Below are positions 1 to 64,000 of a stretch of DNA of 64,000 bases, in pieces. The first letter of the stretch is position 1; each line of letters opens with the position of its first letter. The notes under the pieces were generated by a model. That model was not told where the DNA came from and searched no databases. It saw only the letters and a list, made by a program, of their open reading frames with translations. The position numbers were made by a program, and so were the translations under genes. The DNA comes from Escherichia coli (GTDB taxonomy: Bacteria; Pseudomonadota; Gammaproteobacteria; Enterobacterales; Enterobacteriaceae): the NCBI RefSeq assembly GCF_041248615.1, contig NZ_CP158426.1; one strand, 5' to 3'.

Positions 1-175
1 TTTATGGCAATTCACCATAAAAATCAGCATCATGCATGTTATTGATTTGTCTTATTTTGTAAAAATATATCGTTCAAAAAACAAGCATATCTCTGTCAAT
101 TTTTTGCGTCATTTTCATCGCCCAGGCGACCTACACTTATCAGGCACTACCCGTTGTATTTATGAGGATGTCATT

Positions 176-436
176 ATGAAAAAGTGCCTCGCACTACTGA
201 TTGCCACCGTCCTGAGCGGAATCTCTCTCACGGCTTATGCCGCGCAACCGATGAGTAACCTGGACAGCGGTCAGCTACGGCCCGCCGGTACCGTTTCGGC
301 AACTGGCGCATCAAACCTAAGCGATCTGGAGGATAAACTGGCAGAAAAAGCGCGCGAACAAGGCGCGAAAGGTTATGTCATTAATTCCGCGGGCGGAAAT
401 GACCAGATGTTCGGTACTGCAACCATCTACAAATAA
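176..436 (+). CDS. mcbA: DUF1471 (YdgH/BhsA/McbA family) small secreted protein, McbA-like
   Basis: ORF 32..436 trimmed to internal ATG at 176 preceded by GAGG; 86 aa with signal peptide and DUF1471-like C-terminus; position upstream of fiu as in K-12. Confidence 0.8.
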   Translation: MKKCLALLIATVLSGISLTAYAAQPMSNLDSGQLRPAGTVSATGASNLSDLEDKLAEKAREQGAKGYVINSAGGNDQMFGTATIYK

Positions 437-571
437 CCCCACCAACGTAACTGCATTCGCCTCTGGATGCAGTTTCCGCCTGTTTTGTAATCAAAAAACA
501 TCAAATATGAACGCAATGTAAATAAATGTATTTCTTTTTCGCGCAATGGGTGATAGAAAATCGCGCCAAGT

Positions 572-598
572 GATAATGCTTATAAAAATAATTATCAC
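572..598. promoter_or_regulatory. putative Fur box in fiu promoter region
   Basis: gataatgcttataaaaataattatcac resembles the Fur consensus GATAATGATAATCATTATC; about 100 bp upstream of fiu start; fiu is a known Fur-regulated gene. Confidence 0.5.
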
Positions 599-700
599 TT
601 GCACGAACACTATCACGGGATTAACAGTGGCATCGCATCCGCAGAGAGGCTTTCTCGTGTCAGTGAAAATTTCAACATATAAGAAAAAGTCACCTGCAAA

Positions 701-2983
701 ATGGAAAACAATCGCAATTTCCCTGCCAGACAATTTCATTCGCTCACGTTCTTTGCCGGTCTTTGTATTGGTATTACGCCTGTGGCTCAGGTACTCGCCG
801 CCGAAGGGCAAACTAACGCGGATGACACGCTGGTTGTCGAAGCATCAACGCCTTCGCTTTATGCGCCACAACAATCTGCCGATCCGAAATTCTCGCGTCC
901 GGTAGCGGATACTACCCGCACGATGACGGTGATTTCTGAACAAGTGATTAAAGATCAGGGCGCAACCAACCTTACCGACGCGCTCAAAAACGTCCCCGGC
1001 GTGGGTGCGTTTTTTGCGGGTGAGAACGGTAACTCCACCACTGGCGACGCCATTTATATGCGCGGTGCCGATACCTCTAACAGTATTTATATTGATGGCA
1101 TTCGCGATATCGGCAGCGTCTCGCGCGACACCTTCAATACCGAGCAGGTCGAAGTGATTAAAGGGCCGTCCGGCACCGACTACGGGCGCAGCGCACCGAC
1201 GGGCTCGATCAATATGATCAGCAAACAGCCGCGCAATGATTCCGGCATTGACGCCTCCGCCAGTATTGGCAGCGCCTGGTTCCGCCGCGGCACGCTGGAC
1301 GTCAATCAGGTCATTGGTGATACCACTGCGGTGCGCCTGAACGTGATGGGCGAAAAAACGCACGATGCCGGACGCGACAAAGTCAAAAATGAGCGTTACG
1401 GCGTCGCCCCTTCTGTCGCTTTTGGCCTTGGTACAGCGAATCGTTTGTATCTTAATTATCTGCATGTCACCCAGCACAACACGCCAGACGGCGGCATTCC
1501 GACCATCGGTTTGCCGGGCTATTCTGCCCCATCTGCGGGAACAGCGGCCCTGAATCATTCCGGAAAAGTTGATACTCATAACTTTTACGGCACGGATTCC
1601 GATTACGACGATTCGACCACCGACACCGCTACCATGCGTTTTGAGCACGACATCAACGATAACACCACCATTCGCAATACTACCCGTTGGTCGCGCGTGA
1701 AGCAGGATTACCTGATGACGGCGATTATGGGCGGGGCGTCGAATATTACCCAGCCCACCAGCGATGTGAATAGCTGGACCTGGTCACGCACGGCGAATAC
1801 TAAAGATGTGAGTAATAAAATTCTCACCAACCAGACCAACCTGACCTCGACGTTCTATACCGGTTCTATCGGTCATGATGTCAGTACCGGCGTGGAATTT
1901 ACCCGTGAAACGCAGACTAACTACGGCGTTAATCCGGTGACGTTACCTGCGGTAAATATTTATCATCCTGACAGCAGCATTCATCCCGGCGGCCTGACGC
2001 GCAACGGCGCAAACGCCAATGGTCAGACGGATACCTTCGCAATTTACGCCTTCGATACGCTGCAAATCACCCGTGATTTTGAGCTGAACGGCGGGATCCG
2101 TCTGGATAATTATCATACTGAATATGACAGTGCCACCGCCTGCGGCGGCAGCGGACGCGGTGCCATCACCTGCCCTGCTGGCGTGGCAAAAGGTTCTCCG
2201 GTCACCACCGTCGATACCGCCAAGTCGGGCAATCTGGTGAACTGGAAAGTCGGGGCGCTGTATCACCTGACGGAAAACGGCAATGTCTATATTAACTATG
2301 CCGTTTCCCAGCAGCCTCCGGGCGGCAACAACTTCGCCCTTGCGCAGTCTGGCAGCGGTAACAGTGCCAACCGCACCGATTTTAAACCGCAAAAAGCCAA
2401 CACCAGCGAGATTGGCACCAAATGGCAGGTTCTGGATAAACGCCTGTTGCTCACCGCCGCGCTGTTCCGTACTGATATCGAAAATGAAGTTGAGCAAAAT
2501 GATGACGGAACTTACTCGCAATACGGTAAGAAACGCGTCGAAGGCTATGAGATATCCGTGGCCGGGAATATCACTCCCGCGTGGCAGGTGATTGGCGGCT
2601 ATACCCAGCAAAAAGCAACCATCAAAAACGGCAAAGATGTTGCCCAGGATGGTTCCTCATCGCTGCCGTATACCCCGGAGCACGCCTTTACCTTGTGGAG
2701 CCAGTATCAGGCAACCGATGATATTTCCGTTGGTGCGGGCGCACGCTATATCGGCAGTATGCATAAAGGTTCTGACGGCGCGGTGGGAACGCCAGCGTTT
2801 ACCGAAGGTTATTGGGTCGCCGACGCTAAACTGGGGTATCGGGTTAATCGCAATCTCGACTTCCAGCTAAACGTCTACAACCTGTTTGATACCGATTACG
2901 TCGCCTCAATCAACAAGAGCGGCTACCGTTATCACCCGGGCGAGCCAAGAACCTTCCTGCTCACGGCCAATATGCATTTCTGA
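701..2983 (+). CDS. fiu: TonB-dependent catecholate siderophore outer-membrane receptor Fiu
   Basis: 760 aa ORF; signal peptide, TonB-box/plug region and C-terminal beta-barrel ending in aromatic residue (..ANMHF); N-terminus [12 protein letters not shown] recognised. Confidence 0.93.
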
Positions 2984-3024
2984 TTCAGATGTGGGGCGCA
3001 GGCCCCACTTTTTGGAGAACTTGT

Positions 3025-3702
3025 ATGATGTACCACATTCCCGGCGTGCTATCGCCAAAGGACGTCGCCCGTTTTCGCGAACAACTGGAACAAGCCGAAT
3101 GGGTGGATGGACGCATCACCACCGGCGCACAAGGTGCGCAAGTTAAGAACAATCAACAGGTAGACACCCGCAGCACGTTATACGCCGCCCTGCAAAATGA
3201 GGTGCTGAACGCGGTTAACCAACATGCTTTGTTCTTTGCCGCGGCCTTGCCGCGTACCCTTTCCACGCCGCTGTTTAATCGCTATCAGAACAATGAAACC
3301 TATGGTTTCCATGTGGATGGCGCAGTACGCAGCCATCCACAAAACGGCTGGATGCGCACTGACCTTTCTGCCACGCTGTTTTTAAGCGATCCACAAAGCT
3401 ACGACGGCGGCGAACTGGTCGTTAATGACACCTTCGGGCAACATCGGGTAAAACTTCCGGCAGGCGATCTCGTGTTGTATCCCTCCAGCAGCCTGCATTG
3501 CGTGACGCCCGTAACCCGCGGCGTACGAGTGGCATCATTTATGTGGATCCAGTCGATGATCCGCGATGATAAAAAGCGCGCCATGCTGTTTGAACTGGAC
3601 AACAATATTCAGTCGCTGAAAAGCCGCTACGGCGAAAGTGAAGAGATCCTGTCGCTGCTCAATCTTTATCATAATCTGCTGCGGGAATGGTCGGAGATCT
3701 GA
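3025..3702 (+). CDS. ybiX: PKHD-type Fe(II)/2-oxoglutarate-dependent hydroxylase YbiX
   Basis: ORF 2989..3702 trimmed to ATG at 3025 (MMYHIPGVL..); 225 aa; immediately downstream of fiu (operon). Confidence 0.9.
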
Positions 3703-3775
3703 CGCTTGAACTGCCCGAGTTCGTCCCTATATTAGCTACACTTAACTGTACAAGTATTGATATGGGGAGGACGAT

Positions 3776-4042
3776 ATGGCATCCGGTTGGGCTAACGATG
3801 ACGCCGTCAACGAACAGATCAACAGTACAATTGAAGATGCGATTGCCCGCGCTCGGGGTGAAATTCCGCGTGGTGAAAGCCTGTATGAATGTGAAGAGTG
3901 CGGTGCCCCGATCCCACAGGCCCGTCGGGAAGCCATTCCTGGCGTGCGCTTATGCATTCATTGTCAGCAGGAGAAAGATTTACAAAAACCAGCTTATACA
4001 GGATATAATCGCAGAGGTTCGAAAGACAGCCAGTTACGTTAA
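3776..4042 (+). CDS. ybiI: DksA/TraR-family C4-type zinc-finger protein YbiI
   Basis: 88 aa; CxxC..CxxC motif (CEECGAPIP..CIHCQ). Confidence 0.88.
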   Translation: MASGWANDDAVNEQINSTIEDAIARARGEIPRGESLYECEECGAPIPQARREAIPGVRLCIHCQQEKDLQKPAYTGYNRRGSKDSQLR

Positions 4043-4306
4043 CTACAACTGACGGGATGTATAGCGAGTATAATTTGCACTTTGCGTGGCATTCCGTGCC
4101 TTTAACGCTGTCGTGACTGCCACGCTGCATAAAACAAGTCCATAAGTACAACAAATAATTGGTTTATCAGTATGTTAGATATCAATCAATTTATTTGAAC
4201 AAGGCGGTCAATTCTCTTCGATTTTATCTCTCGTAAAAAAACGTGATACTCATCACATCGACGAAACAACGTCACTTAAACAAAAATCACCTGCGAGAGA
4301 TTAATT

Positions 4307-4567
4307 ATGAAAACTATCAATACTGTTGTTGCTGCTATGGCTCTTTCAACTCTGTCATTTGGCGTGTTTGCCGCGGAACCGGTAACGGCATCCCAGGCAC
4401 AGAACATGAATAAAATCGGCGTGGTTTCTGCCGATGGCGCATCCACCCTCGATGCCCTGGAAGCGAAACTGGCTGAGAAAGCGGCGGCAGCCGGTGCCAG
4501 TGGATACAGCATCACTTCCGCCACCAACAACAATAAATTAAGCGGTACTGCGGTAATTTATAAGTAA
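4307..4567 (+). CDS. ybiJ: DUF1471 family protein YbiJ
   Basis: 86 aa; signal peptide; paralogous in sequence to the mcbA product at 176..436. Confidence 0.88.
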   Translation: MKTINTVVAAMALSTLSFGVFAAEPVTASQAQNMNKIGVVSADGASTLDALEAKLAEKAAAAGASGYSITSATNNNKLSGTAVIYK

Positions 4568-4677
4568 TTCGTAGGCGGATAAGGCGTTTCCGCTACATCC
4601 AGCACAAGTATTTCCCTGTCTGTTTGCCGACAGACGCACATGCTCTAACCCTCATTGATCCTATGTTACCCTTGTTT

Positions 4678-4704
4678 GCCCGTCCGCCACTGGACGGGCT
4701 TTTT

Positions 4705-4706
<2 letters not shown>
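4678..4706. terminator. bidirectional rho-independent terminator between ybiJ and ybiC
   Basis: gcccgtccgccactggacgggc hairpin followed by T7 run; lies between convergent genes. Confidence 0.6.
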
Positions 4707-6893
<2,187 letters not shown>

Positions 6894-6920
6894 TTACGAC
6901 TCCTTACCTGACTCACATCA

Positions 6921-9071
6921 TTAACGCCGCCGACGGCGTGGGGATTTCGTTTTTTCTTTCTTTTTAACTATACCTTCAGGGACTTCCGGTTGCTCTATCG
7001 GAAATACCGGTAATGCATCCAGTAGCCGCTTGCCGTAGTTTTTGGTGAGCAAGCGTTTATCGTAAATCACCACTTCGCCCCAGCAACCGTGGCTTCGAAT
7101 CAGTCGCCCAACCTGCTGAATCAGGTTAAACGAGGCGCTCGGCAGGCTTTGCACCTCAAACGGATAGCGGTTGAGGCTTTTCAGCCATTCCCCTTCGGTG
7201 ATCACCACCGGGCTGTCGATGGGCGGAAAAGCGATTTTGTGGATATGCACCTGGCTGAGCAGATCACCTTTCAAATCAAGCCCTTCGGCAAATGACTGTA
7301 AGCCCACCAGCACGCTGCGCTCACCGTTGGCGACGCGTTTGCGGTGCAGTTCAACTAAACGGTAACGCGGCTGATCGCCCTGCACCAGCAACATCAGACG
7401 TAAATCCGTCACATAATCGAGAAAGCGCTGCATCGCCCGTCCGCTGGCAAACAGTACCAACATACCGAGATGTTTTTTGCTCTCCACCTGCTCACGGAAA
7501 AAGGCCGCCATTTCGGCAATATGCTGCTCTTCGTTGTCGAGGGAAGGCTCAACGCGCATCCGGGGAATAACAATTTTGCCCTGTTCGCAGTGGTTGAAGG
7601 GGGAATCCAGCGCCACAAAACGGTCGCCCGCTTTCTCTTTCAGACCACTCATCTCCTGCAAACGCGAAAAACTATTCAGCGAACGCAAGGTTGCGGAGGT
7701 GACAATAATGTGCGGAATACTGCGCCACAGCAGCCTTTCCAGCTGATCGCTGACACGTATCCCCACGCAGTGAAACCAGAGATGCAGTTGCCCTTCGCGC
7801 TCTTCCCGCGTCGCCCATTTGGTCACCGGCGCACCGGAAGATTGCGCCAGAGACGCCAGCCGCCAGAGTTTGCTTTGCGCCTCGAACATCCCCAACGCGC
7901 GGTTCATCTGCAAAATCAACCGATGCAGGCGTACAATGTCATGGCTGCCGGTTTTCTCACTTAAATCGTTAAGAAATAACTCCGCCAGACCACGCAGCAT
8001 CTCGGTGAGTTTTGCCAGCCGCTGGCAGATCTCCAGCACTTCATCAGGCAGTTCGCCCATCGCAAAACGGTGCTCTGCCTCCTGCCCGGCAGGCATGTAG
8101 AGATTGAGAATGTTGTTTAACGAGGCGATAAGCTCATACAACTCTTCACAATGCGCATTCAAACGTTCAGGGATCGCCAGCGGTGGGATGGTCTTCGGGC
8201 GAAACTGCTCCGTGCAGGTAGCGACCAGTTTCGTGAACAAGTCCAGCTGTAGCCGATACCACGGCGCGGTGATTTCGGCGCTCATCTCCAGCGCATCCCG
8301 CGCCACATCTGGCAGGTGATGACCTTCGTCCAGCACCAGCAGCAGATTTTTCGGGTCAGGCAGTACGGCTTCGCTTTCCATCGCCGCCATCACCAGCGCA
8401 TGGTTTGCCACCACCACTTCCGCTTCCTGAATCTCCCGACGAGCAACAAAAAACGGGCATTCACGATAGTAGTAACAGTTACGGTTGAGGCAGCTGGCTT
8501 TGTCGGTACTCAAACGACGCCAGAGATCATCATCTATAGCGATATCCGTATGATCGCGCAGACCATCCCATTTATAAGTGTCGAGATCGCCCTTCAACTT
8601 TGCACAACGCTTTTGCTCTTCCTGATTGTTCGGCGTCAGCTCGTCGTCAAGAAACGCCAGCAGATCCTGTTGCGTGGGCTCAGTGCTGGCAAGCGCCGTC
8701 AGATTACGCGGGCAAACGTAGCGCCCACGCCCAAAAGCGGCAGTGAATTTAAGATCGGGAATGATCTTTTTCAGCAGTGGCAAATCTTTGCTGTAGATCT
8801 GATCCTGCAATGCTACGTTGGCGGTACTCACCACCAGCGTTTTTTGCTCTTCGCGGGCAATGGCGATACCGGGGATCAAATAGGAGAGCGTTTTCCCAAC
8901 GCCGGTGGGGGCTTCAATCGCCAGATGCCGCCCTTCTTCTCCGGCCAGCGTTTTGGCGACGTCCGCAATCATCTGCCGCTGCGGCGCACGGGGAATAAAG
9001 TCGGGGATCTGTTCCTGAAGCGCCTTATACCAGGCGGCAATTTGCGCTTTAAGCGCGGCGGTTAATGCCAT
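6921..9071 (-). CDS. dinG: ATP-dependent DNA helicase DinG
   Basis: 716 aa; Walker A GVGKT, DEGHH box, Fe-S cysteine cluster; N-terminus MALTAALKAQIAAWYKAL. Confidence 0.95.
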   Translation of the reverse strand: MALTAALKAQIAAWYKALQEQIPDFIPRAPQRQMIADVAKTLAGEEGRHLAIEAPTGVGKTLSYLIPGIAIAREEQKTLVVSTANVALQDQIYSKDLPLLKKIIPDLKFTAAFGRGRYVCPRNLTALASTEPTQQDLLAFLDDELTPNNQEEQKRCAKLKGDLDTYKWDGLRDHTDIAIDDDLWRRLSTDKASCLNRNCYYYRECPFFVARREIQEAEVVVANHALVMAAMESEAVLPDPKNLLLVLDEGHHLPDVARDALEMSAEITAPWYRLQLDLFTKLVATCTEQFRPKTIPPLAIPERLNAHCEELYELIASLNNILNLYMPAGQEAEHRFAMGELPDEVLEICQRLAKLTEMLRGLAELFLNDLSEKTGSHDIVRLHRLILQMNRALGMFEAQSKLWRLASLAQSSGAPVTKWATREEREGQLHLWFHCVGIRVSDQLERLLWRSIPHIIVTSATLRSLNSFSRLQEMSGLKEKAGDRFVALDSPFNHCEQGKIVIPRMRVEPSLDNEEQHIAEMAAFFREQVESKKHLGMLVLFASGRAMQRFLDYVTDLRLMLLVQGDQPRYRLVELHRKRVANGERSVLVGLQSFAEGLDLKGDLLSQVHIHKIAFPPIDSPVVITEGEWLKSLNRYPFEVQSLPSASFNLIQQVGRLIRSHGCWGEVVIYDKRLLTKNYGKRLLDALPVFPIEQPEVPEGIVKKKEKTKSPRRRRR

Positions 9072-9085
9072 GAGAAAACCTGAAA

Positions 9086-9105
9086 TACTGTATAAACAGC
9101 CAATA
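9086..9105. promoter_or_regulatory. LexA (SOS) box of dinG
   Basis: reverse complement reads TATTGGCTGTTTATACAGTA, the non-canonical dinG SOS box, 15 bp upstream of the dinG start. Confidence 0.75.
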
Positions 9106-9241
9106 TTGTGGCATTTTTCGGTTTTCAGGGGTAATGGTTTTTCTGTTTCTGGAAAGCGGCTCGCAATAACGTTTTCCGGATGTGAAGTTTTCTCGCGGCA
9201 GAAGAAACATCATTGTGCAGCAAAAGACATTGTACATCAGC

Positions 9242-9523
9242 TTATTCCGCTGGCGGCCATTGCAGAGCGGTATGTAAAACACGCAGTACCGAGAGCGTAT
9301 CGCCCTCCACTTGATAGACAAGCACATAATGCGGCCTGACAACGGCTTCATGTGTACCAGCGACTCGTCCGGCCCGGTACATCTCCGGGCGTTCACAGGC
9401 CTGTTCCGCAATGGCTTCAAATTGATTATCAAGGGCTATTGCCGCTAGCGGATTATCTTTACTGATGTATTCCATGATTTGCTCCCTGTCAGACAGGGAC
9501 ATTGGCTTCCATTCCAGACGCAT
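9242..9523 (-). CDS. ParE/RelE-family toxin-like protein
   Basis: 93 aa; ParE-like pattern (LEW.P......I..YI......AA...........P..G.......HE.VV.PY.LVY.V.GD.L.VLRVLH....WP); start ATG overlaps stop of upstream ORF (TAATG). Confidence 0.6.
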   Translation of the reverse strand: MRLEWKPMSLSDREQIMEYISKDNPLAAIALDNQFEAIAEQACERPEMYRAGRVAGTHEAVVRPHYVLVYQVEGDTLSVLRVLHTALQWPPAE

Positions 9524-9963
9524 TAATCCCCCTTCAGCAAGGCTTTTTTACGGGCAGCAAATAGACTTTTGGCCTCTTCATGAGAGAGTGCCGGGCGTGG
9601 ATCGTCAATGGCGGCCTGCACCTGCTCTCGAAACCAGGCATCATACGCGGCAGCTTCATGAGCTCGTTTTAATGCCTCAGCCCTGTCTGGTCGGGTCGTT
9701 TTCTTCTGACCGTCCGGGTCGTAATTAGAGGCGTCGACTTCAAACCGGGCAATACCAACATCTTTCAGGTAGTTGACAACCGTTTCCAGCCGTTTGAACA
9801 GGCGGATTTGCCGACTGCGTTGTGCTGCAAGAGGCCGTTCAGTGTGGCCGTATTTCACGGTCAACGACCAGCCTCCCTGGGTGCCAATAACGTGTGCTGC
9901 ATCCACTACGCCAGATTCAACCAGTTTATGTAAGGTTGAGTGATCGATCGTTTCTGGTGCCAT
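9523..9963 (-). CDS. putative antitoxin-like partner with extended N-terminal domain of unknown function
   Basis: 146 aa ORF with ATG start, translationally coupled to the toxin-like ORF; assignment by position only. Confidence 0.45.
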   Translation of the reverse strand: MAPETIDHSTLHKLVESGVVDAAHVIGTQGGWSLTVKYGHTERPLAAQRSRQIRLFKRLETVVNYLKDVGIARFEVDASNYDPDGQKKTTRPDRAEALKRAHEAAAYDAWFREQVQAAIDDPRPALSHEEAKSLFAARKKALLKGD

Positions 9964-10091
9964 AATGCGCTAACCTCTTTGTATACAGCATGCAATTTAT
10001 AATTAAAGATAGAGCAATTAATAATAAATTGCAGCACCTTGATCGTAAATTGCCCAGGATAAAATTGCGGTAGAAAGAGACTTGTTGCGAA

Positions 10092-10113
10092 GATGCCGGG
10101 CATCGCCCGGCAT
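10092..10113. terminator. hairpin immediately 3' of rhlE
   Basis: gatgccgggcatcgcccggcat palindrome directly after rhlE stop; weak T run. Confidence 0.4.
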
Positions 10114-10119
10114 AAAAGA

Positions 10120-11484
10120 TTACTGCGCAGCGGCAGGTTTACGCGGACGGCGGCGGCGTTGTTGTTCGCCTGCCGGTTTGGCATCGCCAAGACGACGAGA
10201 TGGTTTTTCTGCAGGCTTCGCGCTCGCAGATTTTGCGCCACCTTCAGCGCGGCGTGGTTGCTGTTGACCGCGACCACCACCTTGCCCACGACCGCCGCCG
10301 CCACGTTGCTGGCGACCGTTCTGGATTGGTTCGGCTTTGATTGACGGGTCCGGCTCATAGCCCGGAATCGCAATGCGCGGGATCTCTTTTTTCAGCAGTT
10401 TTTCGATATCACGCAGCAGTTTGTGTTCATCAACACACACCAGCGACAACGCTTCACCGGTAGCAGCCGCACGACCGGTACGCCCGATACGGTGAACATA
10501 ATCTTCCGGTACGTTTGGCAGTTCATAGTTGACCACGTGCGGCAACTCTTCGATATCCAGACCGCGCGCAGCGATGTCAGTTGCCACTAGTACACGAATA
10601 TCGCCCGATTTAAAATCAGCCAGCGCACGGGTACGCGCACCTTGCGATTTATTGCCGTGGATCGCCGCACTGCGGATGCCATCTTTATTGAGCTGTTCAG
10701 CCAGATGGTTAGCGCCATGTTTGGTACGGGTAAACACCAGCACCTGCTGCCAGTTCCCTTTCCCAATCATGTGCGACAACAATTCGCGTTTGCGTTTCTT
10801 ATCAACAAAGTGAACATGCTGGGTCACCTGATCAGACGCGGTATTGCGGCGTGCCACTTCGATTTCCAGCGGGTTGTGCAACAGTTTTTCCGCCAGAGCT
10901 TTAATATCGTCAGAGAAGGTCGCGGAGAACAACAGGTTCTGGCGCTTCGCAGGTAGTTTTGTTAACACGCGACGGATATCGTGGATAAAGCCCATGTCGA
11001 GCATGCGGTCAGCTTCATCGAGGACGAGGATTTCAACCTGATCCAGCTTCACCGCATTCTGATGTTCCAGGTCCAGCAGACGTCCCGGCGTTGCAACCAG
11101 CACATCAACGCCGCCGCGCAACTTCATCATCTGCGGGTTAATGCTGACACCGCCAAACACCACCAGCGAACGAATGTTCAGGTATTTGCTGTAATCACGG
11201 ACGTTTTCGCCAATCTGCGCCGCCAGTTCACGGGTCGGGGTAAGAATGAGCGCACGTACCGGACGACGCCCTTTGGCGTGCGGCTGGCGAGTGATCAGGT
11301 GTTGCAACAGCGGCAGCGTAAAGCCCGCTGTTTTGCCGGTGCCAGTCTGGGCGCTAGCCATCAGGTCGCGGCCTTCCAGCACCGCAGGGATCGCCTGCTG
11401 CTGAATAGGGGTGGGTTCACGGTAACCCTGCTCGGCAACGGCGCGCAGGATATCAGGGCTTAAACCCAAAGAATCGAAAGACAT
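10120..11484 (-). CDS. rhlE: ATP-dependent DEAD-box RNA helicase RhlE
   Basis: 454 aa; Q motif, [23 protein letters not shown] motifs; Gly/Arg-rich C-terminal tail. Confidence 0.95.
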
Positions 11485-11712
11485 AACTACTCCGAACCGC
11501 CCCGACCGTTACCGGTGTAGTTTTCAGGGAGATACTGAAAAGGAAAATGACAAAAACCACAATGTCATGAGGGAGCGGAGTGTAGCAGTTTTTGTGACGC
11601 AGCGCATAAATTATCCCTGTGACTGGCGTTGCTAAAATTCTTAGCCATACTGGACAACTCCCATATGGAGTCATAATCTTAATCAATCATTTGATTAAGA
11701 ATGGACTGTGCG

Positions 11713-15103
<3,391 letters not shown>

Positions 15104-15111
<8 letters not shown>

Positions 15112-16237
15112 CCCGATCCTTTCCTGGCGTCGCGTGCGGGCGCTGTGCGTCAAAGAGACGCGGCAGATCGTTCGCGATCCGAGTAGCTGGCTGATTGCGG
15201 TAGTGATCCCGCTGTTGCTGCTGTTTATTTTTGGTTACGGCATTAACCTCGACTCCAGCAAGCTGCGGGTCGGGATTTTACTGGAACAGCGTAGCGAAGC
15301 GGCGCTGGATTTCACCCACACCATGACCGGTTCGCCCTACATCGACGCCACTATCAGCGATAACCGTCAGGAACTGATTGCCAAAATGCAGGCGGGGAAA
15401 ATTCGCGGTCTGGTGGTTATTCCGGTGGATTTTGCGGAACAGATGGAGCGCGCCAACGCCACCGCACCGATTCAGGTGATCACCGACGGCAGTGAGCCGA
15501 ATACCGCTAACTTTGTGCAGGGGTATGTCGAAGGGATCTGGCAGATCTGGCAAATGCAGCGAGCGGAGGACAACGGGCAGACTTTTGAACCGCTTATTGA
15601 TGTACAAACCCGCTACTGGTTTAACCCGGCGGCGATTAGCCAGCACTTCATTATCCCCGGTGCGGTGACCATCATCATGACGGTCATCGGCGCGATTCTC
15701 ACCTCGCTGGTGGTGGCGCGAGAATGGGAACGCGGCACCATGGAGGCTCTGCTCTCTACGGAGATTACCCGCACGGAACTGCTGCTGTGTAAGCTCATAC
15801 CCTACTATTTCCTCGGGATGCTGGCGATGTTGCTGTGTATGCTGGTGTCGGTGTTTATTCTCGGCGTGCCGTATCGCGGGTCGCTGCTGATTCTGTTTTT
15901 TATCTCCAGCCTGTTTTTACTCAGTACCCTGGGGATGGGGCTGCTGATTTCCACGATTACCCGCAACCAGTTCAATGCCGCTCAGGTCGCCCTGAACGCG
16001 GCTTTTCTGCCGTCGATTATGCTTTCCGGCTTTATTTTTCAGATCGACAGTATGCCCGCGGTGATCCGCGCGGTGACATACATTATTCCCGCACGTTATT
16101 TCGTCAGCACCCTGCAAAGCCTGTTCCTCGCCGGGAATATTCCGGTGGTACTGGTGGTGAACGTGCTGTTTTTGATCGCTTCGGCGGTGATGTTTATCGG
16201 CCTGACGTGGCTGAAAACCAAACGTCGGCTGGATTAG
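15104..16237 (+). CDS. ybhS: ABC-2 type transporter permease YbhS
   Basis: 377 aa multi-TM ORF overlapping ybhF stop. Confidence 0.9.
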
Positions 16238-16247
16238 GGAGAAGAGC

Positions 16248-17354
16248 ATGTTTCATCGCTTATGGACGTTAATCCGCAAAGAGTTGCAGTCGCTGCTGCG
16301 CGAACCGCAAACCCGCGCAATTCTGATTTTACCCGTGCTGATTCAGGTGATCCTGTTCCCGTTCGCCGCCACGCTGGAAGTGACCAACGCCACCATCGCC
16401 ATCTACGATGAAGATAACGGCGAGCACTCGGTAGAACTTACTCAACGTTTTGCCCGCGCCAGCGCCTTTACCCATGTGCTGCTGCTGAAAAGCCCGCAGG
16501 AGATCCGCCCGACCATCGACACACAAAAGGCGTTACTACTTGTGCGTTTCCCGGCTGACTTCTCGCGCAAACTGGATACCTTCCAGACCGCGCCGTTGCA
16601 GTTGATCCTCGACGGGCGTAACTCCAACAGTGCGCAAATTGCCGCCAACTACCTGCAACAGATCGTCAAAAATTATCAGCAGGAGCTGCTGGAAGGAAAA
16701 CCGAAACCCAACAACAGCGAGCTGGTGGTACGCAACTGGTATAACCCGAATCTCGACTACAAATGGTTTGTGGTGCCGTCGCTGATCGCCATGATCACCA
16801 CTATTGGCGTGATGATCGTCACTTCACTTTCTGTTGCCCGCGAACGTGAACAAGGTACGCTCGATCAGTTACTGGTTTCGCCGCTCACCACCTGGCAGAT
16901 ATTCATCGGCAAGGCCGTACCGGCATTAATTGTCGCCACCTTCCAGGCCACCATTGTGCTGGCGATTGGTATCTGGGCGTATCAAATCCCCTTCGCCGGA
17001 TCGCTGGCGCTGTTCTACTTTACGATGGTGATTTACGGTTTATCGCTGGTGGGATTCGGTCTGTTGATTTCATCACTCTGCTCGACACAACAGCAGGCGT
17101 TTATCGGCGTGTTTGTTTTTATGATGCCCGCCATTCTCCTTTCCGGTTACGTTTCGCCGGTGGAAAACATGCCAGTATGGCTGCAAAACCTGACGTGGAT
17201 TAACCCTATTCGCCACTTTACGGACATTACCAAGCAGATTTATTTGAAGGATGCGAGTCTGGATATTGTGTGGAATAGTTTGTGGCCGCTACTGGTGATA
17301 ACGGCCACGACAGGGTCAGCGGCGTACGCGATGTTTAGACGTAAGGTGATGTAA
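16248..17354 (+). CDS. ybhR: ABC-2 type transporter permease YbhR
   Basis: 368 aa multi-TM ORF; paralogous to ybhS product. Confidence 0.9.
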
Positions 17355-17726
17355 CTTCTTATCTTTCGCCAGCAAAGACACTACCGCCGGGCCGGCAAGG
17401 ATTGCCAGCCCTGCAATTGCCAGCAAAAAGTTGTTTTCCAGTACGCGGGACAACAGCCACAGCACAATCAGCGCTGCGCCAAAATACCAGGTCGTGGTCA
17501 GCTCTTCCAGCACGTCTGCCACCTCACGCCAGCGTTGCTCGGGGTGGCGCTGAAACACCAGCATCATCACTACCGTGACACAATACAGTGCGCATAATCC
17601 CACACCGACGTGAACCAGAGTCTTACTCATCCAGCCCACCACCAGCAGCGCCACTACCAGTAAATGCAACATAATCTGCCAGCAACTTAGACCCGTTGCG
17701 ACACGAACACGTTGTTGCCACTTCAT
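17316..17726 (-). CDS. ybhQ: inner membrane protein YbhQ
   Basis: 136 aa hydrophobic ORF convergent with and overlapping ybhR 3' end. Confidence 0.85.
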
Positions 17727-17858
17727 GGCTTCTCTCCTGAAGAATTTATCTCTACTTACTCAGAGTACCGAACTTTACGGAAAATTCCGTAAGACCGCAC
17801 CTTTTTGTGACGCCGACTACACTATTTCAATGAGATAAGAGGCAAAGACAGGAAAATT

Positions 17859-18620
17859 ATGCCCGATCAAACACAACAATTTTCGTTCAAGGTGCTCACC
17901 ATCAATATTCACAAGGGCTTTACCGCGTTTAACCGACGCTTCATTTTGCCGGAACTTCGCGACGCCGTGCGTACCGTCAGCGCCGATATTGTTTGCCTGC
18001 AAGAAGTGATGGGCGCGCACGAAGTTCATCCGCTGCATGTGGAAAACTGGCCCGATACCTCGCACTACGAGTTTCTCGCCGACACTATGTGGAGCGATTT
18101 TGCCTACGGTCGCAATGCCGTATACCCGGAAGGGCATCACGGCAACGCTGTACTGTCGCGTTATCCCATTGAACATTATGAGAATCGCGATGTTTCGGTC
18201 GATGGTGCGGAAAAGCGCGGCGTGCTCTACTGCCGCATTGTGCCGCCGATGACCGGGAAAGCGATTCATGTGATGTGCGTACATCTGGGCCTGCGTGAGG
18301 CGCACCGTCAGGCGCAGCTTGCGATGCTCGCCGAATGGGTGAATGAGCTACCGGACGGCGAGCCGGTATTGGTGGCGGGTGATTTCAACGACTGGCGGCA
18401 AAAAGCTAATCATCCGTTAAAAGTGCAGGCCGGACTGGATGAGATTTTTACCCGCGCCCACGGACGCCCGGCGCGCACGTTTCCGGTGCAATTTCCTCTA
18501 CTACGACTGGACAGGATCTACGTCAAAAATGCCAGTGCCAGCGCGCCAACCGCGTTGCCGCTGCGGACATGGCGACACCTTTCTGATCATGCCCCTTTAA
18601 GTGCGGAGATTCATTTATGA
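17859..18620 (+). CDS. ybhP: endonuclease/exonuclease/phosphatase-family protein YbhP
   Basis: 253 aa; EEP motifs; start 4 nt overlap with clsB. Confidence 0.9.
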
Positions 18621-19858
18621 AATGTAGCTGGCGCGAAGGCAATAAGATCCAGTTGCTGGAAAATGGCGAGCAATATTATCCCGCGGTGTTTAAGGCGATT
18701 GGCGAGGCACAAGAACGTATCATTCTTGAAACGTTTATCTGGTTTGAGGATGACGTCGGCAAACAACTGCATGCGGCACTACTGGCAGCAGCGCAACGCG
18801 GGGTAAAAGCGGAAGTCTTACTTGATGGCTACGGTTCGCCGGATCTCAGCGATGAGTTTGTCAATGAACTGACGGCCGCTGGCGTGGTGTTCCGCTACTA
18901 CGATCCCCGCCCTCGCCTTTTTGGTATGCGCACCAATGTGTTTCGCCGGATGCATCGCAAAATTGTGGTGATCGACGCGCGTATCGCCTTTATTGGCGGG
19001 CTGAATTACTCCGCCGAGCATATGTCCAGCTACGGCCCGGAGGCCAAACAGGATTACGCGGTACGCCTTGAAGGGCCGATTGTCGAAGATATTCTGCAAT
19101 TTGAACTGGAAAACCTGCCAGGACAGAGCGCGGCACGACGCTGGTGGCGACGTCATCACAAAGCGGAAGAGAACCGCCAGCCGGGAGAAGCGCAGGTATT
19201 GCTGGTCTGGCGCGATAACGAAGAACATCGCGATGATATCGAACGCCACTATCTGAAAATGCTCACTCAGGCGCGGCGGGAAGTGATTATCGCCAACGCC
19301 TACTTCTTCCCCGGCTATCGATTTTTACACGCCTTGCGTAAAGCGGCACGGCGCGGAGTGCGGATCAAACTGATCATTCAGGGCGAACCGGATATGCCGA
19401 TTGTCAGAGTCGGCGCGCGCTTGCTGTATAACTATCTGGTTAAAGGCGGCGTTCAGGTGTTTGAGTACCGCCGCCGCCCGCTCCATGGCAAAGTTGCATT
19501 GATGGACGATCACTGGGCGACAGTAGGGTCCAGTAATCTCGATCCGCTCAGTTTGTCACTGAATCTCGAAGCAAATGTCATCATCCACGATCGTCATTTT
19601 AACCAGACGCTGCGCGATAATCTGAACGGCATCATCGCCGCAGATTGTCAGCAGGTGGATGAAACCATGCTGCCGAAACGCACCTGGTGGAACCTGACTA
19701 AAAGCGTGCTGGCGTTCCACTTTTTACGCCACTTCCCGGCGCTGGTTGGCTGGCTTCCGGCACACACGCCACGTCTGGCGCAGGTTGACCCGCCCGCTCA
19801 GCCGACAATGGAAACGCAGGATCGGGTAGAAACTGAAAACACGGGGGTAAAACCCTGA
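18617..19858 (+). CDS. clsB: cardiolipin synthase B (phospholipase D family)
   Basis: 413 aa; two HxK(x)4D motifs (HRKIVVID.., HGKVALMDD..). Confidence 0.93.
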
Positions 19859-20814
19859 TGAGTAAATCACACCCGCGCTGGCGCTTAGCAAAGAAGATCC
19901 TCACCTGGCTGTTTTTTATCGCGGTGATTGTGTTGCTGGTGGTCTACGCCAAAAAGGTGGACTGGGAAGAGGTCTGGAAGGTCATCCGCGACTACAATCG
20001 CGTTGCGTTGCTCAGTGCGGTCGGGCTGGTGGTCGTCAGTTATCTGATTTACGGCTGCTATGATCTGCTCGCCCGCTTTTACTGCGGTCACAAACTGGCG
20101 AAGCGCCAGGTGATGCTGGTGTCGTTTATCTGCTACGCCTTCAACCTGACGCTCAGTACCTGGGTCGGCGGCATTGGTATGCGCTATCGTTTGTACTCCC
20201 GGCTAGGGTTACCGGGCAGCACTATTACGCGGATTTTCTCGCTCAGTATTACCACCAACTGGCTGGGCTATATTTTACTGGCAGGGATTATCTTCACCGC
20301 AGGCGTGGTGGAGTTGCCGGATCACTGGTATGTCGATCAAACCACGCTGCGTATTCTCGGCATTGGCTTATTGATGATTATCGCGGTTTATTTGTGGTTT
20401 TGCGCTTTCGCGAAGCACCGCCATATGACCATCAAAGGGCAAAAGCTGGTGCTGCCTTCATGGAAATTCGCCCTCGCCCAGATGCTGATTTCCAGCGTTA
20501 ACTGGATGGTCATGGGAGCGATAATCTGGCTGTTACTTGGTCAAAGCGTGAACTATTTCTTTGTACTGGGCGTGTTGCTGGTTAGTAGTATTGCCGGGGT
20601 GATTGTGCATATTCCGGCGGGGATTGGTGTGCTGGAAGCGGTATTTATCGCGCTACTGGCTGGGGAGCATACATCCAAGGGCACAATTATCGCCGCCCTA
20701 CTCGCTTACCGTGTGCTGTATTACCTTATCCCGCTGCTGCTGGCGCTGGTTTGCTATCTGGTACTGGAAAGCCAGGCGAAGAAGCTACGAGCGAAAAATG
20801 AAGCGGCGATGTGA
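19858..20814 (+). CDS. ybhN: inner membrane protein YbhN (lysylphosphatidylglycerol-synthase-TM-like)
   Basis: 318 aa multi-TM ORF; start overlaps clsB stop. Confidence 0.9.
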   Translation: MSKSHPRWRLAKKILTWLFFIAVIVLLVVYAKKVDWEEVWKVIRDYNRVALLSAVGLVVVSYLIYGCYDLLARFYCGHKLAKRQVMLVSFICYAFNLTLSTWVGGIGMRYRLYSRLGLPGSTITRIFSLSITTNWLGYILLAGIIFTAGVVELPDHWYVDQTTLRILGIGLLMIIAVYLWFCAFAKHRHMTIKGQKLVLPSWKFALAQMLISSVNWMVMGAIIWLLLGQSVNYFFVLGVLLVSSIAGVIVHIPAGIGVLEAVFIALLAGEHTSKGTIIAALLAYRVLYYLIPLLLALVCYLVLESQAKKLRAKNEAAM

Positions 20815-20849
20815 AGTTTAGTTAAGTTCTTTAGTATGTGCATTTACGA

Positions 20850-21239
20850 CTAATGAAAAAAACGCGTATGCCTTTGCCAGACAAGCGTTATAGCTATCGC
20901 GGCAAGTATCCCAAAGAAGCCGATAAAATAGTAATAGAGTGTTAATGCACCTGTAAAAGCGCAACGAACCGGACTCCACAACTCTTCGCTATGGCATTTT
21001 CCTGCCAGTTCAAGGAGCTTATTTCGTCCATGCGAGATAATGCCTGACCATAACACAATCATTAAGCAACTTATTACCCAAACGGGTCGTTCACTCATTA
21101 ATGCGGCATCCATGATGATCACCAGGACCAGCTCTGCGGTTGTCACCAAACCCAAAGAGGTAATGAGCCATATGCCGTTTAATATCCTGGCCTCGTGCTG
21201 AAAATCTAATTTATTGCTGTTTTGCGAGTATGATTCCAT
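20850..21239 (-). CDS. ybhM: YbhM-like inner membrane protein, apparently short/truncated (129 aa)
   Basis: ORF 20850..21266 trimmed to MESYSQNSNK; hydrophobic; only about 4 predicted TM segments; reference ybhM is remembered as about 237 aa. Confidence 0.55.
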   Translation of the reverse strand: MESYSQNSNKLDFQHEARILNGIWLITSLGLVTTAELVLVIIMDAALMSERPVWVISCLMIVLWSGIISHGRNKLLELAGKCHSEELWSPVRCAFTGALTLYYYFIGFFGILAAIAITLVWQRHTRFFH

Positions 21240-21443
21240 TCTTTTAGTTGTCCTTAGAAAAAACATTAATATTCACCATCAATAAATTTAAAACCACGCA
21301 TACAAAATATTTTTGTATTTATGGATACGGAAAACACTTCCGCTCGGCCATAAGGCATATTTTATACCTGGTACTTGTTAAGTGTCGTTTTTAGTAAGAA
21401 AAAAATCCCGACACATGGCCGGGATATTGATGGTGAAAAAGAA

Positions 21444-22148
21444 TTAACGGCGGTTGCCGAAGATCCGCAACAACATCAGGAACAAGTTGATGAAGTCCAG
21501 ATACAAGGTTAACGCGCCAAGAATGGAATATTTGCGCAGGTTCGACGTGTCGCGGGTATCAATCTGCTCACCCATATTTTTCAATTTCTGAGTGTCATAC
21601 GCCGTCAATCCGACAAAGACAATCACGCCGATGTAGGTAACTGCCCACATCAATGCTTCGCTTTTCAGCCAGAAGTTGACCAGCGATGCCAGCACAATGC
21701 CGATTAACGCCATAAACAGCATATTGCCAAAGCCGCTTAGATCGCGCTTCGTGGTGTAACCGTACAGGCTCATTGCGCCAAACATCCCGGCAGTAACGAC
21801 GAAAGTACTGGCGATAGAAGCAGCGGTATAGACAATGAAAATACTGGAAAGCGTAAGACCCGTCAGCGCCGAATAAAGCATAAAGAGCATCGTCGTTACA
21901 CCTGCGCTCAGCTTTTGAATCATCGCTGATAACACAATAACCAATGCTAATTGCGCGATGATCAGACCGATTAAAAAGACACGGTTAGTGAACAACAGCT
22001 CCATCACGGCCGCGGAATTAGCCGCATACCAGGCAACAAATGCGGTCAGCAACAAGCCAACGGTCATCCAGCCATAGACTTGCGCCATATAAGTTTGCAA
22101 GCCAGCCCGGGGTTGTACAATTGAATCAGAACGTGGGAATCTGTCCAT
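21444..22148 (-). CDS. ybhL: BAX inhibitor-1 family inner membrane protein YbhL
   Basis: ORF 21444..22229 trimmed to MDRFPRSDSIVQ (234 aa); 7 TM pattern. Confidence 0.88.
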   Translation of the reverse strand: MDRFPRSDSIVQPRAGLQTYMAQVYGWMTVGLLLTAFVAWYAANSAAVMELLFTNRVFLIGLIIAQLALVIVLSAMIQKLSAGVTTMLFMLYSALTGLTLSSIFIVYTAASIASTFVVTAGMFGAMSLYGYTTKRDLSGFGNMLFMALIGIVLASLVNFWLKSEALMWAVTYIGVIVFVGLTAYDTQKLKNMGEQIDTRDTSNLRKYSILGALTLYLDFINLFLMLLRIFGNRR

Positions 22149-22284
22149 GACGATCTCCTGAAGATATAAGGAATATCTTAAGGATACTGCAAAATGATGA
22201 GGCTGTGCATCGACGCAGCGTAAACGCATGTACTGAGCGGTGAAATTGCCGGACGCAGCGGTGCCTTATCCGGCTAACAAAAAA

Positions 22285-22737
22285 CTACCAGCGTTTTGCC
22301 GCCTGCTGATCGCTCTCCCGAGCTTCGACCCAGCGGTCGCCTTCCGGCGTGGCTTCGCGCTTCCAGAACGGTGCGCGGGTTTTGAGATAATCCATAATAA
22401 ACTGCCCGGCTTCAAACGCACTGCTGCGATGCGCACTGGTGACACCGACAAAAACGATTTCATCGCCCGGCCATAATTCCCCGATGCGGTGAATCACCGT
22501 GACGCGCCCCAGCGGCCAGCGGTTACGCGCTTCATCGACAATTTCTGCCAGTGCTTTTTCAGTCATCCCCGGATAGTGTTCGAGGGTTAATGCTTTGACG
22601 CTGTCGCCAAGGTTATGGTTGCGCACCTTACCGGTAAAGGTGACTACCGCACCGTCTTCATCACGCTCCGCCAGCCACGGATACTCTTCTCCTACGCTGA
22701 ATGGCTGCGGGCCGACAACAATTTTGGTTTCTGCCAT
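22285..22737 (-). CDS. moaE: molybdopterin synthase catalytic subunit MoaE
   Basis: 150 aa; recognised; last gene of moaABCDE. Confidence 0.93.
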   Translation of the reverse strand: MAETKIVVGPQPFSVGEEYPWLAERDEDGAVVTFTGKVRNHNLGDSVKALTLEHYPGMTEKALAEIVDEARNRWPLGRVTVIHRIGELWPGDEIVFVGVTSAHRSSAFEAGQFIMDYLKTRAPFWKREATPEGDRWVEARESDQQAAKRW

Positions 22738-22738
22738 C

Positions 22739-22984
22739 TTAACCTCCGGTTACCGGCGGGAAGAAAGCCACTTCGTCGCCGTCAGTCAGCGGATGGTCAA
22801 GACTCACCAGCGTCTGGTTGACGGCAGCCAGCAATTTGCCATCTTCCAGCGCCAGCGCCCAGCGATCGCTCTGCGCAGCCAGATGTTGGCGTAACGCTTC
22901 AACGGTTGGGAAATCCGCAGCCACTTCGGTTGCATCTGTTCCCACCAACTCGCGCACCTGGGCGAAAAAAAGAACTTTAATCAT
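22739..22984 (-). CDS. moaD: molybdopterin synthase sulfur-carrier subunit MoaD
   Basis: 81 aa ending in GG; ORF trimmed to [12 protein letters not shown]. Confidence 0.9.
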
Positions 22985-23462
22985 CCGCTTCCACCTTAAA
23001 GTCACCCGACTTGCCGCCGCTCTTCGCCAGCAAACGTACCGGACCAATTACCATATCTTTTTGCACCGCTTTGCACATGTCATAAATGGTCAGCGCCGCC
23101 ACGGAGGCCGCGGTTAACGCTTCCATTTCGACACCGGTTTTCCCGGTCAGGCGGCATAAGGTTTCTATACGTACCCGATTGTGCTCCGGCTCGGCCTGTA
23201 AATTGACTTCAACTTTGCTGAGCATCAGCGGGTGACACAGCGGGATCAGATCCCAGGTGCGTTTTGCCGCCTGAATACCGGCGATACGCGCAGTGGCAAA
23301 TACGTCGCCTTTGTGGTGGCGACCATCAATAATCATCGCCAGCGTCTCGCTGCGCATGGTGACAAAGGCTTCCGCCCGCGCTTCACGCACGGTTTCCGCT
23401 TTGGCGGAGACATCCACCATGTGTGCTTCGCCAGCGGCGTTGATATGGGTCAGTTGCGACAT
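22977..23462 (-). CDS. moaC: cyclic pyranopterin monophosphate synthase MoaC
   Basis: 161 aa; ORF trimmed to [17 protein letters not shown]. Confidence 0.92.
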
Positions 23463-23464
23463 AC

Positions 23465-23977
23465 TTATTTCTTCAAATGTGGATGGAAATTGCATGGACG
23501 TGTACGGGCATCGAGCTGCGGCGCGATGATATTTTCCCACGCGGTGCGGCACGCTTTGGTCGAACCCGGCATGGCGAAAATCAGCGTTTTGTTAGCGACG
23601 CCCGCTACCGCACGAGATTGCAACGTTGAGGTGCCAATCTCTTCAAACGACAACATCCGGAACACTTCACCAAAACCTTCAACTTCACGGTCGAACAACG
23701 GCAGCAGCGCTTCGGGAGCCTGATCTCCTTCCGTCAGGCCAGTCCCCCCCGTAATCAATACCACTTGTACATCGTCGCTGGCGATCCACGCAGATACCTG
23801 AGCGCGAATAGCGTAGCGGTTTTCTTTCACAATGGCTTTATCGACAACGTGATGGCCCGCTTCCTGCGCCGAATCGCGCAGATAGTGACCGGAGGTATCG
23901 TCTTCTTCACCACGACGATTAGAAACCGTAAGAATAGCAATACGGGTCGGGATAAATTCAGTGCTTACCTGACTCAT
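23465..23977 (-). CDS. moaB: molybdenum cofactor biosynthesis protein MoaB
   Basis: 170 aa MogA/MoaB fold (GGTG motif). Confidence 0.92.
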
Positions 23978-23998
23978 CTGATCTCTCCTTTTGACGTT

Positions 23999-24988
23999 TT
24001 AGCCGCCAATGTACGATAAGTTTTGCGTAATACCGGTGTTGTTTTGATGCAGGAAATGGGTCTGTTTCTTCTCCCGCAGCGCCGCTGAAATACGCGCTTC
24101 CAGCGCCTGTTGCTGGGTATCGTCTTCCAGCAGATCGCGCAGGTTAACGCCGCCTTCACCAAACAGGCAGAGATGGAGTTTACCAATGGAGGAAACGCGC
24201 AGGCGGTTGCAAGTGGCGCAGAAGTCTTTTTCATACGGCATGATAAGGCCAATCTCTCCGGCGTAATCCGGATGACAAAAGACTTGCGCGGGACCGTCGC
24301 TGCGTTGACGTAATTGGTGGATCCAGCCGCGACGCAGTAGCTCGTCACGCAGAACCTGACCAGAGATGTGATGCTTACGGAAGAGCTCGCTGCCCTCACC
24401 CGTTTCCATCAATTCGATGAAACGCAGCTGGATAGGGCGATGCTGGATCCAGTTCAGAAAGGTGTCGAGCTGATGATGATTAACATCACGCATCAGCACG
24501 GTATTGACTTTGACCTTCTCAAAACCGGCCTCAAATGCAGCATCGATCCCTGCCATGACCTGGTTAAATTTATCCTGCCCGGTAATGGCATGAAACTGGC
24601 GAGCGTCAAGGCTATCAACGCTGACGTTGATGCCAGTAAGTCCCGCATCGCGCCAGTTCGCCACATCGCGTTCCAGACGGTAACCATTGGTGGTGACCGC
24701 AATCTGGCGGATAGCGTCGTTTTCCCGCACAGCGGCGATGATATCGGTAAAGTCGCGGCGTAAAGACGGCTCACCGCCTGTCAGGCGCACTTTTTCGGTG
24801 CCCAGACTGGCAAAGGCGCGCGTAACCCGGCGAATTTCATCGACGGTAAGAAAGCCTTTATTGGTGACGCCGCTCGGTTTGTAGCCATCCGGCAGGCAGT
24901 AGGTGCAACGAAAGTTACACACATCAGTAATCGACAGGCGCAAGTAGTAAAACTTACGCGCAAATGCATCAGTCAGTTGTGAAGCCAT
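23999..24988 (-). CDS. moaA: GTP 3',8-cyclase MoaA (radical SAM)
   Basis: 329 aa; CNFRCTYC radical-SAM cluster and C-terminal cysteine cluster; ORF trimmed to [19 protein letters not shown]. Confidence 0.93.
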
Positions 24989-25125
24989 GTACACCTTTCC
25001 AGATACGGGAGGCGAAGTCATTTCTTTCTTCGCCCTGGTGGCAATCTTTACGAGCATTGTCACGGCCAAAGCACCGTATCAGTTGACCCAGGTGCAGAGG
25101 CTAGAGTGTTTAGTGGTTAAGCCGA
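24989..25125 (-). ncRNA. Moco (molybdenum cofactor) riboswitch in moaA 5' leader
   Basis: position directly upstream of moaA start; leader sequence matches what I recall of the E. coli moaA Moco RNA motif; boundaries approximate. Confidence 0.55.
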
Positions 25126-25163
25126 TACTAGCGTGTAAATGAGATTTTTACCATCCACACTTT

Positions 25164-25187
25164 CGCTATGTAATCATGTATATAGCG
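25164..25187. promoter_or_regulatory. putative ModE binding site in moa promoter
   Basis: palindrome cgctatgta-N6-tatatagcg resembling ModE operator half-sites (TAYAT..ATRTA). Confidence 0.4.
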
Positions 25188-25324
25188 TCATGATCGTGCT
25201 ATTTCGCTACAGAATAAGGGAAAATGGCGGTTTTACTTTGATATACATCATCAGAGAGGCATAGCGTGCATCGTCCTTTAGAGGTAGAAGAAAATAGTTT
25301 GTATCCTCAATATTGGCAGGTTAA

Positions 25325-26293
<969 letters not shown>

Positions 26294-26300
26294 CACGAAG

Positions 26301-26326
26301 CCGGAAGAATATTCCGGCTTCGTCAT
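26301..26326. terminator. bidirectional terminator between ybhK and uvrB
   Basis: gaagccggaagaatattccggcttc perfect hairpin between convergent stops. Confidence 0.6.
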
Positions 26327-26330
26327 CTTG

Positions 26331-28352
26331 TCACGACGCGGCAATGAACAATTCACGCAGCTGATGCAACTGGTCACGAATTTGCGCCGCTTCTTCGAAC
26401 TCCAGATTTTGCGCGTGTTGCATCATCAGCCCTTCCAGTTCATGGATTTTCTGCTGCAACGCTTTCGGCGACATATCCATCGGCACATTATCCGGCTCAA
26501 CAATCGGTCGCGATTTTCCTCTGCCCTTCGCTTTGGTTTTGGCAATGTTCTGCCCCAACGCCAGGATATCGACCACTTTCTTGTTCAAGCCTTGCGGCGT
26601 AATGCCGTGTTCCTCGTTGTACTTCTGCTGTTTCTCGCGGCGACGTTCGGTTTCGCCAATCGCTTTCGCCATTGACGGGGTGATCTTATCGCCGTAGAGA
26701 ATCGCTTTACCGTTAACGTTACGCGCCGCACGACCAATAGTCTGGATCAACGAACGTTCGGAACGCAGGAAGCCTTCTTTGTCAGCGTCGAGGATCGCCA
26801 CCAGCGACACTTCCGGCATATCCAGACCTTCGCGCAGTAAGTTGATCCCCACCAGCACGTCGAACTCGCCCAGACGCAAGTCGCGGATGATTTCCATACG
26901 CTCGACGGTGTCGATATCCGAGTGAAGATAACGCACGCGCTCGCCGTGTTCTTCGAGATATTCCGTGAGATCTTCCGCCATCCGCTTGGTCAGAGTTGTA
27001 ACCAGTACGCGTTCGTTAATTGCCGCTCGCTGACGAATCTCCGAAAGAAGATCATCGACCTGTGTCGCCACCGGCCGCACTTCAATTATCGGGTCAAGCA
27101 ATCCGGTTGGACGCACCACCTGATCCACCACATCGCCGCCGGATTTTTCCAGCTCGTAATTACCCGGCGTCGCCGAAACATAGATGGTTTGCGGCGCTAA
27201 TGCTTCGAACTCTTCAAATTTCAGCGGACGGTTATCCAGCGCTGATGGCAGGCGGAAGCCGTACTCCACCAGCGTCTCTTTACGCGCCCGGTCACCGCGA
27301 TACATGCCGCCAATTTGCGGAATGGTGACGTGTGATTCATCGACCACCAGCAGCCCATCGGCAGGCAGGTAATCAAACAGCGTCGGCGGTGGCTCACCCG
27401 GTCCACGACCGGAGAGGAAGCGCGAGTAGTTCTCAATCCCCGAACAGTAGCCCAGCTCGTTCATCATCTCCAGATCAAACTGGGTACGCTGGGTCAGCCG
27501 CTGCTCTTCCAGCAGTTTGTTGTTTTCCAATAGCACTTTACGTCTGGCGGCCAGCTCTTCTTTGATCTCCTCCATCGCCTGGACGATGCGCTCGCGTGGC
27601 GTGACGTAGTGCGTTTTCGGGTAGATGGTAAAACGTGGAATAGTGGAAACAATCTGCCCGGTGAGCGGGTCAAATAACGACAATCGTTCCACTTCCTCGT
27701 CAAACAGCTCCATGCGAAGTGCAATGTCATCCGATTCTGCCGGGAAGATATCAATCACCTCACCACGAACGCGGAAAGTACCACGCTGGAATGCCTGATC
27801 ATTACGAGCGTATTGCAGCTCCGCCAGTCGGCGCAGGATCGCGCGCTGATCGATAATCATGCCGACCGTGAGATGGAGCATCATCTTGAGATATAAATCA
27901 GGATCGCCCAGACCATAAATCGCGGAAACAGAGGCCACTACAACCACATCACGCCGCTCCAGCATCGCTTTGGTGGCGGACAAACGCATCTGTTCAATAT
28001 GTTCGTTAACCGAGGCATCTTTCTCAATGAAGGTGTCGGAACTCGGTACATAGGCTTCCGGCTGATAGTAGTCGTAGTAGGAGACGAAATATTCCACCGC
28101 GTTTTCCGGGAAGAACTCTTTCATTTCGCCATACAGCTGGGCCGCCAGCGTTTTGTTGGGCGCAAGTACCATGGTAGGGCGCTGAAGATCAGCAATGACA
28201 TTGGCAATGGTGAAGGTTTTCCCGGAGCCAGTCACGCCAAGTAACGTCTGGTGCGCCAGGCCATCTTCCAGCCCCTCTTCGAGACGTCGAATCGCCTCTG
28301 GCTGATCGCCAGAAGGTTTAAAAGCGGAATTCAGTTTGAACGGTTTACTCAT
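26331..28352 (-). CDS. uvrB: excinuclease ABC subunit B
   Basis: 673 aa; Walker A GVTGSGKT, helicase motifs, C-terminal UvrC-interaction region. Confidence 0.96.
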
Positions 28353-28426
28353 GAGTCGCTACCTGAAGGAGTTGGGCGGGCAGGTATGTAATTTTACTCG
28401 TCGTACTTAATTATGCCAACAAATTA

Positions 28427-28446
28427 TACTGGATAAAAAAACAGTT
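28427..28446. promoter_or_regulatory. LexA (SOS) box of uvrB
   Basis: tactggataaaaaaacagtt = CTGG-N8-ACAG variant LexA box in uvrB promoter region. Confidence 0.7.
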
Positions 28447-28930
28447 CCTCACCATAATATTTCTGTTACAGCGTAAACTCCGCTGTCAATCATGAGCAAA
28501 ATTTACTCTGTGACGAGATAAAACTCCGGCCTTACCGGGTTATCCCCAAAGCAACGGCTTTTTTAACATTTGTCAAGATGAGTGATGACAGTTTTATGGC
28601 AAGAGATGCCTCTTCAGTGACTGCCATTGCAATTATCTAACCAGTTAAAAAATAAAAGATATTTCTTTGAGCCGTCTTTAACGCCAATTCGCGTGCAAGC
28701 CGCGTATTCTCTCGCTTGCCTCGTGTTTTCTAACTCTAATACACATGGTTATCCACAGGAATAGTGGATAACTGTCTGCAGCCCCTATCCCCCGCCGCCT
28801 GGGCAATTCCCACATACATCGCATGATGCGGAAGTAAAATTTTTTTCGTGATTATTTTAGAATTTAATTGGTTAAATTGCAGTCAATCGAAGACGCGATC
28901 TCGCTCGCAATTTAACCAAATACAGGATGG

Positions 28931-29608
28931 CTACAACAAGGCAAGGTTTATGTACTTTCCGGTTGCCGCATTTTCTGGATTTTCTGCAAGCCAGGGGATC
29001 TCTCCCAGCAGCGGCGCGGGAATCATGCGGGTGAGCGTGGTCATATATTCAGCGTGACGTTTTCCCGGAGGCGTGACATCATTCGCCACCCAACCCGCCA
29101 GAGTCAGCCCGGCGTGTTGTATTGCCTGTGCCGTCAACATCGCGTGATTAATACAGCCGAGTTTCACACCAACTACCAGTATCACCGGCAGTTGTTCCTG
29201 TGTTACCCAATCTGCAAAAGTGAAAGTGTCAGAAAGCGGCGTAAACCAGCCGCCAGCACCTTCCACTAACACCCAGTCAGCCTGTTGTTCAAGCGCGCGT
29301 AATCCGGCGCTCATTACCAATGATTCTATCGGCCTGCCCTCTTGTGCGCTGATGATGTGCGGCGAAGTGGGTTCTGCGAAGGTGTAAGGATTTACCGTTG
29401 CGTAATCCAGCTGCAGGCTGCTGTTGCGCTGTAACGCCAGCGCGTCACTATTACGTAAGCCTTCCGGGGTCTTTTCGCTGCCAGAGGCGACCGGTTTATA
29501 ACCTGCCGTCCGATAACCTGCTGCCTTCGCGGCTTGTAAAAGTGCACAACTGGCGACAGTTTTCCCCACTTCGGTATCCGTTCCGGTGACAAAATAACGT
29601 TTACTCAC
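28931..29608 (-). CDS. bioD: dethiobiotin synthetase BioD
   Basis: 225 aa; [10 protein letters not shown]-loop; likely GTG start at 29606-29608 (MSKRYFVTG); overlaps bioC stop. Confidence 0.9.
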
Positions 29609-30356
29609 GAGCAATCACTCCCAAAAAAAGATGATACGTCAGAGGATATCGCCCCTGTTGTTGCGGCCATGCCAGTTGCAATCGCTGCAACTGCGAACGC
29701 GTTAATATTCGTGGGTAGCGCCCTTCATGAAGATGCGTGGCACCGATGCCTTTCAGCGAACGCATAGCACTGAGCGCATCATCAAACCACAGCGTGATGG
29801 GCTGAATATGATGTTGATAATGCACTCCGTTCAGCGACTGTTCGATTTCATCTGGCGGTAAAAAGCGATTAGCATGCGGGCGCTCGTCCACCGCCTGCCA
29901 CGCCTGATGTAATTCAGGGAGCGATCCCTGCACCAGCGTGGTAAATGCGACCACGCCTCCGGGGCGCACCACCCGATACAGCTCGCGAAGTGCCGTGGAT
30001 AAATTACCGCACCACTGCACCGCGAGATTGCTCCATGCAAGATCGAACGTCGCAGTCGCTAACGGCAGGGATTCGATATCTCCCGCCAGATAATGGTCTG
30101 CGGCATCTTTATGGCGTGCCTGAACAAGCATTGGCGGCGAGAGATCTAACGCCGTCACCTGCGCGTGACGCTCTCTCCAATGGCGGCTCATCCAGCCAGG
30201 TCCACAACCCGCGTCCAGTACGTGGGTGTATTTACGCTGTGGGAGCGTTGCCAGTAAGACGTCAGCACTCTGGCGCTGTAACTCTGCGTGTTGCTCATAG
30301 TGCGCGGCTGCCCGACCAAATGCCGCTGCAATGGCTTGTTTATTAACCGTTGCCAT
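29601..30356 (-). CDS. bioC: malonyl-ACP O-methyltransferase BioC
   Basis: 251 aa SAM-MTase (LDAGCGPG); ORF trimmed to [17 protein letters not shown]. Confidence 0.9.
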
Positions 30357-31497
30357 GCAGCACCTCCAGCAGACGGTCGATATCCTGCATTTCATGCGCG
30401 GCGGTTAGTGTTAAGCGCAGTCGCGCAGTACCAGCGGGTACGGTTGGCGGGCGAATCGCCGTGACCCAGCAGCCTTGCTGGCGCAGTTTTTCTGCCAGTT
30501 GTAACGCACGGCTGTTATCACCAACAATCAATGGCTGGATGGCGCTGCATGAATCAGCAAGCGTAAACGGCAAATCCTGTACTCCGGCACGAAAACGCCT
30601 AATGAGTGCCGCCAGTTTTTCGCGCCGTGCATCACCCTCATCACTGCGAATGACCGCCAGCGATGCACGTAATGCCTGCGCCTGAGCGGGCGGCATACTG
30701 GTGCTGTAGATAAGATGGCGGGCGAATTGCAGCAGATAATCCGCCACCGTACTGGAGCAAAGCACCGCTGCCCCGCTGACGCCAAATCCTTTGCCAAAAG
30801 TCACCACCAGCAATTCTGGTTTTACCTTTTGCAGCCAGCAGCTGCCACGCCCCTGCTCCCCGATAACGCCCGTGCCGTGGGCATCATCGACCATCAACCA
30901 GCCATTGTGCTGTTGCGTTACTTGCTGGATTTCCGCCAGTGGCGGACTATCGCCGTCCATGCTGAACACGCCTTCTGTCACCACCAGTTGCTGCCCCGGA
31001 CAGGGGGAAGCAAGCAGTCGCGCCAGATGAGTAACATCGTTATGAACAAAACGGCGAAGCTGCGACGGGCTTAAACTGGCAGCTTCCAGCAATGAGGCGT
31101 GACTCAGCCGATCGGCAACAATACGGTCCTCTTTCGCCGTCATCGCGGTAATAACTGCCTGGTTAGCGGCAAAACCAGAGATAAACAGCAGTGCCCGCGA
31201 ATAGCCCAGCCACTCGGCCAGTTCTTCTTCCAGCGCCTGATGCGCCACGCTATAACCGCTGACGTGACCGGAACCGCCGCTACCGACGCCAAATTGCTCC
31301 GCACTCTGCTTCCAGGCACGGATAATTTGCGGATGATGGCTTAAACCTAAATAATCGTTACTGGAAAAGTTCAGATACTGGCGATCGTCCGCCACCAGCC
31401 AGCGTCCGGCCCCTTGCGCCACTGGATAACGGCGACGCAGGGCGTCGGCAGCACGCCGCGCATCGAGCGCCGCGTTGATTTTATCCTGCCAGCTCAT
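30343..31497 (-). CDS. bioF: 8-amino-7-oxononanoate synthase BioF
   Basis: 384 aa PLP-dependent aminotransferase class II. Confidence 0.93.
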
Positions 31498-32534
31498 AGT
31501 GCTGCCGCGTTGTAATATTCGTCAGTGTCCGGGGTCATCAGTGCCTGCTCCAGACGCTGCTGTTGTTCGTTATCCCCTGCCAGCACGGCAGTTTGCTGCG
31601 GATTTAGCCCCAGTTTGCGGAACAGTTGCAGGTCTTTATCTTCTTCCGGATTCGGCGTGGTTAGCAGTTTGCAACCGTAGAAAATCGAGTTTGCGCCAGC
31701 CATAAAGCACATTGCCTGAGTCTGTTCGTTCATCTGCTCGCGTCCGGCAGAAAGGCGCACGTAAGAGGTCGGCATCATGATCCGCGCTACGGCAATGGTG
31801 CGAATAAAATCAAAGGCATCGACATCATCGTTATCCGCCAGTGGAGTGCCTTTCACCTTCACCAGCATGTTGATTGGCACGCTTTCCGGCGGCGTCGGCA
31901 GGTTTGCCAGTTGCAGTAATAATCCGGCGCGATCTTTTACCGTTTCGCCTAAACCCACAATGCCACCTGAGCAGACTTTGATCCCGGCATCGCGCACTTT
32001 TTCCAGCGTATCAAGGCGTTCCTGATAAGTACGTGTGGTGATGATATTGCCGTAAAACTCCGGCGAGGTGTCGAGGTTGTGGTTGTAGTAATCCAGCCCG
32101 GCGTTCGCAAGGCGCTGCGCCTGAGATTCACTCAACGTACCCAGCGTCATACACGCCTCCAGGCCCATCGCTTTTACTCCCTGCACCATTTGTTCCAGGT
32201 AGGGCATATCGCGTTCGTGGGGATTCTTCCACGCCGCGCCCATGCAGAAGCGCGTCGATCCTGCCGCTTTCGCTTTGCGCGCCGACTCCAGCACCTGTTC
32301 AACTTCCATCAACCGCTCGGCTTCCAGCCCGGTTTTGTAGCGCGAGCTTTGCGGGCAGTATTTGCAATCTTCCGGACAAGCTCCGGTCTTAATTGACAGC
32401 AAAGTGCTGACCTGCACCTGACGTGGATCGAAATGCTGACGATGCACCTGCTGCGCTTCAAACAGCAGATCCAGCAACGGTTTTTCAAATAATTCTGTGA
32501 CTTGCGACAATGTCCAGCGTGGGCGGTGAGCCAT
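31494..32534 (-). CDS. bioB: biotin synthase BioB (radical SAM)
   Basis: 346 aa; CPEDCKYC radical-SAM motif. Confidence 0.95.
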
Positions 32535-32574
32535 GGGGCTTCTCCAAAACGTGTTTTTTGTTGTTAATTCGGTG

Positions 32575-32614
32575 TAGACTCGTAAACCTAAATCTTTTCA
32601 ATTTGGTTTACAAG
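32575..32614. promoter_or_regulatory. bio operator (BirA binding site) with divergent bioA/bioBFCD promoters
   Basis: imperfect palindrome cgtaaacctaaatcttttcaatttggtttacaag between divergent bioB and bioA starts. Confidence 0.8.
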
Positions 32615-32620
32615 TCGATT

Positions 32621-33910
32621 ATGACAACGGACGATCTTGCCTTTGACCAACGCCATATCTGGCACCCATACACATCCATGACCTCCCCGCTACCGGTTTA
32701 TCCGGTGGCGAGCGCCGAAGGTTGCGAGCTAATTTTGTCTGACGGCAGACGCCTGGTTGACGGTATGTCGTCCTGGTGGGCGGCGATCCACGGTTACAAT
32801 CACCCGCAGCTTAATGCGGCTATGAAGTCGCAAATTGATGCCATGTCGCATGTGATGTTTGGCGGTATCACTCATGCGCCAGCCATTGAGCTGTGCCGCA
32901 AACTGGTGGCGATGACGCCGCAACCGCTGGAATGCGTTTTTCTCGCGGACTCCGGTTCCGTAGCGGTGGAAGTGGCGATGAAAATGGCGTTGCAGTACTG
33001 GCAAGCCAAAGGCGAAGCGCGCCAGCGTTTTCTGACCTTCCGCAATGGTTATCATGGCGATACCTTTGGCGCGATGTCGGTGTGCGATCCGGATAACTCA
33101 ATGCACAGTCTGTGGAAAGGCTATCTGCCAGAAAACTTGTTTGCTCCCGCCCCGCAAAGCCGCATGGATGGTGAATGGGATGAACGCGATATGGTGGGCT
33201 TTGCCCGCCTGATGGCGGCGCATCGTCATGAAATCGCCGCAGTGATCATTGAACCGATTGTCCAGGGCGCAGGTGGGATGCGCATTTACCATCCGGAATG
33301 GTTAAAACGAATCCGCAAAATGTGCGATCGTGAAGGTATCTTGCTGATTGCCGACGAGATCGCCACCGGATTTGGTCGTACCGGTAAACTGTTTGCCTGT
33401 GAACATGCAGAAATCGCGCCGGACATTTTGTGCCTCGGTAAAGCCTTAACTGGCGGCACGATGACCCTTTCCGCCACGCTCACCACGCGCGAGGTTGCGG
33501 AAACCATCAGTAACGGCGAAGCCGGCTGCTTTATGCATGGGCCAACTTTTATGGGCAATCCGCTGGCCTGCGCAGCAGCAAACGCCAGCCTGGCGATTCT
33601 TGAATCTGGCGACTGGCAGCAGCAGGTGGCGGCTATTGAAGCGCAGCTACGCGAGCAACTTGCCCCCGCCTGTGACGCCGAAATGGTTGCCGATGTGCGC
33701 GTACTGGGGGCAATCGGTGTGGTCGAAACCACTCGTCCGGTGAATATGGCAGCGCTGCAAAAATTCTTTGTCGAACAGGGTGTCTGGATCCGGCCTTTTG
33801 GCAAACTGATTTACCTGATGCCGCCCTATATTATTCTCCCGCAACAGTTGCAGCGTCTGACCGCAGCGGTTAATCGTGCGGTGCAGGATGAAACATTTTT
33901 TTGCCAATAA
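32621..33910 (+). CDS. bioA: adenosylmethionine-8-amino-7-oxononanoate aminotransferase BioA
   Basis: 429 aa; ORF 32510..33910 trimmed to ATG 32621 ([17 protein letters not shown]). Confidence 0.94.
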
Positions 33911-33968
33911 CGGGAAGTCAGCGTGAGGGTTTCTGGCTACACTTTCTGCAAACTAGAAAGGAGGGTTC

Positions 33969-34445
33969 ATGAAACTCATCAGTAATGATCTGCGCGATGG
34001 CGATAAGTTGCCGCATCGTCATGTCTTTAACGGCATGGGTTACGATGGCGATAATATTTCACCGCATCTGGCGTGGGATGATGTTCCTGCGGGAACGAAA
34101 AGTTTTGTTGTCACCTGCTTTGACCCGGACGCGCCAACCGGCTCCGGCTGGTGGCACTGGGTCGTTGTTAACTTACCCGCTGATACCCGCGTATTACCGC
34201 AAGGGTTTGGCTCTGGTCTGGTAGCAATGCCTGACGGCGTTTTGCAGACGCGTACCGACTTTGGTAAAGCCGGATACGGTGGCGCAGCGCCGCCGAAAGG
34301 CGAAACCCATCGCTACATTTTTACCGTTCACGCGCTGGATGTAGAACGTATTGATGTCGATGAAGGTGCCAGCGGCGCGATGGTCGGGTTTAACGTCCAT
34401 TTCCACTCTCTGGCAAGCGCCTCGATTACTGCGATGTTTAGTTAA
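33969..34445 (+). CDS. ybhB: PEBP/YbhB-family protein
   Basis: 158 aa; PEBP fold motifs; adjacent to bioA as in K-12. Confidence 0.9.
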   Translation: MKLISNDLRDGDKLPHRHVFNGMGYDGDNISPHLAWDDVPAGTKSFVVTCFDPDAPTGSGWWHWVVVNLPADTRVLPQGFGSGLVAMPDGVLQTRTDFGKAGYGGAAPPKGETHRYIFTVHALDVERIDVDEGASGAMVGFNVHFHSLASASITAMFS

Positions 34446-34535
34446 TCACTCTGCCAGATGGCGCTATGCCATCTGGTATCACTTAAAGGTATTAAAAACA
34501 ACTTTTTGTCTTTTTACCTTCCCGTTTCGCTCAAG

Positions 34536-34550
34536 TTAGTATAAAAAAGC
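34536..34550. other. lambda att core (O region) at prophage-chromosome junction (attR-type: P arm - core - B')
   Basis: ttagtataaaaaagc = reverse complement of the 15-bp lambda core GCTTTTTTATACTAA; the lower-coordinate flank matches chromosomal attB (..CTTGAGCGAAACGGGAAGG) and the higher-coordinate flank matches the lambda attP P-arm. Confidence 0.85.
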
Positions 34551-34700
34551 TGAACGAGAAACGTAAATGATATAAATATCAATATATTAAATTAGATTTT
34601 GCATAAAAAACAGACTACAAAATACTGTAAAACACAACATATGCAGTCACTATGAATCAACTACTTAGATGATATTAGTGACCTGTAACAGAGCATTAGC
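34551..34700. promoter_or_regulatory. lambda-like attP P-arm (Int arm-type/IHF/Xis/Fis site region)
   Basis: AT-rich sequence (..CGTTTCTCGTTCA next to the core, ..TGCAAAATCTAATTTAATATATTGATATTTATATCATTTACG.. as reverse complement) matching the lambda P arm from memory. Confidence 0.65.
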
Positions 34701-35227
34701 GCAAGGTGATTTTTTGTCCTCTTGCGCTAATTTTTTGTCAACTCACTGGGTTAGTTGAATTTACAACCATGCTCAGTATCTCGATAAGCGCAGGGAGATG
34801 ATGCAGTGGTGGGCGGACTGGCTTGATGAAAGTGTGCTGTAATCCTCATATCCAACCTAAGAGATATGCACAATTTTGTGAATAAGATATTGAGAATTAG
34901 CAAAAGTTTTATTTTGCGTATCATCAATTCAGAATACAAAGTCACATGCTAATGTTCTGCATTGGTATCTTTTGCTTATCCATGTCTACATTATCGCCAA
35001 AATAATAGGTTTTGCCTATCAATTATTTGAATTACTTCCATGAAATTATAACGCACTTGTAATTTTTGATTATTTTTACCTCTCAAGTGTTTTGTTTCTT
35101 CTATCTCTTTGTATTTTTAGCGAAAGTATGCCATATTGCATTCTAATATAACGTGGCGTTGTTTCTGTTTAATGATTTAAATAGTTCAACATAATATTTG
35201 CTAACAAATTATATCCAAGCAAATCAT

Positions 35228-36373
35228 ATGATATTATCATTACAATATATTAGAGGAATAGCATCATTACTTGTTGTTTTATTCCACTTCAGATTCTTGC
35301 TAAATGAGCACTACTCTCAGAAAGATTTGGGTGACCTATTATTTGGGAATGGGCTGTCTGGAGTTGATATATTCTTCATATTAAGTGGATTTATCATCGT
35401 ATACTCAACAAGAAAGAAGGAAGTTAATGATACTTTCTCATTCTCAATTAGAAGAATATTTAGAATATACCCATTACTAATCACATGCTGTTGCATGTAT
35501 TACATAATAAACACTCAATTTCTAACCTATGCTACAGTTGAAAACTTTAGAACCTTACTTATTTCCATCATTCCATTAAATATAAACTGGAATGAAGGCG
35601 CTCCATTCTTTGCCTATAATCTTTTGTACCCGGCCTGGACGATAACATATGAAATTGGTTTCTATGTTTTTTTCGGGGTATCAATGTCTATTTCGCATAA
35701 ATACAGAACAATTATCTGTTCTGTTTTTATAATCATGGTGGTCTCATTTACACAATACTATGTAAATGGAAATATATCATTTTCAGGTGATGTTAGTGCA
35801 GGGTTATTTACAGATAACTGGTTATTAGGATATACAAATGTTATTACATCTCCAATGATGTATGAATTCGTTATTGGGATGTTTCTTTCTGAAATATTTA
35901 CAAACATCAACGAAAGCAAAAGTATTAAAAGGATACTTTCAAAGTATTCGCTTCAAATACTATGGATTTCATGTGGTATATCCATAATATTATTCATTAT
36001 CCAGCGACCTTATGGGCATGGATTGAATGGATTTGGGACTATGGCGATGATACTTATTGCATCATCATTAGTATATGAATACTGCAATATAACACCCAAA
36101 ATAAAAATATTTAATTTCCTTGGTGAAATATCATATTCTTTATATCTAATTCACGCCGTGATACTTGCTTTGTTCTTCTATTATAAGGCAGACCTTGCTG
36201 AAATTGGCATAACTGGTGGATTTTCTGTGTTTTTTTCCTTGGTTATTATCTCAATAACTGCATCATATCCAATATATATTCTCATTGAAAAGCCAATGAT
36301 AAATATAGGTAAACGTTTAATTGACAAGAGAAATAAGAGCATTAACAAAAAAGAAACCGAAATAACAGCGTGA
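35228..36373 (+). CDS. acyltransferase family 3 membrane protein (O-antigen/OafA-type acetyltransferase-like)
   Basis: about 381 aa, 10+ TM; N-terminal YIRGIASLLVVLFH and FFILSGF motifs typical of acyltransferase_3; AT-rich; ORF 35198 (TTG) trimmed to ATG 35228. Confidence 0.75.
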   Translation: MILSLQYIRGIASLLVVLFHFRFLLNEHYSQKDLGDLLFGNGLSGVDIFFILSGFIIVYSTRKKEVNDTFSFSIRRIFRIYPLLITCCCMYYIINTQFLTYATVENFRTLLISIIPLNINWNEGAPFFAYNLLYPAWTITYEIGFYVFFGVSMSISHKYRTIICSVFIIMVVSFTQYYVNGNISFSGDVSAGLFTDNWLLGYTNVITSPMMYEFVIGMFLSEIFTNINESKSIKRILSKYSLQILWISCGISIILFIIQRPYGHGLNGFGTMAMILIASSLVYEYCNITPKIKIFNFLGEISYSLYLIHAVILALFFYYKADLAEIGITGGFSVFFSLVIISITASYPIYILIEKPMINIGKRLIDKRNKSINKKETEITA

Positions 36374-36410
36374 TAATGACAAAGTTAGTGCCGGGATACC
36401 CCGGCACTAT

Positions 36411-37748
36411 TTAATCTATTTCGTAAGTGACAGTGATTATCACTTCTGCATTATTACCCAAAACATTTTGATATATATTCATATTACCTGATAATGTAGT
36501 TGCTCCAGTAAGAGTTATATAACTACTATTTGCATCAACCCTTGGAAGTAAAGCGGTAACTGCTGTTGTTAAATTATTATAGTAGCCTGTACTTCCAACA
36601 TATGCAGCTTTATTGCTTGATACATATGGTAACCCTCCAATTCTGAAACCATCTCCTGACCCAATTAAAGTTATACCAAGGTGACATGTTGCCGTTATGA
36701 TATTGCCACTCCTGACATAATTTCCTTTCTGCTGATAATATGTGGCATTACCACCTACAGTCGGAATCCAAACTCCAGTTTCTATATCACCACATGACCA
36801 GTCTTCTGCTGTTGTTAGTTTTCCAGTAACAATAAATTTACTTCCACCACCAGAATTATAAGGAACAAAAATTGGATTTATTCTTGCATAAGTGTTACCG
36901 GTCTGCTCATTAAGATCATTTCTATCAATAAGAACTTGACCATTTTCGAAGTTTGAAATCTGGCAGTCTGTTACACTCCAGTCTCTTAACTTCACATCAG
37001 CATCCATGACACCAATAAGCTTACCAGCATTACCAATTTTTTCTTTATGCATATTTACATACACATTTCTTACCGTAACAGACTGAGGGAACAGATAATT
37101 AGCAGGATTAGTTTTATCACTTAAAACAGATATTACCCAAGGTCTGTATTGAGTACTTACTTCACAATAAAATCCATCAATAAGCGTTCCAGATGCCGCT
37201 GGCCCAAGTAGTATTCCACCTGTAGAGTGATGCGCACTACCTCCAATTACTCTCCCCTTAACGCAGTTAATATAGGCAAAACATCCTAAATCTTGATTGT
37301 CATAGGCTGACATAGCACAGTCTCTAACTGTTACTCGAGAATTTCCTCCGTCATAAGCTGAGCCATCAGTTTTCTTACCAACTATTGATATAAAGTTACC
37401 AATAGCAACTCGACTATAAAAAGTTTTTTTATAACACCCCTCAATTAAAATATCCCAGTTTTCAAACTGAGCATATATATCATAAATGCTGGCATTCCCA
37501 TAATCTATGAAATCACAATATCTTATTTTCGGCGTATAAACGGCACTTTTTATCTTTATACCACCTAATGCTCTCTCCCCACCTGTGAATCTAATGCCAG
37601 TAACGGTGTAATCGCCTTGATAGAAATTATCTGCGGTAGGATTATTTTCGTCAGAATCATCACCCAATATAATAGCAAATTCACTCCCTGAATAATTAAT
37701 TGTCGCCCCCTTATTTGAATATATAGTTACAGGTCTTATAAACTCCAA
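36411..37748 (-). CDS. beta-helix (pectate-lyase-like) protein, probable tailspike/tail-fibre distal fragment; no ATG start
   Basis: 445 aa, Asn/Gly/Ser/Thr-rich with repeated short beta-strand pattern; first codon in frame after the stop is TTG, with no ATG or N-terminal adaptor domain; AT-rich. Confidence 0.5.
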   Translation of the reverse strand: MEFIRPVTIYSNKGATINYSGSEFAIILGDDSDENNPTADNFYQGDYTVTGIRFTGGERALGGIKIKSAVYTPKIRYCDFIDYGNASIYDIYAQFENWDILIEGCYKKTFYSRVAIGNFISIVGKKTDGSAYDGGNSRVTVRDCAMSAYDNQDLGCFAYINCVKGRVIGGSAHHSTGGILLGPAASGTLIDGFYCEVSTQYRPWVISVLSDKTNPANYLFPQSVTVRNVYVNMHKEKIGNAGKLIGVMDADVKLRDWSVTDCQISNFENGQVLIDRNDLNEQTGNTYARINPIFVPYNSGGGSKFIVTGKLTTAEDWSCGDIETGVWIPTVGGNATYYQQKGNYVRSGNIITATCHLGITLIGSGDGFRIGGLPYVSSNKAAYVGSTGYYNNLTTAVTALLPRVDANSSYITLTGATTLSGNMNIYQNVLGNNAEVIITVTYEID

Positions 37749-38140
37749 AGAATTACTTATCAGATACTCTCCATAAGGAAAAAAATCTCAACTGGTGGTG
37801 AGTACTTTGGTCTGGAGTTTACGTAATTCATAATATTGATTACACCAACATCATAGATAATCGCCACCTTCTGGCGAGGAGCTCCTGATGCAATTAATCG
37901 CCAGGCCTACGCCCATTATTCATGGGTAAATTTTGGACGGAGCCCCCAATTCCATCCTCAATTCTCCCTCGCACTGAGGAGTAGTAAGTGCAATTATTTA
38001 AAAAATCGCAAACAGAATATTATCATTTATTCTTGCATTCTGTTAATTAAAACCACACATAAAAACGTTGATACTTGATAAGTAAGTAGAGTATTATTAA
38101 TGGTTTTAATAACGAACCTTTTAATCATGAGAAGCCTCAA

Positions 38141-39166
38141 ATGACTAGTACCAATAACATAACAAGAAAAAAAATGGATGGAGTAACAATCTTAAGATTT
38201 ATAGCTGCTTTTTATGTGTTTATTTTTCACATTAACATGAGAGTCCCCGTTAATTTTGGAGAGCTTATTAATAAAACCATTAGCAATGGCGTCATTGGCA
38301 TGAGTATTTTCTTCATGCTTTCTGGTTTTGTTTTGACTTATAATTACTATGGTTCCTTGTCAAACAATTACTTCAGGAAGCGAATAGCAAGAATATTTCC
38401 AGCCTATTTATTTTGTGGGCTTTTAACCCTCCCATTTTTGTTATCCAGCGATGCAAGCTTTTTAAAAATGATTGCAAGCATATTCTTGTTTGTTACTGGA
38501 ATGCAATCATGGATTTATCAGACCTTCGATTTTTGGAATTTTAGCGGTACCTGGTCAATATCAGTGGAATTGTTTTTTTATGCCCTGTTTCCATTTTTGA
38601 TAAAAAACATCAACAAAAACAATGTAATTTATGTTTTACTTTTTTCATATTTATCTTCAGCATTATTAATCCCATTATCTGATATAATTCAGGGACCTGT
38701 AGTTTGGTCCGTATATTACGCAACTCCAATATACAGGTTACCAGAATTTGTGGTGGGCGTCTGTATCGCAATACTTTTTTTAAATGGCTATCGTGTTAAC
38801 CATTATACATGGCTATTAAGCATTTTATTATTTCTGTATGCTACCACCCAGCAAAACAATAACTCCATGGGGGTGAACTATCTCACAATTCCTGCGATAT
38901 CAATTATGTTATTGCACCTGGCAAAAATCAACATCAAAAACAACATTGCAAACAGAGCGATCATTTACTTTGGAGATATAAGTTATTCGTTTTATTTGAT
39001 GCAATTACCTATATTATATTACCTGGATCATAATAAAAACTCATTTATTCTTAACTATGGTCTTTTTAGCTGGCTTGTACTTTTTGTTATTAATACTGCA
39101 ATGGCATCATTATCTTATCACTTTCTGGAGAAGAACGATAAAATCAGAAAAATAATTACATCCTGA
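38141..39166 (+). CDS. acyltransferase family 3 membrane protein (O-antigen acetyltransferase Oac-like)
   Basis: 341 aa, multi-TM; ILRFIAAFYVFIFH and FFMLSGFVLTYN motifs; ATG start; very AT-rich. Confidence 0.78.
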   Translation: MTSTNNITRKKMDGVTILRFIAAFYVFIFHINMRVPVNFGELINKTISNGVIGMSIFFMLSGFVLTYNYYGSLSNNYFRKRIARIFPAYLFCGLLTLPFLLSSDASFLKMIASIFLFVTGMQSWIYQTFDFWNFSGTWSISVELFFYALFPFLIKNINKNNVIYVLLFSYLSSALLIPLSDIIQGPVVWSVYYATPIYRLPEFVVGVCIAILFLNGYRVNHYTWLLSILLFLYATTQQNNNSMGVNYLTIPAISIMLLHLAKINIKNNIANRAIIYFGDISYSFYLMQLPILYYLDHNKNSFILNYGLFSWLVLFVINTAMASLSYHFLEKNDKIRKIITS

Positions 39167-39170
39167 TTTA

Positions 39171-39190
39171 TTAGGGGGGTACCCCCCTAA
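39171..39190. terminator. bidirectional hairpin terminator between acyltransferase and tail-fibre assembly gene
   Basis: perfect palindrome ttaggggggtacccccctaa flanked by T/A runs, between convergent stops (39166 and 39208). Confidence 0.65.
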
Positions 39191-39207
39191 TAATACACCA
39201 CATAATT

Positions 39208-39603
39208 TCAACGTATTATCTCTGGCCTTTCTGGCCAGGTTATTTCTGGAATTAAGGACAAATCCACTGACATTAAATTATTAACATATTCCTTCCATAA
39301 CAAAAGATTGTTCTTGTTATTTTCACTTATAATACCGAGTAACAAATCTGACTGCCAGTTCATAATTAAACCATTAGCACTATCCAGCAGACACTGTCTT
39401 TCATTCTCTGCCTCACGAAGTAATTCATCATGTGTTTTTGGCGGCTGCGTAGGTGACGAAAGCTTTCCCTTATCATAGAACCAACCAATTCTTACATTAT
39501 CGGATACAGGTATAACTAACGCATTAGTTGGTTGCCAGGCACTCTCACCATCCCATACCGCAATATTGGTAACAACACCATTTTCTATAACGGCATAGTT
39601 CAT
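39208..39603 (-). CDS. tail fibre assembly protein (Tfa-like chaperone)
   Basis: ORF 39208..39618 trimmed to MNYAVIENGVVTNIAVWDG.. (typical Tfa N-terminus); ATG overlaps tail-fibre stop. Confidence 0.8.
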   Translation of the reverse strand: MNYAVIENGVVTNIAVWDGESAWQPTNALVIPVSDNVRIGWFYDKGKLSSPTQPPKTHDELLREAENERQCLLDSANGLIMNWQSDLLLGIISENNKNNLLLWKEYVNNLMSVDLSLIPEITWPERPEIIR

Positions 39604-40712
39604 CACGCATACTCCCAAATGATTGCAATACCAGCCATTCCGCTACCTCCGGCACGCTGCTGCGTCGCTCCACCGTAGACACAGGCACCACCGCCTCCAC
39701 CACCATGGCCATTAGCATTAATACCTTCGCCTACAATGGCTTGTGACCCAGCCCCCGCACCAAGGATTGAATCGCCGCCAGGCCCCCCCATCGCCAGACT
39801 GCCGGAATACCGAACGCCTGGTGAGCTATAACCGCTTCCAGACCCGATAATATTTGCACCTGTAAATCCCGGCTCAGTATATGCTCCATACGGACCAACA
39901 ACCCCTGGAGCAGTTCCTTCAGCAAGAACATCCCCACCAAGGCCACCTTTGGCAATTATGGTATTGCCGAAAGAGGTTGTTCCCCCGGGAGCACCAACCG
40001 ACGCACTTGCACCAGTGCCACCATATCCGATTGTCACAGTAGTTACGGTTGGATTATCCACGCGAGCTTTAACATACTCCCCGGACATCCCCCCGCCACC
40101 ACAAGCAGCATTATTGGGATAACCGACCTGACAACCACCACCGGCCCCACCACCACCAACAATTTCAACAATAATAAATTTTGTGCCTTTTGTCGGAGTG
40201 TATGTACCTGAGCTTTTAAACACCTGACACTGTATAAGCCTCCCGGAGCCATCTCCCAAACCAAGGTATGCGAGAATGTCATCAATAGTATTTTTGCCGA
40301 TAATATCACGGCCTACCTTAGTGAGGTCGGTCTGCGCAGCCTTATCTGTGCCAGTGAAATACGGTAGCTTATTTGCACCTGTCGCCAGTCCGGCCAGAGC
40401 CGTCAACGTGGCATCAAGCGCCTGATAATCCTTACCGAATGCAGAAGACATTTTGGTAATGAATCCATTCAGGTCGCCATCATCCAATACATCCAGTCCG
40501 CTTTTGTTTGCTGTGTACTGTGCAAGTGCTGCAGCAATAAAGCTGGCCTGCCGAATAACCTTATTGACTTGCGCACTGGAGGCTTTCCCTGCTGTAAATC
40601 CGGATAAAAGCGCGGGCAACGCTTCCCATTCCTCCTGCGATATAACATTGGCATTTCGATCCGTTGCAAACGCTTTAAAGTCATTTTTCGCCATCAGAGT
40701 AATACTCCCCAT
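39603..40712 (-). CDS. tail fibre protein (Mu S/P2 H-like N-terminus, Gly-rich C-terminal domain)
   Basis: 369 aa; conserved N-terminal MAKNDFKAF..SQEEWEALP..; C-terminal glycine-rich repeats. Confidence 0.8.
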   Translation of the reverse strand: MGSITLMAKNDFKAFATDRNANVISQEEWEALPALLSGFTAGKASSAQVNKVIRQASFIAAALAQYTANKSGLDVLDDGDLNGFITKMSSAFGKDYQALDATLTALAGLATGANKLPYFTGTDKAAQTDLTKVGRDIIGKNTIDDILAYLGLGDGSGRLIQCQVFKSSGTYTPTKGTKFIIVEIVGGGGAGGGCQVGYPNNAACGGGGMSGEYVKARVDNPTVTTVTIGYGGTGASASVGAPGGTTSFGNTIIAKGGLGGDVLAEGTAPGVVGPYGAYTEPGFTGANIIGSGSGYSSPGVRYSGSLAMGGPGGDSILGAGAGSQAIVGEGINANGHGGGGGGACVYGGATQQRAGGSGMAGIAIIWEYA

Positions 40713-41374
40713 GCTCCTACATCAAAACCACTGATGAATTCGTTATCCATATCAAAACCAAAAAATTTTGAGCCTTCCGATGGGGTTTCCACCGAAGGTG
40801 TTTCAATGCCACCCGCCCATACCCCGGCAGCTTTTACTGTGAGATACCCCTGTTTAATTGCCGCAATTAACTCACGCGATACATCTGAAATATCAGTATC
40901 AGGAAAGACCCAGACCGATATCGTCATGTCCTGGTTATCGACTATCTGCATTCGCAGTCCGGATCCTACTGTCGCCGCGTCAAGAATTGCTGGAAGCGAA
41001 TCATTCCGTCCGTCCCAGTTATTAATCGCAATCTTCGCTTTAAGGATGACACGATAAGTTTCATCGCTGAGGTACATGTATCCGGAATCAGGATCGTATG
41101 GCCCCTGCCATACACCCTGATCATATCCAAGCCCGTCGGTATCCCAGCTGAAATAGACACCTGAGATAGGCTGGCTGACAACACGGCTACGTCCGATCCA
41201 CAATCCAAGAATGTCAAGTTGCACACCAACCGCAGAGTCAATATCAAATGCAGTAATCAGCCCTCTGGTGGCAGCCGCAACATCAATAAGCGGCCGGGTC
41301 ATCAGATCAACATGTGCAAGAAATTTAGGTTTGGTGGCGTGGTAGTTCGTGATCAGTTCGGTGTATTTGCTCAT
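40694..41374 (-). CDS. baseplate/tail protein (Mu gp48 / P2 gpI-like)
   Basis: 226 aa; position between baseplate J and tail fibre. Confidence 0.65.
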   Translation of the reverse strand: MSKYTELITNYHATKPKFLAHVDLMTRPLIDVAAATRGLITAFDIDSAVGVQLDILGLWIGRSRVVSQPISGVYFSWDTDGLGYDQGVWQGPYDPDSGYMYLSDETYRVILKAKIAINNWDGRNDSLPAILDAATVGSGLRMQIVDNQDMTISVWVFPDTDISDVSRELIAAIKQGYLTVKAAGVWAGGIETPSVETPSEGSKFFGFDMDNEFISGFDVGAWGVLL

Positions 41375-42570
41375 GACTCCACCGTTATAACGATATTTTC
41401 CGGTGTACAGGACGCAGATTCGTTGTATCTGATATCAATGTTTGATGACGACAAAGCCCCCGGGGATTTCCCAATCGTCAGTTCCTGAATATCGTAATAG
41501 CGTGCATTCCCGCCACTCACCACGCCAAGATTCGCCGGTGAGTAAATGCGACTTAAAAGGACCGAATCACCAATCATCAGACTATTGATATAGTCGGAAA
41601 TAGCCTGCTGGATCTGCTGCCCTATCTGTGAGGTATAACCCGTAAAAACTTTTAATTTAATCCGGGCATAAACAGGTACATCACTGGAACGCGAGAATTT
41701 GATTACATGGGGATTGCCGTATTTATCCGGAACCGTAACGGATGTTGTACCGTGAGTGGCTGTCCCCTGGCCTTTATTCCCTCTAATAGCCTGAGCAATA
41801 TCCGTCACATCACCGCCATCCACAATTACAGCAACAGAGTGTGGCGGTAACCCGTTACCGTCCTCCGAACCAGTATCGTTTTCATAGAGTTTGTGGCGGG
41901 TTACACCGGTAACATTAGAAACAGCACCATCCAGTGCTTCAAATGGGGTTATTGATGGCAACGCAACACTTTGCGACTGGCGGATACGTAACTCCGCATC
42001 AGTTTCTGCTGGAGTGCCTACAGTAGCTGCAGCAGGATTGGTTACCGAAACCCAGCCACGGGTTGGCGTATTAATTTCAGTGATAGTTCCAGCCAGCGCC
42101 GCCACTGCACCACTGACGGAACATTTTGCGGTCACCATCACTGTACCATCCACGCCGACCACCACTGAAGCAGGCAAACGCCATATCACATTATTACCAT
42201 CTTTCACGCTGCCATTAATGATGGTTGTTCCGGCAGTTCCTGTAAGAAGCAAATCAACCGTAGAATTCGTCGCGCCTTTACGTGAAATACCATTTATTTT
42301 CACGTTACTGGTCAGCGCAGCCCCATAGCCGGTTGCCGGTGAAAAACAGTTGTAGACAGTTATCGCCATATTATTGGCATCATGAATCGCCAGCGCCATC
42401 AGAGCCACCATCTGGCCGTCTTTGCTGTCCGGTTCGAGGTAGGCATCACTGCCATAAATCTGCTGAAAATAGCTAATCAGGGTGCTGAGTATCGTCTGAT
42501 AATCAGGCGCACTGATCCCCTCCGCGGTTACCTTTGCAGATAAACCGAGAGAATCAAGGTTCAGAGCCAT
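41371..42570 (-). CDS. baseplate J-like protein (Mu gp47 / P2 gpJ family)
   Basis: 399 aa; position and size; overlapping start/stop with neighbours. Confidence 0.7.
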   Translation of the reverse strand: MALNLDSLGLSAKVTAEGISAPDYQTILSTLISYFQQIYGSDAYLEPDSKDGQMVALMALAIHDANNMAITVYNCFSPATGYGAALTSNVKINGISRKGATNSTVDLLLTGTAGTTIINGSVKDGNNVIWRLPASVVVGVDGTVMVTAKCSVSGAVAALAGTITEINTPTRGWVSVTNPAAATVGTPAETDAELRIRQSQSVALPSITPFEALDGAVSNVTGVTRHKLYENDTGSEDGNGLPPHSVAVIVDGGDVTDIAQAIRGNKGQGTATHGTTSVTVPDKYGNPHVIKFSRSSDVPVYARIKLKVFTGYTSQIGQQIQQAISDYINSLMIGDSVLLSRIYSPANLGVVSGGNARYYDIQELTIGKSPGALSSSNIDIRYNESASCTPENIVITVES

Positions 42571-42923
42571 TACGCCTCCGATGTAACAGTCGTTATTCCA
42601 TAAAGAGTGTCGATTTCAGCGGAAAACATGACACGTCGGGTCGTGGTATCCACCGTCGTATTGAAAGAGAGGATTGATTTAACGCCCTGCGTTTCGAGGA
42701 TGCGTTTTCTGATCGCCAGGTTGTAAGTTTCCGGTTTTTGCCTGCCCAGCACGGACTGGATCCACGGAGTCCCCTCGGTGGTGTCGAGAAACCATTGCCC
42801 ATACCACAATTCGAATCGCGTTTTTACCGCCTGCGCCACGGCCTCCGGTGAGTTAATCAGCCAGGTGTCATCACCGCTGCCAAAGGTGTAATCGCCATCG
42901 GCGTCTTCACGTCTGTATCGCAT
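42570..42923 (-). CDS. baseplate protein (GpW / Mu gp46-like)
   Basis: 117 aa; conserved position upstream of baseplate J. Confidence 0.65.
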   Translation of the reverse strand: MRYRREDADGDYTFGSGDDTWLINSPEAVAQAVKTRFELWYGQWFLDTTEGTPWIQSVLGRQKPETYNLAIRKRILETQGVKSILSFNTTVDTTTRRVMFSAEIDTLYGITTVTSEA

Positions 42924-43675
42924 CAGTTTACTCCGTCGGTATTGCTTCCACCGCGCTGAACACCACCATGAGTGTGCGTATCATCGATTGGCTTGCCGTT
43001 AGCCTTCACGCTACCCAAAAACTCAACAGCACCAGTGATTTTTGAAGCCACACCAGAAACAACAGACCCCACCATGCCACCCATCCAGGTTAACAGGCCA
43101 TGAATGGTTACTTTCTCAGAAAAATCAGCCAGAGGAGCAACCACATCAAGACCACCCGGAGCGACAATTTTAATTTTCCTGGTGTCAGGATTAAGCTCAA
43201 AATAGGTGCTGCCGTCGTCACTACGCAACTGTGTGGCACTGGTATTAATACCGCTAATCTTCCTCGCCTGCGACTGGGGACCGACAATACAAAACGCATC
43301 CGATAAATCATGCATTCTGTCATCGACCGGCTCCTGTATCCCGCCACTCTGCCACCAGAAATCAATACAACGATCGGCAAAAACGACAAGACACTCATCC
43401 CCGGCTTTTACCGGAAAAGTCAACGTACAGCCTCCGCCGCGCGGGAATACCACTGGTACATCCACCAGCAATGGGTAATTTTGGGTAATGCGGTTGCCGT
43501 CATTATCCTTTTCAACCGAACGGATAGCAGGCTGCACAACTGCCGTCACCGCATCAGGATCGAATGACTGAATAATGCCAGGCAAGGCGACACGGATCTG
43601 GTTCTTTGTTGTTTCCCGTTCAGATTTGAATGTTTCGGCAAGGTCGCCGCTGCGGGTCTGGTCAGATACTGCCAT
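42923..43675 (-). CDS. baseplate assembly/spike protein (Mu gp45 / P2 gpV-like)
   Basis: 250 aa; position; Gly-rich C-terminus. Confidence 0.6.
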   Translation of the reverse strand: MAVSDQTRSGDLAETFKSERETTKNQIRVALPGIIQSFDPDAVTAVVQPAIRSVEKDNDGNRITQNYPLLVDVPVVFPRGGGCTLTFPVKAGDECLVVFADRCIDFWWQSGGIQEPVDDRMHDLSDAFCIVGPQSQARKISGINTSATQLRSDDGSTYFELNPDTRKIKIVAPGGLDVVAPLADFSEKVTIHGLLTWMGGMVGSVVSGVASKITGAVEFLGSVKANGKPIDDTHTHGGVQRGGSNTDGVN

Positions 43676-43694
43676 TTAGTAGGCTCCAGAAAGC

Positions 43695-43720
43695 AAAAAA
43701 CCCGCCATCCGGCGGGTTTT
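43695..43720. terminator. rho-independent terminator downstream of lipoprotein moron
   Basis: aaaaaacccgccatccggcgggtttt: GC hairpin flanked by A and T runs, between lipoprotein stop (43741) and next gene start (43675). Confidence 0.7.
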
Positions 43721-43740
43721 ATGTGACTAATTTGATCTTT

Positions 43741-44466
43741 TCAGTTTATAAGCCCCATCTTACCGGCGCTTCGATAGTTAATTACATCGCCTGAAGAGCC
43801 GCAAGGCACAGCTACAGTCGACATTTTGACAAATCCTTTACCGCCCTGCTTTTGGCATAAAGTGGCATGCATTTTTGCTAAACGCGCAGCATGACCAAAA
43901 TCAATTTTGGTTCCGTAAGTTGAATCTCGTAGAGCTGCTTTTTTTGCAATTCCAGTAATATTTTTGTCTTTAATTACAGATGCAAACAAACTCAAATCAT
44001 TTCCAATTTGATTGAAGCAAGTACGATTAATATCAACATCGGCATACGCTGAAATGCGTTTGCAATCTGAGATCTGAGAAAGCACAGATGTGTTAACCAG
44101 TTGCAAATTTAATTTGTAGTCACCGACATAGGTATAAACTTTGTTAGGGTCCGTGGTTCCCGGATAACGAGTTACGAATGGAATGCTGTTGTACGCATCT
44201 CGCAAAGATTCTGCACCCTTACTTTTAAGCTCGTTCCCAACACCAGCAACGATAACCTCTGGATGTGAAACTTCAAATTGAGACTTTTCTTCGCGCTGTA
44301 TTTGAAGCCTGCTTTTCTGGCTCTCCTCAACTTGCTTATCGTACGCTTGTTTTTCTTCATTTTTTTGGGATAGCCATTTTTCCTGCGCTTTAGCACCATT
44401 AGGATCCCAACTACATGAAGTTAAAAAAAGAGAAAATACGATTGTGGTTATCGCAAGCCTGCTCAC
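43741..44466 (-). CDS. lipoprotein of unknown function (moron inside tail/baseplate module)
   Basis: 241 aa; GTG start with GAGGTG SD; signal peptide plus lipobox LTSC; AT-rich relative to flanking tail genes; own terminator. Confidence 0.7.
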   Translation of the reverse strand: MSRLAITTIVFSLFLTSCSWDPNGAKAQEKWLSQKNEEKQAYDKQVEESQKSRLQIQREEKSQFEVSHPEVIVAGVGNELKSKGAESLRDAYNSIPFVTRYPGTTDPNKVYTYVGDYKLNLQLVNTSVLSQISDCKRISAYADVDINRTCFNQIGNDLSLFASVIKDKNITGIAKKAALRDSTYGTKIDFGHAARLAKMHATLCQKQGGKGFVKMSTVAVPCGSSGDVINYRSAGKMGLIN

Positions 44467-44468
44467 TA

Positions 44469-45533
44469 TTATGCACCTCGATTCATCGCTGACTGGCTAG
44501 GAATATCACTAGCACCTCGAGCAAAGCACATCATATCCATGTACCACGCCTGGCCCCTTGTGTCGCCAGTGTACATAATCCCGCGCACAATATAAACGCC
44601 ATCCGTTGCGATGCTGGCAGGTTGTGCTGTGGTGCCGCTGAGTGTGATATTTCCGTCCGTGTTCTGGTCGGTGATCTGCCCACCAGCCATCGCAATATCA
44701 TTGTTCGACAGCGCGGTGCGGTACACGGAAGCCTGATCCAGCTGAATAAGCCCGTTAACCCGGATGTTCGGATTAATAAGCGCGCGGACGTTTACGCCGT
44801 TACCGATAGTCTGCTGCGGCATGCCAATAAGCCCGGTAGCGCTGTTGAGCACAATCGCTTCATGAACATATTCGTTATTCGCCACCATCTGGCGCTGACC
44901 GTCCACGAATTGCCATGTTGCGCCACATTGCCCGGCTACGTTATCCATTAGATGCCGCGTCATGCCAAAGAGCACCCGCCCCCGGGGGAATACAGTAGCA
45001 GGCATTTCAGGCGTCAGGCCTTCGGTCGCACCTTTGGCTTCGAAGTCTTTCATCAGCGCACGGTTCACATCAGCGACCGTGTAACCGGCAGCCAGCGTCT
45101 GTGAGGTTATACTGGTGGCAAAAGCCAGATCAGTATCTGCTGCCTGAATCAGGACGTAGGAATCAACCGGACTGTCTTTTCCTGTGACCGAGTAGCGAAT
45201 TTCACCGCTGAAAATCAGTCCGTAGTTGCGGCCATCTCTCTGGCCCACGTCCGCCGCGTCAACTTCCCGCACGGTCCCTACGTCGCTTGCTGACACCTCC
45301 GGCGCGATACCGTCGTAACCGGCAATCAGACGCACTTTCGAAAATTCCTGCCCGGTGATTCGGTTCACAGTATCTGCCGAGAGGTTATAAATTTTGATAG
45401 TCCCTACCCGGGACGCGCTGCTGATGTTGAACCAGTCGATCGTAAAGGTGACTTTGAAATCACTTAGCTCAATTCCCTGACCGTTCCCGTCCACAAGCTG
45501 CAGCTCGAAATGTCTCATCCAGTTCTGTGACAT
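44469..45533 (-). CDS. phage tail/baseplate protein (late tail protein, unassigned)
   Basis: 354 aa ORF in tail gene row between tape measure and baseplate genes. Confidence 0.6.
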   Translation of the reverse strand: MSQNWMRHFELQLVDGNGQGIELSDFKVTFTIDWFNISSASRVGTIKIYNLSADTVNRITGQEFSKVRLIAGYDGIAPEVSASDVGTVREVDAADVGQRDGRNYGLIFSGEIRYSVTGKDSPVDSYVLIQAADTDLAFATSITSQTLAAGYTVADVNRALMKDFEAKGATEGLTPEMPATVFPRGRVLFGMTRHLMDNVAGQCGATWQFVDGQRQMVANNEYVHEAIVLNSATGLIGMPQQTIGNGVNVRALINPNIRVNGLIQLDQASVYRTALSNNDIAMAGGQITDQNTDGNITLSGTTAQPASIATDGVYIVRGIMYTGDTRGQAWYMDMMCFARGASDIPSQSAMNRGA

Positions 45534-45535
45534 GC

Positions 45536-45838
45536 TTACTCCGTTGATACCAGTAAATGACTGAGGCCGCCCAGATCAGTTTTCGTGGGATAATCCTGTG
45601 TGTTGTCATCGCAGACCACCACCAGCTTAAAACCAAGTCCCATACAGGCGTACTGCGCCAGCAGGTCAGCACCAGTGACGAGAGGAATACCGGAGATTAC
45701 CGGCTCCCCTCTGTCGTTCTGCAGGTCCATAATCCAGTACAGATCGCGCCATATGATGCTAATCCGCCAGGTAACACCACCCAGGACGATGCTGAACTGC
45801 TGGTTGTCCGCTGTCAGCGGAATTTCCTGAATTGTCAT
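45536..45838 (-). CDS. phage tail protein (small, unassigned)
   Basis: 100 aa; start/stop coupling with neighbours. Confidence 0.55.
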   Translation of the reverse strand: MTIQEIPLTADNQQFSIVLGGVTWRISIIWRDLYWIMDLQNDRGEPVISGIPLVTGADLLAQYACMGLGFKLVVVCDDNTQDYPTKTDLGGLSHLLVSTE

Positions 45839-46425
45839 TAGCCGCCCCCCAGTAATGACGCCACGTTACCCGTGATGCTTTTCAGCAGTGAAGTATCTGG
45901 AGGCTTTGTGGTTTTGTTGCCGCTATTCTGTACCGCCGACGTGCTGGCCCCTTCCTTCATGTTGGTTTTATCCGCGACGGTAATCTGCTGTGTCCGGGAG
46001 ATAAGGACCTCCCTCAGGGTGAGGACGGCGGACAGGACGTTTTCGGTTGTCTTGTCCGTCGTCACTTCCAGCGCCCGGATCAACATGTTGCTGTACAGTC
46101 GTTTACCGGTTACCACATCGAAGGGGATACGGCTTTCCTGCAGATCCAGTAGCTCCTGATACGTCTGCTGAGGACTCAGGCCGAGCAGGCTGGTAGCCGT
46201 CAGATTACTGGCAAAATCCAGCAATGCGCCGCCACCGGCGAAACCAACCTCCATCACCACTTCTGACGGTTTTTTATAGGCATGATCAGCGACAGCGGCC
46301 CCAACCTCTACCGGATGCTCTGTTATTTCAAGCATATCTGTATGCTTCTCTGAAATAACAACACTGGGAACAATCATTCCTATTTTTCTGCTCTGCTGAT
46401 GAAAAAGTGTAGAGAGAATATCCAC
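45838..46425 (-). CDS. phage tail protein (unassigned, downstream of tape measure)
   Basis: 195 aa; stop/start overlap with tape measure gene. Confidence 0.55.
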   Translation of the reverse strand: MDILSTLFHQQSRKIGMIVPSVVISEKHTDMLEITEHPVEVGAAVADHAYKKPSEVVMEVGFAGGGALLDFASNLTATSLLGLSPQQTYQELLDLQESRIPFDVVTGKRLYSNMLIRALEVTTDKTTENVLSAVLTLREVLISRTQQITVADKTNMKEGASTSAVQNSGNKTTKPPDTSLLKSITGNVASLLGGG

Positions 46426-48434
46426 TAACCCACCCTCACCTGATTACTTCGCATGACCTGAGCATTTGCAGACTGTTGCCGACGTGCAACCTCATTACCG
46501 ACAGCGTGCGGATCTCCGCCACCGTAAATGTGGTAGGTATTTTGCTGGTTAACCTCTGTCACTTTGCCACTAATTCCCGCCACGGCAGCCTTATTAATCA
46601 GCTCTCGAGAATAGATATTTCTTCCATTCTCATGCTGGATAATGCTGCTCATCAATGCTGACATGGTTTGCGGATCGCTCATATTCAGGGCAGCCCGGGG
46701 ATCCACTCCCAGTCGTTGCGATACAGCCCTGATATACGCAGTTGTGTTGTTATTATCAGACGCAGGTGCCCAGGTAGAGATAATTTTCTCCACACTGTTT
46801 ATTCCCCGTCCGGCGTACAGCATTAACTGACGAGCAAGAGCCCGTAATCCATCAAAGGCAGTTTCAAATCTGGCAAATCGCCCGCCCGGGCGTTCAAGAG
46901 AAGCCCCTGCCTGACCAGCAAAATTAAGGTTTCCCGGATTGTTATTCCGTTCTCCTCGTTTCGTAGCCTGTGCATGTTGTTCCGGCTCATCATCACCAAA
47001 CCAGCCGCGTACCGTCCGGCCCACACTGCGGGGATCAAATCCCCAGTGCTCTTTAATCCAGTCGGCAGTACTGTTAGCGCTGTCTGTAACCATCGGCATC
47101 GCTGACGGATTTTCGCTGCCCTGATTAAGTATCTGTTTGCCGATGCTGACGGCATCAGCCCAGCGGCCATCTTTGATAGCGTTGAGCAGGTCGGCGATCA
47201 TGTTCAGCATTTTGCTGAATTCGCCCATCTGGTCGATGAAGTTGCTGAAATCCCACTTCAGGGACCATGATTTGGGGTCAATATTGAGCAGTTTCGCCAG
47301 CGCTTTCACCAGGTCGTTAACGGTCGTTTTAAGGTCACGAACCATCTTCAGCGCGGCATCAACCTCCGGTTTCCACTTGCCCCAGTCAATCAGGCTGTCG
47401 CCGCCTTCCTTCCAGGTCTGATAGTCCTCCCACAGGAGGGCAATCCCCGCCGCCAGCGCGGTAATGAGGCCAATCGGCGACATCCAGAACGTACTGTTCA
47501 GAATGCGCAGCGCAATCGTCAGTGCGCCAAACAGCGAGATCAACTCCCGCGTTTGCTTATCCAGCGATTGCCACCAGGTGATGAGGCCTGATGTCCCCTC
47601 AATCAGTCTGAAGAACAGCCGCCCGATAATATCCCCGAGCGCCAGAATGCCTTTTATGGCTTTCGTCAGGGTCTGCTCGATACGCGGGAAGTTGTCCAGG
47701 ATATGGCGGCGCAGTGTGTCCAGCGAACCCGCAAGCCCACCCGCAAGATTAGAGCCGATTTTGTCACGGGCCATGCCTGCCATCGCGCCAAACTCACGCA
47801 GGGAGGTCATAAATTTGTTGGAGCTTCTGGCCGCCTCGTCAGCATTGAAGCCGATAGCTTTCGCCATTGCGCTGTACTGCCCGGAGAAGCCACCCACACC
47901 GCGACGCATAGCCAACAGGGTATTTTCGTCAATGCCCAGCATCTGCGCATACTGGTTAGCACGGTAATACGGCATGTCGCTGAGCTTCTGGCCTACCCCT
48001 GTAAAAATAGCGGCCATGTCACGCATGTTACCGCTGGCATCCCGTGTCTGTACCCCCAGACGATTCAGAAATCCCTCCGCCCCGGGATTATTACGAATAA
48101 ACCGGGAGAGGTTTTCCAGAGAAGATCGCGCAGCGTCCACGCTGCCGCCAACCTGCGAAACCGCATAGCCAATAGACTGAATTCCCTGGACTGTCGCGCC
48201 GGTGCGCTGTGACGCCCAGTAAAGATTATCCAGGCCGGAGGCGATCTTAGCCGTGAAGGCCACCACGGACAGCGCCGCTCCTTCGACGGCCAGCCCCATT
48301 TTGATGACATTTGCAGTTGTACCGGCGAGGACAGAACCGAATTTTTTCGCTCCTGCATCATCCACACTGAAGCCAAGCGAGACAAGGAAATCTTTAATAG
48401 TCTCGGCGTTCATTATCCTCTCTCCATTTCTCAA
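46425..48434 (-). CDS. tail tape measure protein
   Basis: 669 aa; long helical/hydrophobic central region; position after tube and chaperone genes. Confidence 0.8.
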   Translation of the reverse strand: MRNGERIMNAETIKDFLVSLGFSVDDAGAKKFGSVLAGTTANVIKMGLAVEGAALSVVAFTAKIASGLDNLYWASQRTGATVQGIQSIGYAVSQVGGSVDAARSSLENLSRFIRNNPGAEGFLNRLGVQTRDASGNMRDMAAIFTGVGQKLSDMPYYRANQYAQMLGIDENTLLAMRRGVGGFSGQYSAMAKAIGFNADEAARSSNKFMTSLREFGAMAGMARDKIGSNLAGGLAGSLDTLRRHILDNFPRIEQTLTKAIKGILALGDIIGRLFFRLIEGTSGLITWWQSLDKQTRELISLFGALTIALRILNSTFWMSPIGLITALAAGIALLWEDYQTWKEGGDSLIDWGKWKPEVDAALKMVRDLKTTVNDLVKALAKLLNIDPKSWSLKWDFSNFIDQMGEFSKMLNMIADLLNAIKDGRWADAVSIGKQILNQGSENPSAMPMVTDSANSTADWIKEHWGFDPRSVGRTVRGWFGDDEPEQHAQATKRGERNNNPGNLNFAGQAGASLERPGGRFARFETAFDGLRALARQLMLYAGRGINSVEKIISTWAPASDNNNTTAYIRAVSQRLGVDPRAALNMSDPQTMSALMSSIIQHENGRNIYSRELINKAAVAGISGKVTEVNQQNTYHIYGGGDPHAVGNEVARRQQSANAQVMRSNQVRVG

Positions 48435-48590
48435 TGCGCCGCTGGTTATCCGCTTTTACCGCCAGATGGTCATTCAAGAGAGCAATGTCGTACAAATCGA
48501 CAGAGCCATCTTTAAGTGCTGTATAAGGAATTAACCCGGCGTCAACCGGATTGAGAAGGTAGGACAGCCCGTCCGGCAGGCTGTTAAACG

Positions 48591-49043
48591 TCAGCCCTGT
48601 TGCAGGCTCTGCGTCGTGCTGGTAAGGGGTGTAGGCAAAAAATTTCCCAGCGAATCGGCGACCACCCGCGCCACCAGCTGCAGCATGACCAGCAGGTCAA
48701 TATCATCAAACATCAGTTCGCCCTGGGTAAATACCGGCACCCATCCGTCCATATGACGCCGCGATACCACCGCAAGACAGGGATGAATAATCGCATCGGT
48801 GTCATCTTCGGTCAGGGAAGACAGTTCCTCAGCGATACGCGGGAGCATGGTTTCAAACACCGGTTTTAACTGCTCGAATTTCACGGTGTCGATTTTGCCG
48901 TCAGCAGGCAAACGGGAGCGAATGCTCCCGAAATCTGACATCATTCCCGCCAGTACCGGCAGAAGTTTGCGGGTCACTTTCAGCTGGTCAAAAACGCTGA
49001 GTTTTGCCACGCGATATTTCACGCCTTTGATTTCGAATTCCAT
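48591..49043 (-). CDS. tail assembly chaperone-like protein
   Basis: 150 aa acidic protein between tail tube and tape measure. Confidence 0.55.
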   Translation of the reverse strand: MEFEIKGVKYRVAKLSVFDQLKVTRKLLPVLAGMMSDFGSIRSRLPADGKIDTVKFEQLKPVFETMLPRIAEELSSLTEDDTDAIIHPCLAVVSRRHMDGWVPVFTQGELMFDDIDLLVMLQLVARVVADSLGNFLPTPLTSTTQSLQQG

Positions 49044-49046
49044 GTA

Positions 49047-49487
49047 TTAAAACTCCCCGAGAACCTGGTCAATCTTGCCGCAGTCAAACACCCACGGCAT
49101 CGTATTACCGGTTTTAGCGTTGGCATTATCCGGTTGTTTCTGGAACGCAACACTGCGTGCCGTGATGATGTCGCCGCTGACCTTGTTGCGGATCACGATA
49201 ACGTTATTCCCCCATGTGGCAGAAGACTGGCTCTGTGCGTTATACGCCAGCGACAATTTTTTATTTGTCGGTGATGTCTTCAGAAGGTTAACGGTAATCG
49301 TCCCGCTTTTATCTGCATGGAGGCTGTGCATCACTTCACCATCAGCACCGATGGTCATGGTGTTTTTAGGACCGCCCATCGCAACCACAATCCCCTCTTC
49401 AGAACTTGCAGAACCGTACCCGAGGTCAATCGAACCGGTCGGGCCGGTCAGCGTCGCAGTGACATCCATAAAAGAATAGGTAGACAT
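49047..49487 (-). CDS. tail tube protein (contractile tail)
   Basis: 146 aa; position immediately after sheath gene. Confidence 0.65.
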   Translation of the reverse strand: MSTYSFMDVTATLTGPTGSIDLGYGSASSEEGIVVAMGGPKNTMTIGADGEVMHSLHADKSGTITVNLLKTSPTNKKLSLAYNAQSQSSATWGNNVIVIRNKVSGDIITARSVAFQKQPDNANAKTGNTMPWVFDCGKIDQVLGEF

Positions 49488-49497
49488 TCACTTCCCC

Positions 49498-50643
49498 TTA
49501 GCGAACAACGTTAATCTGTACGTCAGCGTAATGAACCGCGCCTGCAAGTTTTATTGCAGCCTGAATCACCGGAGCCTTACGGGCTTCACGTTCTGATTGT
49601 GCCTGTTCATCCAGCGGCTGGGCGTATACGTAATAACCTTTGGGCAGTGTGTCACCTGATGACAACTGACCAAGGTCGCCCCCGTTCCATACGCCCGGAG
49701 CAATCAGTCCATTCTGAACGGCCTGATCCAGTGATTTTTCAACATTTGATAACAGTCGGGTAATACCAGCTTCAGTCTGGGGAACTTTCGTGGTGCTGGT
49801 ATAAAGCAGGTTATAGAGGTTGGTCTGCACATAATTCTGTAACCAGTCCAGGCCGTGGCGTTCATCAAAGAAATCGCCGTTAGCCATCACTCCCTGCTGG
49901 AGGATAGCCGTATCATTCTGGTAGTACACGAATACATTGCAGTTTTTTGCATCAAGTGCCGATGCCTGGCTGACTGTCAGTGTTTCATACCCGACACCCG
50001 GCTCCTGCTTAAACTTGAGCGTAATCGCGGTATTACTGCCATTGAAATTAACCGTGAATACCCGGCCAAATGCAGATAACGCAGCGTATTTATTACCCGA
50101 TGAATACTGAATAAAACTGCGTGAATATCCGGCGGTTTTCAGTTTTGATGCCAAATCATCGCTGGATGCAGTCTGCAGGCATTTATCATCGCTTGTCGTA
50201 ATCGCCAGAATACGGCTTACAGAAGAGGATTCGATCGCCGCAGCCACTTTCAGCCAGTCTGCATCCGGAATATCTTCATCGTCTGCAATCCCCAGCCCAT
50301 ACCATGAAGTATAATCGAGCATGGCATTCACAGCCTGCTCCAGCGTCTCAGGCGTGGCCTGTTCGCTGTCACCCTTCGTTTTCACCCAACGACCAACAAA
50401 AACCTCCTGAGGTTTCGGTGATTGTGAGAAAAACACCTGCGCAGCCTTATATTCTGGTGATTCCACGCCAAAATCTTTTCCAATATCTTCCGCGGCAGAA
50501 TAACGGCGAATGCGCTCACTTACCGGAATGATTGTGGACGGGCCGAGAATGAGTAATGCACCAAAATTTCGCCCTGATGCTGCACGCGGCGACATGATCA
50601 CATCAACATTAACAACGTTTGATACAGGCAAGCCCTGTGCCAT
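49498..50643 (-). CDS. tail sheath protein (SfV/Mu-like contractile tail)
   Basis: 381 aa; position upstream of tube gene. Confidence 0.65.
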
Positions 50644-50646
50644 AGC

Positions 50647-51255
50647 TTAATCTCCGAAAAAGATGACTGGTGCTTCCACCAGCGATTTAATACCGTACTC
50701 GCGCACAACCTTCCGGCGCAGGCGCACCGTCATATCGTAGCGGCGGACCCATTGCTGATTAATAAGTTCAGGGAAGGGGGTCAGACCTGTGTAATCGCCA
50801 AGAGACAGCCCCAGCGCATTCAGTGCTGCATTGTTCTGCGGTACAGATATACCGTCACGAAACCGGGACGCATACACCATCCCCGCCGGACCATAAAACG
50901 AAGCCATACACTCAATCGTTTCATGCCGCCAGAGCTTAGAGCCATCATCGGTCTGTCTGGTGAATGCCGGACTGTCATCACCTGACCATCCGATAACCCC
51001 AAGCGCACACCAGTTCGTTTCAGCCGGTAGCAGTGGCGGCTGCTCTTTCTGCCAGCGCGGGCGAACCATCCCGGCAGACAGACCGGAAACGTTACGCATC
51101 CACTGGCTTAACAGCCTGTCGAGCGCTTCGTCATAATCCGGATCGCCACTGGTTGGTATCAGCCATCCGCGCTCTGTACTGGTGTTATTGCTCAACCGGA
51201 ATTCCCCCATCAAACGGCAGCAACTCACAATGCGCCTGAACGAATCCGGCACCAT
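50647..51255 (-). CDS. phage head-tail joining/structural protein
   Basis: 202 aa ORF in the head-tail connector region. Confidence 0.55.
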   Translation of the reverse strand: MVPDSFRRIVSCCRLMGEFRLSNNTSTERGWLIPTSGDPDYDEALDRLLSQWMRNVSGLSAGMVRPRWQKEQPPLLPAETNWCALGVIGWSGDDSPAFTRQTDDGSKLWRHETIECMASFYGPAGMVYASRFRDGISVPQNNAALNALGLSLGDYTGLTPFPELINQQWVRRYDMTVRLRRKVVREYGIKSLVEAPVIFFGD

Positions 51256-51574
51256 AAGCTGTATACGGGTCGACGAAGGTCACACGATAATCACGGCCCT
51301 GATACGTCACGATATCGGCATCACGGCCAGTCTGTCCCTGCGTCAGTCGCTCAGTCGTCACAATCAGAATTGCACCGCTGATTACCTGCCCTGCCTGCAT
51401 ACGGCGGTTTTCCAGAGAGCGATCAACAGTTACGACTCCGGCAAACTGCTTTTTAACTTCGCTGTCGCTGCCGATCCCGTCCTCATCCACCGTTTGCACT
51501 CGGCGTGTTACCCACAAATTGAAGTCGCAAAAATCGGGGTCAAAAAGCACATCTGTTACATCAAGAGTCGGCAT
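51185..51574 (-). CDS. phage head-tail joining protein
   Basis: 129 aa; start may be internal given overlap with neighbours. Confidence 0.5.
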   Translation of the reverse strand: MPTLDVTDVLFDPDFCDFNLWVTRRVQTVDEDGIGSDSEVKKQFAGVVTVDRSLENRRMQAGQVISGAILIVTTERLTQGQTGRDADIVTYQGRDYRVTFVDPYTAYGAGFVQAHCELLPFDGGIPVEQ

Positions 51575-52115
51575 CTTTATCCCTCACTACATGGGTAATA
51601 GCTCTGCGATATTGCCCGGTGTCAATTAATGGTTTCGCCAGATCGGTTCCGGGAGATTCGCCAGCAGCACGCCGGGCAAGTTCCAGTGTTGCCCCCTTGC
51701 GCCCCCGACGAGCCCGGGCTTCAACAGTACTGTCAGCAAGCGGCGTAAAGCCGGTAATGGTCATGTAACGCCTGACACCATTAACGGCCAGCGTTCCGGC
51801 ACGGTTGAGTGCGCCTTCTGCTCCCGCAGCATTACCATCCAGTGCAGCCTGCGCCGCGGCTTTGAGCTGCGGCACCGTCTGCTCTTCTGCCGATTTAACG
51901 CCGGGGGCCAGGTGAGGTCGTGGCGGGATGTTCTGCTCTGGTGAGCCGTATTCGTTGAGGTAACCGATGCCCGCATTACCAAACGGAACATCATCCCGCT
52001 CGCTGTCTTCCGAAGGGATGCCGACCAGCACATCTTTTTTGGTTAACGACCTGAGCGCATCCAGAATGGCCTTAGCGTTATCCACCCTCGTTGTTACACC
52101 GCTTTTGAAACTCAT
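51561..52115 (-). CDS. phage head-tail connector/completion protein
   Basis: 184 aa. Confidence 0.55.
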
Positions 52116-52519
52116 AGCTGGCGACCGCCTGCACCGAACATCGTGATCAACTGATAAAATTCAGCGCCATATCGGGTGTTATTCCAGAAACCTGCATCAG
52201 GATTCAGCGTCGCGCTGGTGTCATAACTGACGCTTACCTTATCCACGGACTTTGAGGACTGAACACCATTGGTTGAACCGCCCGAACCACCAGCCAGCAT
52301 CGCCCGGCTGTCTGCCGCCCAGAGCGTCATGTAGTGCGCAACGAACAACCCGGCAAAGTGAGGAAACAACTTTTTGCCGGTGACGTTTTCGCTCAGCAGT
52401 TCATCGGCCAGATTCAGACGAAACTGGATTTGCGCTTCGGGATATTTGGCAGGGTCAGCAAACTGCGGGAAGTCGCGGCGAAAATCACTTACCGCTGGCA
52501 GACTTTGATTCTTTGGCAT
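52112..52519 (-). CDS. phage structural protein (head completion-like)
   Basis: 135 aa; start/stop coupling. Confidence 0.55.
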
Positions 52520-52706
52520 TTTTTACCTCGTTACGCGCGTCTGTGGCTTTGCCAACGGATACTTCCGCGTGCGCACGAGTGAACCAGTGCGTGGCAACGT
52601 CTTCCTCCACAGCATGACGGCCTTTAACAAACTCGCGCCGTGAACCGTCGGGAAGCGTGAGCACAAACGGGGTATGTACGTGTATTACTGCATTATTTTT
52701 TGCCAT
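52485..52706 (-). CDS. small phage protein
   Basis: 73 aa ORF between major capsid gene and head completion genes. Confidence 0.45.
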
Positions 52707-52747
52707 CGGGTCATCCTTAATGGCCCCGCCAGGGGGCCATGTGGCTG

Positions 52748-53689
52748 TTAAATGCCATCAACGTACGAAATGGTTTCTTTGTACACTGGCTCGACTGCAC
52801 CCAGCTTGCCGTAGTAAGTGACGATCTGATACAGACCGCGATACTGCACCGGCACGCTCTGAAGCGGAACCAGCGGGTAGCGGACGTATTTTTTATCGTT
52901 GGTGTACGCAACCATGCGATCCTTATTCCCCACACCACGGCCTTTCAGCCATTTAACCGCGCGGATATTCAGCGGAATACCGTTCTGGTGATAGCTGATG
53001 GTGTTGGTCTGAAGGTACGTCAACAGGGACTGGTTACCCGCAGATGAAACGATGATGCTGGACAACAGAGCAAACTGCTCAGGCGGGATCAGCAAATCAC
53101 GCGGAACCACAGAGTAACCGGAAGCGGCCCACGCATCAGACAGCACCTGGTTAATGCTTGCGCGGATTTCGTCCGGTGTTGAGGTTGCCCACGTTTTGGC
53201 AGCGTTGTTGACAGGCACACCGTCCAGGGTAACAAGACCTTTCAGGTTTAATGCGGAATCGCCAACATACACCTGTTCATCGTTATCCATCTGCCATTTC
53301 AGTTGCATCCCGTCATACTTCTGCGTATCGATCGGGCGTCCGACCTGCTGAGCAGCCTGCAATTCTATGACCGTCCAGCCAAGTTCCATCCCCCACAGGT
53401 TCAGCGGGTTACCGGATTTGCCGATATCCACGTTTACGCCAGCAATAGCGGTTGAGTCTTTGCCTACCCAGTTTTTGCCATTCGGATTTGCACCAGTACC
53501 CGCAGCGGCGAAGCTGGTATTCGTCCAGCTGGAAATGTCATCTGCGATGGAGACATCTTCACGCAGTTGGATATCGCGGGTCCAGGTGTACCCCACCAGT
53601 GGCAGGTTCAGCGTCTGGTCGAGTCGCTCCAGCTCCCCGATGAGAAAGGCACCAGAGCTGTCAACGGTTGCCTGATCAAAAGTAATCAT
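52748..53689 (-). CDS. major capsid protein
   Basis: 313 aa; position downstream of scaffold/decoration-like genes. Confidence 0.7.
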   Translation of the reverse strand: MITFDQATVDSSGAFLIGELERLDQTLNLPLVGYTWTRDIQLREDVSIADDISSWTNTSFAAAGTGANPNGKNWVGKDSTAIAGVNVDIGKSGNPLNLWGMELGWTVIELQAAQQVGRPIDTQKYDGMQLKWQMDNDEQVYVGDSALNLKGLVTLDGVPVNNAAKTWATSTPDEIRASINQVLSDAWAASGYSVVPRDLLIPPEQFALLSSIIVSSAGNQSLLTYLQTNTISYHQNGIPLNIRAVKWLKGRGVGNKDRMVAYTNDKKYVRYPLVPLQSVPVQYRGLYQIVTYYGKLGAVEPVYKETISYVDGI

Positions 53690-53700
53690 TCGTCTGTTCC

Positions 53701-54207
53701 TTAAATCTTCCAGGAAATTTCTGCATTGCCGTCAGCATCACCGGCACCTGTGAATTCAGCGTTGGTCAGCACCACGTTTTTGCCACTGACTGACGTGGCC
53801 ATGAATCCACCCAGCGGCACTTTGATGGATTCATCAGTGGAGACGACAACGTATACCGGGTCGCCTTTTTTGATGGTGCTGGCATCAAAATCAGAACCGA
53901 GATTAACGGTCACGTAGCCACGCTTCATTGCGTCGCCCGGGAAGTTCTTGCCACTCCCCACCTGGCGAACCATGTCCGGCTGCGAAGTGGTCGGATAAGG
54001 GCGCACATAGATCCCCTTCACCTTGTCTGCGGTATCACCATCTGCCAGCGGCACGAAAAAACCGTCATCATCGTATTTACCAGCCAGCCCATAGGCAGCA
54101 AAGGCGTTATCGGATTTAAGGACCACCGGTTCGACGGTTAAGTCCTGCGGGCGAGAGACAGCCCCGGCAATGCCAACAGGCATCCGGTACAGAAATACAT
54201 TATTCAT
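53701..54207 (-). CDS. phage head protein (decoration or scaffold-associated)
   Basis: 168 aa immediately upstream of major capsid gene. Confidence 0.55.
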   Translation of the reverse strand: MNNVFLYRMPVGIAGAVSRPQDLTVEPVVLKSDNAFAAYGLAGKYDDDGFFVPLADGDTADKVKGIYVRPYPTTSQPDMVRQVGSGKNFPGDAMKRGYVTVNLGSDFDASTIKKGDPVYVVVSTDESIKVPLGGFMATSVSGKNVVLTNAEFTGAGDADGNAEISWKI

Positions 54208-54210
54208 TTT

Positions 54211-55431
54211 TTACCCTTTACGGTTTGCCCAGAATTCAGCGTTTTGTTTGTTCAGGGAAGCGATACTGGTCATGCCCATATTTGGGCGCTGTGCATCGCC
54301 GGTGGTGGCGCGGGTGTTTCGCCCTTTGGCAATCTCAGACACGGCATTAAACGCCATGTCGACTGATTGTTTCGGCAATTTGCGGATATCCGCATCACCG
54401 ACTATCTGGCGAACCAGCGTTTTGTCAGCAGAAGCCAGAACCTCGCGTTTGAACGCGGTCGGTTTCATCTTACGGCTCAGATCGATACCCGGAACGATAA
54501 CTTCGGCACGCCAGGCTGAGTCACCAGTAATCGTGGTTTCCTCTTCATCGTCCTCGCCGTCACCGGTCGGATTATCGTCAGGCTTATTATCGTTATCGCC
54601 CGTGGCATTTCCTTCCAGCTTAGCCAGCAGGGCTTTCAGTAATGTTTTGAGGTCATCATCACTGTCGCCGGTTGGACCTCCACCCATCTCTGGTGCTTTG
54701 TCCGGTAGTGGTTGCTGCGGGGACAGGTTGATATTGAGATTAACGCCCTGCGGCAAATCCCCCTCATCTCCTGTAACCGATGCGGGAGCCGACTCCACCA
54801 GTTCGTTCATGGTGTCGGCATCTCCTGTCTTGATGGCCGCACGCATGCGGTTCCACCAGTTTTTCTTTTGATTTGCCATTGTGTCTCTGTCTCCAATTGC
54901 ACAACGATTTCCGGCTCTGCCTTTAGGGACAAGAGCCACATGGTTTCCGGTAATATCGACCTGCTCAGCTTTACCTGGCTCGGTCTGCTCGTACTCCGCG
55001 TCATAGCCGCACGACACTTCGCGCAGGCCATCTTCGATAAGCTGAATGGCGTTTTCGTCTTTGACGATAAGGTCAGCCAGCATCAAATCAGACTGCTCAC
55101 CCGTCCCGCGCCGGACATTCTGGAGGTGCCCGACAGCAAGCTCTTTCCAGTTCTCGGGATTTACCAGCCGCACATTCCCGTTTTCATCTTCAGGATGCAG
55201 AATCGTGATGCTCATCCCTTCGAATGAGGCAAGCGTGGCCGGATGGAATACCTGCTCAGGAGAACGCGTGACGACTATTTCACCGAACTTATCGGGTTTC
55301 AGTTTTGGCAGGTCATCAGCACCATAGAGCTGCTTACCTGTTCGTCCTATCGGCACGTCTCTGCACAGCAACGAGCCGTCAGCCAGCTGATAGCGGGTTT
55401 CCCCCAGCCGGGTATTGAAAAAATATTTCAT
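54211..55431 (-). CDS. putative prohead protease/scaffolding protein
   Basis: 406 aa with acidic low-complexity linker (..GDSDDDL..GDGEDDEEE..); position between head morphogenesis and capsid genes. Confidence 0.6.
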   Translation of the reverse strand: MKYFFNTRLGETRYQLADGSLLCRDVPIGRTGKQLYGADDLPKLKPDKFGEIVVTRSPEQVFHPATLASFEGMSITILHPEDENGNVRLVNPENWKELAVGHLQNVRRGTGEQSDLMLADLIVKDENAIQLIEDGLREVSCGYDAEYEQTEPGKAEQVDITGNHVALVPKGRAGNRCAIGDRDTMANQKKNWWNRMRAAIKTGDADTMNELVESAPASVTGDEGDLPQGVNLNINLSPQQPLPDKAPEMGGGPTGDSDDDLKTLLKALLAKLEGNATGDNDNKPDDNPTGDGEDDEEETTITGDSAWRAEVIVPGIDLSRKMKPTAFKREVLASADKTLVRQIVGDADIRKLPKQSVDMAFNAVSEIAKGRNTRATTGDAQRPNMGMTSIASLNKQNAEFWANRKG

Positions 55432-55445
55432 GTGTTACCTGCGAT

Positions 55446-56219
55446 TCAGGCGGGATAAGATTGGGAGGTGGGAAAAACGATTTCTTTATAACAACGACAA
55501 TTCGGGAGCTCGCCAGCGTGACCGGTCATGCCGTCAAGCGTTGGAGGTTTGCCCCATTCGACAAATTTACCTTCCATTTCCCGATGAGAATGCCTGACGT
55601 CACCATCTTCGGCTGTACGCCAAATATAACCATTCGAACCAATTGACAGCGCACGCGCCTGATCCAGCGCGCCGGTTGCACGTCCAAGTTCAGTACGGGC
55701 AATCAGGTCAGCTCTGGACTTTGCTATATCACCCGATGCGGCTATTTCTTTAGCAAAATGTTCTGCTCTCCCACCGGTCACAACAGCTTCTATCGCCCGA
55801 TTCTGGATGTCGTACACCCTGTCAGCCGCCTCGAGGGGGAGCGATTTGATGTACTTGACCTGTTCGGCGATGATGGATTGCATCACCTGGCCCACAGGAG
55901 CGCTTTCCACAAGATTGCGGAGCTCGCGACTGATGTTCTTGCTGTGTTGCCGCCAAACTTTCTCGTTCTGCCGGGTTAGGTCCGCAGTAAAGTTTTCCGC
56001 GACCTTTGTCGCCCAGGGGGTGATGATTTCACTGTAGCGTTCCAGCGCCTCAATAATTTCCGTGATACTGTCATTTGAACCATCGTAGCGACCATTTACG
56101 ATGTCTCCGACCGCCCGCGCTATCCTGCGTAGGCTGGTTCGATAGCGGATTTCCGCCTGACGGTTCCTGCGGTTCGTCATCAGGTTCGCCGATGCCGGGC
56201 GGCGCTTCATCTTCGGCAT
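55446..56219 (-). CDS. head morphogenesis protein (Mu F / SPP1 gp7-like)
   Basis: 257 aa; conserved C-terminal ..RTAEDGDVRHSHREMEGK.. motif; start probably downstream of the annotated one because of overlap with portal. Confidence 0.7.
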   Translation of the reverse strand: MPKMKRRPASANLMTNRRNRQAEIRYRTSLRRIARAVGDIVNGRYDGSNDSITEIIEALERYSEIITPWATKVAENFTADLTRQNEKVWRQHSKNISRELRNLVESAPVGQVMQSIIAEQVKYIKSLPLEAADRVYDIQNRAIEAVVTGGRAEHFAKEIAASGDIAKSRADLIARTELGRATGALDQARALSIGSNGYIWRTAEDGDVRHSHREMEGKFVEWGKPPTLDGMTGHAGELPNCRCYKEIVFPTSQSYPA

Positions 56220-57537
56220 TCTCGATGTCCTCGTCGGTAATGGATGCCCCGATGCCGGTTACGTCAGAATTTTCGCGCAAATCAGTCATAGCGGCTTTCA
56301 GTGTCATCAGACCATCACCCAGCGCTGTACTGATTGCGTTGGTGGTATTTAACGCCACCGTTGAACGATCGACATCAGACATTTGCCAGAGCGGGTTAAA
56401 CTCAAACGTGAAATCATCCGGGAGCGGCTTGCCAAGTTCCGAACGATGCATGATGTCCAGTATCCGCCGCACCGGAAGACGTAAACGTCTCTCCTGCAAC
56501 GAACTGATGCGGTCGTAATAGTTGGCAAGGTCTGCATCACCGGTAGAAAATCCTTTCGGGGACTGTCCAAACAGCCGCACCAGTGGGATACCAACAGCGC
56601 CACTAATCTGTTCTGCAAACTGTGAAAGGATGTCATCCAGACCACTGAAGCTGTACTGATGAGTTTCAAACTTATCCCGCGAGTCCATGAGCGTCATGCC
56701 TTCATTGCTCTGGAACTGTCGAATCAGGTCTATATTCTTCAGCAACGCTTCATACGCAGGACCACCAAGTGCGATAAGCTCGCGTAGCTTCTCCACGCTG
56801 TAGGTACGCAAATGCGCTTTGTAGACCAGCTGCGCCGCGCCGACAGTAGCGCTGTCGAACGCGGTAAGACGATCCCAGATACGCTCTACAACCGACATTC
56901 CCCATTCGTTCTCGGTCATCTTCTGCTGAAATGGCAGCGTGACGCCATCAAAGCGAATCAGTCGACTGTGATGAATGCGCCAGGCAGGAATTCCCGTTGC
57001 TGTGGTCACCACATCGTAAAACTCAGGTTTACCCAGGTCCGGCCCCATATCTTTAATGCGGCGGGTCAGTACCGGGTCAATCATCCAGCGGTCGAGCGGG
57101 AGAATCCCCTTAAACTTGCCCTTACCGATGGTTTCGGGTCGCAGCGGGGTCATTGGTGCCTGCCCCTCAATCATGATGAAACCCACCGCGCCGCCGTAGA
57201 GGCGCGACCATTTCAGCACGTCATTCAGCGCATCCCAGATTTGCAACTCATCCAGTTGTGATTCGAGAATGCCACGATCTTTTGCATCAATTTCCGAAGT
57301 GATGCGAATGCCTTTGCGGGTCATATCATCTGGGATAGCATCGACCGCTTCGCCGATGATCCAGGACGAACGATAGGACCATTCCACCAGCATGCGGTTA
57401 CGACTGGTGAAATTAGCCCGGTAGGTGGATGCTGAGTGCTGGTTAGGTGTCTGCATCCCTACGCGGGCAATAAAATTCTCATAACCATCAGCTGTGGCCT
57501 GCGCAGTTCGCCGCAGGGCTTGTTTGTTTCGTGCCAT
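56071..57537 (-). CDS. portal protein
   Basis: 488 aa; position directly after large terminase. Confidence 0.75.
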   Translation of the reverse strand: MARNKQALRRTAQATADGYENFIARVGMQTPNQHSASTYRANFTSRNRMLVEWSYRSSWIIGEAVDAIPDDMTRKGIRITSEIDAKDRGILESQLDELQIWDALNDVLKWSRLYGGAVGFIMIEGQAPMTPLRPETIGKGKFKGILPLDRWMIDPVLTRRIKDMGPDLGKPEFYDVVTTATGIPAWRIHHSRLIRFDGVTLPFQQKMTENEWGMSVVERIWDRLTAFDSATVGAAQLVYKAHLRTYSVEKLRELIALGGPAYEALLKNIDLIRQFQSNEGMTLMDSRDKFETHQYSFSGLDDILSQFAEQISGAVGIPLVRLFGQSPKGFSTGDADLANYYDRISSLQERRLRLPVRRILDIMHRSELGKPLPDDFTFEFNPLWQMSDVDRSTVALNTTNAISTALGDGLMTLKAAMTDLRENSDVTGIGASITDEDIENAEDEAPPGIGEPDDEPQEPSGGNPLSNQPTQDSAGGRRHRKWSLRWFK

Positions 57538-59159
57538 CAGGCCTGTCTCCCTAGCAGCTCCCAGATGTTCAGGGCTGAATTCATTGGGGCATAGTTGATC
57601 ATCACCGAGTCGGCAAGGTTTGGCGATCGGGTTCCATCAGGCTGTTTATCAATAACGATTTTTCCCACACCATTAATGGAATAGGTCGGCTGCGAAAGCT
57701 CGATGATGAGTTTATCTTTGAGTGCCATGCTACTGCTGATTGAGATGATTTCGTCCGGGTTGTAAGCCATACCTTCAACCACGGCGCGCCAGGTATTCTG
57801 AAAAAGTTTACGTAACCGCCACCAGCTCTGGGCTTTGGCGTTAGCGAAGAAGTCCTTGTTCAGACGTGCGGCTTGCCCGTTGTCCCCGCGAACAGCTTCA
57901 TCATCTGGATCAAATACCGCGCCACTACCTCGAAACGGTGTGGCGAGTATTGACGGTCGACGCGCAACGTTACGCAGTTCGTTGATAGCGCGTGCATCGC
58001 CGCGAACGCCAGCGCCCAGCCCGTCCTCGTCAAAGCGAAACTCTTCGAGGTTGTCCTGTTCGCAAAAACCGAAAACCTTCTCGACGGACTGATAAATGTC
58101 ACTGCCCACACCGGACCATTCCCGCACATTTTCCAGGAGGAAGCCATGACGGGTGGAAAATGCATTTTTGTCCCTGCCTTCGTCGGCGACATCCATCGCG
58201 CCAAGTCGTTTGCCTGTTGGCTGGATACCCAGTTTGATATGTGCATCAACGGCAGCCTGTACCCATTCGGATGGAATCAGGACGCCTTCCGCTGATGCGC
58301 TGTAGTTCAGATCAAGTTCCTGTGCCACCACCACCGGATTATCGATTTTCTCGCATTCCCTGCGATACCACTCTTCATCCTTGCGAGGATCATCCCGCCA
58401 GTGGAATGTGAATACCGGTATCTTCCCGCCATGACGCTTCTGAGCGAACGGGTTCGCCATGCCGTTAACTGAACTCAGGTCAATACGGCAACGCGTCGTT
58501 TGTGACAACGCCGCATCAATCAGCAGAGGACGCTGAAGGAATGCAGCCTCATCAACCAGATAAAGCGTGGTACGGTCACCACGACCAATATTATCGCCAG
58601 CCTCGCCTTTGATAACGGCACCAGTTTCAGGAAACTCAACACGCATATATGGCGCGTGCTTCTTCTCGCTCCACGAACCGCGAAACTCTACAGGTAGTGT
58701 TTCCACGAACTTGCGCGCCTTCCAGAACAATGCTTTCGGGTCACCGGTGCTGTCGACGTATTCCTCTTTACGGGAGCCGAAACCGATAACCATTTCTTTG
58801 TTGAAGAGACAAAGCGAGCAGGCCAGTCCGATCGCGGTCCAACTGAGCCCCATTTCACGGGATTTTTCGGTAATACCATTCTCCCTATTGCCCCAGCGTT
58901 CCATAATCCAGTGGATCCACTCCTCCTGCTTAGGGAAGAGTAAAAACGGAATGGTCACCGGCAGGCCATAATCAATATTACGCGGGTCCGTTGTCATGCC
59001 CCAGTCGATGATGAACTGAGCCGGGTTGGTTCGGTAAAACTGTTTTAGTGCTGGCAATATTTCAGGGTTCTGGCGAATGCGCTGTAAGCGTTCCATCCGC
59101 CATTCAAAAACCATCTGGTAATCAGGATTTTTAAAATCGAAGGGGAATGGTAACGGCAT
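57537..59159 (-). CDS. terminase large subunit
   Basis: 540 aa; ATPase plus nuclease-size protein following small terminase. Confidence 0.8.
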
Positions 59160-59161
59160 AC

Positions 59162-59728
59162 TTAGCCCATCATTTTTCTATACGCCTCTGCAGCCTGCTC
59201 CGGCGTTAAGTTGGTAATTTCTGTTCTGACTGGTCCTCCATCAGCGCCAGTCACTTCATTTTTGACGTTGTCTTTAAACGCCTGAACAGAAACATGACGC
59301 CCAAGCAACTCAAGGTTTTTAACCTTATCAGGCCATTTGATTTTCTTCAGAAGTGCGGCGCTATCTGCGGATACCATCTCCATGACATCCATTCCTGATA
59401 GCGTTGTGCGCCATACCTTAGGCCAGTCTTTAATGGGTTTTAGATCACCGTTTTGCAGGAGAATGTCGAGCACATCCATCTGGTCGATTTCAATAAGGCG
59501 ATTAAGTACATATTCTGCATTAATACCAACAAGATCATTGCGTTGCGCTTTCAGTTCAGCGATTCTGAATTGTATGTCAGGTTTTGACAGGTTTTCGGAT
59601 GCGGTACGGTTAGCTGTCTTTGCGCTGTACCCCGCCCGAATAGCCGCTTGCGTGGCGTTTAAATCGATGAGGTACTCGCGACAGAACATTTCTTGCTTGT
59701 CGGTGAGTGCCATTACTTTTCCTAACAC
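59162..59728 (-). CDS. terminase small subunit
   Basis: 188 aa; N-terminal [15 protein letters not shown].. typical of terminase small subunits. Confidence 0.8.
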
Positions 59729-59743
59729 TGAGGTAATTTATTC

Positions 59744-59932
59744 TTGGACAGTTACTACATAACTATCAATGCAATACAAATCATGCTTGCGAAGAGCAAT
59801 GGTTTTTACTTGATCGCCTGGTCTAATCAAAACCGCACAGCAAGCTCGAAAGAAGAGCTTGCTCGTATTTTGGCGTCAGAATTTAGTATCACTAATCTCG
59901 AAGCTACCAACTACGTTGCCGATCTGAACTAA
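59744..59932 (+). CDS. small hypothetical protein (only plus-strand ORF in this part of the prophage)
   Basis: 62 aa ATG ORF in otherwise non-coding gap; no recognisable features. Confidence 0.3.
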   Translation: MDSYYITINAIQIMLAKSNGFYLIAWSNQNRTASSKEELARILASEFSITNLEATNYVADLN

Positions 59933-60157
59933 CTTTTTTGCGGCCATCAAATCGGAACTGCTGTAGTTGATGGCCAATCATTCCTGCTAGCTAATTCGTT
60001 ACTCTGTTGTTTATTCTGCAGGTTTTTCTGTCTACTCTGCAGGTATCTTCAACGACTCATTCCAAATGGTCAGGTGGTTATTGTGCGCTGAGATGCGCGT
60101 TGAAATTCAGATGTGAAAAGGCCCCGCTAAAAGCGAGGCCATAAATCACTTGATATC

Positions 60158-60583
60158 TTACTGAGAACGCTGGAGTAATCCGCGCTGAGCGAGAACTAGA
60201 ACAATGTCATAAGACCCTTGCCTGTCTTTATAGCAAGTTTTATCAACTAACTCAGCTTTGCTAATTCCGGGTAAATCAAGAATCAGATTCGCAACTTCAA
60301 TTGCCCTTTGGTACAACTTACCGATCTTTTTCTCCCCATGATGTGGTTTTACATTCTTCAGATAACCGCTATCCGCCAGAGCGAGAAACGTTGCCCTTGG
60401 GCATCCCTTCTTTCTTGCCGATTCGCTTTCTGTAACCTCAGCGACAGCAGCATCCCATGCATCACGCGGGGATATTGAATTATCAGCAACCAAATAATAA
60501 GCAATTAAAGCGGCGCGCGCGTATTGAGACATAATGCATCCATATACAAAAATCTTATGATAAGACTTTTCTAATATGAACAC
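60158..60583 (-). CDS. hypothetical phage protein downstream of lysis cassette
   Basis: 141 aa ORF (probable start MSQYARAAL near 60532); soluble; no recognised motifs. Confidence 0.5.
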
Positions 60584-61026
60584 TGTGATCTCACATACTC
60601 TTGCAGGCCATTCAATTGGTTAGTTATGGTTTCGATGCGCTCTCTGAGAACGAAATAATCCCGTTGAGCGGTGTCAGTAAGTCTGGGGCTGGCGCCATCA
60701 TCCACGCCGGAGGCGGCGGTGGTTTTATGCATGTCCGGACAGACTGCTTTGACGCGCAGCCACTTACGACCAGCAGAAACATCAGCACGAATACTTTCGA
60801 TAGTCGCGTTAGCATCAGCAAGCTCCTTTGTGTATCTGGCGTCGAGTTCTGCTACATCACGTTGACGCTTCTGCATGTCAGCGATGATGTACGTGGCTTT
60901 ATCGCGCTGTTCTTTATAGGTAATGGCGTTATCACGGTAATGATTAACAGCCCATGACAGACAGACGATGATGCAGATAACCAGAGCGGAGATAATCGCG
61001 GTTAACCTGCTCATTGCTGCCCCCAC
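60571..61026 (-). CDS. rz: i-spanin Rz
   Basis: 151 aa; N-terminal TM anchor, coiled-coil periplasmic domain; follows endolysin. Confidence 0.85.
60624..60821 (-). CDS. rz1: o-spanin Rz1 (lipoprotein embedded in +1 frame of Rz)
   Basis: 65 aa; lipobox VVSGC; proline-rich [16 protein letters not shown] matching lambda Rz1. Confidence 0.85.

Positions 61027-64000: not shown

Follow-up and report, generated by a model that had tools for sequence, protein, structure and literature searches.

A two-part accessory region between the lysis cassette and the terminase genes of a lambdoid Escherichia coli prophage: a DUF6979 gene and a putative antisense cargo gene beside terS

In the window, that is, the whole stretch of 64,000 nucleotides analysed here, a lambdoid prophage of Escherichia coli carries two small genes between its lysis cassette and its packaging genes. 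In our reading, to which we give a probability of roughly 0.75, this interval is a two-part accessory (moron) region. One part is a gene of the DUF6979 family; the other is a gene encoding a 62-aa protein (ORF62) on the opposite strand, which would occupy a slot linked to the small terminase gene terS and be expressed in the manner of pid, an experimentally characterised ORFan transcribed against the late operon in phage P22 (PMC3573128, PMC8835761).

The late operon of the prophage lies on the minus strand, in the order Q, tRNA-Thr/tRNA-Asn, holin, lysozyme, Rz/Rz1, the interval under study, terS, TerL and portal; the genes downstream of terS encode a TerL of 540 aa and a DUF1073 portal protein. 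All genes from the holin through the portal are carried by the minus strand, and ORF62 by the plus strand. The genes referred to below are:

62089-62577: Q
61842-61997: tRNA-Thr and tRNA-Asn
60571-61026, minus strand: Rz spanin (PF03245, 6.5e-40), the last gene of the lysis cassette, adjacent to DUF6979 on its upstream side
60624-60821: Rz1, nested within Rz, from the ORF list
60158-60532, minus strand: DUF6979 gene, 124 aa, pI 9.1 (PF22399, phrog_5039 and a 375-bp RefSeq call)
59744-59932, plus strand: ORF62, 62 aa, pI 4.66, with a TTG start (homologues, dN/dS and AF2 model)
59162-59713, minus strand: small terminase gene terS of the Terminase_2 type (PF03592, 6.7e-40), start according to RefSeq

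Both genes of the interval have a lower G+C content than their surroundings (40.7% for ORF62 and 45.1% for the DUF6979 gene, versus 50.8% for the window). The exact arrangement of the interval was found in only 4 of the 5426 complete E. coli genomes. An Rfam scan of positions 59000-62200 (E ≤ 1) returned nothing beyond the two tRNAs and one chance miRNA match.

The initial annotation had reported, downstream of Rz, a 141-aa ORF with no recognisable motifs. The reading frame does exist, as the maximal ORF on the minus strand (60158-60583, 141 aa from a GTG), but the gene itself is shorter and its product belongs to a described family. The 141-aa ORF matched PF22399 with an E-value of 1.5e-29 and 103.1 bits, for a cutoff of 27 bits, and the protein matched phrog_5039 with an E-value of 2.5e-67. 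Residues 18-138 of the ORF aligned with positions 1-127 of the 127-position Pfam profile, making it a full-length member, and all full-length homologues in the alignment begin at a methionine equivalent to residue 18. Based on the start of the Pfam match, this methionine and the RefSeq call ('DUF6979 family protein', 375 bp), the start was placed 17 codons later, at position 60532, which gives a protein of 124 aa.

The AF2 model of the DUF6979 protein (pLDDT 87.9) is predicted to be all-helical, with 7 helices. The search for solved structures of related sequence gave none, the best match being to MGMT (E = 0.08), and fold comparison yielded weak helix-turn-helix-like matches. As read from the sequence, the protein has no transmembrane or signal segment. 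It had no match in PADLOC, and a full-text literature search found no paper using the term 'DUF6979'. The DUF6979 family was the only one matched, rather than any structural or packaging function.

Rz precedes the DUF6979 gene by 38 bp on the same strand, and a terminator follows it; the same placement after Rz was observed in Salmonella prophages and in lambda-4A7-type phages. Its 3' end, together with the terminator, was matched in 439 of the 5426 E. coli genomes. Two relatives (L004 and L005), whose terS is the same and whose lysis cassette is similar, have no DUF6979 gene, Rz being directly followed by the terminator, and a homologue of 49% identity stands alone in a non-phage island of Kluyvera, beside an integrase and an autotransporter. 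From these two observations, the gene appears to be dispensable cargo. It is probably read with the late transcript, and the promoter scan found no convincing promoter of its own.

Between the two genes, the initial annotation had described about 220 bp with no ORF, in a position that can hold cos or pac in lambdoid phages. The description was accurate: the gap measures 225 bp (59933-60157), its largest ORFs encode 33 and 45 aa, and no homologues of either turned up. The following elements were distinguished within it:

60116-60140, minus strand: terminator-like hairpin, GGCCTCGCT-TTT-AGCGGGGCC followed by TTTT, shortly past the end of DUF6979
60042-60148, strand not given: shared post-lysis terminator element and mosaic junction, from sequence comparison
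59933-60041, strand not given: non-coding remnant with weak traces of late-strand sequence

On the late strand, the hairpin is predicted to form a 9-bp, G+C-rich stem followed by UUUU (-21.1 kcal/mol, z = -3.4), and a homologous element located after Rz in ES18 is annotated as 'terminator'. The consensus terminator scan did not pick it up, because its tail has only 4 T. The larger element exhibits 75-90% identity to the sequence following Rz in ES18, HK620, Ss-VASD, Stx and lambda-4A7-type phages. It also contains the junction: similarity to relatives lacking DUF6979 extends up to position 60146, and about 430 genomes with DUF6979 but another downstream region match from 60079-60089. The left part of the gap (59933-60041) was found only in the six closest E. 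coli prophages. Its counterpart in relatives is a short late-strand ORF starting with MxKPDWEAIES, together with a protein of 65-72 aa; in the window, the PDWEAIE reading frame carries stops, as read from the alignment. Two 16-nt direct repeats (60008-60023 and 60029-60044, the second ending 3 nt past the end of the remnant) were also observed, and the region containing them weakly matches the C-terminal tail of the 72-aa protein of one relative (L019; E = 0.009).

No cos- or pac-like site was found in 59933-60157, the two direct repeats being the sole repeats. In phage vB_EcoM-606R2, whose TerL is 99.4% identical, only 61 bp separate Rz from terS, and both the gap sequence and the two genes are absent; the gap is thus not co-conserved with the terminase, which leaves no basis for a cos or pac site in it. 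Moreover, its right part is a terminator common to phages with unrelated terminases. The gap appears to consist of a late terminator and weak late-strand traces, and we do not think that it is a cos or pac region.

The 62-aa ORF that the initial annotation had placed on the plus strand, opposite to the structural operon, was confirmed at 59744-59932. Its homologues form 15 clusters from E. coli, Klebsiella, Cronobacter and metagenomes, with 63-100% identity and 17 invariant residues. The start codon is TTG in the window and ATG, at the same position, in divergent homologues, and the internal Met14 is replaced by Ile or Leu in divergent members. RefSeq calls the gene as 49 aa in one genome; given the ATG start and the replacement of Met14, this call is too short and the full 62 aa represent the gene. 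Pairwise pN ranged from 0.06 to 0.26, far below pS (0.47 to 0.87), corresponding to a dN/dS of about 0.08-0.18, with synonymous change near saturation. A conserved Shine-Dalgarno sequence, GAGG, is present at 59730-59733. The AF2 model (pLDDT 94.5) exhibits four strands followed by two helices and comprises all 62 residues, including the N-terminal strand. A stem-loop was also identified beyond the gene:

59942-59975, plus strand: stem-loop GGCCATCAA-N16-TTGATGGCC, 10 nt past the ORF62 stop codon, without a U-tract

This stem, of 9-12 bp, occurs at the same place in all seven loci examined, with changes that preserve pairing, and the plus-strand form of the hairpin was the more stable in five of the seven. 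Taken together, these comparisons indicate that ORF62 is a genuine gene under protein-level selection.

Remote-homology searches thus placed the DUF6979 protein in a Pfam family and surrounded ORF62 with its own homologue clusters, outside any known family. ORF62 had no match in Pfam, PHROGs, NCBIfam or PADLOC, no informative fold neighbour, and no tblastn match among 50,697 GenBank phage records; a full HMMER profile search of 1.84 billion representatives retrieved only two true clusters. Giant tandem-repeat proteins sharing a WSNG..TTED motif were considered as distant relatives and judged spurious, because their score was summed over many repeats and their predicted secondary structure differed. 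The divergent ORFs of phiES15, ES2 and 4A7 (gp69) showed no resemblance to ORF62 by eye. The acidity of the protein would fit protein binding better than DNA binding.

Wherever the left flank could be read, ORF62 was located 22-31 bp from a Terminase_2 terS and facing away from it, the one exception being a locus with a truncated terS (L009). The pairing was observed with three or more TerL/portal types and with differing neighbours on the right. The 30-residue N-terminal sequence of TerS is invariant across all ORF62 loci. In 606R2, the C-terminal part of TerS is identical and the N-terminus is different; this phage lacks the conserved DNA at the start of terS, the slot and ORF62. This conserved DNA, referred to here as the leader, comprises:

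59626-59715, strand not given: conserved leader, nearly invariant in nucleotide sequence, which corresponds on the opposite strand to terS codons 1-29 (about 87 nt) and forms the constant left arm of the slot
59671-59711, plus strand: hairpin predicted within the leader, on the strand of the presumed ORF62 transcript (folding of six variants)

In terS codons 1-29, pN was 0 and pS ranged from 0 to 0.38, compared with a pS of 0.38-0.78 in codons 30-90 and of 0.55-1.0 in the codons beyond (two near-identical pairs left aside); synonymous change is suppressed three- to four-fold at the start of the gene. With the pS of 0.47-0.87 in ORF62 on the other side, this delimits an island under constraint at the nucleotide level. 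The leader is retained in the locus with truncated terS and in the decayed terS relic of P22 and BTP1. It was found in 201 of the 5426 complete E. coli genomes (3.7%), with matches ending at about 59713, at the terS ATG. In the six variants folded, the leader hairpin had a predicted energy of -18.0 to -22.6 kcal/mol on the plus strand versus -12.6 to -14.5 kcal/mol on the minus strand, i.e. it was 4-10 kcal/mol more stable on the plus strand, and a CG-to-AT change in P22 left the structure unchanged. No strong promoter was found within the 87 nt, either by eye or by the promoter scan. A long antisense ORF (59337-59762) was rejected as an overlapping gene, synonymous constraint being confined to its last 29 or so codons. 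A pac site, control of terS translation, or frequent recombination are other possible reasons why the leader is conserved.

To survey the slot, IMG/VR was scanned with a 29-nt core of the leader, which was present in at least 120 contigs. Among the matches listed, 109 contigs had enough flank, and an antisense ORF of at least 60 aa starting no more than 60 nt from the terS start was present in 94.5% of them, versus 23.5% for control antisense windows within terS and TerL. The 113 slot ORFs extracted from the matches listed fell into 41 unrelated clusters. Among these matches, the cargo included DUF2158 proteins (16 loci), ORF62 (4 loci) and several Pid-like proteins; further cargo comprised a lipoprotein, membrane proteins, a TIR/ThsB-like protein, an EcsC protein, and many proteins with no annotation. 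Matches of defence type were to TIR/ThsB-like (2.5e-44) and, in PADLOC, to PDC-S66 (1.6e-109) and PDC-S29/S30 models; overall, defence models matched 2-3 of 36 cargo representatives from the matches listed, and ten long cargos had no match in PADLOC. Phages phiES15 and ES2 hold other occupants, and RefSeq independently annotates divergent slot genes in E2348/69 and MMC-J-0105. The constant flank of the slot is the left one only: as a right-hand anchor, the MxKPDWEAIE motif was rejected, being present in only 10 of 114 loci among the matches listed. Given the frequency of antisense ORFs beside the leader, the 41 unrelated clusters and the presence of pid in the same place, these data indicate that ORF62 is one cargo of a hypervariable antisense slot. 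In the literature searched, we found no description of this hotspot, its link to the 5' end of terS, the derivation of the pid leader from a defunct terminase gene, or the breadth of the cargo.

The connection with pid comes from the leader. Positions 59632-59712 of the window are 95.1% identical to positions 40825-40745 of the P22 genome (NC_002371.2). The transcription start site (TSS) of P22 pid was mapped to position 40880 of that sequence, with a 5'UTR of 174 nt and a -10 box, AATCCT, 181-186 nt upstream of pid (PMC8835761). Using this published TSS, the leader island of about 81 nt corresponds to +55 to +135 of the pid 5'UTR. In P22 and BTP1, this island is part of a decayed Terminase_2 terS gene that has acquired stops and frameshifts and lost its ATG; pid follows directly downstream. 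Like pid, ORF62 is small, is located in the late region between lysis and packaging genes, is oriented against the late operon, and comes immediately after the shared sequence of about 81 nt (95% identical); both genes have a hairpin past the stop codon, and the site is polymorphic among related phages. For pid, Cenens et al. (2013) had described related phages with no insert or a different insert at the site (PMC3573128). The two differ in that the ORF62 hairpin has no U-tract of the kind that marks Rho-independent terminators, and in that the Terminase_2 terS beside ORF62 is a working gene and not a relic as in P22. Elsewhere, Pid-like proteins occupy the same slot beside intact Terminase_2 terS genes. 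Membership of ORF62 itself in the Pid family was rejected for want of sequence similarity: BLASTP against the 86-aa Pid of BTP1/P22 gave no alignment even at E ≤ 100.

Alignment to BTP1/P22 also pointed to a candidate promoter:

59538-59566, plus strand: position homologous to the pid promoter, with -35 TTGCGT, a 17-nt spacer and -10 GATTCT (59561-59566)

By analogy, this candidate would place the TSS of ORF62 at about 59573 and give a 5'UTR of 171 nt. Its hexamers are weak (3/6 each), and the promoter scan reported no plus-strand promoter ahead of ORF62, at this site or elsewhere. In 23 of 108 related sequences, the candidate -10 is without its final T. Since the hexamers are located within the coding sequence of terS, their conservation may reflect coding constraint only.

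In the reading that we favour, the DUF6979 gene, at the end of the lysis cassette, would be read in the Q-dependent late transcript, since it lies upstream of the terminator that directly follows Rz in relatives. ORF62 would most likely be transcribed from a weak promoter buried in terS, by analogy with pid, with a long 5'UTR antisense to the terS start and a transcript ending at, or stabilised by, the hairpin past the stop codon. It would be made when late transcription is low, i.e. in the lysogen, in the carrier state or early in infection, and its product would most likely act by binding a protein of the host or of a competing phage. P22 pid itself is characterised by expression in the carrier state and derepression of a host operon (dgo). 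As a tentative extension, which we hold to be possible rather than probable, the first 87 nt or so of terS might constitute a 'docking and expression' platform, combining a recombination anchor with a common 5' leader that carries a strand-specific hairpin for more than 40 unrelated antisense cargos, including pid, ORF62, DUF2158 proteins and TIR proteins. Enterobacterial phages with several different packaging modules would exchange and express their cargo by means of such a platform, and antisense overlap at the terS start site might link cargo expression to terS.

Part of this evidence could be read differently. The conserved DNA at the start of terS, and possibly the ORF62 region, might be the pac site, with ORF62 an incidental reading frame. 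In the small-terminase family concerned, the N-terminal part is generally the DNA-binding domain, and in SPP1, whose small terminase belongs to this family, pac spans the promoter region and the 5' end of gene 1. The leader is conserved beyond coding need and travels with the invariant N-terminus of TerS, and 606R2, with its different N-terminus, has neither leader nor slot. However, ORF62 is under protein-level selection and its pS of 0.47-0.87 implies no conservation of the DNA itself; the slot is filled by unrelated sequence in other phages that share this 5' end of terS; and the leader is kept where terS is truncated (L009) or decayed, as in P22, which uses a different terminase for packaging. 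A pac site would thus explain the leader at most, and neither ORF62 nor the gap, and we consider this reading unlikely. It is likewise improbable, in our view, that the antisense RNA matters rather than the protein, repressing terS translation or triggering RNase III cleavage in lysogens while the cargo ORFs ride along. The start codons of terS and cargo are only about 10-50 nt apart, so that any plus-strand transcript would overlap the ribosome-binding site of terS; the leader is common to all cargos, and its predicted hairpin is the more stable on the plus strand; and in P22, the part of the pid 5'UTR from +110 to +162, which overlaps the leader hairpin, determines a second pid RNA species (PMC8835761). 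Variation in the leader is too small for a covariation test. On the other hand, ORF62 and several cargo families are protein-constrained or carry Pfam or PADLOC domains, which argues that the proteins matter too.

For the DUF6979 protein, a role as an auxiliary lysis or late-regulation factor of the lysis cassette would agree with the position of its gene, which in E. coli, Salmonella and lambda-4A7-type phages lies between Rz and the terminator in the same orientation as Rz, as well as with the basic character of the protein and its weak helix-turn-helix-like fold matches. We regard this role as unlikely, in view of relatives with closely similar holin, lysozyme and Rz but no DUF6979 gene, the solitary member in the Kluyvera island, and the lack of any transmembrane or signal segment.

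Our reading of the interval as an accessory region agrees with the moron concept of Hendrix and Juhala, exemplified by lambda bor and HK97 gp15. As in lambdoid morons, each of the two genes is found in some phages and missing from others that are otherwise collinear, virion production in relatives does not require it, and its G+C content is below that of the surroundings. The suggestion that both ORFs provide accessory functions was therefore upheld: far from lacking conservation, both are conserved, and both are absent from relatives (DUF6979 from L004 and L005, and the two genes from 606R2). The comparison with small morons such as bor held in part. DUF6979 follows Rz, a position occupied by bor in lambda-type genomes; however, neither protein resembles Bor, no Pfam family other than DUF6979 was matched, and neither N-terminus carries the hydrophobic signal and lipobox of a lipoprotein. 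A promoter and terminator of its own belong to the classic picture of a moron; no convincing promoter was found for either gene, and DUF6979 lies upstream of a shared late terminator rather than in a self-contained unit. ORF62, for its part, is moron-like in being replaced by other genes in most phages with this type of terS.

The slot also resembles the hotspots of variable anti-phage genes known from P2-like phages and from P4-like satellites (Rousset et al. 2022, PMC9122126), in that a fixed position beside a conserved core gene is filled by many unrelated cargos, mostly with no annotation, a few of which match known or candidate defence proteins (TIR/ThsB-like, PDC-S66 and PDC-S29). It differs from these in phage group and position, in that only its left flank is constant, and in that every cargo runs against the late operon and borders a coding segment that is invariant at the nucleotide level.

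Taken alone, the interval is ordinary prophage cargo, with one gene of a DUF family and one tiny orphan gene. Its context ties the 62-aa gene, which lacks annotation, to pid, which ranks among the few antisense genes of a late region to have been studied experimentally, and suggests that a general slot exists of which pid is a single case, rather than an oddity of P22. For the near-frozen synonymous sites in terS codons 1-29, the leader RNA, a pac site and a recombination anchor are the candidate answers. If true, the platform reading would explain why the promoter and 5'UTR of pid lie in a dead terminase gene, and the platform would be a defence or accessory hotspot of which we found no description in the literature searched. 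The slot can be located easily, since the terS 5' sequence immediately downstream of it is recognisable and occurs in 3.7% of the complete E. coli genomes and in at least 120 viral contigs. With its dozens of uncharacterised small proteins, a few of them with defence signatures, it provides a compact list of candidate factors for phage-host and phage-phage interactions.

The small-terminase gene terS is a mosaic in its own right. Between the window and phage vB_EcoM-606R2, the C-terminal ~55 aa of the protein are identical, in line with a large terminase subunit (TerL) that is 99% identical between the two, and the N-terminal halves differ. When these two were compared, the near-invariant leader at the 5' end of terS and the antisense cargo slot next to it accompanied the window-type terS only, and not the 606R2 type.

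Features compared around terS and the cargo slot
Window 59162-59713, minus strand: terS, compared with vB_EcoM-606R2 (L006) 2926-3498
Window 59337-59762, plus strand: 141-aa open reading frame antisense to the 5' half of terS
Window 59940-59990, late strand: short frame starting M-x-K-P-D-W-E-A-I-E, also at L010, L012, L014, L016 and 10 IMG/VR loci
BTP1 (L001) 455-722 and P22 (NC_002371.2) about 40745-40998: small-terminase relic with the pid promoter and 5'UTR
L009 4883-5189: leader and homologue of the 62-aa plus-strand gene (ORF62)
Phage 4A7 (L002) 3-591: gp69 and gp70, on the strand opposite to the DUF6979 gene

In P22 and BTP1, the promoter and 5'UTR of pid, an ORFan gene likewise antisense to the late operon, are housed in a decayed Terminase_2 small-terminase relic. 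Alignment by tblastn with the window terS gave 54-60% identity and revealed stops, a frameshift and deletion of the start ATG. A truncated terS was also found at L009, a locus represented by one Logan contig: the gene breaks off at the left boundary of the 87-nt leader, and the sequence on the far side of the break belongs to the host, with a ccm operon and a gene for a formate/nitrite transporter. What survives is the leader together with an intact homologue of ORF62 at 63% identity, and the contig stops 187 bp beyond them.

The 141-aa antisense frame, whose 3' end falls 18 nt into ORF62, is probably no more than a conserved gene's antisense strand happening to stay open; in some relatives (P0003 and P0004), gene callers join it in frame with ORF62. 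The ORF62 profile also matched giant tandem-repeat proteins (P0032-P0045; E down to 1e-13) through a common W-S-N-G/Q-x-T-T-E-D/E-L motif, present in up to 13 repeats per protein. This was judged to be a chance motif match, and these proteins were rejected as relatives.

Further genes were noted in the late region. The stretch separating Q from the holin gene (window 61842-61997, minus strand) encodes tRNA-Thr(TGT) and tRNA-Asn(GTT), and the same pair is carried by BTP1 and the related E. coli prophages. In a Cronobacter prophage with an ORF62 homologue, a HicA/HicB toxin-antitoxin pair upstream of the lysis genes (L010/L011 7613-8247) is a further accessory insertion. Two small opposite-strand ORFs separate the DUF6979 gene and the terminator from the genome end in lambda-4A7-type phages; those of phage 4A7, gp69 and gp70, look unrelated to ORF62.

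To the right of the slot, the short M-x-K-P-D-W-E-A-I-E frame recurs in some phages and is interrupted by stops in the window. From its appearance it may be the N-terminus of yet another small-terminase type, in which case it would be the scar of an earlier packaging-module exchange.
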